From NCBI GenBank assembly GCA_050303855.1, contig JBNLCO010000010.1, forward strand, positions 124,093-188,092: a stretch of 64,000 bases of DNA, in the 5' to 3' direction. Source of the stretch: Candidatus Pacearchaeota archaeon. Its GTDB lineage: Archaea > Nanobdellota > Nanobdellia > Pacearchaeales > GW2011-AR1. The position numbers and the translations under genes are program-made. The notes under the pieces were generated by a model. It had not been told where the DNA came from. It did no database searches and worked only from the letters and a program-made list of their open reading frames with translations. Each line of letters begins with the position of its first letter. Position 1 is the first letter of the stretch. Below, piece by piece: positions 1-64,000 of the stretch.

Positions 1-1098
1 AGTATTTGTCCTGCAAGAAAGGCTGACTTCTCGCTAAGGTCTTCTGGACCTTCTTCGGAAGGATTGAGAACTTTGATTATGTCAATTAGTTCTAGGATGG
101 GCCCAATTCCATTTCCTATAGGCTCGTTTCCATTTGTCAAAACAACTTTTATGTTTATTTTGAAGTGTTTCCCTAATTTTTCAAAATCTTTCTTAAGCTT
201 TAGTGCTTCAATTTTTCCAACTTTTGCGGTTTTACCGTAAGGGATATCAATTAGAATGTGTTTGCTTCCTGCAGCAATTTTCTTGGACATTATTGAAGCT
301 AATAACTGTGATCTTGGATCAACTTTTAGCATCTTTTCTACTTTAAGGATTTTAGAATCAGCGGGCACAAGGCCTAAAGAACCTCCCCAAATAAGGAATG
401 CTCCCGTCTTCTTTATTATGCTCTTGAGTTCTTTTAGATTAAACTCTACTTTTGCAATCGCCTCTATCACATCTGCAGTTCCAGCCGCACTTGTAATTGC
501 CTTTGAAGAAGATTTAGGAAATATCAGTCCTGATGCGGCACAAATTGCAACTACGATAGGAGTTGTTCTGTTTCCAGGAATTCCCCCAATACAATGCTTA
601 TCTACAACTATCCCTCTACTGAATTTCAAAATGTTTCCAAATTTTAGGAAAGAATTTATTGTGCTCACTGTTTCTTTAAAATTCATTTTATTTTGGTATA
701 TTGCAGAAATGAACAGAGCTATTTCTGGTTCAGAAAGAGAATTATCTACTACGTCTTTTACAATTTCATCTATTTCTTGGGGAGTCAATCTTTTTCCATT
801 TAGTTTTTTTCTTATGTAGCTTAAACTCATAGGAGATTTAGCAAGGTTAACATCTATTTTTTGTCCATCTCTTAAACCCAAATGATTTGTTATTTCTGTA
901 GATATTCCAAGCTCACCTTTTTTTACTAACTTATTTACAATATCAACAATAGTAGAAAACTCCCCATCTTTTTTTGATAGAGGGGTTATTGAAATTCTAT
1001 CGCCTTCATGAACTCCAATTTCTGAAGAAGTATCCCTATGAAGCATAGCAACAGGCAATCCGGCAGACCAATCTAGAATTTTTACTTTTAATTCCATT
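1..1098 (-). CDS. AMP phosphorylase / thymidine phosphorylase family protein. Partial: the gene runs off the window start, so the C-terminus is missing.
   Basis: Manual minus-strand translation from the ATG at 1098 gives MELKVKILDWSAGLPV...KHCIGGIPGNRTTPIVVAICAASG. The N-terminal extra domain plus the glycine-rich phosphate-binding loop are typical of archaeal DeoA-type AMP phosphorylase. The plus-strand ORF 256..819 is its antisense shadow. Confidence 0.7.
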
Positions 1099-1100
1099 GT

Positions 1101-2135
1101 TTATCTTGGGCTTTCTATAAATGCCCCTGGAACTTTTTTATCTCTATAAATTTCAAGAACTATAAGCAAGTAAGCTAGTATTAACGGCCCCAAAATAATT
1201 CCCATTATTCCGAATAAGAATAATCCTCCAATCATACCTATAAGTATAACAGAAGAATTCATTTGAGTTCTTCTTGATACAAACACTGGTTTTATGAAGT
1301 TCTCTATGATTGAAGATATCACCCCAAATATTGCAACACCAAATGCACCAAAGGTATTTCCACCTATGAGAAGATATATTGTAACGGGGATCCAAATAAT
1401 GGTCGTACCAATTATAGGGAATATACCTGCAAGAGCTGCAAGGGCGGTAAGCAATAACGCGTTAGGAACTTTAAACAAGTAGAAACCAATACCTGCAACA
1501 ATACCCTGCACAATACCAATAATTATTTGTCCGTATAAAACAGAAAGTGTTATGTCTTTAGAAGATTTGAATAATTTCTTTTCTACTTCTTTAGAGAAAG
1601 GTATCAAACTTTGTATATAGGCTATCATTTCTTTTTTGTCCCTTAAAACAAAATAGAAAGTGAAGAAGGTTACCAATAATTGTAAAAATAATGTTGGGAA
1701 ATTTAAAATCAAGTTAGAAAGAGAATTTGTCATAGAATTTGTTGTTCTTGTTACAAAGGTTCTTATGGCAGATCCAATTTCATTTGAGAATGCTTCAGAT
1801 TGGAATAGCGAAGGGAAAATCTTTTGGAAAGGTGTAACAAAATCAATTTGTTGTGAAGCTAAGTAGAATTTTATTGACTGCTGAATCATTATTGGAGCAA
1901 GGTACCAAATAGGCAAGACTATCAAAACCAATAAAATCAAACAAACAATCGTAGCAGAAATATCCTTAGAACGTAACATTTTGTAGAGCCATTGATATAT
2001 TGGCATAAAAATAAAGGCCAATAATATACCTATGATAATTGCCATTAGTATCGGTTTTAGAAGTAGAAAAGATAAAACTATCAAAACTGCTAGAATAATT
2101 GTTGTGGAAATCTTTTTGAAATAATCGTCAACCAT
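1101..2135 (-). CDS. AI-2E family (UPF0118/PerM-like) membrane transporter
   Basis: 344 aa with multiple predicted TM helices. The overall pattern is typical of AI-2E family permeases. Confidence 0.55.
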   Translation of the reverse strand: MVDDYFKKISTTIILAVLIVLSFLLLKPILMAIIIGILLAFIFMPIYQWLYKMLRSKDISATIVCLILLVLIVLPIWYLAPIMIQQSIKFYLASQQIDFVTPFQKIFPSLFQSEAFSNEIGSAIRTFVTRTTNSMTNSLSNLILNFPTLFLQLLVTFFTFYFVLRDKKEMIAYIQSLIPFSKEVEKKLFKSSKDITLSVLYGQIIIGIVQGIVAGIGFYLFKVPNALLLTALAALAGIFPIIGTTIIWIPVTIYLLIGGNTFGAFGVAIFGVISSIIENFIKPVFVSRRTQMNSSVILIGMIGGLFLFGIMGIILGPLILAYLLIVLEIYRDKKVPGAFIESPR

Positions 2136-2241
2136 TTTTTTAACCTCTTTTAACGTTAATGGGAAGAAGATTGTATATTTAAAGTTTGTCCATATAAGAA
2201 TGGTTAAAAAAATTTATAAAGACAGTTGATAGAATCTATTT

Positions 2242-2949
2242 ATGAATTTCATAAAAAAAGTTGCTGATAAGCATTTTGATGAGTCTGTTCATTTGCAGTT
2301 TCAAAAATTCTCTAAAGGAGAGTTCAGAAATAGGGCTATAATTGAAGCTAAAAATTCTAAAGGAAAATATACAATCAAAACTTCTGCGGAATTCTCCAAT
2401 GAACTCGTTAGAGATGTTGCTGAAAAACTTGGAAGTAATAAATCAAAAATTACAGGAGCGATTGTTTCTACCTCTGATCTAAAGGGAGAGTTAGAATTTA
2501 AAGAAGTTAAGCAATTTCAAGGCGTTAAAAGATATTTGATTGATAGTGAAATGTCGGGCGAGGAGATTATCAAGTTATTGGATAAATTCCCAAAGAATTT
2601 CTTTGCACTTTCTTTCAAATTGGAAGATGGAACTGAACTTAAGATAAAACCCAAAGCTCCTAAATCAGGAAAACCGGGGAAGGGAGAGGAAGCTCCTAAA
2701 GCAGATTTCTGTGTTTTGAAAACCACAGATAAAGATTTAGCAGAAGGATTTATCTTTGAGCAACCAATGTTTAAGACTGCAAAGATTAATCATACTTTCT
2801 TTATTGATAAAATAGAGATACCAGAAGATTTGAAGAGTTCTAAAGATTTTGCAATGATAAGGGAAATGTCAAAAAGAATTGGGAGAATTATAAGAAATGC
2901 TGAAATTGATGATAAAAAGCTTGAGGAAGAATTGAGCTTTGAGGCTTAA
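2242..2949 (+). CDS. hypothetical protein (lysine-rich, no recognisable domain)
   Basis: 235-aa ORF divergent from the transporter gene and immediately upstream of the r-protein operon. Coding-like composition. Confidence 0.4.
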   Translation: MNFIKKVADKHFDESVHLQFQKFSKGEFRNRAIIEAKNSKGKYTIKTSAEFSNELVRDVAEKLGSNKSKITGAIVSTSDLKGELEFKEVKQFQGVKRYLIDSEMSGEEIIKLLDKFPKNFFALSFKLEDGTELKIKPKAPKSGKPGKGEEAPKADFCVLKTTDKDLAEGFIFEQPMFKTAKINHTFFIDKIEIPEDLKSSKDFAMIREMSKRIGRIIRNAEIDDKKLEEELSFEA

Positions 2950-3089
2950 ATGAGGATTAGGCCTTTATTTGCATGGTATGATTTTTGGGTTGGATTATTT
3001 TGGGATAAAAACAAGAAAATACTCTATTTCTTTCCTATTCCCATGTTTGGACTAAAGTTCGTGTTCTGATCTATGGGATCTACCCACAC

Positions 3090-3125
3090 AAGGTTTATAA
3101 ACCGAAATTTTCTATGATTTATATT
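3090..3125 (+). promoter_or_regulatory. Candidate archaeal TATA/BRE promoter for the L3-led ribosomal operon
   Basis: TTTATAAA at 3094-3101 and TTTATATT at ~3117 in the 220-bp intergenic region upstream of the ATG at 3172. Confidence 0.3.
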
Positions 3126-3171
3126 CCAGGGTAGGACAAAATGAGATCCGCATCATTGACAATTATAGAAA

Positions 3172-4128
3172 ATGCCAACAAGAAAATCACCAAGAAAAGG
3201 AAGCTTGCAATTTTGGCCTCGAAAGAGGATCAACAAATTTTTGCCTAGAGTTAACTGGAGTGCTATTAATTCTGATAAGAAATTGAAGGGATTTGTTGGA
3301 TATAAGGCAGGGATGGTTTCTGTTGAAGTTAAGGATTTAACTGCCAATTCAATGACTAAAGATAAGAAGATAATTATTCCGGCTACAGTTATTGAATGTC
3401 CTAAGATGAAAATCTTTTCGGTTAGATTCTACAAAAATGGGGTCGTTAAGAAGGATGTTTTAGCTGAACAATTCGACAAGGAACTTAAGAAAAAGGTTAA
3501 GGTTCCAAAAGAGAATAAATTGAAGCTTGATTCTGTAAAAAGTGAGAATTATGATGATGTTTCTGTTATTGCTTATACTGTTGTTAAGAAAACAGGATTG
3601 AAGAAGAAACCAGATATGGCTGAAATTGGTATTTCAGGTTCAAGTGTTGATGAGAAATTAAGTTTTGTTAAAGAGAATTTGAATAAAGAGTTGAGTGTTA
3701 CGGATTTATTCGCTTCAGGAGATTTAGTTGACTTTAGAGGTTTAACTAAAGGTAAAGGTCTTGTTGGTCCTGTAAAGAGATTTGGAATTACATTAAAAGC
3801 TCATAAGTCGGAGAAAGGTGTTAGAAGACCAGGTAATGTTGGTCCGTGGCATCCTGCAAGAGTTACTTTTAGAATCCCTATGGCAGGTCAATTAGGGAAG
3901 TTTACAAGAGTACATTATAATCAAAAAGTTATTGTAACTGGAAATGATGAAGAAGTTAAGAAATCTTTGAAAGCGATAAAGAACTATGGAAATGTTAACA
4001 TGGATTATGTTATTGTTTCTGGTTCAGTTCAAGGTCCAGCAAAGAGACAAGTGTTTATTACTGCTCCTTTGAGAAAAAGTAAAATGTCTGCAAAGAAGAA
4101 TTATGAATTCGGGAGAATATTGAGATAA
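3172..4128 (+). CDS. rpl3: 50S ribosomal protein L3
   Basis: MPTRKSPRKGSLQFWPRKR... is the typical archaeal uL3 N-terminus. Sits at the canonical operon position. Confidence 0.9.
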   Translation: MPTRKSPRKGSLQFWPRKRINKFLPRVNWSAINSDKKLKGFVGYKAGMVSVEVKDLTANSMTKDKKIIIPATVIECPKMKIFSVRFYKNGVVKKDVLAEQFDKELKKKVKVPKENKLKLDSVKSENYDDVSVIAYTVVKKTGLKKKPDMAEIGISGSSVDEKLSFVKENLNKELSVTDLFASGDLVDFRGLTKGKGLVGPVKRFGITLKAHKSEKGVRRPGNVGPWHPARVTFRIPMAGQLGKFTRVHYNQKVIVTGNDEEVKKSLKAIKNYGNVNMDYVIVSGSVQGPAKRQVFITAPLRKSKMSAKKNYEFGRILR

Positions 4129-4129
4129 A

Positions 4130-4375
4130 ATGGATATTGGAGAATCAATGGCGAAGAGAAAAATGATTGAAGAATTTAAGAAGTTAGAAATTGTAGCAGA
4201 AGCATTTTCTGAGGTTAAGGGGAATGTTGCTAAAGACAAAGATCTTGGGATGAGGATTGATGAAACAACAGAATTTCATTATAATATTAAAACAAATTAT
4301 GAAGAAGCAAAGGGAAAATTCGTTGGAGAAGATGGAATGCAATATGCTTTTGAAATAAGGAGATATAACGATTAA
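4130..4375 (+). CDS. hypothetical small protein inserted between L3 and L4
   Basis: 81-aa ORF. TAAAATG junctions on both sides match all neighbouring r-protein genes. No recognisable family. Confidence 0.45.
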   Translation: MDIGESMAKRKMIEEFKKLEIVAEAFSEVKGNVAKDKDLGMRIDETTEFHYNIKTNYEEAKGKFVGEDGMQYAFEIRRYND

Positions 4376-4376
4376 A

Positions 4377-5216
4377 ATGAAAACTAAAACATACGATTTA
4401 ACAGGGAAAGAAAAAGCAGAAATTGCATTACCCAAAGAATTTAGTTCTAAGGTAAGAGAAGATATTGTTTCTAAAGTTCTTGAAGCTGCAAAGAAACATC
4501 AACCTTACTCTCCAAGTCCTGTTGCAGGAAAACAACATTCTGCCAAAGGAAAGATTGTACATAGAAGACATGTTTGGAGAAGTGGTTATGGTAGAGGAGC
4601 ATCAAGAGTACCAAGAAAAATATTCTCACAGAAAGGTTCAAGATTTAATTGGGAAGCTGCAGAAGTTCCATTCGCAAGAGGCGGTATGAGAGCTCACCCT
4701 CCAAAGATAGAACACTTCTTAAAAGAACTTAAGATCAATAAGAAAGAATTAAAGATTGCTTTTGTATCTGCATTGAGTGCAACAGCTTCTGAAAAATATG
4801 TTGTTGATAAATATGCTACAGTAAATAAATTGAATAAAAAAGTGCCATTCATCTTAACTCTTGGAAATACTGAAAACTTGAAAGTTAAAGATTTACTTAA
4901 TGGTTTGAAAGGTATGCTTGGAGAAGAACTTTACAATATTGCAATAAAGAAAAAATCAATTAGGGCTGGAAAAGGAACAATGAGAGGTAGAAAATACAAA
5001 TCAAATGCAGGTATGCTTTTAGTTGTTGGAAAAGATGAAATTGGAAAAGTAAAAACTAAAATGTTTGAAGTTGTTTCGGCTGGAGAACTTGGAGTTACAG
5101 ATCTTGCCCGAGGAGGATTAGGAAGATTAACTGTTTATACTGAAAATTCTGTTAAAGAATTAGAAAATAAGTTTAATGGTAAAACTGAAAAGAAAGTGGA
5201 GGAAAAGAAAAAATGA
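4377..5216 (+). CDS. rpl4: 50S ribosomal protein L4 (uL4) with K/E-rich C-terminal tail
   Basis: HRRHVWRSGYGRGASRVPRK motif region. Position after L3. Confidence 0.85.
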   Translation: MKTKTYDLTGKEKAEIALPKEFSSKVREDIVSKVLEAAKKHQPYSPSPVAGKQHSAKGKIVHRRHVWRSGYGRGASRVPRKIFSQKGSRFNWEAAEVPFARGGMRAHPPKIEHFLKELKINKKELKIAFVSALSATASEKYVVDKYATVNKLNKKVPFILTLGNTENLKVKDLLNGLKGMLGEELYNIAIKKKSIRAGKGTMRGRKYKSNAGMLLVVGKDEIGKVKTKMFEVVSAGELGVTDLARGGLGRLTVYTENSVKELENKFNGKTEKKVEEKKK

Positions 5217-5545
5217 ATAGTGTAGAAATTAAAGTTGTTGAAAATTGGGAAAAACCTGAAGTTTTCAGGACTTTAAAAGAAAAAGATTTGATAAGTGATA
5301 AAGAAGTTGTATTTGAATCCTTCAAGTTGAGAGGAGAAGGAACTTCTTTAATTCATACGCTCCAGAGAGTCAAGCCAGGAATTGTGAAGGTTAAAAAATA
5401 TTATTTTGAATCAGGTAAATTGAGCAGTAACGCAGGAGTGGATTATTGGACCAATTCACTGGATATAGGATATAATCCAGAAGCAAAATCAGATCAAATA
5501 CTTTATGATGCAGAAGATAAATTCCTAAGAGAGGCAGGATTATGA
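5213..5545 (+). CDS. hypothetical small protein inserted between L4 and L23
   Basis: 110-aa ORF with ATGA overlaps at both ends (L4 stop and L23 start). No recognisable family. Confidence 0.45.
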   Translation: MNSVEIKVVENWEKPEVFRTLKEKDLISDKEVVFESFKLRGEGTSLIHTLQRVKPGIVKVKKYYFESGKLSSNAGVDYWTNSLDIGYNPEAKSDQILYDAEDKFLREAGL

Positions 5546-5778
5546 GACCAATAGCAACTGAAAAAGCAGTAATGAAAATTGAAGCAGAGAATGTAATGAC
5601 CTTTGAATTTGATAAAAGAATGAATAAAGAGGACATTAAGAAAGAAATTGAAGAGCTTTTAGATGTTAAAGTTGATTCGGTTAAAACGCAAATAAGAAAG
5701 AACAAGAAAATTGTTTACGCTAAATTAAATAAGAAGAACCTTGCAATTGATCTTGCAACTAAATTAGGAATGATGTAA
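5542..5778 (+). CDS. rpl23: 50S ribosomal protein L23 (uL23)
   Basis: 78 aa, MRPIATEKAVMKIE.. Canonical position before L2. Confidence 0.85.
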   Translation: MRPIATEKAVMKIEAENVMTFEFDKRMNKEDIKKEIEELLDVKVDSVKTQIRKNKKIVYAKLNKKNLAIDLATKLGMM

Positions 5779-5779
5779 A

Positions 5780-6478
5780 ATGGGAAAGAGAATAATACAA
5801 CAGGCACGGGGAAAGGGAAGTTCAACTTATAGAGTTAAGAGAAAAGCTTTCAGTCACAAAATCCAATATCCAAGAGGATTAACTGGAGAAGGAAGAATTG
5901 TAAAGTTATTCTTAACTGGTGGACATAGTGCTCCGCTTGCAAAGATAAACTGGTCTGGAGAGAGTTTTTATGTTCCTGCATTCAAAGGAATGGTTCAAGG
6001 AGAGAAGATTAATTTTGATTCAAAAGAAATTGTTAAAGGAAGTATCCTTGAGTTAGGAGATATTCCACTTAAGACAAAGATATTTTGCATTGAATCGAGA
6101 CCTGGAGATGGTGGAAAGTTCATAAAGACTGCAGGAAGTTCTGCAGAAGTTGTTAGAAGGGTCGGCAAAAATGTTCATGTATTAATGCCGTCGAAAAAAG
6201 AAAAACCTTTTAACCCGAAATGTCGGGCTATTATTGGTGAAGCTGCTGGTCATGGTAGAACAGACAAACCAATAATGAAAGCTGGAAAGCAACATCATAT
6301 TAAGAAAGCAAAAAGTAAATTATGGCCAAGAACAGGTGCATTGAAAGTTAATGCTATCGATCATCCTTTCGGTTCAGGTAGAGGAAAGAACCCTAAGAGC
6401 AAGATTGCAAAGAGAAATTCAGCTCCTGGTCAAAAGGTTGGTTTATTGAGACCAAGAAGGACAGGTAAGAGAAAGTAA
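5780..6478 (+). CDS. rpl2: 50S ribosomal protein L2 (uL2)
   Basis: GKRIIQQARGKGSSTYRV... and ..GGHSAP.. motifs. 232 aa. Confidence 0.9.
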   Translation: MGKRIIQQARGKGSSTYRVKRKAFSHKIQYPRGLTGEGRIVKLFLTGGHSAPLAKINWSGESFYVPAFKGMVQGEKINFDSKEIVKGSILELGDIPLKTKIFCIESRPGDGGKFIKTAGSSAEVVRRVGKNVHVLMPSKKEKPFNPKCRAIIGEAAGHGRTDKPIMKAGKQHHIKKAKSKLWPRTGALKVNAIDHPFGSGRGKNPKSKIAKRNSAPGQKVGLLRPRRTGKRK

Positions 6479-6479
6479 A

Positions 6480-6848
6480 ATGGAAATGAAATTACAAACA
6501 ACTGGAATAAAGTATGAAAATCTAGTTGGAAAAGGATTAGAACTTTTTTGTGAAAGTGCGGTCAATAAAGATGAAAATGTTGTGGGAAGGTATCTTCCTG
6601 GAATTGAGGGACAAGAGATAACCTATTTAGGAAATTTAGGACATAGATTCGGAGAAAGAGATTTATTTGGATTTGAAGAAGACAATAAATTGACTGTCCT
6701 TGTTGGAAACATAAAAGACATTACTGGAAACAGGGCAACGTTAAGCACCTTTGTTCAAAGCATTTCCCCAAATTTTTACGGAACTGAAAATTTGAGTGAT
6801 GAGATTTTAAAACAATGCAAAGAGATTTTGTCAGGAGTAAAAGAATAA
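6480..6848 (+). CDS. hypothetical protein inserted between L2 and S19 (possible divergent small beta-barrel protein)
   Basis: 122-aa ORF with TAAAATG junctions both sides. Weak LVGxxLEL...VVGxxxGIEG pattern faintly reminiscent of RNase P Rpp29-type barrels. Confidence 0.4.
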   Translation: MEMKLQTTGIKYENLVGKGLELFCESAVNKDENVVGRYLPGIEGQEITYLGNLGHRFGERDLFGFEEDNKLTVLVGNIKDITGNRATLSTFVQSISPNFYGTENLSDEILKQCKEILSGVKE

Positions 6849-6849
6849 A

Positions 6850-7254
6850 ATGGTAGATATAGGATCACAAAAGAAACAATTCAAGTATCGAGGCAAAGAT
6901 ATTGAAGAGTTGAAGGCTTTAGATACTCGAGAGGTTGCAAAATACCTTGATTCGAGAGCTAGAAGAACTGTACTTAGAAACTTCCAAGAAATTGAGGATT
7001 TCCTTCAGAGAGCTAAGAGAAAACAATCAAAGAATAAGAAGATTAAAACTCATAAGAGAAAATTGATAGTTGTTCCTCAAATGGTTGGAATGCAAATCCA
7101 AGTACATAACGGAAGAATGTTTATTCCAATTGAGGTTGTCCCGGAGATGATCGGACATTATTTGGGAGAATTTTCATTAACAAGGGCAAAAGCTTCACAT
7201 AGTAAATCAGGAGTTGGTGCTACTAAGGGTAGTAGAGCCAAATCCAAGAAGTAA
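6850..7254 (+). CDS. rps19: 30S ribosomal protein S19 (uS19)
   Basis: HKRKLIVVPQMVGMQIQVHNGRMFIPIEV.. GHYLGEFSLTR motif. Confidence 0.85.
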   Translation: MVDIGSQKKQFKYRGKDIEELKALDTREVAKYLDSRARRTVLRNFQEIEDFLQRAKRKQSKNKKIKTHKRKLIVVPQMVGMQIQVHNGRMFIPIEVVPEMIGHYLGEFSLTRAKASHSKSGVGATKGSRAKSKK

Positions 7255-7259
7255 GTAAA

Positions 7260-7871
7260 ATGACAGAAAAACAATACGCTCCAAGTGCTAAAGAAAAGAA
7301 GATGTCTACAAAGAAAGTAGAATCCCCAGTAGCAGAAGCTCCTAAAAAGGTTGAAGCTAAAGAAAATAAAACTGAAGAGAAAAAAGTTGAAGAAAAGAAA
7401 ACAGAAGTAAAGCAACCTGTTAAAGTTACAAAAGTTAAGAAAGATCTTGCTGTAGTTAATGCAAACAATTCAAAAGTTTCATTAAAATATGCAATAAGCA
7501 TTTGTAAATTCATTAAAGGCAAAAGAATTGGCGATGCGATAAGAGATTTAGAAGCAGTTGTTGTTAAGAAAAAGGCAGTTCCAATGACTGGAGAGTATGC
7601 GCATAAGAAAAGTGTAAAGAAATATGCATCAGGTGCTGGAAAATACCCTGTTAATGCTGCAAAGGCTTTCCTTGTGTTGGTTAAAAGCCTTTTAGGAAAT
7701 GCTAATGCAAATGACATAAATGAACCTGTAATCACTGAATGTATTGCAAACAAAGCCCCCAAACCAATGGGAAGATTTGGAAGATGGGAAAGAAAAAGAT
7801 GCCACATCAAATTGGTTGCAAGAGAAATTAAAGTTAAAGAGAATAAAGCTAAGACAGAGGAAAAGAAATAA
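7260..7871 (+). CDS. rpl22: 50S ribosomal protein L22 (uL22) with ~60-aa K/E/A/P-rich N-terminal extension
   Basis: Core NNSKVSLKYAISICKFIKGKRIGDAIRDLE.. after a low-complexity lysine-rich N-terminus. Confidence 0.85.
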   Translation: MTEKQYAPSAKEKKMSTKKVESPVAEAPKKVEAKENKTEEKKVEEKKTEVKQPVKVTKVKKDLAVVNANNSKVSLKYAISICKFIKGKRIGDAIRDLEAVVVKKKAVPMTGEYAHKKSVKKYASGAGKYPVNAAKAFLVLVKSLLGNANANDINEPVITECIANKAPKPMGRFGRWERKRCHIKLVAREIKVKENKAKTEEKK

Positions 7872-7872
7872 A

Positions 7873-8565
7873 ATGGAAGAAAAACAAACTGTAAAATTCA
7901 AGAAGGAAGACTTTGCTATAAAGGAAATCATAAGAAAGACAATTGGAAAGGGAAAGATGAGCAGAGTTAGAATTGAATATACTCCGGTTGGAGAAAAAGT
8001 AATAATCTCCACAGATAAACCAGGTTTGGTTATTGGAAGGGGTGGAGAGAGTTTGAACGAATTAAGTGATATGCTTAGAAAGAATTTCAAATTCCAAAAT
8101 TTACATATTGAAATTGAAGAAATAAAAGAACCTGAATTTGACTCTCAAACTATTGCAGATGAGATTGCTTTAGGTTTAGAGAGAGCTGGACCATTAAAGT
8201 TCAAGGTTATTGCTTACAGAACACTTGAGAAAGTGATGAAAGCGGGAGCATTAGGTTGTGAAATAAGATTAAGCGGAAAACTTCCAAGTTCAAGAGCTAA
8301 GACATGGAGATTCGCTCAAGGATATTTAAAGAAAACAGGAGACTCTGCAAAGGTTGTAAGTCGTGCTCAAGCAAGAGCTGAGACTAAGCCGGGAACTGTG
8401 GGAGTTAAGGTTAGTATATTATCACCGCATGCAATATTGAAAGATAGAATAAAGATCAACGAAGATTTGATAAACCAGTTGAAAGAAAACGCTGAAAAAT
8501 TAAATGAAGTTCCAGAGAAGAAAACTAAGAAAAAAGCTAAGACTGCTAAGGAGAGTAAAAAATGA
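7873..8565 (+). CDS. rps3: 30S ribosomal protein S3 (uS3)
   Basis: KH-domain GRGGESLNEL. True start taken at the TAAAATG junction at 7873 rather than the longer track ORF starting 7744. Confidence 0.9.
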   Translation: MEEKQTVKFKKEDFAIKEIIRKTIGKGKMSRVRIEYTPVGEKVIISTDKPGLVIGRGGESLNELSDMLRKNFKFQNLHIEIEEIKEPEFDSQTIADEIALGLERAGPLKFKVIAYRTLEKVMKAGALGCEIRLSGKLPSSRAKTWRFAQGYLKKTGDSAKVVSRAQARAETKPGTVGVKVSILSPHAILKDRIKINEDLINQLKENAEKLNEVPEKKTKKKAKTAKESKK

Positions 8566-8756
8566 AACACTCAGAAGTAAAGAAATTAAGTAAGACAGAC
8601 AGAGATAAGAAATTAAAAGAACTAAAGTTGGAATTAGTTAAAGAAAACGTATCAAAGCAAGGCGGAAATAAATCTGCTAAAATAAGAAAAATAATCGCAA
8701 GAATACACACACTCAACAACATGGAAAATAAACCCAAGGAGTTGAATAACAAATAA
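8562..8756 (+). CDS. rpl29: 50S ribosomal protein L29 (uL29)
   Basis: 64 aa, helical, ..LKELKLELVKEN... Canonical position. ATGA overlap with S3. Confidence 0.75.
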   Translation: MKHSEVKKLSKTDRDKKLKELKLELVKENVSKQGGNKSAKIRKIIARIHTLNNMENKPKELNNK

Positions 8757-8760
8757 AACA

Positions 8761-9060
8761 ATGGAAATAGATCCAAAAACAGGATTGCCAGTTCAGGCAA
8801 TGGAGTGGGAAGACCTTGCAAAGGGTTCCCAAAAAATACGGGTAACGACCGATAAAAAAAGATACGGAAAGATCGTTACTCTAGTGAGTGGTTTCGACAA
8901 AGGAATCGACATAAAGAAAACCGCAAAGGCATTGAAGAATGAACTTGCGTGTGGCGGGACCTTTAAGGACGATGCAGTTGAACTGCAAGGAGACCACACA
9001 AAGAAAGTAAAGCAAGTCCTTGTAAAAATGGGATTTGACGAAAGCTCCATAGAAGACTGA
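8761..9060 (+). CDS. translation initiation factor SUI1 (eIF1/aSUI1)
   Basis: 99 aa, ..KIRVTTDKKRYGKIVTLVSGFD...ACGGT..ELQGDH.. is the SUI1 fold signature. Archaeal operon position between L29 and S17. Confidence 0.8.
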   Translation: MEIDPKTGLPVQAMEWEDLAKGSQKIRVTTDKKRYGKIVTLVSGFDKGIDIKKTAKALKNELACGGTFKDDAVELQGDHTKKVKQVLVKMGFDESSIED

Positions 9061-9078
9061 AGAGGTGAAAAATAAAAA

Positions 9079-9423
9079 ATGGAAAGTAAGAAAATGAAAA
9101 AAACAGAAGTAAAAGAATCAAAAATAGTTGGAACTGAAAAGAGTATAAACCCAAGAGGAAAGATCTTCGAGGGAGTTGTAACAGCAAAGTTCCACAAGAG
9201 AATAACAATCGAATTCGAAAGAATGGTTTATATTAGAAAGTATGAAAGATATGCAAAGTCGAAGACAAAAATCCATGCAAGACTCCCAGTTTCAATGGAA
9301 AACGAAGTTAATGTTGGAGATTTGATAAGAGTTCAAGAGTGTAGACCTTTAAGTAAGATAATCCATTTCATCGTGGTTAAGAAATTAAAAGATGCTTCAG
9401 AAATTTTAGGAGGAAAGAAATAA
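9079..9423 (+). CDS. rps17: 30S ribosomal protein S17 (uS17)
   Basis: ..GVVTAKFHKRITIEFERMVYIRKYERY..HARLP.. motifs. Confidence 0.85.
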   Translation: MESKKMKKTEVKESKIVGTEKSINPRGKIFEGVVTAKFHKRITIEFERMVYIRKYERYAKSKTKIHARLPVSMENEVNVGDLIRVQECRPLSKIIHFIVVKKLKDASEILGGKK

Positions 9424-9424
9424 G

Positions 9425-9826
9425 ATGAAAGCAATAAGTTCAAGAGCTACAGAAGGATTGAATTTGGGGGCAATAATGGTTGCTGCAGACAATAGTGGGG
9501 CTAAAGTTGTAAAATTAGTTTCGGTTAAGAAAGCTAAAGCTAAGAAGGGAAAACAAGTTGCTGGAAAGATTGCTGACTGGGTTAAAGTATCCGTAAGAAA
9601 AGGTGTTCCAGATATGAAAGGAAAAGTGTTTGATGCAGTAATAGTTAGACAGAAAAAACCATGGAGAAGGAATACGGGGGAGAGAGTTGCATTTGAAGAT
9701 AACGCTGTTGCAATCTTGAAAGACGATAAAGGTAATCCGAAAGGAACTCAAATTAAAGGACCAATTGCAAGGGAGGTTCAGGAGCGATGGCAATCTGTTG
9801 CTAAAATAGCTCAAACTGTTTATTAA
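9425..9826 (+). CDS. rpl14: 50S ribosomal protein L14 (uL14)
   Basis: ..ADNSGAKVVKLVSV..GDWVKVSVRKG.. motifs. Confidence 0.9.
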   Translation: MKAISSRATEGLNLGAIMVAADNSGAKVVKLVSVKKAKAKKGKQVAGKIADWVKVSVRKGVPDMKGKVFDAVIVRQKKPWRRNTGERVAFEDNAVAILKDDKGNPKGTQIKGPIAREVQERWQSVAKIAQTVY

Positions 9827-9827
9827 A

Positions 9828-10325
9828 ATGAAGAACAAATTTTCAACAAAATGGAAGGCAAGTAAGAGACCTTCAAAGCAGAGAAAGTATTTAGCAAATG
9901 CTCCTTTACATATAAAGGCAAAACTAGTTAGCGTAAATCTTGCAAAACCTCTTAGAAAGACTTCAGAAAAGAGAAATGTTCCAGTAAGAAAGGATGACAA
10001 GGTAAAGATTATGAGAGGTAAATTCAAAGGGAAAGAAGGAAAGGTTTTGAGTGTAAGTACAAAATATTCAAAAGTAATTGTCGAAGGAATAACAATCAAG
10101 AAAATGGATGGTTCACAAGCAAATGTTCCATTAAAACCTTCAAACTTACAGATAATTGAGATGACAGATAGAAAACAAAAAGCAGTTTCTGAGAAGAAGA
10201 CTGAAGTAAAAAAAAGAGTCTCTGAAACAAAGTCTCAGGACTCATCCGCTGTAGCGACGTCGAACGAAACACCTAAAAAGGAAGTTAAAGAAGTAAAAGA
10301 TAAAGGTAAGGAGAATAAAAAATGA
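9828..10325 (+). CDS. rpl24: 50S ribosomal protein L24 (uL24) with K/E-rich C-terminal extension
   Basis: KOW motif KDDKVKIMRGKFKGKEGKV. Confidence 0.85.
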   Translation: MKNKFSTKWKASKRPSKQRKYLANAPLHIKAKLVSVNLAKPLRKTSEKRNVPVRKDDKVKIMRGKFKGKEGKVLSVSTKYSKVIVEGITIKKMDGSQANVPLKPSNLQIIEMTDRKQKAVSEKKTEVKKRVSETKSQDSSAVATSNETPKKEVKEVKDKGKENKK

Positions 10326-10972
10326 AACATCTAAAGAGAGAAGTAGTACCAAAGAGTTGGCCAGTTCCAAGGAAAGGAACAACTTTTGTAGTTAGATCTA
10401 ACTCAAATCCTGAAAAGGGTGTTCCAATGTTGATATTCCTTAGAGATATGGTAAAGGTTTCTCAAAATAGAAAAGAAGTGAAGAGAGCTTTAGTTAACAA
10501 GAATATTCTAATTAATGGAAAATACGTTTCAGATGAGAAAAACGCAGTTGTATTACTTGATGTTGTTACAATTGTTCCATCAAAGAAATATTTCGTTCTT
10601 GATTTAACAGAAAACGGAAAGTTCGTTGCTAGAGAAATATCTGAGAAAGAGTCAATGAATAAAGTTTCAAAGATTACCGGAAAGAAATCTCTAAGAGGGA
10701 AGAAAACTCAAATTAATTTGATAGACGGAAGAAATTTCATCTCAAATGTAAAATGTGTAGTAGGAGATTCTGTTTTGATTGATTTCAAAGGAAATAAAAT
10801 TGAGAAATGTGTTCCATTGAAAGATAAAGCGAAAGTAATTATTTTTGCAGGAAAACACGCAGGAATGAAAGGAGAAATAGAAAAGATTGACGAGGAAAGA
10901 AAGATGGCTTCAGTGTCTTCAAATGGAGAAAAAATAAATGTTCTTGTTGAACAACTAATGGTAACAGAATAA
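10322..10972 (+). CDS. rps4e: 30S ribosomal protein S4e
   Basis: MKHLKREVVPKSWPVPRKGTTFVV.. is a typical eS4 N-terminus. Archaea/eukaryote-specific. Confidence 0.85.
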   Translation: MKHLKREVVPKSWPVPRKGTTFVVRSNSNPEKGVPMLIFLRDMVKVSQNRKEVKRALVNKNILINGKYVSDEKNAVVLLDVVTIVPSKKYFVLDLTENGKFVAREISEKESMNKVSKITGKKSLRGKKTQINLIDGRNFISNVKCVVGDSVLIDFKGNKIEKCVPLKDKAKVIIFAGKHAGMKGEIEKIDEERKMASVSSNGEKINVLVEQLMVTE

Positions 10973-10973
10973 A

Positions 10974-11492
10974 ATGGCAGAAGAAAAAACTGAAAAAGTA
11001 AACCCTATGAATGAGGTTAAAATTGAAAAGGTAGTTTTAAGCATAGGTGGGACTGGAGATTATTTGGATAGAGGTTACAGATTGTTGAAATATCTTACAG
11101 GAAAGAATCCTATGAAGACAAAGGCTCAGAAAAGAATTCCAGCATGGGGGGTTAGACCTGGTTTGGAAGTTGGAGCAACAGTAACATTAAGGAAAGATGC
11201 TATTGATTTTTTGAAGAGAATGTTGGTTACAATAGATAATAACTTGAAAAAGAAGCAAGTAAGTGAAAATAGTCTTTCATTTGGAATAAAAGAGTATATT
11301 GAAATACCTGATGTAGAATATCAAAGGGATATCGGTATAATGGGGTTCGATGTAACAATAACATTTAAGAGATCAGGAAGAAGAGTTAAATTAAGAAAGA
11401 TAAAATCTGGAAAAGTTGGAAAAAAACAGATTATAAAGAAGGAAGAAATAGTAAAATATATGGAGGATAATTTCGGAACGGAATTTATATAA
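10974..11492 (+). CDS. rpl5: 50S ribosomal protein L5 (uL5)
   Basis: ..MKTKAQKRIPAWGVRPG...GIMGFDV.. motifs. Confidence 0.9.
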   Translation: MAEEKTEKVNPMNEVKIEKVVLSIGGTGDYLDRGYRLLKYLTGKNPMKTKAQKRIPAWGVRPGLEVGATVTLRKDAIDFLKRMLVTIDNNLKKKQVSENSLSFGIKEYIEIPDVEYQRDIGIMGFDVTITFKRSGRRVKLRKIKSGKVGKKQIIKKEEIVKYMEDNFGTEFI

Positions 11493-11493
11493 A

Positions 11494-11760
11494 ATGGCAA
11501 ATAAAATAACTTTAAAGAATAGGGAGAAATTGAGGGAAGAGCTTGAGAAGTTAGTTGTACAAGTTGATGAGATAAACGACTTCATGGGGCAGTTACCTCA
11601 TAACAATCATGGGCAGGCAACTAGGAGCTTAAACCCTAAGAAAGGTGAATATTTAAGTCACTTTGATGGAAATAGCGAAGGCATAGTTGGAAAATATCGT
11701 TCAAAAAATGGAGAGGTTTATACTATTAGCGTATCAAAAGAATACGGAGGTGGAAAATAA
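11494..11760 (+). CDS. hypothetical small protein inserted between L5 and S14
   Basis: 88-aa ORF with TAAAATG junctions both sides. No recognisable family. Confidence 0.45.
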   Translation: MANKITLKNREKLREELEKLVVQVDEINDFMGQLPHNNHGQATRSLNPKKGEYLSHFDGNSEGIVGKYRSKNGEVYTISVSKEYGGGK

Positions 11761-11761
11761 A

Positions 11762-11992
11762 ATGACAGCAAGCAATTACGAAAAGATGTTGAAGCAATTA
11801 AGAAGCAAACCTGCAAAGATGCAGAGATACTTGAAGCACAATAAGCCAAAAACTAGAACTACTGGTAAGGCTTTGAGAAGATGTGAACAGACGGGACAAT
11901 TCGGAGGACACATAAAAATGTACGGATTGAACTTATGTAGACAGGCATTCAGAGAAATAGCGGAGGAATTAGGATTTAAGAAATACTCTTAA
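11762..11992 (+). CDS. rps14: 30S ribosomal protein S14 (type Z, zinc-binding)
   Basis: ..RRCEQTGQFGGHIKMYGLNLCRQ.. zinc-knuckle. Start chosen at the TAAAATG junction (11762), not the longer track ORF starting 11687. Confidence 0.8.
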   Translation: MTASNYEKMLKQLRSKPAKMQRYLKHNKPKTRTTGKALRRCEQTGQFGGHIKMYGLNLCRQAFREIAEELGFKKYS

Positions 11993-12006
11993 ATTGCAAA
12001 AGTAAA

Positions 12007-12387
12007 ATGAGTCACGATGTTGTAGCAGATGGATTGAATATGTTGAGAAATGCAGCTGTAGCTGGAAAAGAAACCGTGAAGATAAATAGAATCTCAAATG
12101 TTTTGATAGAAGTTCTTAAAATAATGAAGCAAGATGGAGCAATAAAGAAATATAAAATAGATTCTGAAGATAAATCTCTTACAGTTACAATAGACAAATT
12201 AGATGAATGTAAGGCAATAAAACCAAGATTCACTTGTGATGTTTCGCAAATAGAGAACTATAGAAGAAGATATCTTCCAGCAAGAGATGTTGGAACAATG
12301 ATACTTTCTACAAACAAAGGGTTAATGACTCACAAAGAGGCAACAGAAGAAAATATTGGAGGATGCCTAATTGCATATTTCTATTAA
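12007..12387 (+). CDS. rps8: 30S ribosomal protein S8 (uS8)
   Basis: MSHDVVADGLNMLRNA.. is a canonical uS8 N-terminus. Confidence 0.9.
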   Translation: MSHDVVADGLNMLRNAAVAGKETVKINRISNVLIEVLKIMKQDGAIKKYKIDSEDKSLTVTIDKLDECKAIKPRFTCDVSQIENYRRRYLPARDVGTMILSTNKGLMTHKEATEENIGGCLIAYFY

Positions 12388-12388
12388 A

Positions 12389-12931
12389 ATGAAAAAACCT
12401 TTATCAAAAATAATTGAAATTCCTGAAGGAGTGGAAGTTGCTCTAGATGGAAGAGATGTTAAGGTAAAAGGCCCAGAAGGAGAGATAACTAAAGATTTTG
12501 ATTTTGGGACTTTAGATATTGTTATCAAAGATGGAAAGATAGAATTAAGCCATAAAAGTGCAACAAAGACTGAAAAGAGAACAATGAATACTTTTGCAGC
12601 GCATATACTAAACATGATTAAAGGTGTTCAAGAGAAATTCGAATATACGCTTAAGGTTGCTTCAAGCCACTTCCCTATGACTGTGAAGGTAGAAGGAAAC
12701 ATTGCAACAATAAAGAATTATTACGGAGAAAAAACTGATAGAAAAACAAAAATTCCGAAAGGAGTTGAGGTAGAAGTTAACAAAGATTCAATTGTTGTTA
12801 AGTCTGTTGATAAAGAACTTGCAGGTCAGGCTGCAGCAAATTTCGAGAACGCTACAAAAGTTAGAAATAGGGATAGAAGAATTTTCCAAGATGGAATTTA
12901 CATAACTAAAAAACACGATAAAGCTATTTAA
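12389..12931 (+). CDS. rpl6: 50S ribosomal protein L6 (uL6)
   Basis: ..IPEGVEVALDGRDVKVKGPEG.. Start at the TAAAATG junction. Confidence 0.85.
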   Translation: MKKPLSKIIEIPEGVEVALDGRDVKVKGPEGEITKDFDFGTLDIVIKDGKIELSHKSATKTEKRTMNTFAAHILNMIKGVQEKFEYTLKVASSHFPMTVKVEGNIATIKNYYGEKTDRKTKIPKGVEVEVNKDSIVVKSVDKELAGQAAANFENATKVRNRDRRIFQDGIYITKKHDKAI

Positions 12932-12936
12932 TTAAA

Positions 12937-13341
12937 ATGACCGAAAAGAAAAAACCAAATTTCAAGAGAAAGGACTCACACAAGTATTCTAAGCTTGGAA
13001 AGTCAAGAAAGAATAAACAGAAGTGGAAGAAACCTACTGGAAGAGATAACAAAATGCGTGAGAAGAAGAAGGGTCATCCAGCGGTTGTTTCAATAGGGTA
13101 TAAGACAAACACTTCAATAAGAGGAAAAGTGGAAGAAAAGAAACCAGTTTATGTTTACAACATCAAGGATTTGGAAAATGTAAACACAAATGAAATTGTA
13201 ATTGTTGGAAATGTTGGGATGAAGAAGAAAGTAGAAATTACAAAGGTTGCAAAAGAAAAGAAAATCAAAATAAAAAACATTAATGAGAAAAAATTAATGA
13301 AGAAAGTTAAGAAAAAAACAACTAAGGAGAGTAAAAAATGA
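12937..13341 (+). CDS. rpl32e: 50S ribosomal protein L32e
   Basis: ..KWKKPTGRDNKMR.. eL32 motif. Archaea/eukaryote-specific. Confidence 0.8.
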   Translation: MTEKKKPNFKRKDSHKYSKLGKSRKNKQKWKKPTGRDNKMREKKKGHPAVVSIGYKTNTSIRGKVEEKKPVYVYNIKDLENVNTNEIVIVGNVGMKKKVEITKVAKEKKIKIKNINEKKLMKKVKKKTTKESKK

Positions 13342-13805
13342 ATTTGAGATCAAAGAAGGAGCTAGCTGCAAGAACATTCAAGGTTGGTAAAGAAAGAATT
13401 ACTTTCATTAAAGAAAGATTGGATGAAGTAAAAGAAGCTATAACTAAACAAGATATGATTGGTTTGGAGAAAGACGGAGCAATAAAGGTAAAGGAAGTAA
13501 GTGGGAGAAAGAAGGTACATACTGTAAGAAATAGAAGCCCAGGGAACGTAAGAAAGAAGGTTAACACTAGAAAAAGGGACTATGTTATCATGACTAGAAA
13601 GCTTAGACAACACGTTAGACACCTTAAATCCAATGGAGAATTAAGCCCTGAAGAAGTTAAAGAAATAAGAAAAAGAATAAGAAACAAAGGATTTAAGAGT
13701 AAAGCACATATGAAAGAACAGATAGCAACAAAGAATTATTCCTCTGTTCAAGTATCAGGAAAATCAAAAAATAAAAAAACTAAATCAAGTAAAAAGAAAA
13801 AATGA
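13338..13805 (+). CDS. rpl19e: 50S ribosomal protein L19e with K-rich tail
   Basis: MNLRSKKELAARTFKVGKERI.. is a typical eL19 N-terminus. Confidence 0.8.
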   Translation: MNLRSKKELAARTFKVGKERITFIKERLDEVKEAITKQDMIGLEKDGAIKVKEVSGRKKVHTVRNRSPGNVRKKVNTRKRDYVIMTRKLRQHVRHLKSNGELSPEEVKEIRKRIRNKGFKSKAHMKEQIATKNYSSVQVSGKSKNKKTKSSKKKK

Positions 13806-14290
13806 AAGTACAAAAACGAAGAAGAAGAGAAAATAAGACAGACTATCTTAAGAGAATGAAGCTTCTTAAGAGCGCAAAGCCAAGAGTAGTATTCAGAAAA
13901 ACAAACAAATATGTTATTGCGCAATATGTTGTTAGTGATGAAGCTAAAGATAAAGTTGTATTTGGAGTAAGTTCAAAAGATTTGTTAAAGAAAGGTTGGG
14001 ATGAAAATGCTAAAGGATCTTTGAAGTCAATACCTGCAACATATTTAACAGGGTATTATGCTGGTAAAAAAATCTTGAAAGAAGGGCTTGAAACTCCAAT
14101 AGTGGATTTAGGTATGATAAAAACTTTACATAAAACAAAGGTTTTTGCTTTTATCAAAGGTTTAATTGATTCTGGAGTAGAAATTGGATCAAAAGAAGAA
14201 GCATTCCCTGAAGAAGAAAGAATAAATGGAGAAAGTTTAAAGAACAAGGTAGACATTCAAAAAATTAAATCAAGTTTAGATAAAGAATAA
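13802..14290 (+). CDS. rpl18: 50S ribosomal protein L18 (uL18)
   Basis: ..RRRRENKTDYLKRMKLLKS..PRVVFRKTNKYVIAQ.. motifs. Confidence 0.8.
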   Translation: MKVQKRRRRENKTDYLKRMKLLKSAKPRVVFRKTNKYVIAQYVVSDEAKDKVVFGVSSKDLLKKGWDENAKGSLKSIPATYLTGYYAGKKILKEGLETPIVDLGMIKTLHKTKVFAFIKGLIDSGVEIGSKEEAFPEEERINGESLKNKVDIQKIKSSLDKE

Positions 14291-14291
14291 A

Positions 14292-15158
14292 ATGACCGAA
14301 AAAGAACTTAATAAAAAAACTGCAGAAGCATACAAAGATAATTTGAATACTGACGCGGAAGAAGCTACAGAGAAAATGATAAAGGATGAAGAAAATGATG
14401 AATATGCAGAAGTTCCTGAAGAAGTTTTAGATGAGAAAGAACTTAAGGAATTAAAAGAGATGGAAAAGGACACTAAGAAGCCTGGAAGGGACAGAAGAGA
14501 TAGCGCTCCTGCAGAAGCATGGTCTCCTATTACAAAGTTAGGGGTTGCTGTAAAAGAAGGAACAATCAAAGATATTGATGAAATTATTGAGAAAAAAATG
14601 AAGATCCTTGAACCAGAAATAGTTGATAAATTAATACCTGTTGAATCAGATTTAATTTCTATAGGGCAATCTAAAGGTAAGTTTGGTGGTGGAAAAAGGA
14701 GAGCATGGAGACAGACTCAAAGAAAAAAGAAGGAAGGAAATGTTGCTACATTCTCAGCTATGGCCGTTATTGGCGATGGTAATGGTCATGTGGGTATTGG
14801 AACAGGAAAGTCTACAGAGACTCTTCCAGCAAGAGATAAAGCTACAAGAAAAGCTAAAATTAATGTAATAAAAATTATTAGGGGGGATGGAAGTTTCGAT
14901 TCTGTTGGAGGAGGAAATACAAGTATTCCATTCAAAGTTTCAGGTCAAGCAGGAAGTGTAAGAATTACTTTAATGCCTGCTGCTCCAGGTACAGGTCTTG
15001 TTGCAGGGGATGAAATGAAGAAGATACTTAGAATTGCAGGAATAAAAGATATATACTCAAAAACAGAAGGAAAATTGTCTACAAAGTTTAACCTTGCAAA
15101 AGCAACAATAGATGCACTTAAGAAAACAAATCCTTTGTATAAGAGGGCAAAACAATAA
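14292..15158 (+). CDS. rps5: 30S ribosomal protein S5 (uS5) with acidic/K-rich N-terminal extension
   Basis: ..GGGKRRAWRQTQRKKKEGN...AVIGDGNGHVGIGTGKS.. motifs. Confidence 0.9.
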   Translation: MTEKELNKKTAEAYKDNLNTDAEEATEKMIKDEENDEYAEVPEEVLDEKELKELKEMEKDTKKPGRDRRDSAPAEAWSPITKLGVAVKEGTIKDIDEIIEKKMKILEPEIVDKLIPVESDLISIGQSKGKFGGGKRRAWRQTQRKKKEGNVATFSAMAVIGDGNGHVGIGTGKSTETLPARDKATRKAKINVIKIIRGDGSFDSVGGGNTSIPFKVSGQAGSVRITLMPAAPGTGLVAGDEMKKILRIAGIKDIYSKTEGKLSTKFNLAKATIDALKKTNPLYKRAKQ

Positions 15159-15159
15159 A

Positions 15160-15522
15160 ATGAAAATCGCAGTAATAAGGATAAAAGGAATGGTTGGACT
15201 AAAAACAGACATAGCTGAGACTTTGGATAGATTAAGATTGAGAAGAAAATATGCGTGTGTGGTTATAGAAGATACACCAGAGAATTTAGGAATGATAAAG
15301 AAGGTTGGAGACTTTGTTGCACATGGCCCTATTGATGAAAAAACCTACAAAGAATTAGTTGATAAGAGAGGAAAGAAAGATTCTGAAGGCAAACTTAAAC
15401 CATTCTTTAGATTGCACCCTGCTAGAGGCGGAATGGAAACTAAAAAACACTTTGGAGTGGGTAAAGGAGTTTTAGGAAATAATAAAGATAAAATAAATGA
15501 ATTAATAGGGAGGATGTTGTGA
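15160..15522 (+). CDS. rpl30: 50S ribosomal protein L30 (uL30)
   Basis: MKIAVIRIKGMVGLKTDIAETLDRLRLRRK.. Start taken at the internal Met at the TAAAATG junction. Confidence 0.8.
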   Translation: MKIAVIRIKGMVGLKTDIAETLDRLRLRRKYACVVIEDTPENLGMIKKVGDFVAHGPIDEKTYKELVDKRGKKDSEGKLKPFFRLHPARGGMETKKHFGVGKGVLGNNKDKINELIGRML

Positions 15523-15523
15523 A

Positions 15524-15742
15524 GTGTCCGAGTACTATAAGGGCAAAAAAATTAATGGCGAGCTTATTTGCGGAGTGAGTGATCAGGGAAACTACAATCC
15601 TATAATTACAACCGTTTCAAAGTCAGAGGACGAGAATTTAAGGAATACTTATGTTCTCAAAGAAGACATCCTTGAGTTTGTCAAGGCCGATCCGCTAACA
15701 GACAAACAAGCTAGAAATTACATAAACAAATCAAAAAGATAA
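15524..15742 (+). CDS. hypothetical small protein inserted between L30 and L15 (GTG start)
   Basis: 72-aa ORF with one Cys. GTG start one base after the L30 stop and a TAAAATG junction into L15. No recognisable family. Confidence 0.35.
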   Translation: MSEYYKGKKINGELICGVSDQGNYNPIITTVSKSEDENLRNTYVLKEDILEFVKADPLTDKQARNYINKSKR

Positions 15743-15743
15743 A

Positions 15744-16235
15744 ATGGCGCAAAGAACACATAAAAGAAAAAAATCAACAAGATACCATGGAAGGAATATG
15801 GGTACTTCTAGCAATGGTTCTAGAAAAACACATAGAAGTTCAGGTAATAAAGGTGGAACGGGATTATCTGGTACTGGAAAGAGAGCAGACCATAAGAAAA
15901 CATTGATAAACAAATTATACGGAAATAATTACTTTGGGAAACAAGGAATTACCTCTAAGAAGACTCAGAGAGATAAGAGATTAAGAATAACTCTTTCTCA
16001 AATAATGAATAACCTTGAAAGCTATGGAAAAAAGACTGCAAAAGGTTGGGAAATTGATTTAAGCAAGTACAAAATACTTGGTAAAATTGAAGTTAAGGAA
16101 AAATTAATAATAAAGGCTCTTGAAGCATCAAAAGGAGCAATTGAATCGGTTAAGAAATCTGGTGGAGAGATAGTTTTGCCTGTTCCTAAAAAGAAGGTTG
16201 AAGTCAAAAGTTCCGACGATGGCAAAGAAGAATAG
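15744..16235 (+). CDS. rpl15: 50S ribosomal protein L15 (uL15)
   Basis: ..HKRKKSTRYHGRNMGTSSNG..GGTGLSGTGKRADHKK.. motifs. Confidence 0.85.
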   Translation: MAQRTHKRKKSTRYHGRNMGTSSNGSRKTHRSSGNKGGTGLSGTGKRADHKKTLINKLYGNNYFGKQGITSKKTQRDKRLRITLSQIMNNLESYGKKTAKGWEIDLSKYKILGKIEVKEKLIIKALEASKGAIESVKKSGGEIVLPVPKKKVEVKSSDDGKEE

Positions 16236-16266
16236 TTTTAAAAACACTCTTTCTTAATTCTATACT

Positions 16267-17661
16267 ATGGCAAATCTTACGAAGATATTCTCTTTAATTC
16301 CTGAAGTTAGGAATCCAGATGAAAAGAAGCTAGCTTTTAATGTGAAGCTTAAGTGGACACTTGTTGTATTGATAGGATTTTTTATTTTAGCAAACATACC
16401 TTTGTTTGGTTTGACGAATAATGCTTTGGAGAGATTCCAATATTTAGCTATAATTTTAGGGACAGATTTTGGTTCAATAATTTCTTTAGGTATTGGTCCG
16501 ATCGTTATGGCTTCGATTATATTGCAGTTGTTAACGGGAGCGGGTATTTTAAACATAAATACAAACACTGCAGAAGGAAAGAAGTTTTTCCAAGGAGTTC
16601 AGAAATTAATGGTGTTCTTCTTTATATTATTTGAAGCCACAGTTTATGTATTAATGAAAGGTCTTGAAGCTGCCCCTGGACTTGCAGGAATAGTTATCTT
16701 CCAACTTATAATTGGAGGTATTGCGATTTACTATATGAATGAACTTTGTGAAAAATGGGGATTCGGTTCGGGAGTTAGTTTGTTCATTGCAGCGGGAGTA
16801 TCTTGGAATCTATTTACTGGTGCATTCCAGTTCATAAATCAGCAAGGTAGAAACTGTCTTGCAGATTTCTCGGGAACTGCATGTTCAGGAAAGATTTTCG
16901 TATTAATACAATCAATTGTGAATAAGTACCCTGTTGAATTTATGTCCGCACTTGGGGCTATTGTAGCAACGGTTGCTATATTTTTGTTGGTAGTTTGGGC
17001 CCAATCGCTTAAGGTAGAAATTCCTTTGAGTTTTGGAAGAATTAGAGGATATGGTGTAAAGTGGCCTTTGAGTTTCTTCTACGCTTCAGTTATCCCTGTT
17101 ATTTTAACTGCTGCTTTAGTTGCAAACATACAACTATTTGGAGGGCTTTTGGAGAATTGGAGAGGTCATGCAACATTCCTAGGTCATTTCGTAAATGGTC
17201 AGGCAGTGTCCGGTTTAGGGTTCTGGCTTGGGCATACGAATTTGCTTGAATTGGCAATAAGAGGAGGATTCTTACCTAGGTTCTTAGTCCAAGGATTGAC
17301 GCACATAATATTCTATACTGGACTTGCAATGTTGTTCTCGATATTTTGGGTTAAAAGTTCTGGAATGGACTCAAAAGCTCAAGCTCAAAAGATATCTTCA
17401 TCAGGATTACAAGTTGCAGGTTTCAGACAAGATAACAGAGTTTTGGAAAGCATATTAGATAGATATATAATGCCTTTAACAGTTATGGGAGGAGCGGCAA
17501 TAGGATTGCTAGCTGCTTTAACAGACTTGTTAGGTGCTATGGTTTCAGGAACAGCGATACTTTTGGTTATCATGATAATGTTCCAATTCTATCAGAGTAT
17601 TGCACAACAACACATGACAGATATGAATCCTGCTATGAGGAAGTTTATGGGAAATGCATAA
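16267..17661 (+). CDS. secY: preprotein translocase subunit SecY
   Basis: 464 aa, 10 TM. ..LGIGPIVMASIILQLL.. plug/TM2 region. Canonical position after L15. Confidence 0.9.
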   Translation: MANLTKIFSLIPEVRNPDEKKLAFNVKLKWTLVVLIGFFILANIPLFGLTNNALERFQYLAIILGTDFGSIISLGIGPIVMASIILQLLTGAGILNINTNTAEGKKFFQGVQKLMVFFFILFEATVYVLMKGLEAAPGLAGIVIFQLIIGGIAIYYMNELCEKWGFGSGVSLFIAAGVSWNLFTGAFQFINQQGRNCLADFSGTACSGKIFVLIQSIVNKYPVEFMSALGAIVATVAIFLLVVWAQSLKVEIPLSFGRIRGYGVKWPLSFFYASVIPVILTAALVANIQLFGGLLENWRGHATFLGHFVNGQAVSGLGFWLGHTNLLELAIRGGFLPRFLVQGLTHIIFYTGLAMLFSIFWVKSSGMDSKAQAQKISSSGLQVAGFRQDNRVLESILDRYIMPLTVMGGAAIGLLAALTDLLGAMVSGTAILLVIMIMFQFYQSIAQQHMTDMNPAMRKFMGNA

Positions 17662-18376
17662 GATGACAGAAGAAGAAAATACAAAAAAAGAGGAAGTGGA
17701 CGATACTGTTTCTGAAGAAGTTTTGAAGGTTGAAGAGAAAACTCCCGAGGAAGATAAAAAAACTGAAGAAGTTAAAGAGGAAATTGTTCAAGAGAAAAAA
17801 ACTGATCCAAGGAATTCAAGCAACCTTATGAAAGATAAGAATGCTAAAGAAGGAAGTTTTACACCATTAGTTTTGATTATGATTGCTTCACTAGTTATTG
17901 CATTTTATTGGGATAAAATATCATTCATAAAAGAAGCGATACACTTTATTTTTAATCCAACCGCTGGAGCATTATTGGATTGGAATTTAAACATTGGTAT
18001 GTTGATTATAGTTTTTATTATTTCTATTATTACAACACTAGTTCAGAAATATGCAACGGACCAAGATAAGTTGAAAGAATTGAAGAAAGAGCAGAAAGAA
18101 ATACAAAAGCAGATGAAAGAGTTCAAGAATCATCCTGAGAAAATCATGGAGTTGCAGAAAAAACAATTTGCAATGATGCCAAAGCAGATGAAGTTGTCTA
18201 TGAGAGGTATTGCTTATACAGGTATACCGTTTATATTGTTCTTTAGATGGTTTAATGATTATTTCTTAGCTGCAGGAAATCCAAAATTCATTCTTGGATT
18301 GAGTTGGTTCTGGTTCTATTTGATATTTGCAATGGTATTCAGTTCTATCCTTAGGAAGAAAATGGATGTTGTTTAG
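17654..18376 (+). CDS. DUF106 family membrane protein (archaeal YidC/Oxa1/EMC3-like insertase) with acidic/K-rich N-terminal extension
   Basis: Arrangement TM1 - charged coiled-coil hairpin (KELKKEQKEIQKQMKEF) - TM2 - TM3 matches DUF106. Conserved archaeal position downstream of secY. Confidence 0.55.
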   Translation: MHKMTEEENTKKEEVDDTVSEEVLKVEEKTPEEDKKTEEVKEEIVQEKKTDPRNSSNLMKDKNAKEGSFTPLVLIMIASLVIAFYWDKISFIKEAIHFIFNPTAGALLDWNLNIGMLIIVFIISIITTLVQKYATDQDKLKELKKEQKEIQKQMKEFKNHPEKIMELQKKQFAMMPKQMKLSMRGIAYTGIPFILFFRWFNDYFLAAGNPKFILGLSWFWFYLIFAMVFSSILRKKMDVV

Positions 18377-18418
18377 ACCATTCAAAACCCTTAAAAATGC
18401 TTTTTATCTGGATTATTC

Positions 18419-18820
18419 ATGGCTAAAAGTGAGAAATCAGAACAAGAACTTATGATGAAGTTTAGTATGTTTGAACAGCAAATAAGACTAATTCAAGATC
18501 AACTTCAGGCAGTTGAACAGAAAATACTAGAATTGAAAGATATAGAATTAGGCCTTGAAGAATTAATCGGTAAAGCGAACTCAGAAATCTATGCTCCAGT
18601 TGGAAGCGGAATATATGTTAAAGCAAAATTGGAATCAGAAGAGTTATTAGTTAATGTTGGAGGGAGAAACCTTATTTCAAAAGATATTCCTGAAACAAGA
18701 AAGATTTTACAAGAACAAATAAAGAAATTAGAGGGAATAAGAGGGGACTTGAATAAAGAAATGGATAAAATCAATGACGAAGTAACTAAGGTTTTTATGG
18801 AACACAAAGAAAATAACTAA
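18419..18820 (+). CDS. pfdA: prefoldin alpha subunit
   Basis: 133 aa. Coiled-coil, then two beta-hairpin segments (IYAPVGSGIYVKAKL / LLVNVGGRNLISKD), then coiled-coil. Confidence 0.6.
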   Translation: MAKSEKSEQELMMKFSMFEQQIRLIQDQLQAVEQKILELKDIELGLEELIGKANSEIYAPVGSGIYVKAKLESEELLVNVGGRNLISKDIPETRKILQEQIKKLEGIRGDLNKEMDKINDEVTKVFMEHKENN

Positions 18821-18823
18821 TAA

Positions 18824-19642
18824 TTATTTCATCATTTTTCTTATGAAAGTATTGTAGGACATAAAACCCTCTTCAGTTATTATTCCAGAAATGTATTTTT
18901 TATCGATAAATTCAAATGCGGGATTTTTTATTTTTATTTTTCTTGGAGCGTTATCCCAAATTTCATTTAATTTTCTTTGTTCAATAGGCACAGGGCTTTT
19001 TGTGAATTTCCAAGAGTCTGCAACTATGTAAAAAGGTATTTTTTCGTCCTTGGCGATTCTGGCTACAAGTTCCGAACCCACTTTATTGATAACTCCATTT
19101 TTTGTCAGGGCATCGGCTCCAAGAAAGACAATTGAGACTTTTTTTGTTCCTTGTTCCTTCCCAAGTGCAATTCCAATAGCAGAATCTACAAACATAGTAA
19201 CTTTTATTCCTGCTTTACGAAGTTCTTTTGAAGTTTTTCTTCCTTGGAATAGAGGTCGAGTCTCAGTGTTATACACTTCAAACTTTTTTCCCTTATTATG
19301 AGAATATTTTAGAGCATTAGAAACATTTGTAGAATGGCAATGTGTGAATATTACTGAATTTGGTTTTATTATTTTATGAACGTAAGAATTTATTTTATCT
19401 TGAGCGGAATCAAAATGGTATAGAATTGTCTCTTTTGGAATTCCCAATTCGGCCATTTCCAACACATTTTCCATCATTGGCTCGGTAGGTCTAGATTTAA
19501 GGAGGGCTTTCTTTGATTTCTTTGAAGGAACTAAGAAATAAGCTTTTATTGCTGCTTTAGCAACATTACGCGCCCCTTGTATTTTTACGGATTTTATATC
19601 CCTTACAACTTTATCAAACTTCTTTTGTTTTGAAAACATCAT
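18824..19642 (-). CDS. eIF-2B alpha/beta/delta family protein (ribose-1,5-bisphosphate isomerase / aIF-2BII-like)
   Basis: ..VFLGADALTKNGVINKVGSELVA.. IF-2B family signature. 272 aa. Confidence 0.6.
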   Translation of the reverse strand: MMFSKQKKFDKVVRDIKSVKIQGARNVAKAAIKAYFLVPSKKSKKALLKSRPTEPMMENVLEMAELGIPKETILYHFDSAQDKINSYVHKIIKPNSVIFTHCHSTNVSNALKYSHNKGKKFEVYNTETRPLFQGRKTSKELRKAGIKVTMFVDSAIGIALGKEQGTKKVSIVFLGADALTKNGVINKVGSELVARIAKDEKIPFYIVADSWKFTKSPVPIEQRKLNEIWDNAPRKIKIKNPAFEFIDKKYISGIITEEGFMSYNTFIRKMMK

Positions 19643-19752
19643 ACACCTCTTTGAGTCTTAAGAAAGATGAATATAAAAATTGTTCGTAAGAATATTATTT
19701 CTAATGTGTCCAACCTAAGAACATTTAAAAATATCTTTTATTATTTTTAGTT

Positions 19753-20619
19753 ATGCTTGAAAGAATAATAAGCCCAAAAACAGGTGAGAAATATCCGTGG
19801 AGAATGTTCTTTGTAGGAATAATTTACGCTTCTCTTTCACTATTGCTTGTTCATTGGTTGTTTGGAGATGACCCTAGTCTGTCTGGAGCATCAGGGATGA
19901 TGGTTGTTCTATTTTGCATAATGTTTACATTACCTTATATGTATTTTATAATACGTAGAGAGGAAAGAGAAGACGAAGGCGTAGAGGGTTTCTTTGGTGT
20001 TTGGAAAGTTCATAAAGACGCAATTTATTCCCTTATGTGGTTGTTCTTTGGTTTTATAGTTGCTTTTGCTTTCTGGAATATGATCTTGCAAGACCCAAAT
20101 CTTCTAAATTTCCAAGTTCAAACTTACTGTCAAATAAATGATCCTGCAAATGTTTCAAGATGTGTCTCTGACTATTCATTTGAAAGTATTGGGCAGTCTC
20201 TTGGAACTGGTGCTGCAACAAAGGAATTAAGATTGTTGGCAATTATCGAAAATAATGTATATGTTATGATCTTTACTTTAATATTTTCATTGTTGTTTGG
20301 TGCTGGAGCAATATTTATTTTGGTATGGAATGCTAGCGTTATATCCGCAGCAATAGGTATTTTCTCCAGATATAATCTGAAAGATCTTCCATTGGGCATT
20401 GCAAGATATATGATCCATGGATTCCCTGAAATCGCAGCTTACTTCATAACGGCTCTTGCAGGAGGAATGTTTGGAGTAGGAATTTTAAGGCATGGCTTCA
20501 AGGATAAAAGAACACTTAGAGTAATTGAGAATTCTATAATACTTCTGTTTATTGCAATAATTGTAATTATTCTTGCAGGGATTATTGAGGTTTATATAAC
20601 TCCTCTTCTGTTTGGGTAG
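19753..20619 (+). CDS. SpoIIM-like (DUF95) integral membrane protein
   Basis: 288 aa, ~6 TM, ..WNASVISAAIG...HGFPEIAAYF.. pattern. Confidence 0.4.
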   Translation: MLERIISPKTGEKYPWRMFFVGIIYASLSLLLVHWLFGDDPSLSGASGMMVVLFCIMFTLPYMYFIIRREEREDEGVEGFFGVWKVHKDAIYSLMWLFFGFIVAFAFWNMILQDPNLLNFQVQTYCQINDPANVSRCVSDYSFESIGQSLGTGAATKELRLLAIIENNVYVMIFTLIFSLLFGAGAIFILVWNASVISAAIGIFSRYNLKDLPLGIARYMIHGFPEIAAYFITALAGGMFGVGILRHGFKDKRTLRVIENSIILLFIAIIVIILAGIIEVYITPLLFG

Positions 20620-20649
20620 ATTTAAAAAAACCCAAATCAATAGAAAAGT

Positions 20650-21636
20650 ATGGAACCCTTAATTGCAATAACAATTTTTGCGAGTTTTTTTTGCTCATTT
20701 TTGATAACACCCCTTTGGATAAGGAAAGCCAAGTCTTTAGGGTTAACAGGTAAAGATATTCACAAGAAAAAATCTGAAGAGGTAGCAGAAGGGGGAGGAG
20801 TAGGTATCTTGTTTGGATTTACAATAGGCGTTTTACTTTATGTTGCAATAAATACGTTCTACTTTAACAATACTACCAAACTTACAGAAATATTTGCTTT
20901 ACTTTGTGTTATATTCATAGGGTCAATTGTAGGAATAGTTGATGATTTGACTGGATGGAAAAAGGGGTTGAGTAGGAAGATAAGAATTGCGATAGTTGTA
21001 TTTGCTGCAATTCCTTTAATGGTTATAAACGCGGGGGAATCTTCTATACTTGGAATAAATCTGGGCATATTCTTCCCATTGATAGTTATACCTCTTGGGA
21101 TTGTTGGGGCGACAACAGTTTACAACACTCTAGCTGGATACAATGGTCTTGAAACTTCGCAAGGTATGCTTTTACTTGGAGCTTTGGCTTATATTACATA
21201 CATTACGGGAAACCCTTGGTTAAGTGTTGTTGCATTGTGTATGGTTGCTGCTCTTCTTGCATTCTACTTTTTCAATATGAATCCTGCTAAAATCTTCCCA
21301 GGAGATATTACAACATACTCAATTGGGGCTCTATTTGGGGGGATTGCTATAATTGGAAATGTAGAAAAAATAGCTTTGTTCTTTTTCATACCCTATATAT
21401 TTGAGATCATATTAAAGATCAGAGGTAAATTGGAAAAGGAGAGTTTTGGTAAATTAAACCAAGATGGAGAAAGTCTTGATTTGAGGTATAATAAGATATA
21501 TGGTCTTGAACATCTTGCTATAAAAATATTAAAGAAAGTCAAGAAATCTGGAAAAGCATACGAAAACGAAGTGGTCTGGTTGATAAATGGTTTCCAATTA
21601 TTAATAATTATTCTTGGACTTTTGATATTCTTTTAA
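20650..21636 (+). CDS. aglH: UDP-HexNAc:dolichyl-phosphate HexNAc-1-phosphate transferase (GT4 MraY/WecA/AglH family)
   Basis: Polytopic membrane protein with ..IVGIVDDLTGW.. and ..NTLAGYNGLETSQG.. motifs of the GPT/MraY family. Confidence 0.75.
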   Translation: MEPLIAITIFASFFCSFLITPLWIRKAKSLGLTGKDIHKKKSEEVAEGGGVGILFGFTIGVLLYVAINTFYFNNTTKLTEIFALLCVIFIGSIVGIVDDLTGWKKGLSRKIRIAIVVFAAIPLMVINAGESSILGINLGIFFPLIVIPLGIVGATTVYNTLAGYNGLETSQGMLLLGALAYITYITGNPWLSVVALCMVAALLAFYFFNMNPAKIFPGDITTYSIGALFGGIAIIGNVEKIALFFFIPYIFEIILKIRGKLEKESFGKLNQDGESLDLRYNKIYGLEHLAIKILKKVKKSGKAYENEVVWLINGFQLLIIILGLLIFF

Positions 21637-21673
21637 TAAAAAAGGTTTTAAATGATCATTATTTATCAAGAAG

Positions 21674-24415
21674 ATGAGTGATAAAGAATTTTCCCTAAAT
21701 GTTAAGGAAATTAAGAGTAGTTACAAAAAATCTAAGCATTTCTTTATGGACAAAAGAGTACAATTAATCCTTACTGCAGTTATTTTTCTTATTATACTAA
21801 TATCTGCTTCTGTAATAAGAACCTCCAATTTGGACAATCTTAAAGACATGACTACCGGAAACTATTCTGCAGCAGATCCAGATGCTCTTTATTTCCTAAG
21901 GCTGTCCCACGTTGTTCTTGACCAAGGAAATTTAAATGGTGTTGATGCTTTAAGGGCTCCAGGTTTAAACATACCTTATCTTAAGGAGATTGCCCCTTAC
22001 ACAATTGTTGGAATTTACAAAATAGCTAGTGTGTTTAGCCAGGGGGCAGATCTTAACTTCATTGCGGTAATTTCGCCAGTAATATTCTTCATTTTGGGAC
22101 TAATTGTCTTTTTCTTTCTCTGTTATTATTTAACAAAATCAAAACTTGTTGCTTTACTTTCTTCCGCATTTTTAGCATTTTCACCTGCATATTTGTTTAG
22201 AACTATGTCTGGAGTTTTAGATCACGATTCTATAGGTATGTTGGGAATATTTGCGACACTACTCGTTTTTGCTGTAGGCTCTAAGAGATATAATAAATCA
22301 AAAAATAAAACTTTGTTGTGGGGAGGAATTTTGGGCCTATCAACAGCATTCGCATTGGGAGCATGGGCAGGAGGGGTTACATTCTTGTTTATGATTATAC
22401 CTCTTGCAATAATTGTTAATTACTTGTTTAACCTTGAAGGGAAAAAGGAGGAAAAAGAGAAACTAATTTTATTCAATATAACTTGGCTTGTTTCATATGT
22501 AATCTTCACTAGAATCATTGGATTTGCTATGTCTGATATACTTAATCGGTTGACAAATCCTTCAAGTATGTTGGTATTACTCGTCTTAGGTTTTATCGTG
22601 GTGGATTATCTTGTTGAAAGAAACATGAAGAAGTTGAAAATGATTAAAGAAGAAAATAGGGTTGCTTATTCTATTGTTGCAGCAATAATTTTGGGAATCT
22701 TATTATTGACTTTGACGGGAAACAATTTCTTCTCTATGGTCTCTCAAATATATTATAAAATCTTGAATCCTTTCGGTTACGGAGGAAGATTAGGTTCCAC
22801 CGTTTCAGAAAATGCCCAACCGTATCTAACCTCTTGGATAAGCCAAATAGGAAAGGGTCTGTTCGCTTTATTCTTTGCAGGAATGGTTCTTATGGGGTTT
22901 GATTTTTCTAAGAAGATCGGCTCTAAAAAACACCGTATTTATTTTGTTGCGTTTTGGATAATCCTTATATCAGGGATATTATTTAGTAGAATCTCTCAAG
23001 GCCATATACTAAACGGAGAAAATTTCATAAGTCAAATATTTTACATTGGAGGATTTTTATTATTCCTTATTTATTTCGTAAGACTATATTTCAAAAACAG
23101 ATTTGAGATAGACAAAGACATGATCTTGGTTTTCTCTTGGATGTTATTCATGTTAGTTCTTAGTAGGGCTGCTGCAAGAACAATATTTGTTGCAACACCC
23201 TTTGCATGTTTCGCTGCAAGCTATTTGCTTGTTGGGTTGGGAAAGAGATTGAGAAAACCTAGAGAAGATACGATGAAAATGATTCTTTGGTTAATTTTCA
23301 TAATAGGAGTTATACTTGCATTCGTTTCTTTATTTGGAAACCCTTTAACTCAGTCTCCAGGTACGTATCAAATACTTAAGAATCAGGCGTCAGGCATCGG
23401 TCAAGCAGCAAATTATCAATGGCAATACGCAATGGAGTGGGCAAGAGATAATACTGGAGAAGGAGATATTTTTGTACACTGGTGGGATTATGGGTATCTC
23501 GTCCAAACCCTAGCAAATAGAAAGACCGTTAGTGATGGAGGTCATGCTGCAGGAGATTCAGGAGACCATAATGTAGGGAGATACATCTTAACAACCCCTA
23601 ACCCTATTACTGCCTTGAGCTATATGAAGACTTGGAATGTTTCCTATTTGATAATTGATCCAACAGATCTTGGAAAATATGGAGCATATTCAAAGATTGG
23701 AAGTGATAAGGATTATGATAGATACTCAGCTCCATTTGCTTTAGCAAAAGAAGATAGTCAAACTGTTGAAACTTCTTCAGGAAACAAATTTGTTTACCAA
23801 GGAAGTAGTTTTGTTGACGGAGATATCAGCTATCAAGATATATTCATCCCTGGACCAAGCTTTACAGAATCAGGACAAGCAACTGCGAACGCATACATTA
23901 TAGGATTACTTTTAGAAACCTCCGATGTGTCGGAAGGAAGAACCGAGATAAAACAACCCCAAGCAGTATTCTACTATAAAGATAAACAATATCAAATTCC
24001 CATAAGATATGTGTATTATCAAGGAAGGATTATGGATTTCCAATCAGGTATAGAATCAACATTCGTTTTGATTCCTAAAGTAAATGAAGACTCTTTAGGG
24101 TCAATAGGCATTGATTATACAGGGGCAGGAATGTATTTATCAGAAAAAGTCTCCGATAGTCTATTTGCAAACCTTTATTTGATGGATGATCCATTCAATA
24201 AATACCCTACAATCACTCTTGCAAATTCTGAAGATGATTACGTTGTTAATGCTTTGAAACAACAGGGTGCAGAGGTTGGGGACTTTGTATATTATGGTGG
24301 TTTCAGAGGTCCTTTAAAAATTTGGAAAGTAGAATACCCTCAAGGAACTGAAACACATGATGAATTCTTGCAGTTGACTTCTAATTGGGAAGGAGAATTA
24401 GATAAATTATTTTGA
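21674..24415 (+). CDS. aglB: oligosaccharyltransferase AglB / STT3
   Basis: 913 aa, N-terminal multi-TM domain, WWDYGY catalytic motif (..VHWWDYGYLV..), large C-terminal soluble domain. Confidence 0.85.
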   Translation: MSDKEFSLNVKEIKSSYKKSKHFFMDKRVQLILTAVIFLIILISASVIRTSNLDNLKDMTTGNYSAADPDALYFLRLSHVVLDQGNLNGVDALRAPGLNIPYLKEIAPYTIVGIYKIASVFSQGADLNFIAVISPVIFFILGLIVFFFLCYYLTKSKLVALLSSAFLAFSPAYLFRTMSGVLDHDSIGMLGIFATLLVFAVGSKRYNKSKNKTLLWGGILGLSTAFALGAWAGGVTFLFMIIPLAIIVNYLFNLEGKKEEKEKLILFNITWLVSYVIFTRIIGFAMSDILNRLTNPSSMLVLLVLGFIVVDYLVERNMKKLKMIKEENRVAYSIVAAIILGILLLTLTGNNFFSMVSQIYYKILNPFGYGGRLGSTVSENAQPYLTSWISQIGKGLFALFFAGMVLMGFDFSKKIGSKKHRIYFVAFWIILISGILFSRISQGHILNGENFISQIFYIGGFLLFLIYFVRLYFKNRFEIDKDMILVFSWMLFMLVLSRAAARTIFVATPFACFAASYLLVGLGKRLRKPREDTMKMILWLIFIIGVILAFVSLFGNPLTQSPGTYQILKNQASGIGQAANYQWQYAMEWARDNTGEGDIFVHWWDYGYLVQTLANRKTVSDGGHAAGDSGDHNVGRYILTTPNPITALSYMKTWNVSYLIIDPTDLGKYGAYSKIGSDKDYDRYSAPFALAKEDSQTVETSSGNKFVYQGSSFVDGDISYQDIFIPGPSFTESGQATANAYIIGLLLETSDVSEGRTEIKQPQAVFYYKDKQYQIPIRYVYYQGRIMDFQSGIESTFVLIPKVNEDSLGSIGIDYTGAGMYLSEKVSDSLFANLYLMDDPFNKYPTITLANSEDDYVVNALKQQGAEVGDFVYYGGFRGPLKIWKVEYPQGTETHDEFLQLTSNWEGELDKLF

Positions 24416-24420
24416 GAACA

Positions 24421-25221
24421 ATGGATGGCAAAATTAAGAATAGCTTGAAAGAGAACTATGTCAAAAGAATAGCTAATAGAGTGATGAACACGCTTTATAT
24501 CTACCCTTTCTTCAAACTAAAGGGTCCTTTGAAAGGCCATACGGCAAAAATAATTAATTTGCATTACATAGAGAGGGCTCCAGAAACTCAAGTTGCGGAA
24601 ATAATTGAGAGTAAAGTAAACCTCGGAGACAAGGTAATTGATGTGGGAACACATTTTGGATACTATACCTTACTCATGGCAAAGAAGGTTGGATCGGAAG
24701 GAAAAGTCATATGTTTTGAGCCTTCTAAAGAGACAAGAAATATTCTTAGGAACAATATTAAGAAAAATAAATACCAAGATAGAACAATAATTGAGAGCAA
24801 AGGCGTTTCCAATGAAAGAAAAACTCTCCCATTTAGCGTTAGGAAATTTAGTCCAATGAATACTTTTACGATTGAGGAATATGGAAATGTCAAAAAAATT
24901 GAATGTATTGATTTAGACACTTATTGTAAAGAGAAGGATATTACCCCTTCTTTCCTAAAGATTGATGTAGAGGGTGTGGAAAAAGAAGTTATTGAAGGTA
25001 TGAAGAAGCTAATAAGAATAAGTAAACCAAAGGTTCTCCTTGAAGCTTCAAAAGAAACAGAAGGTATGGAAGAAATATTTGATATGTTTATTAAAAATGG
25101 ATACAAAGTTTACACTTGGAGAACAAGGGTTGATGAGGACTCTTGGAAAGATCTGGTTGAAATAAAAAGGCCAGGAGAAGTGATTACAAAACACATCTAC
25201 TTCGAGTATCCTCTTTTCTAG
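24421..25221 (+). CDS. FkbM-family SAM-dependent methyltransferase
   Basis: ..VIDVGTHFGYYTLLMAKKVGSEGKVICFEPS.. motif. The track ORF (24412) starts at a TTG overlapping the aglB stop. The ATG at 24421 is more likely. Confidence 0.6.
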   Translation: MDGKIKNSLKENYVKRIANRVMNTLYIYPFFKLKGPLKGHTAKIINLHYIERAPETQVAEIIESKVNLGDKVIDVGTHFGYYTLLMAKKVGSEGKVICFEPSKETRNILRNNIKKNKYQDRTIIESKGVSNERKTLPFSVRKFSPMNTFTIEEYGNVKKIECIDLDTYCKEKDITPSFLKIDVEGVEKEVIEGMKKLIRISKPKVLLEASKETEGMEEIFDMFIKNGYKVYTWRTRVDEDSWKDLVEIKRPGEVITKHIYFEYPLF

Positions 25222-26324
25222 TTTATCGCTTTAGAATATATTTCTCTTAGAATTTCATTTCTTTTTTCTATGGAAAATTTCTCTTTTGATTCTTTTATAG
25301 CATTCTTAGACATTTTATTAAGTAGTTTTTTATTCTTTATTAGCAATGAAGTTTTCTCAACAAGATTACTTATGAACGTTTCATCCATTTCAGCATACCC
25401 TTTCCAATTTTTAGGAAGATCTATTAGAAAACCTGTTTTCCCTTCAGAAACCAATTCTGATTTTGCAAAACTATTTGTTGTTATTACAGGTAATCCGTAC
25501 GCCAATGCTTCTGGAACTGCAAAACCATAAGAATCTCCAAACCCGGGGTAAAAGAATATATCTGAAGAAGGATAAATTTCTTTGAATAACTTCTCTTGAG
25601 GAATAAGGTCCATTATTTTTATCTGTTTGTTTTTAGAATACTTATCTTTAAACTCCTTTGGAATCGGACAGAGAAATATAAATTCAACATTCTTATGATT
25701 TTTTGATAAACGATCAAAGACCTCCAAAGTTTGACGGCCCCCTTTTGCATCAAACCACCTTGCAACGAATAAAACTCTTGTTTTTTTGTGAGGTATTTTC
25801 TTAAAATTAACGGGAGGTGTTGCGAAAGGCACAATAGCCATTTTGTCTAAGATCTTTCTATTTCTATGGAATGCTTTTTCAAAAGTTTTTTTGCAATCTT
25901 CTGACCAAACCAATATTTTCTTACAATATTTACTCTCTAGCCTATTTCTTATTATTGCTTTTCCTAAGCCCTTTGTGGCAGTATTTCTACCTGCAGAAGC
26001 TAATTGATCATAAACTTCAGTATCTACCACCCATGGTTTCCTATTTAAGCTTAAACAGTGAGCACAATGAATTAGATCAAAATTTCTTGAGGTAGTAAAG
26101 GTTAAGTTAGGCAAGTGGATCAGCCTCAATAATTTCCTTATTCTATTTTTGAAAACCCTCATAGATTCGAATTTCCTTCCAGATCCAATAATTTCCATTT
26201 TCTTTGAATTCTTTTTGTAGTTAACATAACTAATATTTTTTGGAGGAAAATCAAGAATGTTTTTGTAGTATGAACTATCTGGAAATTTCCATGGATATTG
26301 CAGATGAACCTTGATTTCTTTCAT
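25218..26324 (-). CDS. glycosyltransferase, GT1-fold (CAZy GT4-like)
   Basis: C-terminal ..FFYPGFGDSYGFAVPEALAYGLPVITT..E..K.G motif. Confidence 0.7.
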   Translation of the reverse strand: MKEIKVHLQYPWKFPDSSYYKNILDFPPKNISYVNYKKNSKKMEIIGSGRKFESMRVFKNRIRKLLRLIHLPNLTFTTSRNFDLIHCAHCLSLNRKPWVVDTEVYDQLASAGRNTATKGLGKAIIRNRLESKYCKKILVWSEDCKKTFEKAFHRNRKILDKMAIVPFATPPVNFKKIPHKKTRVLFVARWFDAKGGRQTLEVFDRLSKNHKNVEFIFLCPIPKEFKDKYSKNKQIKIMDLIPQEKLFKEIYPSSDIFFYPGFGDSYGFAVPEALAYGLPVITTNSFAKSELVSEGKTGFLIDLPKNWKGYAEMDETFISNLVEKTSLLIKNKKLLNKMSKNAIKESKEKFSIEKRNEILREIYSKAIN

Positions 26325-27570
26325 ATATATTTTGCATACCAGAAGAGTTTATAAAATTATAACCTTGATAATAAGTATGGTTAAGGAAGTGGACGCGGTT
26401 TACGTTGTTGCATCCAAATTGGGAAGTATTGGAATGGGTTCTGCAGCATATAGTGCTATAAAAGGTATTGATAAATCAAAAGACATATCTTATAGAATTT
26501 TCTGTAGAGGATATAATTCTAAAGTTAAAATAAATAAAAAAAATCTTATTTCTTATGGATATTTAGAATATCTTTCTTACCCTTTTCGTTTTTTGGAGAA
26601 AAAACTTAAGATAAAGATTGATTCATTCAAATGGGTAAACTATCTTTTTGGCAAAAGAATTTATAAAAATCTGCCAAAGTGTAAGATCTACCATACTTGG
26701 ATGGGGATATCTCCAGAAGCGATAAAAAAGGCAAAAAAGAACGGAGCAATATTGATTCTAGAAGCGGCAAATTCCCACCCCCTAAATTTCTTAAATCTTA
26801 TTAATGAAGAATACAAAACTTTTGATTGCGATAAATTCATTTTAGAAACTGAAAAATTTAAGAAAGATGTGGAATACATAAAATCATTTGACTATATTTC
26901 TTGCCCGTCTGATTTCGTTTATAATTCTTTTTTGGAAGAAGGCTTTGCAAAAGAAAAACTAATAAAGATTAACTATGGGGTTGATGTGGACAAATTTTCT
27001 CCTTCTAGAAGAAAGAAAGATAAGAAATTTCGGGTGTTATTTGTGGGATCAATACAAATGAGAAAAGGAATTCCTTATTTACTAAAAGCGTGGGAAGAAT
27101 TGAATTTAAAAGATTCTGAACTAGTTGTTGTAGGAAGTGTTTATCCTGAAGCTGTTCAAATTATTAAGAAATATTTAAAAAACCCTTCAATAAAATTCTG
27201 CGGTTTTAACCCTGATTTGAGGGAATACTATTCAAATGCGGATGTTTTTGTATTTCCTTCTATTGAAGAGGGTTCTGCTTTAGTTAATTATGAGGCTATG
27301 GCTTCAGGTTTACCATTAATCACAACATTTAATTCAGGAAGTGTTGCAAGAGACGGAAAGGAGGGATTTATTATACCTATAAGAAATACAGAGAAGTTAA
27401 AAGAAAAAATAAAATTTATGCATGACAACCCTAAAAAACGTATTCAAATGGGCAAAAATGCTAGAAAAAGAATCGAAGAATTTACTTGGGACATATACGG
27501 AAAGAAGTTATCAAATCTTTATCGAGATCTCCTGAAGAAATCAAAATATACTTCTCTTACAATTATTTAA
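26311..27570 (+). CDS. glycosyltransferase, GT1-fold (CAZy GT4-like)
   Basis: ..VFVFPSIEEGSALVNYEAMASGLPLITT..G..EGFI.. motif. True start possibly at the internal Met (~26377). Confidence 0.7.
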   Translation: MISFIYILHTRRVYKIITLIISMVKEVDAVYVVASKLGSIGMGSAAYSAIKGIDKSKDISYRIFCRGYNSKVKINKKNLISYGYLEYLSYPFRFLEKKLKIKIDSFKWVNYLFGKRIYKNLPKCKIYHTWMGISPEAIKKAKKNGAILILEAANSHPLNFLNLINEEYKTFDCDKFILETEKFKKDVEYIKSFDYISCPSDFVYNSFLEEGFAKEKLIKINYGVDVDKFSPSRRKKDKKFRVLFVGSIQMRKGIPYLLKAWEELNLKDSELVVVGSVYPEAVQIIKKYLKNPSIKFCGFNPDLREYYSNADVFVFPSIEEGSALVNYEAMASGLPLITTFNSGSVARDGKEGFIIPIRNTEKLKEKIKFMHDNPKKRIQMGKNARKRIEEFTWDIYGKKLSNLYRDLLKKSKYTSLTII

Positions 27571-27589
27571 GAATAATAATGTTTATTAA

Positions 27590-28612
27590 ATGTCATTTTT
27601 TGAGGTTCTTATGGATTTAACAAATGAATATTTGAATAAAAAAGTATTGATTACAGGCGGTGGCGGCTTTATTGGAAGCAACCTTGCAATAAAATTAGTA
27701 GAATTAGGCGCAGAAGTTTCGGTAATGGATTCGAAATTAAAGCCTTATGGGTTTAATTTGTTTAATCTTGATCCAGTGTTGGATAAAATAAATATAGATT
27801 ATTCGGATATAAGGGATAGAAATGCTGTTGAAAGGAATATTGCTGGACAAGATATAATCTTTAATTTGGCTGCACAGGTAGGTGAAAAAGTAGGAGAGGA
27901 AAATCCTTTTTTAGACTGGGACATAAATGTTAGAGGGCACATGGAAGTATTAAATGCATGCAAAAACAAAAATAAAGAAGCAAGAATAATATTTCCAGGT
28001 TCAAGGTTACAATATGGTAAGACAAATGGGGCAGAGATAATTTCTGAAAGCCACCCCATGAACCCCTTAACTAATTATGCCAGAAACAAAGTCGTGGGGG
28101 AAGAAATGTACCAAAAACTTAACAAAGAGGGTTTAGAAACGGTAACATTTAGAATTGCTAATCCTTTCGGTCCTCGTGCATCAATTAATAATCCTGGTTA
28201 TTGTATTGTCAATTGGTTTATTGGTAGGGCCTTGGATGGAAAAGATTTACCCATTTATGGAGAAGGGTCTCAGGCAAGAGATTATATTTTTATAGAAGAT
28301 TTAACAGATGCTATGGCAATCGCAGGAGTCCATAAAAATTCTCCAGGAAACACTTACAATTTAGGGTCAGGCCAGAAGACTTTATTCAAAGATATGGCTG
28401 AGAAAATAGTTGCACTTTCAGAAAATAATTATTCAAAAATAAATTTTGTTGAATGGCCAAAAGATGCAAAAGAAAGAGAGACTGGAAATTTTGTCGCAGA
28501 TATCTCAAAGATAGAAAGAGAATTGGGTTGGAAGCCTAAGTATAGTTTAGAAGAGGGTCTGAAAAGAACAATTGAATTTTATAGAGAAAATAAGAACAAT
28601 TATATTGGATAA
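27590..28612 (+). CDS. NAD-dependent sugar-nucleotide epimerase/dehydratase (extended SDR)
   Basis: TGGGGFIGSNL Rossmann motif. YxxxK region present. Confidence 0.7.
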   Translation: MSFFEVLMDLTNEYLNKKVLITGGGGFIGSNLAIKLVELGAEVSVMDSKLKPYGFNLFNLDPVLDKINIDYSDIRDRNAVERNIAGQDIIFNLAAQVGEKVGEENPFLDWDINVRGHMEVLNACKNKNKEARIIFPGSRLQYGKTNGAEIISESHPMNPLTNYARNKVVGEEMYQKLNKEGLETVTFRIANPFGPRASINNPGYCIVNWFIGRALDGKDLPIYGEGSQARDYIFIEDLTDAMAIAGVHKNSPGNTYNLGSGQKTLFKDMAEKIVALSENNYSKINFVEWPKDAKERETGNFVADISKIERELGWKPKYSLEEGLKRTIEFYRENKNNYIG

Positions 28613-28694
28613 AATCACGAGAATATTTATAAAATAGAAAAAAATTCTAGATGAATGAGGAATAATTTTATTACATTTTGTAGGAGGTTATTGG

Positions 28695-29279
28695 ATGGAA
28701 GATCAAGAAAGTAAAGTTTATTTTTCGATTGGGGAGAGTATAAATGCAAAAAAATCTTTTTATAGTCGCCCAAAAGATCTTGTTGATATTTCAAACAAAA
28801 TTTATGAGTCTTTAAATAAAGGTCAAAAAATACTTGTTTTTGGGAATGGAGGTAGTGCGGCAGATGCACAACACATTGCAGGAGAGTTAGTTGGAAGGTT
28901 TAAGAAAGAACGTAAAGCTTTAGCAGCAATGGCTTTAACCACAGATACATCCGTAATAACATCATTATCTAATGATTATGATTATTCAAAGGTATTCGAG
29001 AGGCAAATTGAAGCATTTGCTAGGGAAGGAGATATTTTATGGGGAATTTCAACCTCAGGAAACTCGGAAAACGTTATTAAAGGTCTTGAAAAAGGAAGAG
29101 AAATAGGCACTTATAATTTTTCTATGACTGGTAAAGATGGAGGCATAGTAAAGAAATTAAGTGATTTTAATATAAATATTGATTCTAAAAACACTCCAAG
29201 AATTCAGGAAGCACATCAATTGGCGTACCATATTATTTGCGAATTGGTTGAAGATAAAATATATCATAATAATCTTTAA
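28695..29279 (+). CDS. gmhA: SIS-domain sedoheptulose-7-phosphate isomerase (GmhA-like)
   Basis: ..ILVFGNGGSAADAQHIAGELVGRF...GISTSGNSENVI.. GmhA signature. Confidence 0.7.
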   Translation: MEDQESKVYFSIGESINAKKSFYSRPKDLVDISNKIYESLNKGQKILVFGNGGSAADAQHIAGELVGRFKKERKALAAMALTTDTSVITSLSNDYDYSKVFERQIEAFAREGDILWGISTSGNSENVIKGLEKGREIGTYNFSMTGKDGGIVKKLSDFNINIDSKNTPRIQEAHQLAYHIICELVEDKIYHNNL

Positions 29280-29305
29280 AAAGAAAAACAAAGTTTTAGG
29301 AAGGT

Positions 29306-30286
29306 ATGGTAAGAAATCTTATAACAGGCACTACAGGGATGGTGGGTTCTCATTTGGCAGAATTTCTTTTGGACAAAGGGGAAGAAGTTTATGGAACACG
29401 TCGTTGGCGAAGTAGGATGGATAATTGTAGAGGATTTGAGGACAAAATAAATTGGGTGAATATGGAATTAATTGACGCCCATTCTGTTAGAAATGCTATT
29501 GAAAGTGTAAGACCTGATGTGATCTATCATCTTGCTGCACAAAGCTATGTTGTTGATTCAAAAGATGAGCCTGTAGCCACAATGGAAATTAACGCCCATG
29601 GAACTGCTCATATTCTTGAAACCGTGAAGGAAATGAAGAAAAGAGATGGGTACAACCCTGTTATTCATGTTTGTAGTAGTAGTGAAGTTTATGGGCAGGT
29701 GAATCCGGACGAAGTTCCAATAAAAGAAACAAACCAATATCGACCGGCCTCTCCTTATGCGATAGGAAAGCTAGGAGCAGATATGCTTGCTAGGTGGTAT
29801 TTTGAAGAATATGATCTGAAGACGATACGTACAAGAATGTTTACTCATACAGGGCCAAGAAGAGGGGATGTTTTTGTAGTTTCAGCTTTTGCCAAACAAA
29901 TTGCAAAAATTGAGAAAGGATTACAAAAACCAAAATTAAAAGTAGGTAATCTAGAATCTGTTAGGACTTTTGCAGATGTTAGAGATACTGTGCATGCATA
30001 CTATCTCTTAACTAAGCATTGTAAGCCTGGAGAAGTCTATAACATAGGAGGAAATAGAACAATGAAGATTGGAGAGATGTTGGATATCCTTTTAAGCTAC
30101 TCTCCAATGAAAGATAAAATAGAAGTTGAAGTGGATCCGAATCTTCTAAGAAAAACTGATGTAACATATCAAATACCCGACACATCTAAGTTCAAAAAAG
30201 AAACCGGATGGGATAGCCCAATTCCTCTTGAGAAGACTTTAGAAGACACCCTAGACTATTGGAGAGGGGAATTTAAGAATGAGTAA
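29306..30286 (+). CDS. nucleotide-sugar 4,6-dehydratase (GDP-mannose 4,6-dehydratase-like extended SDR)
   Basis: ITGTTGMVGSHLAEFLL..., RPASPYAIGK, ..FTHTGPRRG.. resemble Gmd/4,6-dehydratase motifs. Confidence 0.65.
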   Translation: MVRNLITGTTGMVGSHLAEFLLDKGEEVYGTRRWRSRMDNCRGFEDKINWVNMELIDAHSVRNAIESVRPDVIYHLAAQSYVVDSKDEPVATMEINAHGTAHILETVKEMKKRDGYNPVIHVCSSSEVYGQVNPDEVPIKETNQYRPASPYAIGKLGADMLARWYFEEYDLKTIRTRMFTHTGPRRGDVFVVSAFAKQIAKIEKGLQKPKLKVGNLESVRTFADVRDTVHAYYLLTKHCKPGEVYNIGGNRTMKIGEMLDILLSYSPMKDKIEVEVDPNLLRKTDVTYQIPDTSKFKKETGWDSPIPLEKTLEDTLDYWRGEFKNE

Positions 30287-31349
30287 AGAAGTAAAAGTAA
30301 AATTAAATCATTTTTCTGGGGAATATGAAAATGATGAAGAGTATTATGAGAAATATTGGTCAATTAAAGTTTTGTTAGATAATTTTAATGTAAAAATTGT
30401 AGATAATGTGAAAGAGGCGGATGTTATATTTGAACAGTGTACAAGAGGAAGTAATTATAATTTTTTAAATGAAAAGAATAAAAAAATAGTGCTCTTTTCT
30501 TCAGAAGATCTATATAAAAAAAGAGATATTTTTAATTTAATAGAATCCTTTCTTTATAAGGTAGGATTGGGGGATAAAAAGTGGAAAATTATAGATAAAC
30601 TAGATAGTATTATTCCTTCAAGTATCTCAAGCATTCCATTGAAATATTTTCTACCAAAACATTTGAAGTTTGTGAGAAAAATTTCAGAAGGAAAAATAAA
30701 AAATGCATACGCAATTGTTCAAAATGATATAAAAGGGGAAAACATCTTGATAATTCCCTGTTTCTTGCATGTTTTTTATTATAATTTGAAAGATTTCACA
30801 AAAAAGAAAAAACAGGAATCAAGTAAAAGGAAGAAATTTTGTGCGTTTATTGTATCTAGCAATTCCTCTAGGGAAAGGGTTAAATTTTTTAAGAAATTGT
30901 CCAAATACAAGAAAATTGATTCTTATGGAAGGGTCATGAATAATATGGGAGATAGTATTTTTAATGGCCACTGGAGTGGAACCCACCCGGAGATATATAA
31001 AGACTATAAATTCGTGATTTGTTTTGAGAATAGTTTTACAAAAGAGTATATTTGTGAGAAATTGCCTAGGACTATGCTTTCTGGAGCAATACCTATATTC
31101 AGAGGTGCTCCAAACATTGGAGAATATTTCAATAAAAAATCTTTCATTAATTATGATAATTATGGAAGTTATGAAAATATGATAAAGAAAATTATTGAGT
31201 TGGATAGTGATGATAAAAGATATGAATCATTCCTAAGAGAACCTTGGTTCAAAGATAACAAGATTCCAAAGATATTTAGAGATAAAGAGAAAGAATTAAT
31301 TCAATTTTATACCAAGATTTTTGGACCTCCAAAGAGAAAATTAAAATGA
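30279..31349 (+). CDS. GT10-family alpha-1,3-fucosyltransferase-like glycosyltransferase
   Basis: ..YKFVICFENSFTKEYICEKL.. matches the GT10 FucT motif (YKFxLxFENS...YxTEK). Confidence 0.5.
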   Translation: MSKEVKVKLNHFSGEYENDEEYYEKYWSIKVLLDNFNVKIVDNVKEADVIFEQCTRGSNYNFLNEKNKKIVLFSSEDLYKKRDIFNLIESFLYKVGLGDKKWKIIDKLDSIIPSSISSIPLKYFLPKHLKFVRKISEGKIKNAYAIVQNDIKGENILIIPCFLHVFYYNLKDFTKKKKQESSKRKKFCAFIVSSNSSRERVKFFKKLSKYKKIDSYGRVMNNMGDSIFNGHWSGTHPEIYKDYKFVICFENSFTKEYICEKLPRTMLSGAIPIFRGAPNIGEYFNKKSFINYDNYGSYENMIKKIIELDSDDKRYESFLREPWFKDNKIPKIFRDKEKELIQFYTKIFGPPKRKLK

Positions 31350-32002
31350 ACAATATTTTTTATGGAATACTTTCTGTAGGGTTTGACATCGATCAAACAA
31401 TGTACGCAAAAAATAGTGAAATAGACTTAATTATTCAAGATGAAATTGCGAGGAAGATTCTTGAAATAAAACCTTCTTTCAATAATCTTGAATCAGCAAA
31501 AGAATTTTCTGAAAGAAGATATTCTGAATTAGGGAGCCGAACAAGTGTGTTAGAAGAGGTTGGCTATAAAAATGCTCAAGAAATCTTGTACGGATGCATT
31601 TCAAGTGATAAAACAATAAACCCTCTCCAGAAAGACGAAAGGCTTCAGGAAATGATTTCAAGATTGGGACATAAATATGATCTTTTTTTAATAACTAATA
31701 ATTCGGAGGATATTGCGACTAAAAAATTAGATCGATTAGGTGTTGACAAGTCTTTATTTAACCTAAAATTTTATGGAGACACATTACCTGGAATAAAAAA
31801 ATCTGATGGTTCTTTGTTCAAATATTTCCTAAGTAGGTCCAAACATTCCCCTGAAAACCACATATATGTCGGAGATAGCCTTAATGCAGACATAATCCCT
31901 TCTAAAAAGCTAGGTTTCAAAACAATTTGTGTAGGAAATCACTTTCTTGAAGCGAATTATTCTGTTAAAGAAATTTATGATATAGAAAATCTTCTTCTAT
32001 AA
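31346..32002 (+). CDS. HAD-superfamily hydrolase (candidate heptose-bisphosphate phosphatase)
   Basis: DxDxT-like ..GFDIDQTM.. N-terminus. Context next to GmhA/HddA. Confidence 0.4.
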   Translation: MNNIFYGILSVGFDIDQTMYAKNSEIDLIIQDEIARKILEIKPSFNNLESAKEFSERRYSELGSRTSVLEEVGYKNAQEILYGCISSDKTINPLQKDERLQEMISRLGHKYDLFLITNNSEDIATKKLDRLGVDKSLFNLKFYGDTLPGIKKSDGSLFKYFLSRSKHSPENHIYVGDSLNADIIPSKKLGFKTICVGNHFLEANYSVKEIYDIENLLL

Positions 32003-32061
32003 GGCAATTTAGGGTAACCTAGGACATAAATTCTTTTAAAGGAATCACCCATCAAATATTA

Positions 32062-33849
32062 ATGAAGTTAGCAGATTATGTTATTGATTATTTTGGAGAT
32101 AAGGGAGTGAAGGATATATTTGAGGTCTATGGTGCTGCGAATGGTGATTTGATTGATGCTTTTACGAGAACAGATAAAACAAGATATGTTGCTATAATGC
32201 ACGAACAAGCTGCAGGGTTTGCTACAGAATGTTATTCTAAGATCAGCGGTAAGCCAGGTGTTGCGATAGCCACAAGTGGCCCTGGAGGCCAGAATTTTGT
32301 GACTCCAATTGCAAATTGTTATTATGATTCTGTTCCGGCAATTTTTATAACAGGTCAGGTAAACTCCAGATTTTTAAGGCCTGATGAAAGTATAAGACAG
32401 AGAGGATTCCAAGAAACCCCTATTGCAGAAATTGTTGCTCCCATAACAAAATATTCTAAAATGATTACAGACCCAAGCACAATAAAACATGAACTTGAAA
32501 AAGCATGGTATATTTCCCAAGAAGGAAGACCAGGCCCAATTCTTCTTGATCTTCCGATAGATATTCAAAAAGCGGAAGTAGATCCGTCAAAACTATTTGG
32601 GTTTAATTCAGAAACTTATAAAACCAATTTTAATATGGAACAGGTTAATAACCAGATAGACCACTATCTTGAAGACTTGTCCCGTGCTGAAAGACCAGTT
32701 ATTCTTGTTGGAGGAGGAGTAAGACCTTCAGGAGGAATAGAAAAACTTCTGAGTTTGGGAGAGAAATTAAAAATTCCGATGTTCCCCACATGGAATTCAT
32801 TAGATATTGTTACTTCTGATTACAATTACTATGGAGGAAGGGTTGGAACTTATGGCGGAAAAGGAAGAAACTTTGGTTTGCAGAACTCCGATTTAGTTTT
32901 GGCTTTGGGAAGCAGAATTTCTGGAAGACTTTATGGAAGCCAGACAAAGGCTTTCTTAAGAGATGCAAAGAAATATGTAGTAGATATTGATAAAGCTAAC
33001 TTACAACAAATATTCCAAGAAGTTCCCTTTGACGAGAACATTTTTTGTGACGCGAAAACTTTTATAGAAAGTTTAGATAAAAAGTTGGAAGGTGTTCCTA
33101 AGAAAGATTTCTCTTCATGGACAAGTAAAGTTATGGGTTGGAGAAACAAGTATGACCCTGTAAAGAAAGAATTTTTTGAGGCTAATGAGAATGCAAACCC
33201 CTATGCTTTTTTTAGAACACTTTCTCAAGAAATGAAATCTGGAGATATCCTTGTGGGAGACTGTGGGGGAAATATTGTTGTTGCTAGTCACGCTTTTGAA
33301 ACAAAGAAAGGGCAAAGATTCATTACAAATAATGGAAACTCCCCTATGGGATTTTCATTTTCAGGAGCCATGGGGGCCTACCTTGCTGCAAATGAAGGCC
33401 AAAATGTAGTTTGCACGATTGGAGATGGAGGTTTCAATATGAATATCCAAGAACTACAAACTTTAAAGAATTATGATCTAAATTTCAAGACATTCATAAT
33501 TAACAATGGAATTTATGGTATCACTAAAGCATTCCAAGAAAAGAAGTTTGAGGGTAGGGCTGAAGCATGTGGTCCAAAAGGCTATGTTCCTCCTAATTTT
33601 ATGGCCATATGTGATGCTTACGGAATTAAAACCGAATCTATAAAAGGAAATGATATTGATAGCATGAGAGAGAAAATTGGAGATGTTTTGAATTCAAAAG
33701 GTCCTGTTGTGTGTGATGTAAGTTGTCCAGACTGGCATACTTACGAACCAACAGTTTTTGGATCAGTCCCAATCGAAGAAATGCACCCTCAGTTGCCTGA
33801 AGAAGAATTCAGAGAAAATATGATTATAAAACCTTGGAAAAAGAAATAA
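32062..33849 (+). CDS. thiamine-diphosphate-dependent enzyme (acetolactate-synthase/YerE-like)
   Basis: 595 aa. Pyr domain (..AIMHEQAAGFATECYSKI..), central domain, PP domain with ..GDGGFNMNIQEL.. ThDP-binding motif. Confidence 0.75.
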   Translation: MKLADYVIDYFGDKGVKDIFEVYGAANGDLIDAFTRTDKTRYVAIMHEQAAGFATECYSKISGKPGVAIATSGPGGQNFVTPIANCYYDSVPAIFITGQVNSRFLRPDESIRQRGFQETPIAEIVAPITKYSKMITDPSTIKHELEKAWYISQEGRPGPILLDLPIDIQKAEVDPSKLFGFNSETYKTNFNMEQVNNQIDHYLEDLSRAERPVILVGGGVRPSGGIEKLLSLGEKLKIPMFPTWNSLDIVTSDYNYYGGRVGTYGGKGRNFGLQNSDLVLALGSRISGRLYGSQTKAFLRDAKKYVVDIDKANLQQIFQEVPFDENIFCDAKTFIESLDKKLEGVPKKDFSSWTSKVMGWRNKYDPVKKEFFEANENANPYAFFRTLSQEMKSGDILVGDCGGNIVVASHAFETKKGQRFITNNGNSPMGFSFSGAMGAYLAANEGQNVVCTIGDGGFNMNIQELQTLKNYDLNFKTFIINNGIYGITKAFQEKKFEGRAEACGPKGYVPPNFMAICDAYGIKTESIKGNDIDSMREKIGDVLNSKGPVVCDVSCPDWHTYEPTVFGSVPIEEMHPQLPEEEFRENMIIKPWKKK

Positions 33850-34479
33850 TTAAATTAATATTTTCTCTAATTCGTTTATAAATTTCTTTGAACCTTTACG
33901 AACTATTTTTTTATCTAAATAATTTTCTTCGGTATTGAGAACTAAATAGGAAACAAAATCAACCCCTGGATATTTGAAGTCAAGGTCTATATCTTCCCAG
34001 TACTTTGCTGTTTTATCCCAAACAGATACGTCTGAAGGATCTGAGATAAGTCCATCTGAAGGGGGCCTAGATTTCATTCTTTTCTTTGCTTCAGCCTCAG
34101 AACAAACACATTCTACAACAATTACATTCTTTCCTGCACCCGAAGCTACACCATAAATCTGTTGTCTTCTAAAGGTATGTCTATTTACGCTATCGATTAT
34201 TACCCCTTTCCCTTTGGTTAAATAATCCATTGCAGTCCGATCAATAAGCCTTAAAGTTTCTTCTTGTTTCTTTGGCATTTTTTTTAGTCCTAAATTACGT
34301 CTTACTTCGTTTTGAGAAATATATTCATAATTTTGGAGGCCTTTAGCCAATTTAGCAGAAGCACTAGTTTTACCTGTACCGGGGAAACCAGTCATCAAAA
34401 TGAGGTAATTTTCCATATAACCCCAATTTTTATTTAATTTAAATAGATTTATGTCTTTGTTTAGAATGTTTTCTTCCAT
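33850..34479 (-). CDS. P-loop NTPase/kinase (AAA_33-like)
   Basis: Walker A GFPGTGKTS. ~200 aa. Confidence 0.45.
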   Translation of the reverse strand: MEENILNKDINLFKLNKNWGYMENYLILMTGFPGTGKTSASAKLAKGLQNYEYISQNEVRRNLGLKKMPKKQEETLRLIDRTAMDYLTKGKGVIIDSVNRHTFRRQQIYGVASGAGKNVIVVECVCSEAEAKKRMKSRPPSDGLISDPSDVSVWDKTAKYWEDIDLDFKYPGVDFVSYLVLNTEENYLDKKIVRKGSKKFINELEKILI

Positions 34480-35128
34480 CTAAAATGAGTTCAGATTTTT
34501 TTTCTTTGTATGCAGCAAATATTTCTTCTGAAACATATTTTGGATCCATGGAGTTTTCTCTACCAGGTCGAGTTCTTATTCTAGTTGGATAAACTCCCAT
34601 CACATGTATTCCGTTTTCAATTGCTTCCAAATTTAAGCTATCTGTGAAACCCTTAAGCCCGTATTTGCATGCTGAAGCCACGCTACGAAACTTTTTGCTT
34701 TCAAGGCCCATTATTGAGTTAATATTTATGATTGTTCCAGAGTTCTTCTTTAAAAAAAGAGGATAAATTTCCTTAGATAATTTTATTGGAGCATATAGAT
34801 TTGTTTCGAGTAATTCGTCTACTGTTTCTCTGGATATTTTATCTAAGGGTAAACCAGGACAAAAAACCCCTGCATTATTTACTAAAATTGACAAGTCTTT
34901 TTTCTCTGCAATGTTTGCCAAGTCCTTAATAGTCTTCTCGGATCTTAAATCTCCATAAACCACTTCCACCTTTGACCCGTATTTTAGTATTTCTCTCTGA
35001 GAATCATTTAAGCTAGTTTTATCCCTTCCATGGATTATTAAATTGTAACCTTCTCTTGCAAAAGTTAAAGCTAATTCCTTTCCAAGACCTTTGCTAGAAC
35101 CAGTTATCAGAACAGATTCTTTTTTCAT
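34439..35128 (-). CDS. short-chain dehydrogenase/reductase (classical SDR)
   Basis: ITGSSKGLGKELA cofactor motif. ..NNAG.. and YxxxK regions. Confidence 0.7.
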   Translation of the reverse strand: MKKESVLITGSSKGLGKELALTFAREGYNLIIHGRDKTSLNDSQREILKYGSKVEVVYGDLRSEKTIKDLANIAEKKDLSILVNNAGVFCPGLPLDKISRETVDELLETNLYAPIKLSKEIYPLFLKKNSGTIININSIMGLESKKFRSVASACKYGLKGFTDSLNLEAIENGIHVMGVYPTRIRTRPGRENSMDPKYVSEEIFAAYKEKKSELILDGRKHSKQRHKSI

Positions 35129-35132
35129 TTTT

Positions 35133-36044
35133 TTAATTCGAAGAATTTTTTGAATACCAATCCAAAGTTTTTACAATACCTTCTTCAAGCGGGACTTTTT
35201 GAGACCACCCAATTTCATTTGCTTTGGTACAATCTAAGGATAGATTCATCTTAATCGTAGGTTTTGTTGTATCATGCTCAATTTTCAAATTCTTTCCGGA
35301 GGCATTAATGATCTTCTTTGTTAAGTCATTAACTGGTACTTGCTCTCCAGATCCAACATTATAAACCCCATCAAGTTCTTTTTCAAGAGCAATTTCCACA
35401 AAATCTACAAAATCAGAAACATACAAGAAATCTCTTTTTTCTTTTCCATCTCCCCAAATTACAATGCTTTCTCCGTCTGGAGTATTAGTAACTTCATTAA
35501 TTTTTGCTGCAAAAACATGAGAAGTAGCCAAATCAAAATTATCGTTAGGTCCGTAAATATTGGAGTGTCTCATCACAGTATGTTTTGTTCTTCCCAATCC
35601 AGAATAAAAATTGCACATATTTTCAAGATAAATCTTTGTACCTCCTCCACCTGAATATTTTACATTTGGAGAAGTGGGATCTGTTTCCTTATGGGGTTTA
35701 TCGCTTGAAGGGTAAACATTTGTACAGCTTGGAAATATAAACTGTTTAACATTATTTTCAAAAGCACTTCTTAACAAAAGAGAATTCATTACTGCATTAT
35801 CGGTTACATGAATATAAGGCCTCTCTATTATATCTTTAACCCCTGTACTCGTAGCAGCCATTTGAATTATAACGTCTTGACCTTTTACTACCCTTTCAAC
35901 GTCTTCTTTTCTAGTTAAATCGGCATATACATCTGATTTATTTCTAAATCCAACTCCTGTAACATCATATTTATCTTTTAGTCTTTCATATATGTTACTT
36001 CCTAAGAATCCTGTTGCTCCAGTTATTAACACTTTCTTTTTCAT
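35133..36044 (-). CDS. NAD-dependent sugar-nucleotide epimerase/reductase (extended SDR)
   Basis: ITGATGFLGSNIYERL motif. Confidence 0.7.
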   Translation of the reverse strand: MKKKVLITGATGFLGSNIYERLKDKYDVTGVGFRNKSDVYADLTRKEDVERVVKGQDVIIQMAATSTGVKDIIERPYIHVTDNAVMNSLLLRSAFENNVKQFIFPSCTNVYPSSDKPHKETDPTSPNVKYSGGGGTKIYLENMCNFYSGLGRTKHTVMRHSNIYGPNDNFDLATSHVFAAKINEVTNTPDGESIVIWGDGKEKRDFLYVSDFVDFVEIALEKELDGVYNVGSGEQVPVNDLTKKIINASGKNLKIEHDTTKPTIKMNLSLDCTKANEIGWSQKVPLEEGIVKTLDWYSKNSSN

Positions 36045-36081
36045 TATATATCTTCCTTTACTTTTTACTTTTTATATTTTA

Positions 36082-37062
36082 TCATTCAAAGATATTATAT
36101 CTTTTATTTACAATATCTTTATTTTCTTTATACCAATCCATTGTTCTCCGAACTCCCTCTTCTAGAGATACTTTTGGATTCCATCCAAGAGACTTTGCTC
36201 TTGATACATCCATTAACCTTATTTTATCTCCTCTTGGCATAGAAGGATCCCATTTTATGGAGGGTTTTCCTTCAATGTTATTTACAATTATATTTGCTAA
36301 TTCTTTTATGCTCTTTCTTTCCCCTGATCCAAGATTTAAAGGGTAGTCTGGGCCTGGAGCCTTTTCTAAAGCCACAAGCATTCCTTCAGCAACATCCTCT
36401 GAATAAATGAAATCTCTTATTGGACTTCCATCTCCTCCTACTTTAAGGGGATTTTCTCCATCAACAGCCCTTTTTATCAATGAAGGTATTACCATTGCGT
36501 TATTCACATCAAAGTTATCAAAAGGCCCGTAGACATTTGCAGGTCTTACTATTGCTGTTTTATCCCACCCATGTTGAATTTTATATGCCCTTGCTTGTAA
36601 TTCACCAGATCTCTTTGCATAACCCCCAAACAAATCATTCTCGGAAGGAAGCGTTTTGAAAACGTCATCCTCTCTCAAAATTTCGGCAGGTTGATAAACA
36701 CCTATTGTGCTTGTAAACAAGAATCTTTCTGTCCCCTCTTTTCTAGCAGCTTCCATCAAATTTGTATTAAATTGGAGAACAGGAACAAGAAAATTAGCTG
36801 GTTTTTCCAAGGTCATTTTTGGAGAACCTTTTATTCCAAGAAGATTAAAAACATAATCCTGTCCTTCGCAAGCAATTTCACAGTTGTGATAATTGGTTAG
36901 ATCAAGTTTCAAATATTCTGAATTGGGATTTGCCCTTGAAGGATCATCCATTGAAACAACTCTTACATTTGCACCTTCCTCAAGAAGTCTATTTACTAGA
37001 GGCTTTCCAATAAGTCCGGTTCCCCCTGCGACAAGAACGTTTTTTCCCTCATAAAAACCCAT
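36082..37062 (-). CDS. NAD-dependent sugar-nucleotide epimerase/reductase (extended SDR, GDP-fucose-synthase-like)
   Basis: VAGGTGLIGKPLVNRL motif. Confidence 0.7.
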   Translation of the reverse strand: MGFYEGKNVLVAGGTGLIGKPLVNRLLEEGANVRVVSMDDPSRANPNSEYLKLDLTNYHNCEIACEGQDYVFNLLGIKGSPKMTLEKPANFLVPVLQFNTNLMEAARKEGTERFLFTSTIGVYQPAEILREDDVFKTLPSENDLFGGYAKRSGELQARAYKIQHGWDKTAIVRPANVYGPFDNFDVNNAMVIPSLIKRAVDGENPLKVGGDGSPIRDFIYSEDVAEGMLVALEKAPGPDYPLNLGSGERKSIKELANIIVNNIEGKPSIKWDPSMPRGDKIRLMDVSRAKSLGWNPKVSLEEGVRRTMDWYKENKDIVNKRYNIFE

Positions 37063-37173
37063 AAAGAGATGTATTTCCTTTTCTTTTTAAGGATTTGTTT
37101 TATTGATAGTATATTTACAAAACATACAGAAAAGAACAATTAATTTTATAAACAATTATAGCCCAGGTTCAGG

Positions 37174-38304
37174 ATGGGAATTTCTTTTGGAGATTTGAGA
37201 GTCAGTAAGGAGTCTAGAAAACATCTTGAAGACTGTCTCAATAATAATATGATTTCTGGAGGAGATAAAGTGAAAATCTTGGAGGATTCTTGGGGAAAAC
37301 TTTTTGGATATAAATATAATGTTGCTATGGGTTCTGGAACAGATGCAGATATGGCTGCTGCAATGACTCTTTATGATACAGTGGAAGCCAAACCAGGTGA
37401 TGAGGTTATCGTTCCTGCTCTTGCATTTGCAGCCGTAGGGAATAGTGTAAGAGCTGCAGGTTTTACACCTAAATTTGTTGACATAGAAAGAGAAACATTA
37501 AACATCAACCCTGATTTGATTGAAGAAAAAATAACTCCAAAAACAAAGGCCATAATGGCAGTCCATACAATGGGAAAACCAAATGAGATGGACAAAATAA
37601 CTCAAATTGCAAACAAGTATAACCTAAGGGTTTTAGAAGATTGTTGTGAATCTCATGGGGGAGAATATAAGGGGAAGTTTTTAGGTAGCTTTGGGGATGC
37701 ATCTGCATTTAGTTTTTATGTTGCACACATTGTTTCTTGTGGTGATGGAGGCATGCTTTCAACAAACTCTGAAGAGATAAGCGATTTAGCCGATTCAGTA
37801 AAACACCACGGAAGAAAACCTAGAACAATTTATTTTGATCATCCAAGATTTGGTATGAATTTTAGGATGAATGCCTTGACAGCTTCCATAGGCATCCCCG
37901 AAATACAAAATTTTTGGAAGATTTTTGATAAAAGAAAAGGCAATTTGAATTATTTACTGGATTCAACAAAAGACCTTCAGGATTTTGCTTATTTTGTTAA
38001 GGAGGAACCTCATGAGGTTGTCTCTCCTCACGCTTTTAGTATAACTCTTAAAAATCCGGATCACGATTTCAAAGGATTGTATGCATTCTTAGAAAAAAAT
38101 GATATAGAATGTAAAAGAAACTTCGGGAGTATGCCAACACAGCATAAAGCTTTTGAATATCTTGGATACAAGAAAGGTGAATTTCCTGAAGCAGAGTATG
38201 TTGGAGATAATGGGTTGCATTTTGGAATCCATCAATTCTTAGAAAAGAGTGATTTAGATTATGCTTCAGAAAAAATCCACGAATATTTTAAAAAATTTAA
38301 ATAA
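37174..38304 (+). CDS. DegT/DnrJ/EryC1/StrS-family PLP/PMP enzyme, ColD/E1-type sugar 3-dehydratase candidate
   Basis: Family fold. Active-site motif reads SFYVAHIVSCGDGG with His where aminotransferases of this family have Lys. Confidence 0.65.
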   Translation: MGISFGDLRVSKESRKHLEDCLNNNMISGGDKVKILEDSWGKLFGYKYNVAMGSGTDADMAAAMTLYDTVEAKPGDEVIVPALAFAAVGNSVRAAGFTPKFVDIERETLNINPDLIEEKITPKTKAIMAVHTMGKPNEMDKITQIANKYNLRVLEDCCESHGGEYKGKFLGSFGDASAFSFYVAHIVSCGDGGMLSTNSEEISDLADSVKHHGRKPRTIYFDHPRFGMNFRMNALTASIGIPEIQNFWKIFDKRKGNLNYLLDSTKDLQDFAYFVKEEPHEVVSPHAFSITLKNPDHDFKGLYAFLEKNDIECKRNFGSMPTQHKAFEYLGYKKGEFPEAEYVGDNGLHFGIHQFLEKSDLDYASEKIHEYFKKFK

Positions 38305-38310
38305 AAAAAT

Positions 38311-39168
38311 TTATTTTTTAGAATCTAAAGATTGAATATAGTTCTTTATTTCATTCAAATTGTCTTCGGATATTTTGTAGAAAAGGTTTTCTTCGGGAAA
38401 ACTTCCAGATCTTATTTCGTTTACATAACTAGACAAACCTTTCTTCATTTCACTTCCAACATCTGAGAATTGTTTTACAAACTTAGCTTTTATTCCGCCT
38501 AAACCAACCACATCGTTAACTATTGCCAAGATACCGTCTACGTTTTTTCCAGCCCCGATTCCGTAAACAGGAATGTTCAAAGATTTTGCGATATATCCTG
38601 CAGGTTCATTTGGAACAGCTTCCAAAAGTATTGCGCAAGCTCCCGCGTCCTGTAATGCTTTTGAATCATTATAGAGGGTTTTGAATCCGTCTAAACTTTT
38701 TGATTGTACAACCCCCATTAGATCTGTTGATTGGGGTGTATATCCTATATGCCCTATTGTCGCTATCCCAGCATCTTTCAAGGCCTTTACTCTTTGAGTT
38801 ACTCTTTCTCCCCCTTCAAGCTTAACTGCATCAACACCTGCTTCTTTCATAAATCTTAATGCATTGAAAGTTGCATTTTCATTAGAAATTTGGTAAGAAC
38901 CTAAAGGCATATCCCCCACAATAAAAGTATTTGGAGCTCCTCTACGGACTGCTTTTGTTAACATGATCATCTCATCCATTGTTACTGGAATAGTATTTTC
39001 ATAACCTAGAAGATTATTTCCTGCAGAATCTCCAACAAGGATCATATCCACTCCAGACTCTTCAGCTATTCTTGCTGTTTGAAAATCATAAGAAGTTATC
39101 CATGTGACTTTTTCCCCTTTTTTTTTCATCTTTACAAGATCTCCGAGGGTTTTTCTCTTTCCTTCCAT
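38311..39168 (-). CDS. 3-methyl-2-oxobutanoate hydroxymethyltransferase (PanB) family protein
   Basis: ..ITSYDFQTARIAEESGVDMILVGDSAGNNLLGYENTIPVTMDEMI..VGDMPLGSY.. matches PanB family signatures. Confidence 0.65.
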   Translation of the reverse strand: MEGKRKTLGDLVKMKKKGEKVTWITSYDFQTARIAEESGVDMILVGDSAGNNLLGYENTIPVTMDEMIMLTKAVRRGAPNTFIVGDMPLGSYQISNENATFNALRFMKEAGVDAVKLEGGERVTQRVKALKDAGIATIGHIGYTPQSTDLMGVVQSKSLDGFKTLYNDSKALQDAGACAILLEAVPNEPAGYIAKSLNIPVYGIGAGKNVDGILAIVNDVVGLGGIKAKFVKQFSDVGSEMKKGLSSYVNEIRSGSFPEENLFYKISEDNLNEIKNYIQSLDSKK

Positions 39169-39394
39169 ATTCTTTGGTACAGGCTATTCTTTTTAAAATT
39201 AATTATATCCTAAAATACACTAAATAAAGGATGCTTTGATAAATTCAATTGTTTAACTAAGTTTTAGATTAAATTTATAACAATCCTTTTGGAAAAAATG
39301 TCTTTTACCCTATAAATATTTATAAACAATTTTCTTATTATTGGAAAATGAGGTTTATCATCTTTTTGAATAAAGTATTGATTGCAGGCAAAAG

Positions 39395-41440
39395 ATGAAA
39401 GCATTGATACTTGCAGGAGGATTTGGTACCCGACTTCAAGGGGTTGTTAAAGATGTTCCAAAACCAATGGCCTCTATTGCGGGAAAACCTTTTTTGGAGC
39501 ATCAGATACGTTATTTGAAAAGACAAGGAATTAACGAATTTATCTTGGGAGTTCATTATAAATCAGATGTCATAAAATCTTATTTTGGCAACGGTATGAG
39601 GCAAGATGTAAGCATAACTTATTCTGAAGAGGATTCTCCTCTTGGAACAGGGGGAGCAATAAAACTCGCGCAGAAATTCATTGACGGGCCATTTTTAGTT
39701 TTGAATGGGGACTCGTATACTGATTTGGATCTGGGCAAATTTATGAGATTCCATGAAAAAAATAATTCTGTTGCAAGCATGGTCTTGCAAAAAATGGAAA
39801 AGGATAATTCCCACTATGGAAATGTTGAATTAGAAGGGGATACAATAAAGAGATATTCCGAAAAAAAATCAGTTGGCAAAGGACTGTCCAATTCAGGAAT
39901 CTATTTATTTGATCAAGAGATATTTGACTACATTCCTGGATCTAAAAAGATTTCTTTGGAAGAAAGAGTGTTTCCTGAACTGGTAAAGAAGGGTGCTATT
40001 TCTGGATTTGTCAACAAAGGTTATTTTGTCGATATCGGAAGACCCGAGACCTATCTTCAATTTAAAAAAGATTTTATTGAGAAATTGCAATCTTCAAAAG
40101 ACATTATTTTAAGAGATGCTATAAAAAAGATGTATGAAAATGGTTCAGACATATTGTTTATGGTTAATGAAGAGAAAGAATTTCAAGGTTTGCTAACAGA
40201 TGGAATTATTAAAAGATACCTAATAAGAGGGGGAGAATTTGAAGCAGGAGTTGATGAAGCCATGATAGAAAAACCAGAAAGGATTGCTACAATAAAAGAC
40301 AGTGAGGATAAAATAAGAGGTTTCTTAAAAGAAGGGGTCAAGAATCTTCCAATACTGGACGAACAAGGAAAAATATACGATATTCGATTTAGAACCGAAG
40401 AGGTAAAAGGAGAAGAATATCCAACCATTAGAGGTAAAACTCCTTTGAGAATAAGTTTTGCAGGAGGCGGTACAGATATGCCCTATTTTTTTGAGAAATA
40501 CGGAGGGGCTGTAATAAGCACAACTATTGATAAGTATTGCAACATTACTGCAAAAAAAAGAGGGGATTCCAAAATCGTAATTAATTCGGATATTTTAGAG
40601 GAGGAAGTGATTTTGGATGCCGGGAATTTAAAATATGATAGAAGTAAATTTGATCTAGTAAAATCAGTATATAATCTTGTAAACCCGGGGTGTGGTGTTG
40701 ATCTCCATTTGAATAATGACGTACCTCCAGGAAGAGGTCTTGGTTCATCTGCATCATTTGCAGTTCTTTTAACTAAAATTTTGGGCAAGCTAAAAGGGAG
40801 TAATTTGAGTGATGAGGAAGTTGCAGAATTTGCTTATAGAGCAGAAGTTGAAGAATTGGGAATAAGAGGAGGCAAGCAAGATCAATACGCTGCAGTATTT
40901 GGAGGATTTAATTGGATGGAATTTGAAAATGGAAATAGAAAAATAATGACATCCCTTAGAATAAAAGAAGATACTTTGAATGAATTGAAAGATCATTTAA
41001 CTTTATGCTACACTGGCAAAGAACATGAATCAATCCATCAACAGAAGTTATTGGAAGACAAATTTAAAAAAGAGAACCAGAGTGCAATTGAAAGGCTAAA
41101 AAGAATGAAACTTAATGCACGAGAAATAAAGAATTATCTTCTATCTCCGACCCCCGATTTTCAAAGGATAGGCGAGATAACCCATAAAATCTGGACAGAT
41201 AAAAAGAAGACTTCTTCGAAAGTAACCAGCAAAGTTATTGAAAACCTTTATGAAGTGGGAATGACTAATGGATCATATGGAGGTAAGCTTTTAGGTTCTG
41301 GTGGGGGAGGCTACTTGTTATTTTTCCATCCTCCAGAAAAAAGGAACAAATTAGAGAGAGGATTATCTCAGGAAGGTGGAGAAATCATGAACTTCAATTT
41401 TACTGAAGATGGTGCCAAGATATGGGTTCCGAACAAATAA
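39395..41440 (+). CDS. Tri-domain protein: sugar-1-phosphate nucleotidyltransferase (HddC-like) + CBS pair + GHMP kinase (HddA-like heptose-7-phosphate kinase)
   Basis: N-terminal MKALILAGGFGTRL. Middle ..GLLTDGIIKRYL...LPILDEQGKIYDI.. CBS-like. C-terminal GHMP motif PPGRGLGSSASFAV. Confidence 0.7.
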   Translation: MKALILAGGFGTRLQGVVKDVPKPMASIAGKPFLEHQIRYLKRQGINEFILGVHYKSDVIKSYFGNGMRQDVSITYSEEDSPLGTGGAIKLAQKFIDGPFLVLNGDSYTDLDLGKFMRFHEKNNSVASMVLQKMEKDNSHYGNVELEGDTIKRYSEKKSVGKGLSNSGIYLFDQEIFDYIPGSKKISLEERVFPELVKKGAISGFVNKGYFVDIGRPETYLQFKKDFIEKLQSSKDIILRDAIKKMYENGSDILFMVNEEKEFQGLLTDGIIKRYLIRGGEFEAGVDEAMIEKPERIATIKDSEDKIRGFLKEGVKNLPILDEQGKIYDIRFRTEEVKGEEYPTIRGKTPLRISFAGGGTDMPYFFEKYGGAVISTTIDKYCNITAKKRGDSKIVINSDILEEEVILDAGNLKYDRSKFDLVKSVYNLVNPGCGVDLHLNNDVPPGRGLGSSASFAVLLTKILGKLKGSNLSDEEVAEFAYRAEVEELGIRGGKQDQYAAVFGGFNWMEFENGNRKIMTSLRIKEDTLNELKDHLTLCYTGKEHESIHQQKLLEDKFKKENQSAIERLKRMKLNAREIKNYLLSPTPDFQRIGEITHKIWTDKKKTSSKVTSKVIENLYEVGMTNGSYGGKLLGSGGGGYLLFFHPPEKRNKLERGLSQEGGEIMNFNFTEDGAKIWVPNK

Positions 41441-41442
41441 AA

Positions 41443-42314
41443 TGAATAATAATAAATCCAAGAAATTTGATTTGAATACTCCTGTTTTATTTTTAGTATT
41501 TAATCGATTAAATTCTACAAAAAAAGTTTTTGAAGAAATTAAGAAAGCTAAGCCAAAAAAAATATTCATAGCTGCAGATGGGCCTCGGAATCAAGAAGAA
41601 AAATCTAAGACAGATTCTGTTAGAGAATATATTATAAAAAACATTAAATGGAAATGTCAGGTCAAAACTCTTTTTCGGGAAAAAAACCTTGGTTGCAAAT
41701 ATGCAGTATCTTCCGCGATTGATTGGTTCTTCAAAAATGTTGAAAGAGGGATTATATTAGAGGATGATTGTTTGCCTAACCAAAGTTTCTTTAGATTTTG
41801 TCAAGAAATGCTTGAAAAATACAGGGATAACGAGAAAATAATGCATGTTTCAGGGACCAATATTGAAGAAGTCTCAAAAATTCCAGAGAGTTATTTCCTC
41901 TCAAGATGCACCAACGTTTGGGGATGGGCTACATGGAGAAGAGCTTGGAAAGATTATGATGTTGAAATGAGAAAATGGCCAATTTGGAAAATAAAAATTC
42001 TTGGTCTGATGAAAAATTATGGACTATTTAACAAAATAAAATCTTGGAGGTTGTATGAATTAACTTATAGAAATAAGATAAATACGTGGGACTACCAATG
42101 GGATTTCTTATGTAGAATAAAAAAAGGACTAAGCATTGTTCCAAAGGTTAATTTGATAACCAATCTCGGTTTTATTGAAGGAACCCATACAGTCAATTAT
42201 CAAAAAAATGAAAAAACATTAAAGAGGAGAGAGCTAAAATTCCCTTTAGAATCCAGAAAAATCAATATTTTGGAAGAATATCAGAAGAAATATTTTAGAT
42301 TCTTTGGGAAATAA
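41443..42314 (+). CDS. putative glycosyltransferase (HlpA-like nucleotide-diphospho-sugar transferase fold)
   Basis: ..VLFLVFNRLNSTKKVFEEI...ILEDDCLP.. pattern. Start at the TAAAATG junction. Confidence 0.4.
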
Positions 42315-42351
42315 GGAATATTTTTAAAAAGTGTATGGAATTGGTTAATCA

Positions 42352-43005
42352 ATGGTCGAAAAGCTTAGGGGAGATTATTCACTCCATACTTTCAAAAAAG
42401 AAATTTTTAGAAGAGTTCCAAGAAATTCTAAGGTTTTGGAAGTTGGATGTAATTTTGGTCTTTTAGGAAAAGCCCTTAAAGATAAAAAAGAATGTACTGT
42501 TTACGGTATAGAGATTTATGAGCCTGCTCTGAAGAAGGCTAAAGAGAATCTTGATTTAGCAAAGAAAGTAGATTTGGAAGATTATTCTTTACCATTTAAG
42601 GAGAAATTTGATGTAATAATCTTTGAAGATGTTCTCGAGCATATACGATACCCAGAAGTTACACTTAAATTATATAGGGATATGCTTACCCCAAAAGGAA
42701 AAATCATCATATCTCTTCCAAATGTTGCAAACATAAAAATTAGATTTAAACTTTTATTTGGAAAATGGGACTATGAAGATGAAGGGATACTAGACAAAAG
42801 TCATTTTAAATTTTATACAAGAAAAACTTCTCTTCTTCTCCTAAGAAATGCAGGCTACTCTGCAAAAATAGTAGACTTTACTCCAGGTTTTAGTTTTATA
42901 TTTTTTAGGTTTTACCCCTTATTAAAGAGAATAAGGAAGGTTCTATGTTCAATAAACCCAAAATTATTTTCACAACAGTTTATCCTAGAAGGAAAATTAA
43001 GATGA
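42352..43005 (+). CDS. class I SAM-dependent methyltransferase
   Basis: ..VLEVGCNFGLLGKAL... motif I. ..IIFEDVLEH.. motif. Confidence 0.6.
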   Translation: MVEKLRGDYSLHTFKKEIFRRVPRNSKVLEVGCNFGLLGKALKDKKECTVYGIEIYEPALKKAKENLDLAKKVDLEDYSLPFKEKFDVIIFEDVLEHIRYPEVTLKLYRDMLTPKGKIIISLPNVANIKIRFKLLFGKWDYEDEGILDKSHFKFYTRKTSLLLLRNAGYSAKIVDFTPGFSFIFFRFYPLLKRIRKVLCSINPKLFSQQFILEGKLR

Positions 43006-43886
43006 AATCCAAACCATTTGTAAATATTGTATTGCTAAATTTAAACAATTATTTGGATACAGTAGAATGTTTGGATTCGATTAAAAATATAGAATATAAG
43101 AAATGGGGCATAACGCTTTTAGATAATGGATCTACAGACAATTCTTTTGATAAGTTGAAGAAGAAATATGGAAAGAACAAGAAAATAAAATTCATGTCAA
43201 ACAAAACAAACTTAGGATTTGCTAAAGCAAACAATCAGGCTATGAAAAAGGACCTATTTGACTCTGATTATTTTCTTTTGTTAAATAATGATACAATTGT
43301 TAAGAGAGATTTTTTAACAAAACTTGTTCATGAAGAAAAAGATCTAATTTCTCCTTTAATTTACAACTACTATTCTAAGAAAGAATTGAGTAGAAACGAT
43401 TTTCCAGGAAAATTCAATCTTTTTATTGGAGGGGGGAGAGCAATCAACCCTGTGAGAGATAAAACAACCAAGGTAGATTATGCTTCAGGGTGTTGTTGGT
43501 TAATAAAGAAGTCATTATTCAAAGAAACAAACGGGTTTAACGAGGAATATTTTGCATATAATGAGGAAGTTGAGTGGGCGTATAGGTTGAGAAAATCAGG
43601 CTATCAATTTTACTTGTCCGGCCATTCAAAGATCTGGCACAAAGGGGCAAAAACCTCTTCTAAAATATCAGGTTTCAAAATGAAATTTATGAACCGAAAT
43701 ATAATCTGGTTTGAAAAAAAATATGCCGGATGGAAATATCCTATTTTCCTAATATATTTATTTTTATATAGGGTTCCAAAGAACATTATTAAGATTATCG
43801 TCTCGAGGAAAGAAGTTGTTAAAAACATAAAGAGTTTTTTTTCAGGTCTTGGAGAAGGTTTATTTTCAAAAGAGGTAAATCAATAA
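42945..43886 (+). CDS. GT2-family glycosyltransferase
   Basis: ..IVLLNLNNYLDTVECLDS.. and ..LLNNDTIV.. (DXD-region). Probable true start at Met ~42981. Confidence 0.7.
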   Translation: MFNKPKIIFTTVYPRRKIKMKSKPFVNIVLLNLNNYLDTVECLDSIKNIEYKKWGITLLDNGSTDNSFDKLKKKYGKNKKIKFMSNKTNLGFAKANNQAMKKDLFDSDYFLLLNNDTIVKRDFLTKLVHEEKDLISPLIYNYYSKKELSRNDFPGKFNLFIGGGRAINPVRDKTTKVDYASGCCWLIKKSLFKETNGFNEEYFAYNEEVEWAYRLRKSGYQFYLSGHSKIWHKGAKTSSKISGFKMKFMNRNIIWFEKKYAGWKYPIFLIYLFLYRVPKNIIKIIVSRKEVVKNIKSFFSGLGEGLFSKEVNQ

Positions 43887-43910
43887 AAACCCTTTTTTAC
43901 TGAAGAAAGT

Positions 43911-45716
43911 ATGTGTGGAATAAACGGATTTAATTTTTTAGACAAAAAAACTCTAAGATCTATGAATGGGTCTCTGAGTCATAGGGGCCCTGACGGATCA
44001 GGAGAATTCTTTGATACAAGGGGCAAAGTTTCACTCGGGCATCTAAGACTTTCTATTATTGACTTATCTAAAAAAGGATCTCAGCCAATGACTTATACCC
44101 ACAAAGGGAAGAAGGTAGTTATTGTATTTAATGGGGAAATCTATAATTTTATGGAAATAAAAGAAGATCTCTTGAAAAAAGGACATAGGTTTAAATCAAA
44201 TTCGGATACGGAGATTATAACTGCAAGTTATTTGGAATGGGGAAAGGAATGTGTAAAGAAGTTCAACGGTATGTGGGCTTTTTGTATCTATGATCCTCAA
44301 AAAGAAATCTTGTTCTTATCCAGAGACCGAATTGGAAAAAAGCCAATTTACTATTACTTTGATAAGAAGAAATTTATTTTTTCATCAGAAATAAAGGGTA
44401 TATTGGAACATAAAGTAAAGAAAAAAATAAATCCAGAGTCATTGGATCTTTATTTCTCTCTAGGATTCATCCCTGCTCCTTATTCAATTTATGAGAATAT
44501 ATTTAAGCTAGAGCAAAGACAATCAGTGATATTTGATTTGAACAAGAAAAAACTTACAAAAGAATATTATTATCACTGGCCCGAATATTCACCAAAGAGA
44601 AATAAAGATAAGAATATCGAAGAAATAAAGAATCTTCTGAGGGACTCGGTTAAGAGGAGAATGATTTCTGATGTCCCTTTAGGCGCTTTCCTTTCTGGAG
44701 GTCTCGATAGCTCGACAATAGTTAACTTTGCAAAGAAACTAAACCCAAACATAAATACTTATTCAATTGGATTTGAAGGCAAATATGATGAAACCCAAAA
44801 CATAAACCAAATAGTTAAAAAATTCAAGACAAAACACCACCATAAATATTATCACGAATCTGATTTCAAAAAAGGTTTAAAGAAAATATTTTATTACTAT
44901 GATGAGCCTTTTTCGGATCCTTCCATGTTTCCAACTATATTTCTTTCAAGGTTTGCTCGTCAAAAAATCACAGTATCTCTTAGCGGAGATGGAGGGGATG
45001 AAATTTTTGGAGGTTATCCAAGGTACAAAAAAGCAAAACAACTTGAGAAATTAATGAAAATCCCAAGATTTTTAAGAAAAATTGTTTTACATCTCCCCCT
45101 GCCTTATTCTCTCAAAGAAGGAATCAAATTAAGTTTGAATAAAAAGGATTTGTTCTATTCTGAAGCAAGAAGTGATTTCTATAAACCATTCGTTACTAAG
45201 AATCTGCTTCAAGAAAAATTAGCATCGTGTCTTAAAAGAACAAAAGGCAACCTTGTAGAGGCAGTTAGGCTGATGGACATTGAATTTTATACTCTTCCGG
45301 ATAATTTCTTAACTAAGGTAGACCGAGCTTCTATGGCCAATGGATTAGAGATTAGATGTCCTTTTTTAGATTACAAAATTATAGAATACTCTATGAAAAT
45401 TCCAACAAAATATAGGGTTTCATTATTTAGAGATAAAATTCTTTTTAAGAAAATTATAAAGAATTTCTTGCCCAAAAAGATTATCTCACAAAAAAAGAAA
45501 GGATTTACTCCTCCAATAAATGATTGGATTTCTCGAAAAGAGTACGGAGATACACTCAACAAAATCATATCTGAATTGGAAAAAAATAAGGTGTTGTCTG
45601 GAGATTGGATCAATTTTTATAAAAAAAGGATACTGGATAGAAACTCTCTTGTTGAAAATAACTATAAAATAAGACTTTATTTGTTCTATGAATGGTATAA
45701 ACTTTGGATTAAATAG
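43911..45716 (+). CDS. asnB: asparagine synthase (glutamine-hydrolysing)-family amidotransferase
   Basis: MCGINGF N-terminal nucleophile. ..SGGLDSS.. PP-loop. Confidence 0.8.
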   Translation: MCGINGFNFLDKKTLRSMNGSLSHRGPDGSGEFFDTRGKVSLGHLRLSIIDLSKKGSQPMTYTHKGKKVVIVFNGEIYNFMEIKEDLLKKGHRFKSNSDTEIITASYLEWGKECVKKFNGMWAFCIYDPQKEILFLSRDRIGKKPIYYYFDKKKFIFSSEIKGILEHKVKKKINPESLDLYFSLGFIPAPYSIYENIFKLEQRQSVIFDLNKKKLTKEYYYHWPEYSPKRNKDKNIEEIKNLLRDSVKRRMISDVPLGAFLSGGLDSSTIVNFAKKLNPNINTYSIGFEGKYDETQNINQIVKKFKTKHHHKYYHESDFKKGLKKIFYYYDEPFSDPSMFPTIFLSRFARQKITVSLSGDGGDEIFGGYPRYKKAKQLEKLMKIPRFLRKIVLHLPLPYSLKEGIKLSLNKKDLFYSEARSDFYKPFVTKNLLQEKLASCLKRTKGNLVEAVRLMDIEFYTLPDNFLTKVDRASMANGLEIRCPFLDYKIIEYSMKIPTKYRVSLFRDKILFKKIIKNFLPKKIISQKKKGFTPPINDWISRKEYGDTLNKIISELEKNKVLSGDWINFYKKRILDRNSLVENNYKIRLYLFYEWYKLWIK

Positions 45717-46821
45717 TTTCAAATATTTTTATAAACCTTTTAGAGAATTTTTTTAATTCAAATTCCTTTATGAATTTTTTTCTTCCCGTAAGACCCATTT
45801 TTTTCCTTTTGTTGAAATTCTTTAACTTTAAAACAGCCTCCGCTATTTCTTCGGGTTTATTTTCCTTTAGAACGAATCCTGTTTTTTCATCATCAATTAT
45901 TGAGGGTATGGTTGCTATTCCATTTGCAACAACAGGGATCCCAAACATCATCCCTTCAATTATAACCCTTCCAAAAGTCTCCAAGGGATATTCTGTTGGA
46001 AATATTATAATATCAGACTTACTTAGGACCATGTTTTTTTCCTCTCCTGATTTTTTTCCTAGGTAAGAGATGTTCTCTTGTAGATTGTGTGATGTGGCAA
46101 AATTCTTGAATAAATTGAATTCGTTTTTTCCAGGAAAAGCGCCAACAAAAGCACAATTAAATTTTAATCCAGATTTTTTTAATAAAACACAAGATTGAAG
46201 TAGTTTCATCCATCCTTTGGAGATATCCATATTTGATAAAAAAAGAAGGTCAAGTTTTCGTTTTGAACTTTTTTTGTTTATAAGTTTACTTAGTTCTTTT
46301 TCGGATACCACGTTCTCAATTGCGTTAGGAAGTAAAATTATGTTCTCTCTAGATATTGAACCGTGTAGATCTTTGATAAGTTCTTCTCCTAACAGAATGA
46401 TTTTTTGGTTTTTAATCATCTTTGATAATTTTCGCTTAAACGATTTTTTTCCCCAATCGTTATCAAGAATCCTACTCCTTAGATGAAAAATAATCTTTCC
46501 CGCATAATTCTTCTTTATTTGTTTCCAGAATAAATAATCTCTCTTGAAACCCCAGGAAGAAGTTGCAGGGACAAAATATATTACGTCTGGGTTAAATTTC
46601 TTTAAAGTCTTTTTAATCATAGATCTTACCTTAAAAAAACCCCTTATTTTTTCGATATTGAATTTTCCTATATCAGATATTTTTTTAGAATAGTTTAGAC
46701 GAATGTTTTCTACATCAAATTTTCTAGAATCATTTAATATCTTAAGGCACATCTCGCTAGAAAGTGCACTCCCGTAATTAGGGGGAGGTAACGGACTTAT
46801 GAACAAGATTCTCTTTTTCAT
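45709..46821 (-). CDS. glycosyltransferase, GT1-fold
   Basis: ..IIFPTEYPLETFGRVIIEGMMFGIPVVA...GFV.. C-terminal GT-B motif. Confidence 0.65.
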   Translation of the reverse strand: MKKRILFISPLPPPNYGSALSSEMCLKILNDSRKFDVENIRLNYSKKISDIGKFNIEKIRGFFKVRSMIKKTLKKFNPDVIYFVPATSSWGFKRDYLFWKQIKKNYAGKIIFHLRSRILDNDWGKKSFKRKLSKMIKNQKIILLGEELIKDLHGSISRENIILLPNAIENVVSEKELSKLINKKSSKRKLDLLFLSNMDISKGWMKLLQSCVLLKKSGLKFNCAFVGAFPGKNEFNLFKNFATSHNLQENISYLGKKSGEEKNMVLSKSDIIIFPTEYPLETFGRVIIEGMMFGIPVVANGIATIPSIIDDEKTGFVLKENKPEEIAEAVLKLKNFNKRKKMGLTGRKKFIKEFELKKFSKRFIKIFETI

Positions 46822-47549
46822 TTTATCAAGGTTGTGTGTTTAAGGAGGTATTTATTTGCCATAAAACTTCGTTTCACTTTTTTCCAAGTATGTCTGAAAT
46901 CGGTTATTAACCTATAGAACCATTCCAAACCAATAGATTGGAAAAACGTTGGAGATTGTTTTTTGTTCCCTTTTGCATAATCAAAGAATGCACCGACATT
47001 AAAGAAAAAAGACACATTTACTTTTTCTGATAAATCGTTAGATAAAATTTCCTGTTTGGGGTTTCCAATTGCAATCCAAACATAATCTGTCTTTATTTTT
47101 TTTATCTTTTTTACTAATTCACTGTCATCAAATTTCTCTTTTTTTAGTTGAGGAAGCCCGTAGTAAAAACAACTTGTTTTTTTTAATAAAGGGTATTTTT
47201 CAACAATGTTTTCTATATCTTCTTCTGAAAAATTTCCAATAAATAAATGTCTTTTTCCTTTTAGAATAGCCTCATTTTTCATAAAAGAATCTGAGAAATC
47301 AGGACCCTTCAATCTTTTTACGGGTTTTAGAAATTTGAAGGATAATATAATGGAGAGGATAAAACCATCAACAAAGTTATAATTTTTGTCTTTTAATATA
47401 TGTTCTCTAAAAATTTTGTGATTTCTGAACAAATATACAGTGTGAGAATTTACAAAATTAAAAATAGAATTTTTTGGGAATTCATTCTGAGAGATTCTTT
47501 CAAATAAACCATTAATTGACGTTTCTGTTAAACCTAATGATTCTTTCAT
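46818..47549 (-). CDS. WecB/TagA/CpsF-family (GT26) glycosyltransferase
   Basis: ..FVNSHTVYL...YVWIAIGNPKQE...GLEWFYRL.. family motifs. Confidence 0.7.
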   Translation of the reverse strand: MKESLGLTETSINGLFERISQNEFPKNSIFNFVNSHTVYLFRNHKIFREHILKDKNYNFVDGFILSIILSFKFLKPVKRLKGPDFSDSFMKNEAILKGKRHLFIGNFSEEDIENIVEKYPLLKKTSCFYYGLPQLKKEKFDDSELVKKIKKIKTDYVWIAIGNPKQEILSNDLSEKVNVSFFFNVGAFFDYAKGNKKQSPTFFQSIGLEWFYRLITDFRHTWKKVKRSFMANKYLLKHTTLIK

Positions 47550-47585
47550 GTAAATTTAAGAAATAAGCCCATTAAAAGGGTTTTG

Positions 47586-48980
47586 CTACCCTCTATTTCT
47601 TCTCCGAGAATAAATTATACCCACAAAATAAATTAGTCTGCTTGCTATCGTAGCGAAACAAGCTCCAAGTACTGCTTGAAACATTCCAGGGGGACCAAAG
47701 AAGCCATGATTTAAACCATAAGTTATTCCGAAATAGTTAAACCCAATATTAAAAATTGTACTTACGATTAGAAGCTTTGCAATTACACTTGTTTTCTTTT
47801 GTGAAATCATATAGTTATCGTATATTCCTGAAATCGGAAGTAAGAAAATTATAGCCGCTAGAAGTTTTAGGATAGGAACGGCTGTCAGATATTCTGAACC
47901 ATAAGCAATTTTAACAACATAATAAGCGATAAAATAAGTTATTATTGCAGATAAAAATGCGATTAGGAAAGTTATATTTCTAGATTTCTTAAATAATCTT
48001 TCTAGAGATCTACCTTCAAGTTTAGCAAATAAAGGGAATAGTGCTGCAGCAGTAAAACCGATTATTGCTGTGGCAGAACCCACCAAACTAAATGCTGCCC
48101 CATAATATGCTATAAATTCTTCTGAAACAAAATGTCCAAGCATAAGAGTATCAATATATCCAAAAAACACTCCCGAAAGGGCTGTGACCGTTAAAGGGAG
48201 AAGGAATTTCTTTACTTCTTTTACTTCTTGTTTATCTAATTTTCCAGCTTTCCCTTTTACGAAAGAGACTTTCTTCCTTGCCATGAGGGCAAATATGAAG
48301 AGACTAATTGCATAACAAATCGTTAAAGAAAGTAAAACAAGTGCTACAACGGTTCCATTTGATAAACTTGTCTTTAGCAAGAACAAAATAGTCAAAGGAA
48401 CAATTGTCAATCTTAGGGTCTGAAATATTATTTCCTTTACAAGAGGCATCTTGAAATTATTTGTTGCTTTAAAAGACTGCTCAAAGAAATTTAGGAATCC
48501 TACAATTGGTATATAAAGGCCTCCTACCAGCAAAGCATAGAATATTGGTTTGTTATAATATCCATTTGCAACAAAATAAGCACTTGCTAGGAGAACTAAG
48601 GAGCACACTGTGGTTAAAACAAATTTCCATCTTAATAAGGTTCTGAAATATTTTTTAGCTTTTTCTAGATCTTTTCTTCCAAGAACTTTAGAAATAAACG
48701 TGACAACGCCTGTTGATATCCCAAAATCAGAAAATGCAGAAAACAAAACAATTGTGGATAGTGCAAGTGAATAAAGGCCCATTCTCTCTGGCATAAGTAG
48801 TCTTGCAACGATTATTGTGAAAAAAAGTGATCCAAACTTAATTGTCAAATTTTCTGCTAATTGGTAACTAGAATTCTTTATAGCTTGTCCAGTGTTTCCT
48901 GAAAAATCTCTCTTCTTAAAACGCCTGAAAACATTTCTCGCATCTCCTTCTTCCTTTTCTAAAAAATCATCCATGAACAA
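47586..48980 (-). CDS. MOP-superfamily polysaccharide/oligosaccharide flippase (Wzx-like)
   Basis: 464 aa, ~12-14 TM, typical PST-family layout. Adjacent to GTs. Confidence 0.65.
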   Translation of the reverse strand: MFMDDFLEKEEGDARNVFRRFKKRDFSGNTGQAIKNSSYQLAENLTIKFGSLFFTIIVARLLMPERMGLYSLALSTIVLFSAFSDFGISTGVVTFISKVLGRKDLEKAKKYFRTLLRWKFVLTTVCSLVLLASAYFVANGYYNKPIFYALLVGGLYIPIVGFLNFFEQSFKATNNFKMPLVKEIIFQTLRLTIVPLTILFLLKTSLSNGTVVALVLLSLTICYAISLFIFALMARKKVSFVKGKAGKLDKQEVKEVKKFLLPLTVTALSGVFFGYIDTLMLGHFVSEEFIAYYGAAFSLVGSATAIIGFTAAALFPLFAKLEGRSLERLFKKSRNITFLIAFLSAIITYFIAYYVVKIAYGSEYLTAVPILKLLAAIIFLLPISGIYDNYMISQKKTSVIAKLLIVSTIFNIGFNYFGITYGLNHGFFGPPGMFQAVLGACFATIASRLIYFVGIIYSRRRNRG

Positions 48981-49024
48981 CGAAGGAGGATTTTATTTTT
49001 ATATATATTGGATTTAAAGAAATC

Positions 49025-50542
49025 TTAATCTTTATGAATCTTTTTTATTATCTCGCCAAATGCAGGTCTTGTAATGAAAACCCCTACAGAAATACCAATT
49101 ATTGTTGTTATTGCGAACCCTTTTAATAAACCTGCTCCAGCCCACATTAGAGGAAGTAGTGAAACCAATGCGGTGAAATAAGCTCCCATAATTATTGCAA
49201 ATGCCCTTTTCAACCTTTGCTTGAGGCTCATAACCGTCTTGTTTCTAGATTCGTCAAGCAAAACAATTTGATCATCAAATCCTGTACCAATTGTAGCCAG
49301 TATTCCCGCAATTCCCGCTAAATCTATGTTCCAATCTATTAAAGAAGCTATCCCTAAAATAATTATAATTTCTGAAAAACTAACCACAACTAGAGCTATT
49401 GAAGACTTAAAATCACGGTATCTAATGAACACCACAATTGATGCTGCTATAAGTGCGGCTATTCCAGCAAGCATGATGAATTTTATGAAATTATTTCCAA
49501 GGGTGGGAGATATTGTATCAAGCTTTACAATTTCTAATTGGTAAGGCAAGCTACCTGTTATTAAAACTGTTTTAAGTCTATTCATTTCTGCCTGAGCGTT
49601 GTCGTATGCTTCTTCGATAGTTGCCCCTGATTCTGAACCCGAAATAGAAATTCTTGTTTCTAATTGGCCTTTAAGTCCTGTACTAATTTGTAAGCTACTT
49701 ACAAGAGAATCATCAACATAAAGGTCAAGTGATTCTTCCAAATAAGTTGGATTGGAATCATTTGATGAAAGATTAGACGTTACTTTTGCGAATTTCTTTG
49801 CTGCTTCTGGGCTTAGAGTTATTCCGAATTGGAAACTACAAACTGGATCGTTGGTAGGGCAGGACACATAAGACTCTTGGGCATTGTTACTTACGGAAGC
49901 TATATCTTTATCCCCTCCAATAAATACAATTTCATCCCCGATTTTGGCTTCAAATTTACCTTGATTTTCGATTAGATCTTTCAAGTCTTTAGGGGTAGAT
50001 CCTGCAATCTCTATTAACATGAAATAATTCCCATCCAAATCTCTTACTGGGCTTACCTTAACATCGGATAAACCATATACGTTTAATCTGTTTGTTGTAA
50101 TTGAAACCAAATCGCTTATTTCTTCTGAATTTAATTCTTGCCCTTTAGCTTTGATTAACGCTCTTGCCCCTCCTGATAAATCCAACCCAGTTTTTATAGA
50201 AGTTTTGGGTATTTGGGCAACGGTTATTTCAGGGGCTGAACTAGAATAATAAATTATCTCTGAACCCTTTGTTTGAAAAACCATTTTTGTGTTTCCATTC
50301 AAGAATTTCCCTTGCAAATAATTTGAGAAATCTGAAAGGTTTTCTATTTTTACATTGTCAATAGAAGTTATTATTTGTCCTTGCCGGAATCCTTGGTCAA
50401 AAGCGGTAGAATTGGCTTCTACGCTAGTAACCAAAACTCCTTTTTGTAAAATGGTAAAACCATTTGATGAAACGAAAATAGACAATAAGGAGATCAAAAT
50501 TAGGATTAACCAGATCCAAGTCTTAATTCCAAGTTTCTTCAT
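49025..50542 (-). CDS. secD: protein-export membrane protein SecD
   Basis: 505 aa, large extracytoplasmic domain with TGLDLSGGARAL motif, C-terminal 6-TM RND-like bundle. Confidence 0.8.
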   Translation of the reverse strand: MKKLGIKTWIWLILILISLLSIFVSSNGFTILQKGVLVTSVEANSTAFDQGFRQGQIITSIDNVKIENLSDFSNYLQGKFLNGNTKMVFQTKGSEIIYYSSSAPEITVAQIPKTSIKTGLDLSGGARALIKAKGQELNSEEISDLVSITTNRLNVYGLSDVKVSPVRDLDGNYFMLIEIAGSTPKDLKDLIENQGKFEAKIGDEIVFIGGDKDIASVSNNAQESYVSCPTNDPVCSFQFGITLSPEAAKKFAKVTSNLSSNDSNPTYLEESLDLYVDDSLVSSLQISTGLKGQLETRISISGSESGATIEEAYDNAQAEMNRLKTVLITGSLPYQLEIVKLDTISPTLGNNFIKFIMLAGIAALIAASIVVFIRYRDFKSSIALVVVSFSEIIIILGIASLIDWNIDLAGIAGILATIGTGFDDQIVLLDESRNKTVMSLKQRLKRAFAIIMGAYFTALVSLLPLMWAGAGLLKGFAITTIIGISVGVFITRPAFGEIIKKIHKD

Positions 50543-51432
50543 CTTGAACCTCCGTGTTTTTTATGGAAGTACCACTTAAGTATTGAAACATTGGTGATCC
50601 AAGTGTTTATCATATCAAAGAATAATCCTATTACAAGGATTGTGAAAATTTGAGTTAAAATTTCTGAGAAAGATGAGGCAACAAACAGAGCTATTGCCAT
50701 AGCAAAAAATGAAGTTAAAGTCATAGTCATACCGGTCTTAAAAGCCCCAGATATTCTTTCGTTTAGAGAGCCTTCGTGACGTTTCAATACTCTGTTTGTA
50801 AGAAGGATATCCGTATCCACAGAATAACCAATAAGCATAAGCAAAGCAATTATTCCTGCGCTAGACATCTTTATTCCAAAGAGATTTATTGCAACAAGGG
50901 TTAACAGGATATCTGCAAAAGCAGAAATTATAACTGCTCCTGAAGGAATTAGATCTTTGAAAATTATGAAAACAACTATTGCCATAAATAAGAATGCTAC
51001 AAGAACTGCAATTATCAATTGCTTATAGAAACTTTCACCAAAAGAAGATCCTGTTGAAATTATGTCTGAATTCTCTCCAGATATTAATTCGTAACCCAAG
51101 AATGTCTCTAATTCGGCTTTAGCTGTGTCAACATCTGAAGTAGTTTCTATTGTGAGGGCTATTTGCTCTTGAGTTAGAAGATCAGAGATTTCTCTTACTG
51201 CGAGATTATCCAATTTTGGTTCTAGAGCTAAGGTTAATTCGGAAGCGGATATTTTATCATAAACAGTTATTGAAGTTCCCCCTGTAAGGGAGATATCTTT
51301 CTCAAAGAATGCTCCGTGGTTTGAATTATAAACTCCAAGATAAACTAGTGAAAATAGGATTAAAACTGCAGGGATAATTAGCAAATATTTGTAAGATTTA
51401 TCATGCCAGTGTTTTTTTGTTGATTCTTCCAT
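50539..51432 (-). CDS. secF: protein-export membrane protein SecF
   Basis: 297 aa, ..DISLTGGTSITV.. motif. Overlaps the secD start. Confidence 0.8.
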   Translation of the reverse strand: MEESTKKHWHDKSYKYLLIIPAVLILFSLVYLGVYNSNHGAFFEKDISLTGGTSITVYDKISASELTLALEPKLDNLAVREISDLLTQEQIALTIETTSDVDTAKAELETFLGYELISGENSDIISTGSSFGESFYKQLIIAVLVAFLFMAIVVFIIFKDLIPSGAVIISAFADILLTLVAINLFGIKMSSAGIIALLMLIGYSVDTDILLTNRVLKRHEGSLNERISGAFKTGMTMTLTSFFAMAIALFVASSFSEILTQIFTILVIGLFFDMINTWITNVSILKWYFHKKHGGSR

Positions 51433-51443
51433 TTGAAATTCTA

Positions 51444-51531
51444 TGCGCGGACCGGGGATCGAACCCGGATCAACTGGTCTCTTCAGACAACCTGTGGAAG
51501 CCAGTTATTCTAACCATTAAACTATCCACGC
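51444..51531 (-). tRNA. tRNA-Gly (anticodon UCC) with a 16-nt canonical intron between positions 37/38
   Basis: Reverse-complement folds into a cloverleaf. Acceptor GCGUGGA/UCCGCGC, discriminator A. T-arm CCGGG-UUCGAUC-CCCGG. Anticodon stem ACUGG/CCAGU enclosing CUUCCA|CAGGUUGUCUGAAGAG|A. Confidence 0.8.
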
Positions 51532-51891
51532 CTATTTATCTATATTGTGGGTGTGTTTTAAAGGTTTTTGCTTTTCCCAATGTAATTTTCTATGGCAGTT
51601 GGCACAAAGCACTTTGCATTTTTTAATCTCATGAAGTATCCTCTTAATTGAATATCCTTCGGAAACCATCTTGGCAACTTCCATTTCTTTATCATCCCTT
51701 TGGTGATGAAAATCTATTGTGGCGGGATGGTTTTCTTTGCAAATTGTGCAACCCAAACTATCCTTATAGTTGCGAAACCAGGATTTTATTTCTTTTTTCC
51801 TTCTTGCCACGTGCTTTATCTCTGATTCCTTATTTTTGCTGTACCAATTTTTCCGATACTCCAATCTTTTTTTACGGTCTTTGAAGGGCAT
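51532..51891 (-). CDS. HNH endonuclease-family protein (small, standalone)
   Basis: ..CTICKENHPATIDFHHQRDDKE...KVLCANCHRKLH is an HNH zinc-finger nuclease motif. The gene abuts tRNA-Gly and lies between two tRNA genes. Confidence 0.55.
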   Translation of the reverse strand: MPFKDRKKRLEYRKNWYSKNKESEIKHVARRKKEIKSWFRNYKDSLGCTICKENHPATIDFHHQRDDKEMEVAKMVSEGYSIKRILHEIKKCKVLCANCHRKLHWEKQKPLKHTHNIDK

Positions 51892-51945
51892 ATAAATTTC
51901 AGGATTTAAACCATTATAAAAGGTTGTAACCTCTTAAGAATAAAA

Positions 51946-52021
51946 CGCCCGAGACAGGATTTGAACCTGCGACCTATTCCTTAGGAGGGAATCGCTCTAA
52001 TCCAGGCTGAGCTACCCGGGC
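51946..52021 (-). tRNA. tRNA-Arg (anticodon CCU)
   Basis: 76-nt cloverleaf on minus strand. Acceptor GCCCGGG/CUCGGGC. Anticodon loop CUCCUAA. T-arm GCAGG-UUCAAAU-CCUGU. Confidence 0.85.
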
Positions 52022-52104
52022 AATTGTTCTCAGAACAAGAAAAGGAGATTTAAATGTTATGCAAGGAACTAAATCTTTAATAATAAGGCTTTAGATGCGA
52101 AATA

Positions 52105-52920
52105 ATGGTTACAAAGAACATCATATCTGACTATGAAATTGAAAAAGGTAGGAAAGTTCTTGAAAACCACCTTGTTTACCCTTTAACAAAAGAAGGAGCA
52201 TTTGAATCAGGATTGTGGTGCATAAGCAGTCAGGCAACACCTTGGGAAATGGCCTCCAACATAATCTATAAACTTAGGGAAAATTCTTATCCAGGAGACC
52301 CTCATGCAAAAAAGAAGATTTCTCGGATGGAAACTCTTAAGGATGTAGGAGAAGTTAACAAGTCTGCTAAAGAAGCGGGATGGAGGTTTGCAAAGGGAAA
52401 TAGATTCAACGATTTTATTAATTATTTCTCAAAAGAGGAAATATCTTCAAAGGACTGGCACTATGAAGTTAGAGATGCCAATAATGAATATAGAAAACAA
52501 ATTGTGAAGGATGTTGGGTGGCTAGGCTTGAAGACTTTCTCATTTTGGAACATCTGTTTGGGAGGAAAAGATTTTCTTGCATTAGATGTATGGATTCTAA
52601 AAGATCTTAAGAAATTAGGTTTAGATATAAAAGAGGAATATGTTGTAGCTCAGAGTAGGAATGTGGGAAAACAAAAAGTAAGGAAGACCCCTAGGGAAAA
52701 AGAATATTGTAAGGTAGAAAACGAAGCAAGAGAATTATTTTCTAAAGATAAAAGATTCCTACAAGAAGATGGAAAGGTCGACCTTGCTTTAGTAGATAGT
52801 GTTTTATGGTGGAGAGGTGCAAACAGAGGTACTTTGTATCAGCAGTCTCTTTTTGAAGAAGAAGTACTTTTAGAAATGCCTTATCAAAATATGCGGAGAA
52901 CAGGATTCGAACCTGCGTAG
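52105..52920 (+). CDS. Ogg2-type 8-oxoguanine DNA glycosylase-like (HhH-GPD) protein with ~130-aa N-terminal extension
   Basis: ..VKDVGWLGLKTFSFWNICLGGKDFLALDVWILKDL.. parallels the archaeal Ogg2 catalytic-Lys and helix-hairpin-helix region. The last ~10 codons overlap tRNA-Leu on the other strand. Confidence 0.45.
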   Translation: MVTKNIISDYEIEKGRKVLENHLVYPLTKEGAFESGLWCISSQATPWEMASNIIYKLRENSYPGDPHAKKKISRMETLKDVGEVNKSAKEAGWRFAKGNRFNDFINYFSKEEISSKDWHYEVRDANNEYRKQIVKDVGWLGLKTFSFWNICLGGKDFLALDVWILKDLKKLGLDIKEEYVVAQSRNVGKQKVRKTPREKEYCKVENEARELFSKDKRFLQEDGKVDLALVDSVLWWRGANRGTLYQQSLFEEEVLLEMPYQNMRRTGFEPA

Positions 52921-52975
52921 GCACTAAGCCATAAGAGCCTTAATCTTACCCATTTGACCACTCTGGCATCTCCGC
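52892..52975 (-). tRNA. tRNA-Leu (class II, long variable arm); anticodon reads AAG by hand-folding
   Basis: 84 nt. Acceptor GCGGAGA/UCUCCGC, discriminator A. T-loop UUCGAAU. Anticodon stem UAAGA/UCUUA, loop UUAAGGC. Confidence 0.7.
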
Positions 52976-53075
52976 ATAAGCACAGAAAAACAAACTTCAG
53001 ACCCTATAAAAAAGTTTGGAATGTGGTCTGTAAAGACATAAATGTTTTTAAAATTGGGAGGGTTTGATAAAACCA

Positions 53076-53230
53076 TGACAGATGAATTAGTTCTTAAAAT
53101 GGCGGTTATTGCAGGTGCGTCAAACGCTCTTAAGTTAAAAGAGAAGAATCCTAGTTGGAATGATGATAAAATATTCCAGAAGATCAACGATCAAATTCTT
53201 GAGATTTTAAGCAAACTCGATAGAGAATAA
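53076..53230 (+). CDS. hypothetical small protein (51 aa from the ATG at 53076)
   Basis: Short ORF between tRNA-Leu and the 5S gene. GGGAGGG purine tract ~12 nt upstream of the ATG. Weak support. Confidence 0.2.
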
Positions 53231-53235
53231 AAAGG

Positions 53236-53243
53236 TTTAAATA
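53236..53243 (+). promoter_or_regulatory. candidate TATA box for the 5S rRNA gene
   Basis: TTTAAATA centred ~27 nt upstream of the predicted 5S 5' end. Confidence 0.3.
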
Positions 53244-53264
53244 GCCCTTATTTCTTGAAAAATT

Positions 53265-53379
53265 AAGACGGCCATAGTAGCGATGGTTCCACCTGGTCTC
53301 TTTCCGAACCCAGAAGTTAAGCATCCTACGTTGTTACCGGTACTGTCCTGCAAGATGGGAAAGTAACAAGCTGTCCTAC
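53265..53379 (+). rRNA. rrf: 5S ribosomal RNA (unlinked copy)
   Basis: GACGGCCAUAGUAGCG...CCUGGUCUCUUUCCGAACCCAGAAGUUAAGC...GUACUGUCCUGCAAGAUGGGAAAGU...GCUGUC matches the archaeal 5S consensus. Helix I pairing between 53267-72 and 53370-75. Confidence 0.8.
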
Positions 53380-54119
53380 TTTTTTTTATAGAATTTATTT
53401 AATATTTGAACATATTCTTTATTTATTCCTTCTAACCTAAAAATGACTACTTTCTTGAACCCAGATTTTTTTACAAAGTTCAGATCTTTTTCTAAATTCT
53501 CTGGAGAGAGGATTGGTTCGTTTCCAAGAATCCCTATCGCAATTGTCCCGAGAGATATAGAATGGTTCTCTTTATTTCTCAGCCCCATTAAATTAGATTT
53601 AACCCTTTTATTAAAAGCTCTTGGAAACATACTTGAATACCACATTATGCTCCGCTCATAATTGAGATTATAATTTAACCCAATTAACTTCATAAATTTT
53701 GAAACAAATGCGAAGGGATATTCTGCGGTAGTTACTCTTTCCTTGTTGTTCTTCAAGAATTCTAGGATAAGCTTTTTGTTTTTCTTAAAGTGAAAAATAT
53801 TTCTAAAGTACATCTTCCATTTATTTCTTAGAGGCAGCTCCAGATCAATAAGAAGATGATTTTTTATGGAATTTAATTCATGGAATAATTCCTTAAGATC
53901 TTCTGTGTTGGAAAATGGAGAAATCCAATAAGAATTTTTTACAATAGGCCAATATGCTACTTCAAGATCTTTTTTGTAAGACTTAGCTATCTTTTCGTAT
54001 TTTTGGAATTCATTAATTGATTTAGAAGCAATAAATATTTTTGTTGGATATTTTATTAATTTTAGTTTAGAAAGATTTTCTTCATTTGGAAATTCTTCAT
54101 AAAATTCTATCTCCATCAA
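53376..54119 (-). CDS. hypothetical protein (247 aa, K-rich, no recognised domain)
   Basis: Long ORF with coding-like composition. Its 3' end abuts the 5S gene on the opposite strand. Confidence 0.4.
   Translation of the reverse strand: MMEIEFYEEFPNEENLSKLKLIKYPTKIFIASKSINEFQKYEKIAKSYKKDLEVAYWPIVKNSYWISPFSNTEDLKELFHELNSIKNHLLIDLELPLRNKWKMYFRNIFHFKKNKKLILEFLKNNKERVTTAEYPFAFVSKFMKLIGLNYNLNYERSIMWYSSMFPRAFNKRVKSNLMGLRNKENHSISLGTIAIGILGNEPILSPENLEKDLNFVKKSGFKKVVIFRLEGINKEYVQILNKFYKKK
53380..53390 (+). terminator. oligo-T archaeal transcription terminator after the 5S gene
   Basis: Run of 9 T immediately following the 5S 3' end. Confidence 0.4.
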
Positions 54120-54146
54120 TTAATATAAATAAAGAAGCTCTTAAAA

Positions 54147-54347
54147 TTAACTCTTCTTGAACTTAGAAATAATTTCAATTGTATCTGTTTGACCTAAGAA
54201 GATTGATCTGCAACACATTCTTTCAAGACCTAATTCATCTAGAACTTTTTTTGGGTTCTCACTATTTTCTTGTGTTCTCTTTTTGAACTCTTCCCACAAG
54301 TGACCAAGAGGCTTTCCACAACTCATACATCTTACTGGAACTATCAT
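54147..54347 (-). CDS. rpoN: DNA-directed RNA polymerase subunit N (Rpb10)
   Basis: MIVPVRCMSCGKPLGHLWEEF...LDELGLERMCCRSIFL matches the RpoN zinc-bundle signature. Confidence 0.8.
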   Translation of the reverse strand: MIVPVRCMSCGKPLGHLWEEFKKRTQENSENPKKVLDELGLERMCCRSIFLGQTDTIEIISKFKKS

Positions 54348-54465
54348 GATATTAAAGACAATTGGCTATTTTTAAAGCTTTTGATGTAAGAAATATTCTG
54401 ATTTATACAAATCTTTAAAAAGAAATTTTCTCTAAGAATTTGATTAATCAAAAAAAGGTGTGCTA

Positions 54466-54663
54466 ATGTCAAAAAAGTGTATTTATTGTAAATCTGAGAT
54501 ACCTGATGAATCCGTAATAGATTTCTGCAATAGGTGTGGAGTTAGTGTCTGGGGAGAAAAGATGTTTGAAGCGATAGTTAAGAATATGGAAGATGCGAGA
54601 GATAACGACGATCTCTGCAGAACAAATATGAACCCGGATCAGATTGGAGAAACTCCAAGATAA
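54466..54663 (+). CDS. small zinc-ribbon protein
   Basis: CxxC...CxxC pairs (CIYCKSE...CNRCG) in a 65-aa ORF. Start taken at the second Met. Confidence 0.35.
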   Translation: MSKKCIYCKSEIPDESVIDFCNRCGVSVWGEKMFEAIVKNMEDARDNDDLCRTNMNPDQIGETPR

Positions 54664-54706
54664 AACAAAAGGATAGTTTTTTAAAGAGAATATTTCTGGA
54701 TATTTT

Positions 54707-54961
54707 ATGGCAAACAAGAAACCAATAAGGACAAGAGGAAAAATAAGCCTTAGTAGATACTTTAGAAGATATAATGATGGAGATAGAGTATCTATTGTTG
54801 AAGAAAGATCTGTTCCAAAGAATTTTCCTGGGAGATTACAAGGTAGGACAGGGATAGTGGAAGGAAAACAAGGAAGGTCTTATAGGGTGAAATTGAAGGA
54901 TCAGAACAAGGAAAAAGTATATCTTGTGCAATCAGCACATTTAAAAAAAATAAAAAACTAA
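54707..54961 (+). CDS. rpl21e: 50S ribosomal protein L21e
   Basis: ..RTRGKISLSRYFRRYNDGDRVSIV...GRTGIVEG.. is the eL21 pattern. Confidence 0.8.
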   Translation: MANKKPIRTRGKISLSRYFRRYNDGDRVSIVEERSVPKNFPGRLQGRTGIVEGKQGRSYRVKLKDQNKEKVYLVQSAHLKKIKN

Positions 54962-54968
54962 TTATAAA

Positions 54969-55274
54969 ATGATAAAAAGCTCACAACAACTAAGTACGCC
55001 AGAAGCAATGGAATATGTAGATGGTAAAAGCGAACAAGGTGCAAAAGTACTAGCTTTTGCTAAGAAGTTTGGAGCAATAAACCCAAAGAAAGCTAATGAA
55101 ATGAGAGAGAAACTATTGGAAGTTAACTCTATAAAAATAAATGAGGGGCATATAGCTAAGATAATTGAGTTTATGCCTGAGAATTCTGAAGAAGTGAATA
55201 AGATATTCACTGAATTAAGTTTGGAAGAAGATGAAAAGAATAAAATACTTGACATCGTCAACCAGTTCAAATAA
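54969..55274 (+). CDS. rpoF: DNA-directed RNA polymerase subunit F (Rpb4-like)
   Basis: ~100-aa helical protein at the conserved position between rpl21e and the DUF655 gene. Confidence 0.5.
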   Translation: MIKSSQQLSTPEAMEYVDGKSEQGAKVLAFAKKFGAINPKKANEMREKLLEVNSIKINEGHIAKIIEFMPENSEEVNKIFTELSLEEDEKNKILDIVNQFK

Positions 55275-55311
55275 AGGGACCAAAATCTTATATCAAGAGC
55301 GAGGAAATTAA

Positions 55312-55851
55312 ATGGCAAAAGAAGAAAAAGCAATAATTTTAGAATATTTACCTAACGGATATCCCCTATCAAAGAAGATGTTGCCAGTTGCACAGGCAAT
55401 AGGGGAGAATAACTTGACACTTTTAGAGCTTGTTCCAAGAAAAGGCGTTGGCTTAGAACTGGGAGAGGAAGTTTACATTGGAGAAGGTAAAAGAGATAAA
55501 ATATACTATATTTTGGGCAGATTACATAGAGAAAAGCTTACAGAAACTGCTAAGAATCAATTAGAAGAATTTATAAAGGGTGTTGTCAAGAAAAGAGAGA
55601 AGGAATTTGTAGAATTCTTCAATAAGGCAGATGCCATAAACAAAAGAATTCATCAGATTGAACTTCTTCCTGGTATGGGAAAAAAACATATGCAGGAGAT
55701 ATTAAAGCAAAGAAAGGAAAAGGATTTTGAGTCCTTTGACGACATGAAGGCGAGAGTACCTAACCTCCCTGACCCTGAAAAAGCCGTCGAAAAGAGAATT
55801 TTTCAGGAGTTAACGAATTTGGAAAGGTACAACTTGTTTACAGGAAACTAA
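55312..55851 (+). CDS. DUF655 (COG1491) predicted RNA/nucleic-acid-binding protein
   Basis: ..AIILEYLPNGYP.. N-terminal OB region and C-terminal HhH-like region. Conserved archaeal neighbour of rpl21e-rpoF. Confidence 0.7.
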   Translation: MAKEEKAIILEYLPNGYPLSKKMLPVAQAIGENNLTLLELVPRKGVGLELGEEVYIGEGKRDKIYYILGRLHREKLTETAKNQLEEFIKGVVKKREKEFVEFFNKADAINKRIHQIELLPGMGKKHMQEILKQRKEKDFESFDDMKARVPNLPDPEKAVEKRIFQELTNLERYNLFTGN

Positions 55852-55852
55852 G

Positions 55853-56320
55853 ATGGAAAAACCAATACAACAGAAAGACTCCGAAAGAATAGTAAGAATT
55901 TTATCTAAAGATATAGAAGGAAATACAACAGTTTATTCTGGATTAACTCAAATAAAGGGTGTTTCATGGAGTTTTTCAAATGCAGTTTGTAGAATTCTTG
56001 GAATCGACAAAAAAAAGAAAATTGGATCACTTACTTCTGAAGAAGTGAAAAAAATTGAAGATTTTATAAAAAATCCGCAATTACCTGAATATTTGTTGAA
56101 TAGAAGAAAGGATCTCGAAACAGGAAATGATAAGCATTTGCAAGGAACAGATTTGGAATTAAGAAAAGACTTTGATGTTAAGAGATTAAAACAAATAAGA
56201 AGCTACAGAGGTTTAAGACACACTCTTGGGTTACCTATGAGAGGTCAAAGAACAAAAGCTAATTTCAGAAGAAATAGGAAGAAAGGTTCAGGAATTAAAA
56301 AAAAGAACGTAAAGAAGTAA
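55853..56320 (+). CDS. rps13: 30S ribosomal protein S13 (uS13)
   Basis: ..RILSKDIEGNTTVYSGLTQIKGVSWSFSNAVCRILGID.. motif. Confidence 0.85.
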   Translation: MEKPIQQKDSERIVRILSKDIEGNTTVYSGLTQIKGVSWSFSNAVCRILGIDKKKKIGSLTSEEVKKIEDFIKNPQLPEYLLNRRKDLETGNDKHLQGTDLELRKDFDVKRLKQIRSYRGLRHTLGLPMRGQRTKANFRRNRKKGSGIKKKNVKK

Positions 56321-56321
56321 A

Positions 56322-56831
56322 ATGAAAAGAAAACATAAGATATATTCGAGACCAAAGAGACCTTTTGATAAGAAAAGGATAGAAGAAGAAGGAAAAATCA
56401 AAGAAGAGTTTGGTTTAAAGAATAAGAGAGAAATCTGGAGAGCAGAAGCAAAAATAAAGGTTATAAGAGAAAGGGCTAAGAAACTTGTTTCAGCAAAAGA
56501 TGAAGAGAAGAAAGCGTTCTTTGATAAATTGAATAAACAAGGTTTCAAAGTAACTTCTATTGCAGAGGTTCTTTCATTAACAAAAGAAGATTATCTTAAT
56601 AGAAGATTGCAAACAATTGTTTTTAAGAAAGAGTTAGCAAAGACTCCAAAAGAAGCAAGACAGTTAATAACTCATAAGAAAGTTATTATTGGGGATAGCA
56701 TAGTTAATATTCCCTCTTATTTGGTTTCTATTGAAGAAGAAGGTAAACTGAAAGTTAAAGAAAAGAAGGTTAAGGCTAAGCCGGTAGAAGCTTCAAAAGA
56801 AGAACCAGAGGAGGAAGATAAATCAGAATAA
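56322..56831 (+). CDS. rps4: 30S ribosomal protein S4 (uS4) with acidic/K-rich C-terminal tail
   Basis: MKRKHKIYSRPKRPFDKKRIEEE.. and S4 RNA-binding domain ..EDYLNRRLQTIV... Confidence 0.85.
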   Translation: MKRKHKIYSRPKRPFDKKRIEEEGKIKEEFGLKNKREIWRAEAKIKVIRERAKKLVSAKDEEKKAFFDKLNKQGFKVTSIAEVLSLTKEDYLNRRLQTIVFKKELAKTPKEARQLITHKKVIIGDSIVNIPSYLVSIEEEGKLKVKEKKVKAKPVEASKEEPEEEDKSE

Positions 56832-56832
56832 A

Positions 56833-57315
56833 ATGGCAAAAGAAATAGAAGAAAAAAAAGAAGAAATTGTTGAAGATAATAAGGAAGAGGCTTCGAAAGA
56901 AGAAGTTAAAGAAAAGACTGAAGTTAAGAAAAAAAAGGAGAAGGAAATAGAAGCTGTTGTTAACATTTATACTTCATTCAATAACACAATAGTTCATGTT
57001 ACAGATATGTCTGGGAGGACTCTTGCAAAAGTTTCTGGAGGAATGGTCACAAAGCATTCTAGACTTAAGGCAAACCCTACAATTGCGATGTTTATAGCTA
57101 AAAGAATTGCAGAAAATATGAAAGAAAAAGGAGTCAAATCTCTTTATATTAAAATAAGAGCTAAGACTGGAAATCCAACTCCGGGTCCTGGAGCTAATGC
57201 TATCGTTAAGAGTCTTACAAAGGAAGGTTTTAGAATATTAAATATCTTAGATGTTACACGTGTTCCAAGAGGAGGTCCAAAGAAGAAAGGTGGAAGACGT
57301 GGTAGAAGGCCGTAG
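56833..57315 (+). CDS. rps11: 30S ribosomal protein S11 (uS11) with K/E-rich N-terminal extension
   Basis: ..AVVNIYTSFNNTIVHVTDMSGRTLAKVSGGM.. motif. Confidence 0.85.
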   Translation: MAKEIEEKKEEIVEDNKEEASKEEVKEKTEVKKKKEKEIEAVVNIYTSFNNTIVHVTDMSGRTLAKVSGGMVTKHSRLKANPTIAMFIAKRIAENMKEKGVKSLYIKIRAKTGNPTPGPGANAIVKSLTKEGFRILNILDVTRVPRGGPKKKGGRRGRRP

Positions 57316-57354
57316 ACCCCTTAAATTTAAAAAACCCCAAAATAACCTAATAAT

Positions 57355-58059
57355 ATGGAAAAAATAAACGAAACAAAGGATAAGCTTGTATTTAAGGCAG
57401 AAGTTGATGAGAGCTTAGCTAACGCCGTTAGAAGGTATGTTCACCAGATACCTGTGGTTGCTGTCGATAGTGTAGAAATCTCAAGAAACGATTCTCCTTT
57501 GTATGATGAAACCGTTGCTCATAGAATTGGATTAATCCCTTTGAAACAAAATAAAAAAGAAGGAACAATGAAATTAAAGGTGAGTAAAGAAGGATTTGCT
57601 TATTCCGGAGAATTTGAAGGAGACATTAGTGTAGTTTATGATGGAATACCAATAACTTTGTTGAATAAAGGACAAGAAATTGATTTAACTGCTACTGCAA
57701 AGACTGGAAAGGGTGCAGACCATTCTAAATTCTCTCCTGGATTATTTTATTACAGAAAAGTGTTAGAGCTATCTATGGAGAAAGATGTTGCAGACAGATT
57801 AAAAAGAATGTATCCAGAAATAGAAATTAAGACAAAAGGTAATAAAGCGGTAGTTATTGATGATCAAGAAAGAGAAGTTTATGATTTTTGTGAGGGAGTT
57901 AGTGAAAAGGAAGGAAAGGAAGTTGAAGTTAAACCAATGAAAGAGTTGGTTGTTACAATTGAATCATTTGGCCAGATCCCTGCTAAAGATATTTTTACTA
58001 AATCATTAGATGTTTTGAAAAAAGATTTAGAAGATTTTGCAAAAAAAATAGCAAAATAA
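57355..58059 (+). CDS. rpoD: DNA-directed RNA polymerase subunit D (Rpb3-like)
   Basis: ..LANAVRRYVHQIPVVAVDSVEISRNDSPLYDETVAHRIGLIPLK.. motif. Conserved position after S13-S4-S11. Confidence 0.8.
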   Translation: MEKINETKDKLVFKAEVDESLANAVRRYVHQIPVVAVDSVEISRNDSPLYDETVAHRIGLIPLKQNKKEGTMKLKVSKEGFAYSGEFEGDISVVYDGIPITLLNKGQEIDLTATAKTGKGADHSKFSPGLFYYRKVLELSMEKDVADRLKRMYPEIEIKTKGNKAVVIDDQEREVYDFCEGVSEKEGKEVEVKPMKELVVTIESFGQIPAKDIFTKSLDVLKKDLEDFAKKIAK

Positions 58060-58525
58060 TTTTTCTAAAAAATAAAATATAATTTTGGATTTTTGTGACA
58101 AGAAATTTGTCTTTGGAAGTAATAATTTAATGAAATAGGGTATTTCGGGTAGGCTTATTTTTGGAAATTTTGCAAAAAAAATATCCCAAAACCAAATTAA
58201 TGATTCGGGGATATTTTGTGAATTTAATGTAACGAATGATAAAGCTTCTGCGGGGGCAAAAGAATTTTAAAGAAATCACCGGAATTAAGGAAGTATAAAT
58301 AGAATTCAAATGAATCCCCTCCTTTATTTAAATAGAGGACCCAGCAATAATTTTCTTCCCAAATTAGCTTCGCTTTATTTCTTAATTCTCCCCAGCTAGG
58401 ACTAGTTTTTGTAAGCGACCAGTCATTTGTTTGAATTACTCCGAATATCGAATTAGGAGAATTTTCTTTATTGAAAGCTTCTTTTACAATTTCTAAATCA
58501 TTTTTCATACCATTTTATTTTAAGG

Positions 58526-59092
58526 TTAAGCAAAATAATTAATTGAGATGAAATTAAGAGGGTGGAATTCGCCTTGTTCTTTTTCAGATTTTATTTTCTC
58601 ATGAGACCTCCAAACCTTTCCATCTTGTCCAATCAATATGGCCTTATCGCCAGCGTAAACAATGTACTTGGGTCTTGGATCTACCTGATAAACATAATCC
58701 TCTTCGGCACTGTAATTATCACAGAAATCTTCATAATCTTCTATCTTTAATGACCGCCCGCTCTTAAATATAACTCTAACAGAGAGAGGGTTTTCTTTTA
58801 GGATAGGTTTCAGATCATCATATTTCCAAAATTCTTTGAATGGGACAAAACGAACAACTTTGACTAAAGAATCTTCTCCTTTAATCGAATATCCTTCCGT
58901 GTTTATTAGTTTGGATTCCTTTTTCTTCAGGAATCCTTTTTCTTCAACAAATTTTGCGGCGTCAGTCACAAAATCTTCAAGCGTTGCCTCTTTTGGAGGT
59001 TTTACTATTTTCTCCTGAGTTTTAGGAGATTTTTTATTGCAACCAGAAATAAAAAGTGCAATAATTACTAAAATAACGATACGTGTTTTCAT
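58526..59092 (-). CDS. predicted lipoprotein (unknown function)
   Basis: Signal peptide MKTRIVILVIIALFISGC with lipobox-like ISGC. Confidence 0.45.
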   Translation of the reverse strand: MKTRIVILVIIALFISGCNKKSPKTQEKIVKPPKEATLEDFVTDAAKFVEEKGFLKKKESKLINTEGYSIKGEDSLVKVVRFVPFKEFWKYDDLKPILKENPLSVRVIFKSGRSLKIEDYEDFCDNYSAEEDYVYQVDPRPKYIVYAGDKAILIGQDGKVWRSHEKIKSEKEQGEFHPLNFISINYFA

Positions 59093-59118
59093 AATTATAA
59101 ATTTAATTTGGATAATTT

Positions 59119-59460
59119 TTAAAACAAAAGACTAAAATAATTATCAATTTCATTATCAGATACGGCCTCTTCAAAATTCTCTATATTTTTTACAGCAAGT
59201 TTTAATTTATTAAAACAATCTTCTGTAATGATCAAAAAAGGCGATTCTTTATAAGGGACCTTAATAGTGATGATGTAATCTTGATTTCTTAGAAGAGGAA
59301 TAATCTTCTTATAATGCTTATAGAATTCATCGGAATCTGACATGAAACCAAGCGCAATGAGCTCTTGAATTGCTTCTATAGTTAAACGTGTTATCCCGGG
59401 CTCTTTTAAAGTCTTTATAACATCTTTATTGTTCATCTTTTTATCAATTATATTAAACAA
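59119..59460 (-). CDS. hypothetical protein (113 aa, no signal peptide)
   Basis: ORF co-directional with, and tightly spaced to, the neighbouring secreted-protein genes. Confidence 0.35.
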   Translation of the reverse strand: MFNIIDKKMNNKDVIKTLKEPGITRLTIEAIQELIALGFMSDSDEFYKHYKKIIPLLRNQDYIITIKVPYKESPFLIITEDCFNKLKLAVKNIENFEEAVSDNEIDNYFSLLF

Positions 59461-59533
59461 AAAGAAAAGGCATAAGCTATTGCTCTTTGCCTTTTCTAAG
59501 TTAGAGATTGGTATAGAAGAAATTAATAGGAGA

Positions 59534-60397
59534 TTAATTTGTATTAGTTTGGGTTGTTGATGGATTGCTTAATACTTCAAACCTTTCTTTAATCATTGTT
59601 ATGGAAAGCTTCTTGTGGGTATTGGAGGCGTATCCCATATTAACAACAACCAAATATTGTCCTGGTTCAAGTTCCAGCCCGATATTTTTGCCTTGTACAA
59701 ACTTTTCAAAACGATTATTGTAACCGTTACCTCTTATCTGAAAAGTTTCAACTTTCAAGACCTTTCCAGTTGAAGCGTCATATATTTTTGCATTAATACA
59801 AGGTATATCTTTTGATAACATTTTAATATAAAATGCAAAGTTTATTTCTTCTCCTTGAACGAATGATCTTTTCTTGCCTTGGAATTCATCTATTTGAGCA
59901 AGACCATCTCTGTTAAAATCAGAATACCAATTGTACATGAAAATATTGCCCAAAGTGGCATAATCCTTTACTCCAAAAGTATTTGAGGGTATGTATGCAA
60001 AGTTTACTAACTCATTTTGAGTATACTCTGGAAGAGTATGGGAGACAGAAACGGGGGTGTGTATAACGTTAAAGTCGCCTGGATCTTCGTTTGCCCAGGT
60101 GTATCCTTCATCAGGGTACACTCTCCTAGTGCCATCAACTTCTAAAACATGAGTATTTGGATAGTTATGCGTTACATTTATGTTTTGGGTGGAAGTATTT
60201 GAAGCGGTAGTAATCTCCATAGTGTATTCCATTTCACCAGATGTTGTAAGAGCCTTTCCCAATACACGGGAAAATTTATTTGCACCATTTTCTACTAAAA
60301 ACTCTCCAGCAATAATTTTCGCCTGAGTTTTAACTGATTGCGCACTTGTACCTAGTACAAGTAGAACCATTACTGAAATAAAAACTAATTTTTTCAT
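59534..60397 (-). CDS. secreted hypothetical protein
   Basis: N-terminal Sec signal MKKLVFISVMVLLVLGTSAQS. 287 aa, Asn/Thr-rich. Confidence 0.45.
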   Translation of the reverse strand: MKKLVFISVMVLLVLGTSAQSVKTQAKIIAGEFLVENGANKFSRVLGKALTTSGEMEYTMEITTASNTSTQNINVTHNYPNTHVLEVDGTRRVYPDEGYTWANEDPGDFNVIHTPVSVSHTLPEYTQNELVNFAYIPSNTFGVKDYATLGNIFMYNWYSDFNRDGLAQIDEFQGKKRSFVQGEEINFAFYIKMLSKDIPCINAKIYDASTGKVLKVETFQIRGNGYNNRFEKFVQGKNIGLELEPGQYLVVVNMGYASNTHKKLSITMIKERFEVLSNPSTTQTNTN

Positions 60398-60478
60398 CTT
60401 ATTTAATTTTTGTTAATAAATGTTATTTTTAATAAAAAAGAAACCTCCAGAGAGGTTTCATAAAAATTGCTTAAGAAA

Positions 60479-61207
60479 TTATTCTTTCTTAACAAAAATT
60501 CGAGAATAATTATTTATTCCAAGAAGCAATTGGTTTGAACAAATATAAACCAAATTTGTGACTATTTGACATCTAAAAGCCCCGTTTATGGAATTAGAGG
60601 GGTGCATTAAACTGATCTTATGATCTCCGTTTCCTTGTGTGGGCACCCCATATTCATCAATATCTCCATAATAACGCCACTTAGCTGAATAATCCTCAGA
60701 CCAAATAGATCTTTCTGTAAGATCGAATAACCCTTCCTTAGTTAATTCTAATCCCGGAAGATCAATTTTAAGAGGAATTTTTAATTTTCCAAAAGAATCA
60801 ATCTCTCCAAGAGATTTTTTGAATGATTTGAACTGGTTGATCAAATGGGTTGCATCTCCCTTATTTATACTCACTCCGTTAAGATAAATCCCTGCTTCAA
60901 CCAAGTGTTTTCCAAAGAATATTTTTTGGTTATTGTAACATTGATATGTTGTCAAAGGATTGTTTTTCAGACCTTCAGTATTTACCCACATATCATAAAG
61001 AACAATGAACTTTGGGTTAGCACGAATAATATCTACTTTTCCGGTTGAATAAACAATATCTTTTGTCATTAATTCGAAAACTTCTTTTCTAAGAAAAGAT
61101 CTTCCGAACCTGAGAACTTCTTTGAATATTTCAACATCTGAAAGCATTTCTCCATTCACTTTTAAACTTAATTCATGGAAAGGGTTTGATCTTAAAATAT
61201 TTTCCAT
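60479..61207 (-). CDS. hypothetical protein (242 aa)
   Basis: Long ORF, no signal peptide, no recognised domain. Confidence 0.4.
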   Translation of the reverse strand: MENILRSNPFHELSLKVNGEMLSDVEIFKEVLRFGRSFLRKEVFELMTKDIVYSTGKVDIIRANPKFIVLYDMWVNTEGLKNNPLTTYQCYNNQKIFFGKHLVEAGIYLNGVSINKGDATHLINQFKSFKKSLGEIDSFGKLKIPLKIDLPGLELTKEGLFDLTERSIWSEDYSAKWRYYGDIDEYGVPTQGNGDHKISLMHPSNSINGAFRCQIVTNLVYICSNQLLLGINNYSRIFVKKE

Positions 61208-61370
61208 AATTGTTGTTTTACATTATACATTATTTTTTCTTCTTGTTGAAACCTTTCTTCCTATTATATTCCAACCTTCTTTTTATCTTCTCTGGATTTA
61301 CCTCAGAAGAATCAATAAAATCTTCTTGCAAAAATAGATTGTTTTTCATAAGAACTAATTTAAATTATAA

Positions 61371-62561
61371 CTACTCTTTAATCCCTGTTATCCGGATTTT
61401 ACGGAGGTGTAGATATTCATTCTTTTCTTTTAGGAATTTATCATATTTTGCCACCACTCCTATCTTTATTATCCCTTCACTTTGATTAATTGACTTATTA
61501 AATTTTGTTAGATAATCTAAAGGGTCTTCCCAATTAAAGTCAGGGATTGGAGAAGAATAAATATCAAAAAGAAGGAAAATGTTTCCAAGACTATCTTGTC
61601 CAAATATTTCCAAATGACCTCCCTTTTTATTCCCCGCATCAAAAGATAGTTTTGTAATTGCATAACCTGACTCTGAGAACAAATCATCAAACCAAATAGT
61701 GTCCTTACACCCATATAATTTAAAGGGCCCTTCAATTTTGGAAGTCTCTTTTGGGATAAAGGTTGTATCTCCAGGGGCGAAAACAAATACAGAATCATAA
61801 ATCACAAGAGTATCTTTACTTGAAATGAAAACGCTGTCTATGCTATACACTGTGTCTTTCTGGTAAATGTAAATATACTCTATATTATAAATTGTATCAA
61901 GTTCAAAAGTAAAAATTGAATCTATACTAAAAACCGTATCTTTTTTATAGATAATAACAGAATCTATACTAAAAATAGTGTCAAAGAAATTATTTACAAC
62001 AAATACTGTATCTAACTTCGATATTATAAGTGTGTCCACATTGGAAATTATTTCTCTTATAGTATCATAAAAGAAATAAATTTTTGTCTGAACAATTGTG
62101 TCTTTTTCCACAATCCAATTAATTTTTCCACAAACTGTATCTTGAAGCAATAAAACATCTTCTTCATAAAACAAATAAATGTGGCACAAATCATTAAGGG
62201 CAACTGCCTCAAAATGAAAGTCGGGTTTTGTAACTTGGCTTGAATCGCCTTTTGGACCTTGAGGACCCCTATCTCCATTACAAGTAGTGTCTCTATATAT
62301 GAACCTGTCAACACCTTCATTATAGGTGGCATCTTCATCAAGGTTTTGATAAAGTGTTCTCACCCGGCACAATTCATCTATCTTTTTTGATTCAGAAAGA
62401 ATTGGGGGCCACTCTGGAGATCCGATATAGATTGTATCCACCCTGCCTTCTGGAGAGTTTATAGTTACATCAATAGAAACATTTGTTTCTTCCAAATAAT
62501 CTTCACAAGAGATAATTGTAAAGATTGTAATCACTATTACTAAATAGATTAAATTTCTCAT
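61371..62561 (-). CDS. predicted lipoprotein with internal 14-aa tandem repeats and a short collagen-like G-X-Y stretch
   Basis: MRNLIYLVIVITIFTIISC lipobox. Six DT[VI]xSIDSxF-type repeats. GDRGPQGPKGD. Confidence 0.5.
   Translation of the reverse strand: MRNLIYLVIVITIFTIISCEDYLEETNVSIDVTINSPEGRVDTIYIGSPEWPPILSESKKIDELCRVRTLYQNLDEDATYNEGVDRFIYRDTTCNGDRGPQGPKGDSSQVTKPDFHFEAVALNDLCHIYLFYEEDVLLLQDTVCGKINWIVEKDTIVQTKIYFFYDTIREIISNVDTLIISKLDTVFVVNNFFDTIFSIDSVIIYKKDTVFSIDSIFTFELDTIYNIEYIYIYQKDTVYSIDSVFISSKDTLVIYDSVFVFAPGDTTFIPKETSKIEGPFKLYGCKDTIWFDDLFSESGYAITKLSFDAGNKKGGHLEIFGQDSLGNIFLLFDIYSSPIPDFNWEDPLDYLTKFNKSINQSEGIIKIGVVAKYDKFLKEKNEYLHLRKIRITGIKE
61797..62057 (-). repeat. ~42-nt tandem coding repeats (6 units) inside the lipoprotein gene
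   Basis: Recurring gaatctatactaaaaa... DNA units and the DTVFSIDSxF peptide periodicity. Confidence 0.5.
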
Positions 62562-62588
62562 AAATTTAAAGATTTAAAGGGTTATTAG

Positions 62589-63479
62589 TTAAAATTTTAT
62601 TTTTAAGCCTGCACCATATTGAGAGGTTTCTAATTCAAAAGAATTCAACAATTTGTATTGGTTTTTTATTTCTCTGAATTTTCTTCCAAATATTCCATCC
62701 AAAAGAATTATGCCGCCTGCTGTTATTAAAACTGGCTTAAAGGGGTTCATCGTTTCCTTATAGGATTCAATTTTAGTCGAAACTTCAACACCATCCAAGT
62801 TTAAGTTAATGTCTTGGTTCGTTCTTTTAATTCTATCAGGTAGAAAAAACCCTCCAATAATTAAACCTGATCCAAGAGCGGTTTCGTAGTTTAGAAAATC
62901 ATTAAATTTCCATTTCAAAGTTTCTTCAAGAGACAAGAGGGATTTTTTTGAGAGTAAATTACAAGGATATTCAAAATAATGGTACATTGAATCAATATCT
63001 CCTTTATAGTCTAAAAGAATTAATGTATCTTTTCTAGAATATTCTTCAATAACAATATACGAATCTTTTGGGCATTCTTTTTTATCAGTTTTTCCCAATT
63101 CAATAGAAGGTTCACTGTTATTACTCTCATTTCTGGAGGAATCAATCGTCACACCTTTATTTGCAGAAAAGGTTGAATTCTTCTTATGCGATCCAACCTT
63201 GGATCTGGAAGGTTTTCTATTAGTTTGTCCTTTAATTTTAGGACATGTGCAGCAACAAGTGTCTACTTTTTCTTCTAGTTTCCTTAATTTATCTGAAAGG
63301 ATAATCATTTCATCAGTTAAAGTATTCAAATTTAATTTATTTCTGAGTACTTCACTTTCGAGTGGAGATATACTTCCATTGGAGGAGCTTTTATCTTTCC
63401 AAAAAGTTCCGTACGCTACAAAACAAAGTATCGCAAAAAGCAATACAGTGTTTATGTGAGAATTTTTGATTGTTTTCAT
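62589..63479 (-). CDS. membrane-anchored/secreted protein with coiled-coil, Cys-cluster and C-terminal beta-rich domain ending in Phe
   Basis: N-terminal hydrophobic anchor. CCCTCPK cluster. C-terminal ..YGAGLKIKF-stop. Confidence 0.45.
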   Translation of the reverse strand: MKTIKNSHINTVLLFAILCFVAYGTFWKDKSSSNGSISPLESEVLRNKLNLNTLTDEMIILSDKLRKLEEKVDTCCCTCPKIKGQTNRKPSRSKVGSHKKNSTFSANKGVTIDSSRNESNNSEPSIELGKTDKKECPKDSYIVIEEYSRKDTLILLDYKGDIDSMYHYFEYPCNLLSKKSLLSLEETLKWKFNDFLNYETALGSGLIIGGFFLPDRIKRTNQDINLNLDGVEVSTKIESYKETMNPFKPVLITAGGIILLDGIFGRKFREIKNQYKLLNSFELETSQYGAGLKIKF

Positions 63480-64000
63480 TTTTAAAATTTTAAAGTTTTA
63501 AACTATTTTCAGATTATTTCTTGAACAAGAGGACAAATTAATATAACCTGATATTAAATTTTGGTTATTATTTTTCTTTGAATCCTTTCTTGAGAGATTT
63601 TCGATTCTAAATAAAATGATCTTTTTTCTCATTTTTCTACTATTTTTTGAGGATTGTTTTTTAAATAAACTAAAATATTATCAAACTCATGGAAGGCTCA
63701 ATACCGATATCTGGATCATCTGGAAAGTTATCTCCATAGTTATAATAGATGTCGTATTGATCCTCCTCAAAAAAATATTTTAAATTCATAATTTTATCTC
63801 CTATTTTTAATTATATCTTTTAAAATTAAATTCTCTCGGCTCTTATGAACATGTCTCGGTAGGCATGTTTTTGGTTTCTAAATAGATTCCTCCAAGAACT
63901 TCTTCTCAAGATTATCTTTGCCAAAGTTTTAGACACGGCTATTGGATTCCAAAGCAAAGGAATCTCGGGAGATCTATAAATCTCTGTTTGAATTATTTTA

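Follow-up and report, generated by a model that had tools for sequence, protein, structure and literature searches.

We find that the minus-strand genes beside rpoD in this low-GC archaeon probably form the rpoD-side end of a real, variable island, at least 10.7 kb long, whose cargo is mostly exported, is partly derived from bacteria, and sits at a recombination hot spot. The window, by which we mean the whole 64 kb stretch of DNA analyzed, is clearly archaeal and also contains SecY, SecD/F, and an AglB glycosylation locus.

Gene content and extent of the island

A preliminary description of this DNA reported six consecutive minus-strand ORFs at 58526-63479, here called P1 to P6; coordinates and strand were confirmed, and 92.5% of the interval is ORF sequence. 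If stops occur with probability 0.083 at each codon, the individual ORFs would stay open by chance with probabilities from 6e-5 to 1.5e-15. Because the ORFs are far longer than expected by chance in DNA of 31% GC, we conclude that the six cluster genes are genuine genes. Their description as six consecutive genes had to be amended at both ends. An additional ORF of uncertain status (94 aa; 58224-58508, minus strand) lies between rpoD and P1; it matches no recorded gene with the same product and had no homologue in Pfam, PHROGs, or the related contigs. On the other side, the co-directional array continues past the end of the window, and the cluster is the near end of the island. Beyond P6 in window coordinates lie a 39-aa gene call (63670-63789, minus strand; L001:4992-5111) and then the 3' part of a 286-aa SAM methyltransferase (63826-64000, minus strand; Methyltransf_23, 4.9e-23), which is cut by the window end. 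[quoted passage not shown] The MVP homologue, which lies beyond the window, is 867 aa long (MVP_shoulder, 3.5e-21; Vault_3, 1.5e-9; eukaryotic MVP, E 3.7e-16).

The composition of the island is native. Codon usage gave z values of -1.1 to +0.2, and the tetranucleotide signature (r = 0.82) equaled that of the ribosomal-protein segment. The MVP gene was the most atypical in codon usage (z = -1.6, GC 0.38). No integrase, recombinase, capsid, or replication genes were present in the 10.7 kb seen.

Export signals of the cluster

Four of the six cluster proteins have a single N-terminal signal or anchor, compared with 0 of the ~72 other genes in the window (Fisher p = 1.05e-5); this count comes from a crude scan, in which lipoboxes were found by regular expression and hydropathy and Sec cleavage sites were assigned by eye with the -3/-1 rule. 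Elsewhere in the window only three N-terminal hydrophobic segments were found, all in polytopic proteins (a 10-TM protein, SecD, and SecF). The two lipobox proteins described previously, P1 and P5, both fit the pattern [LVI][ASTVI][GAS]C, and the one Sec-signal protein is P3, with the signal TSA↓QS (arrow, cleavage site). For P6, described as a membrane-anchored coiled-coil protein, the anchor was borne out, and the coiled coil has weak matches behind it (DUF7518, E = 0.009; FlaC, 0.63). These signal statistics, together with a structural model of P3 that contains an Ig-like beta-sandwich, back the proposal of a cell-surface or exported module.

None of the six proteins had a significant match in Pfam, PHROGs, NCBIfam, PADLOC, or PDB sequences, in agreement with the earlier statement that they lack a recognizable domain. 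Searches for a phage or plasmid module likewise gave nothing significant in PHROGs, IMG/VR, GenBank phages, or plasmids, and none of the six matched the OMP_b-brl profiles (PF13505 / PF13568) in Pfam, even at E <= 1.

P3 belongs to a cross-domain family

P3 (59534-60397, minus strand) is a predicted secreted protein of 287 aa whose Sec signal reads MKKLVFISVMVLLVLGTSAQS. A helical N-domain is followed by a GYxWxNPxDxxDF motif, a calcium-loop-like motif (DFNRDGLAQIDE), and a C-terminal Ig-like beta-sandwich; the model (pLDDT 76.9) matched the folds of Wzt-CBD, CARDB, and adhesin-type beta-sandwiches. The likeness to Ig-like and E-set modules (the Wzt carbohydrate-binding domain 6o14, CARDB 3idu, macroglobulin MG domains) is one of fold only, at 10-16% sequence identity, and P3 differs from them in having no Pfam match, an added helical N-domain, and a family-specific DxNxDG calcium-loop-like motif.

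Sequence searches recovered an unnamed family with 24 representatives at E<=1e-3, 10 of them at <=1e-10. The best relatives were P0005 (4.5e-33; 40% identity over residues 1-276), P0006 (2.3e-29), and P0007 (3.2e-27). Members are collinear over their full length with their motifs aligned, sharing the signal, a helix domain with QSLESQLKIIFGD, GYxWxNPxDxxDFRV, and the beta-sandwich motif FTYNWxxDFNxDGxxxxDEFxGIKRTF. They occur on a related archaeal contig (L012) and on bacterial contigs, among them L009, which encodes RecJ, a bacterial-type GPD, and a PorV/PorQ-like OMP. L012 is collinear with positions 1-5 kb of the window at 59-68% identity and carries its P3-family gene at a different insertion site. 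Judged from these alignments, P3 represents a new protein family common to bacteria and archaea.

The remaining cluster proteins

P1 (58526-59092, minus strand; 188 aa) has the lipobox I-S-G-C at residues 15-18 (...LFISGC), followed by the basic stretch NKKSPK. Among 5.8e9 proteins it matched only itself, and a relative was found beside rpoD in a related archaeon (L004:3432-4010, minus strand; tblastn 1e-8, phmmer 9e-10). A promoter-like element, TTTAAAAA, lies at -31 to -24, as in the archaeal leaderless genes of the window. P2 (59119-59436, minus strand) lies 26 nt upstream of P1 and is small and cytosolic, with 105 aa when read from the ATG at 59436, the start chosen by an independent gene call, in an ORF that reaches a TTG at 59460; no family matched it in Pfam, PHROGs, or NCBIfam. 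P4 (60479-61207, minus strand; 242 aa) is an orphan without a signal, having only a self-match among 5.8 billion proteins and no family in Pfam, PHROGs, NCBIfam, or PADLOC.

P5 (61371-62561, minus strand; 396 aa), again an orphan with only a self-match among 5.8 billion proteins, has the lipobox I-I-S-C at residues 16-19 (...TIISC), followed by the acidic stretch EDYLEE. Residues 141-287 contain ~10 beta-strand repeats that open with "DT" at a period of 8-15, mostly 14, and lead into a C-terminal domain; the single-sequence structure model (pLDDT 32) was unusable. Residues 96-107 form four G-X-Y triplets (GDRGPQGPKGDS). We rejected a collagen-like assignment, there being four triplets only and no match to Pfam Collagen. 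In P6 (62589-63479, minus strand; 296 aa), 27 nt upstream of P5, the N-terminal hydrophobic anchor leads into a short stretch that is helical or coiled. The protein also has the cysteine cluster CCCTC, a linker of polar residues, and at the C terminus a domain without a profile match that ends in ...GLKIKF; no relative was found in viral contigs, phages, or plasmids.

A conserved boundary and variable cargo after rpoD

In archaea, the operon normally continues after rpoD with rpl18e-rpl13-rps9. The 68.8 kb available here lacks L18e, L13, and S9. The island border is marked by a repeat of the rpoD 3' end. The first copy (ATTTTGCAAAAAAAATA; 58034-58050, plus strand) comprises the last codons of rpoD (..DFAKKI); this 17-mer occurs only twice in the window and also ends rpoD in L003, L004, and L007. 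The second copy, given with its flanks as TTTGGAAATTTTGCAAAAAAAATATCC (58160-58186, plus strand), is a non-coding partial duplicate that forms the inner island boundary and had no Rfam match and no significant fold. Its 27 nt are identical (27/27) in L004, although RpoD is only 65% identical between the two. Boundary repeat copies also follow rpoD in L006 and L007, and the L003 contig ends within copy 2.

The slot behind this boundary holds different cargo in three other related species (L004, L006, and L007), in two of them minus-strand genes for exported proteins. In L004 it contains a lipoprotein, two OMP beta-barrels (OMP_b-brl_2, 3e-19; a second barrel match, 7e-10), a FISUMP protein (Fib_succ_major, 1e-30), and the P1 homologue. 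The L006 insert occupies ~6.7 kb between rpoD and tRNA-Leu/L18e-L13-S9 and includes a HerA/FtsK/TrwB-like ATPase, with a tRNA gene at the border and a serine-recombinase fragment nearby, and L007 has a two-gene, toxin-antitoxin-like cassette. Bacterial-type families found in the related archaeal islands are OMP_b-brl, OMP_b-brl_2, and Fib_succ_major.

Variable cargo at one conserved slot, bounded by a partial direct repeat whose sequence varies less between species than the flanking gene does, is also typical of genomic islands and integrative elements in which the 3' end of the target, classically a tRNA gene, is duplicated. The cluster could accordingly be read as accessory cargo of a mobile element or provirus integrated at the 3' end of rpoD, a reading we consider unlikely. 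An element-borne att site would explain the 27/27 conservation at the border, and the species-to-species differences in cargo, the L007 cassette, the L006 ATPase with its tRNA gene and recombinase fragment, and the breaking of assemblies at the boundary (in L003 inside copy 2) all suit such an element. The target here is protein-coding, however, and its two to three close copies lie on one side only, with no further copy at the distal end of the island in L006; the native composition, the lack of an integrase, capsid, or replication gene in the 10.7 kb, and the lack of relatives among IMG/VR, GenBank phages, and plasmids also argue against it. A mobile element is in any case compatible with, rather than exclusive of, a variable surface-protein island. 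We use "hot spot" in a strictly comparative-anatomical sense, since neither a recombinase nor a distal copy of the repeat turned up.

Continuity of the assembly

The switch in gene content beside rpoD had raised the concern of an assembly join at ~58.1-58.5 kb, that is, a chimera in which the archaeal contig was wrongly joined to a low-GC bacterial fragment. The independent Logan assembly of SRR36185838 does have a gap at 58272-58501: L002 stops at window position 58271 and L001 picks up again at 58502, each matching the window with 100% identity. Everything to the right of this gap has bacterial-looking signals, and the codon usage of the MVP gene stands out. Nonetheless, a P1 homologue and the identical 27-mer adjoin rpoD in an independently assembled contig from a different species, the comparable inserts in L006 and L012 have archaeal genes on both flanks, and the region does not differ from the rest of the window in GC, codon usage, or k-mer signature. 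The 58272-58501 stretch is not repeated within the window, which has no repeat able to cause a mis-join. An assembly join is thus unlikely, and a chimera with a bacterial fragment strikes us as highly improbable.

Comparison with known sorting systems

Gln occupies position +1 of the signal peptidase I (SPI) site in P3 (TSA↓QS), in L004 (LSA↓QI, LQA↓QD, and IYA↓QD), in L006 (SFS↓QI), and in P0010 (AKA↓QS); every Sec signal linked to these archaeal loci exposes Gln there. Gln at +1 of Sec/SPI substrates is known as the Q-rule and is reported to be Bacteroidetes-specific (PMC5837995). Because this Gln is a conserved residue of the P3 family, its occurrence in P3 is not independent of family membership. 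The LES of Bacteroidota surface lipoproteins has the optimum C-X-K-(D/E)2-X and an acidic variant, SDDFE (PMC5080379). The L004 lipoprotein (C-E-K-D-D-D) fits this optimum exactly, whereas P5 (C-E-D-Y-L-E-E) resembles SDDFE in its net acidity and lacks both Lys and Ser, and P1 (C-N-K-K-S-P-K) does not fit.

The cluster resembles Bacteroidota export systems in the Gln at +1 of P3 and of the related-island Sec signals, in the acidic residues after the P5 lipobox, and in the OMP beta-barrels and FISUMP protein that neighbor its relatives. It differs in that the host is an archaeon with no known outer membrane or Lol/Bam machinery and, as far as seen, no glutaminyl cyclase, in that Bacteroidota homologues are missing for five of the six proteins, and in the basic rather than acidic residues after the P1 cysteine. 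Nor is a lipobox by itself bacterial evidence, because lipobox proteins and AliA are widespread across archaea and have been reported in DPANN (PMC12462473). P1 and P5 share a Sec-type signal and a canonical lipobox with the archaeal AliA/AliB lipoproteins (PMC12462473), and the report of AliA in DPANN makes thioether archaeol anchoring plausible; the characterized archaeal lipoproteins differ in being haloarchaeal, in many cases Tat-dependent, and mostly substrate-binding, while P1 and P5 have no recognizable domain.

Discussion

The suggestion that the cluster is a horizontally acquired bacterial cassette holds in part. The P3 family in bacterial contigs, the OMP and Fib_succ_major proteins of the relatives, and the Q-rule signals (PMC5837995) speak for it; the five proteins without a detectable bacterial relative, the native codon usage, and the lipobox, which is not bacterial per se, speak against it. 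The genes could instead be native, fast-evolving archaeal surface genes without bacterial ancestry, their signals convergent or the lineage's own style. Strict orphanhood of P1, P4, and P5, native codon usage, a promoter-like element, and the spread of lipobox proteins and AliA through archaea including DPANN (PMC12462473) would all follow, and Q at +1 in the window genome is seen from P3 alone, with no second secreted protein as a baseline. We nevertheless think this fairly unlikely given the strong matches of the L004 slot to bacterial families, the P3 relatives in bacterial contigs, and the reported specificity of the Q-rule (PMC5837995). The sequences point to transfer between Bacteroidota-type bacteria and the archaeon, for which we infer direction and donor. 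Of the six proteins it is P3 alone whose relatives indicate bacterial ancestry, which may extend to the relatives' islands by analogy.

We therefore favor a variable island of partly bacterial origin, which might work as follows. The slot after rpoD would be a recombination hot spot of the lineage, its cargo differing per species behind the conserved second copy of the rpoD 3' end; diderm bacteria (Bacteroidota/FCB type) would be the source of at least part of that cargo, which would have diverged quickly since. Sec and signal peptidase I would release P3, a beta-sandwich protein that may bind calcium. P1 and P5 would be exported and tethered by the lipobox cysteine, in an archaeon presumably through thioether-linked archaeol added by AliA-type enzymes, with P5 forming a lipid-anchored beta-repeat fiber, and an N-terminal anchor in the membrane, with a short helical stalk, would hold P6. 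The four proteins together could build a surface layer of binding and fibrous proteins, with putative ligands and a possible role in attachment to partner cells.

A more far-reaching reading, which we regard as a long shot, is that archaea of this lineage physically associate with diderm bacteria of the Bacteroidota type. At the rpoD hot spot they would have captured, and would still be exchanging, envelope proteins that retain a bacterial sorting code (Gln at +1 and the LES, together with OMP beta-barrels and FISUMP domains), and these proteins would serve to insert into the outer membrane of the partner or to mimic it. If true, a DPANN-like archaeon would have a bacterium as its host, and one domain of life would be using the protein-sorting signals of another.

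Fast-evolving surface proteins, on which small host-dependent archaea are believed to depend, are almost all unannotated. An orphan cluster of this kind now has a context, a conserved slot, prone to recombination, within an operon of core informational genes, with cargo that repeatedly bears Bacteroidota-style sorting signals and outer-membrane families. The adjacent MVP homologue is a rare prokaryotic, non-Asgard example of a family whose origin is under debate. The probable hot spot, with its conserved 27-nt boundary, can be searched for in other genomes; P3 offers a new cross-domain protein family; and a hypothesis emerges on which partners these archaea may exchange genes with.

A cluster of genes with export signals downstream of rpoD

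The window is archaeal, with ribosomal-protein operons, SecY, L21e, Rpb4, DUF655, and an S13-S4-S11-RpoD run in which RpoD ends at 58059. All six minus-strand ORFs of the preliminary description (58526-63479) were present as described: P1 (58526-59092), P2 (59119-59436), P3 (59534-60397), P4 (60479-61207), P5 (61371-62561), and P6 (62589-63479). They fill 92.5% of the interval, and, if each codon has a 0.083 probability of being a stop, the chance of an open frame ranges from 6e-5 to 1.5e-15 per ORF. The likelier start of P2 is the ATG at 59436, for a 105-aa product. Between rpoD and P1 lies a putative 94-aa gene (58224-58508, minus strand), which is absent from the public gene catalogue and for which a homologue search returned no match.

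We scanned all window genes for hydropathy, charge, and lipoboxes. P1, P3, P5, and P6 had a lone N-terminal signal or anchor, compared with none of the ∼72 genes elsewhere in the window (Fisher p = 1.05e-5); N-terminal hydrophobic segments outside the cluster belonged to three genes, a 10-TM transporter, SecD, and SecF. As claimed previously, P1 (ISGC) and P5 (IISC) have canonical lipoboxes, and the signal of P3, which ends TSA↓QS, is of the Sec/SPI type. The protein described as a membrane-anchored coiled coil, P6, does have the anchor, but what follows it is a short helical stretch.

The earlier statement that none of the proteins has a recognisable domain held, with no significant match for P1-P6 in Pfam, PHROGs, NCBIfam, or PADLOC and no match in a PDB sequence search. 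PHROG matches were signal-peptide look-alikes only; PADLOC gave no meaningful match to a defence system; and IMG/VR, GenBank phages, and PLSDB plasmids gave no matches that would indicate a virus or plasmid origin. In a word-indexed homology search of 5.8 billion proteins, P1, P4, and P5 matched only themselves. Besides its lipobox, P5 has four G-X-Y triplets and some ten beta-strand repeats that open with 'DT' and have a period of mostly 14 residues, a make-up that suggests a lipid-anchored fibrous protein. Its single-sequence AlphaFold model (pLDDT 32) was unusable and was discarded.

Extent of the island and its surroundings

An independently assembled Logan contig of SRR36185838 (L001) is 100% identical to window 58502-64000 and extends 4.8 kb further. 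Because it continues on the same strand, the cluster forms the near end of a co-directional array that is 10.7 kb or longer and convergent to rpoD (hereafter, the island). Beyond P6, it encodes a 39-aa product, a SAM methyltransferase, an 867-aa major-vault-protein (MVP) homologue, and a repeat protein at least 409 aa long. The MVP homologue (L001:1365-3968, ∼0.8-3.4 kb past the window end, on the cluster's strand) matches MVP_shoulder (3.5e-21) and Vault_3 (1.5e-9), and residues 484-844 match eukaryotic MVP at E = 3.7e-16. Its codon usage and GC (0.38) are the most atypical among the island genes. Previously described MVP homologues come from a few bacteria, Cytophagales among them, and from ten Asgard archaea (10.1101/872010; PMC12962969); the context here is archaeal and non-Asgard. 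The species-representative genomes scanned held no relative of it, and genome-contig scans for synteny with the MVP homologue and then RpoD gave no match. The last visible island gene (L001:2-1231) encodes repeats of ∼55 aa (..FCKxLxPKxxDxSEIL..LSxI....xVFExCxDxFKxAxxEE..FL..xGYD) with an acidic linker, and its product matches DUF5363 weakly (3e-7).

The window also contains a large archaeal AglB/STT3 N-glycosylation and surface-glycan locus (19753-48980), encoding AglB/STT3 (913 aa), a GT4 enzyme (Glycos_transf_4), three Glycos_transf_1 enzymes, a GT2, a GT10 fucosyltransferase, GDP-mannose dehydratase, several epimerases, a DegT aminotransferase, asparagine synthase, an NTP-transferase/GHMP-kinase fusion, and a Wzx-type flippase. 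With this locus, SecY (16267-17661), and SecD/F (49025-51432), the window therefore encodes many envelope functions even without the cluster. At 51444-51531 (minus strand), ARAGORN called a tRNA with a two-base anticodon, 'tc', and assigned it no identity; this archaeal tRNA may contain an intron or be atypical in some other way.

The rpoD junction in this and related species

The suspicion of an assembly join at ∼58 kb has a factual basis because the Logan contigs of SRR36185838 break there: L002 stops at 58271 and L001 restarts at 58502, leaving contig ends on both sides of a 230-nt gap (58272-58501), although L002, like L001, matches the window at 100% identity. The archaeal contig could thus be a chimera misjoined at this point, but the cluster is native in codon usage (z -1.1 to +0.2) and GC, with no deviation from the rest of the window, and its tetranucleotide signature (r = 0.82) equals the value for the ribosomal-protein segment. 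Composition was not discriminating as a sign of foreign origin.

Scanning metagenomes with RpoD yielded loci of three further related species, and these also oppose a misjoin. In L004 (RpoD 65% identical), the genes behind rpoD lie on the minus strand and encode exported proteins, among them a P1 homologue (tblastn 1e-8, phmmer 9e-10). In L006 (RpoD 51% identical), an insert of ∼6.7 kb of minus-strand genes separates rpoD from tRNA-Leu/L18e-L13-S9 and is flanked by archaeal genes on either side. A 27-mer at window 58160-58186 is identical (27/27) in L004 and recurs behind rpoD in L003, L006, and L007. We consider a chimera very unlikely; the assembly breaks, including the end of contig L003, which falls within this boundary repeat, suggest strain-level or population heterogeneity at a variable island border, which fits better. 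The junction was also considered as a repeat inside the window, and none was found.

L18e, L13, and S9 normally follow rpoD; they were not found in the 68.8 kb seen. The L006 island (L006:1800-8290) encodes small membrane proteins and a 649-aa HerA/FtsK/TrwB-like ATPase and ends at tRNA-Leu(tag). It also contains an OMP-like gene that a frameshift appears to have split (80 aa, signal SFS↓QI, and 217 aa), and a serine-recombinase fragment lies past L18e-L13-S9 (L006:10000-10419). In L007, from the closest relative, a two-gene cassette (81 aa and 113 aa; L007:260-776) separates the rpoD stop codon from the conserved spacer; on visual inspection, it resembles a putative antitoxin/RelE-like toxin pair.

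A conserved repeat at the rpoD 3' end

A 17-mer, ATTTTGCAAAAAAAATA, occurs twice in the window, in the last rpoD codons (58034-58050) and 116 nt downstream (58167-58183). The non-coding copy, TTTGGAAATTTTGCAAAAAAAATATCC (58160-58186), is the 27-mer shared in full by two species whose RpoD is only 65% identical. Each of four related species has two or three copies just downstream of or at the rpoD 3' end (L004:662-678 and 706-732; L006:1683-1802; L007:162-178, 820-836, and 914-930). Site-specific integration usually leaves such a footprint, a copied 3' end of the target gene with stronger conservation than the gene, and the duplicated rpoD end would fit a mobile element integrated after rpoD. 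Against this, the island genes seen include no recombinase, and a search of the distal end of the L006 island, with up to 4 mismatches allowed, found no att copy. We regard a mobile element as unlikely, although compatible with an island of exported proteins at this site. The boundary region reads T8 on the minus strand and thus could also serve as a terminator for the convergent cluster; TTTGGAAATTTTGCAAAAAAAATATCC may be an att/recombination site or a terminator. The junction had no Rfam match and a folding z of -0.18, giving no sign of a known or structured RNA.

Bacterial affinities of the island

Members of the P3 family were found in two types of genomic setting. In the archaeal contig L012, which is collinear with window 1-5 kb (protein identity 59-68%), one (L012:1801-2715) lies between L3 and a conserved 235-aa gene; because the window has only a 222-nt spacer there (2949-3172), members of this lineage carry the family at different sites, between which it moves. 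In bacterial or bacteria-like contigs, P3-family genes lie near RecJ, bacterial-type GPD, and a PorV/PorQ-like OMP (L009), an ISL3 transposase (L014), or an OMP-like protein and lipoproteins with Bacteroidota-type surface-export signals (L018). None of the other five cluster proteins recurs beside P3 homologues; a 185-aa neighbour in L018 resembles P1 at the C terminus, but profile and pairwise E values were ∼0.1-0.9, and it was rejected as a relative of P1.

All Sec/SPI-type signals linked to these archaeal loci expose Gln at +1, and the P1 homologue in L004 neighbours OMP_b-brl_2 (3e-19), OMP_b-brl (7e-10), and Fib_succ_major/FISUMP (1e-30 in Pfam, 1.7e-34 in NCBIfam) proteins. The optimal Bacteroidota surface-export signal is C-X-K-(D/E)2-X, with an acidic SDDFE variant (PMC5080379); an L004 lipoprotein starts C-E-K-D-D-D, matching the optimum, and P5 starts C-E-D-Y-L-E-E, likewise acidic. 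The proposal of an acquired bacterial cassette is supported in part, by the P3 family, the +1 Gln, and the L004 neighbours. Two points weigh against bacterial affinity: lipoboxes are expected in archaea, including DPANN (PMC12462473), and all but one of the six proteins lack a bacterial relative. We consider a purely native origin unlikely.

A putative surface-protein island

We conclude that the cluster probably belongs to a real island of exported surface proteins, variable and in part derived from bacteria, which occupies a conserved hot spot behind rpoD. Judging by the signals and the P3 fold, its proteins would leave via Sec, be anchored by lipid or in the membrane, and act in binding or adhesion. 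An association of these archaea with diderm bacteria of the Bacteroidota type, on which they would use captured sorting signals of the outer membrane, seems improbable. A putative role for the island in contact with partner cells is plausible.
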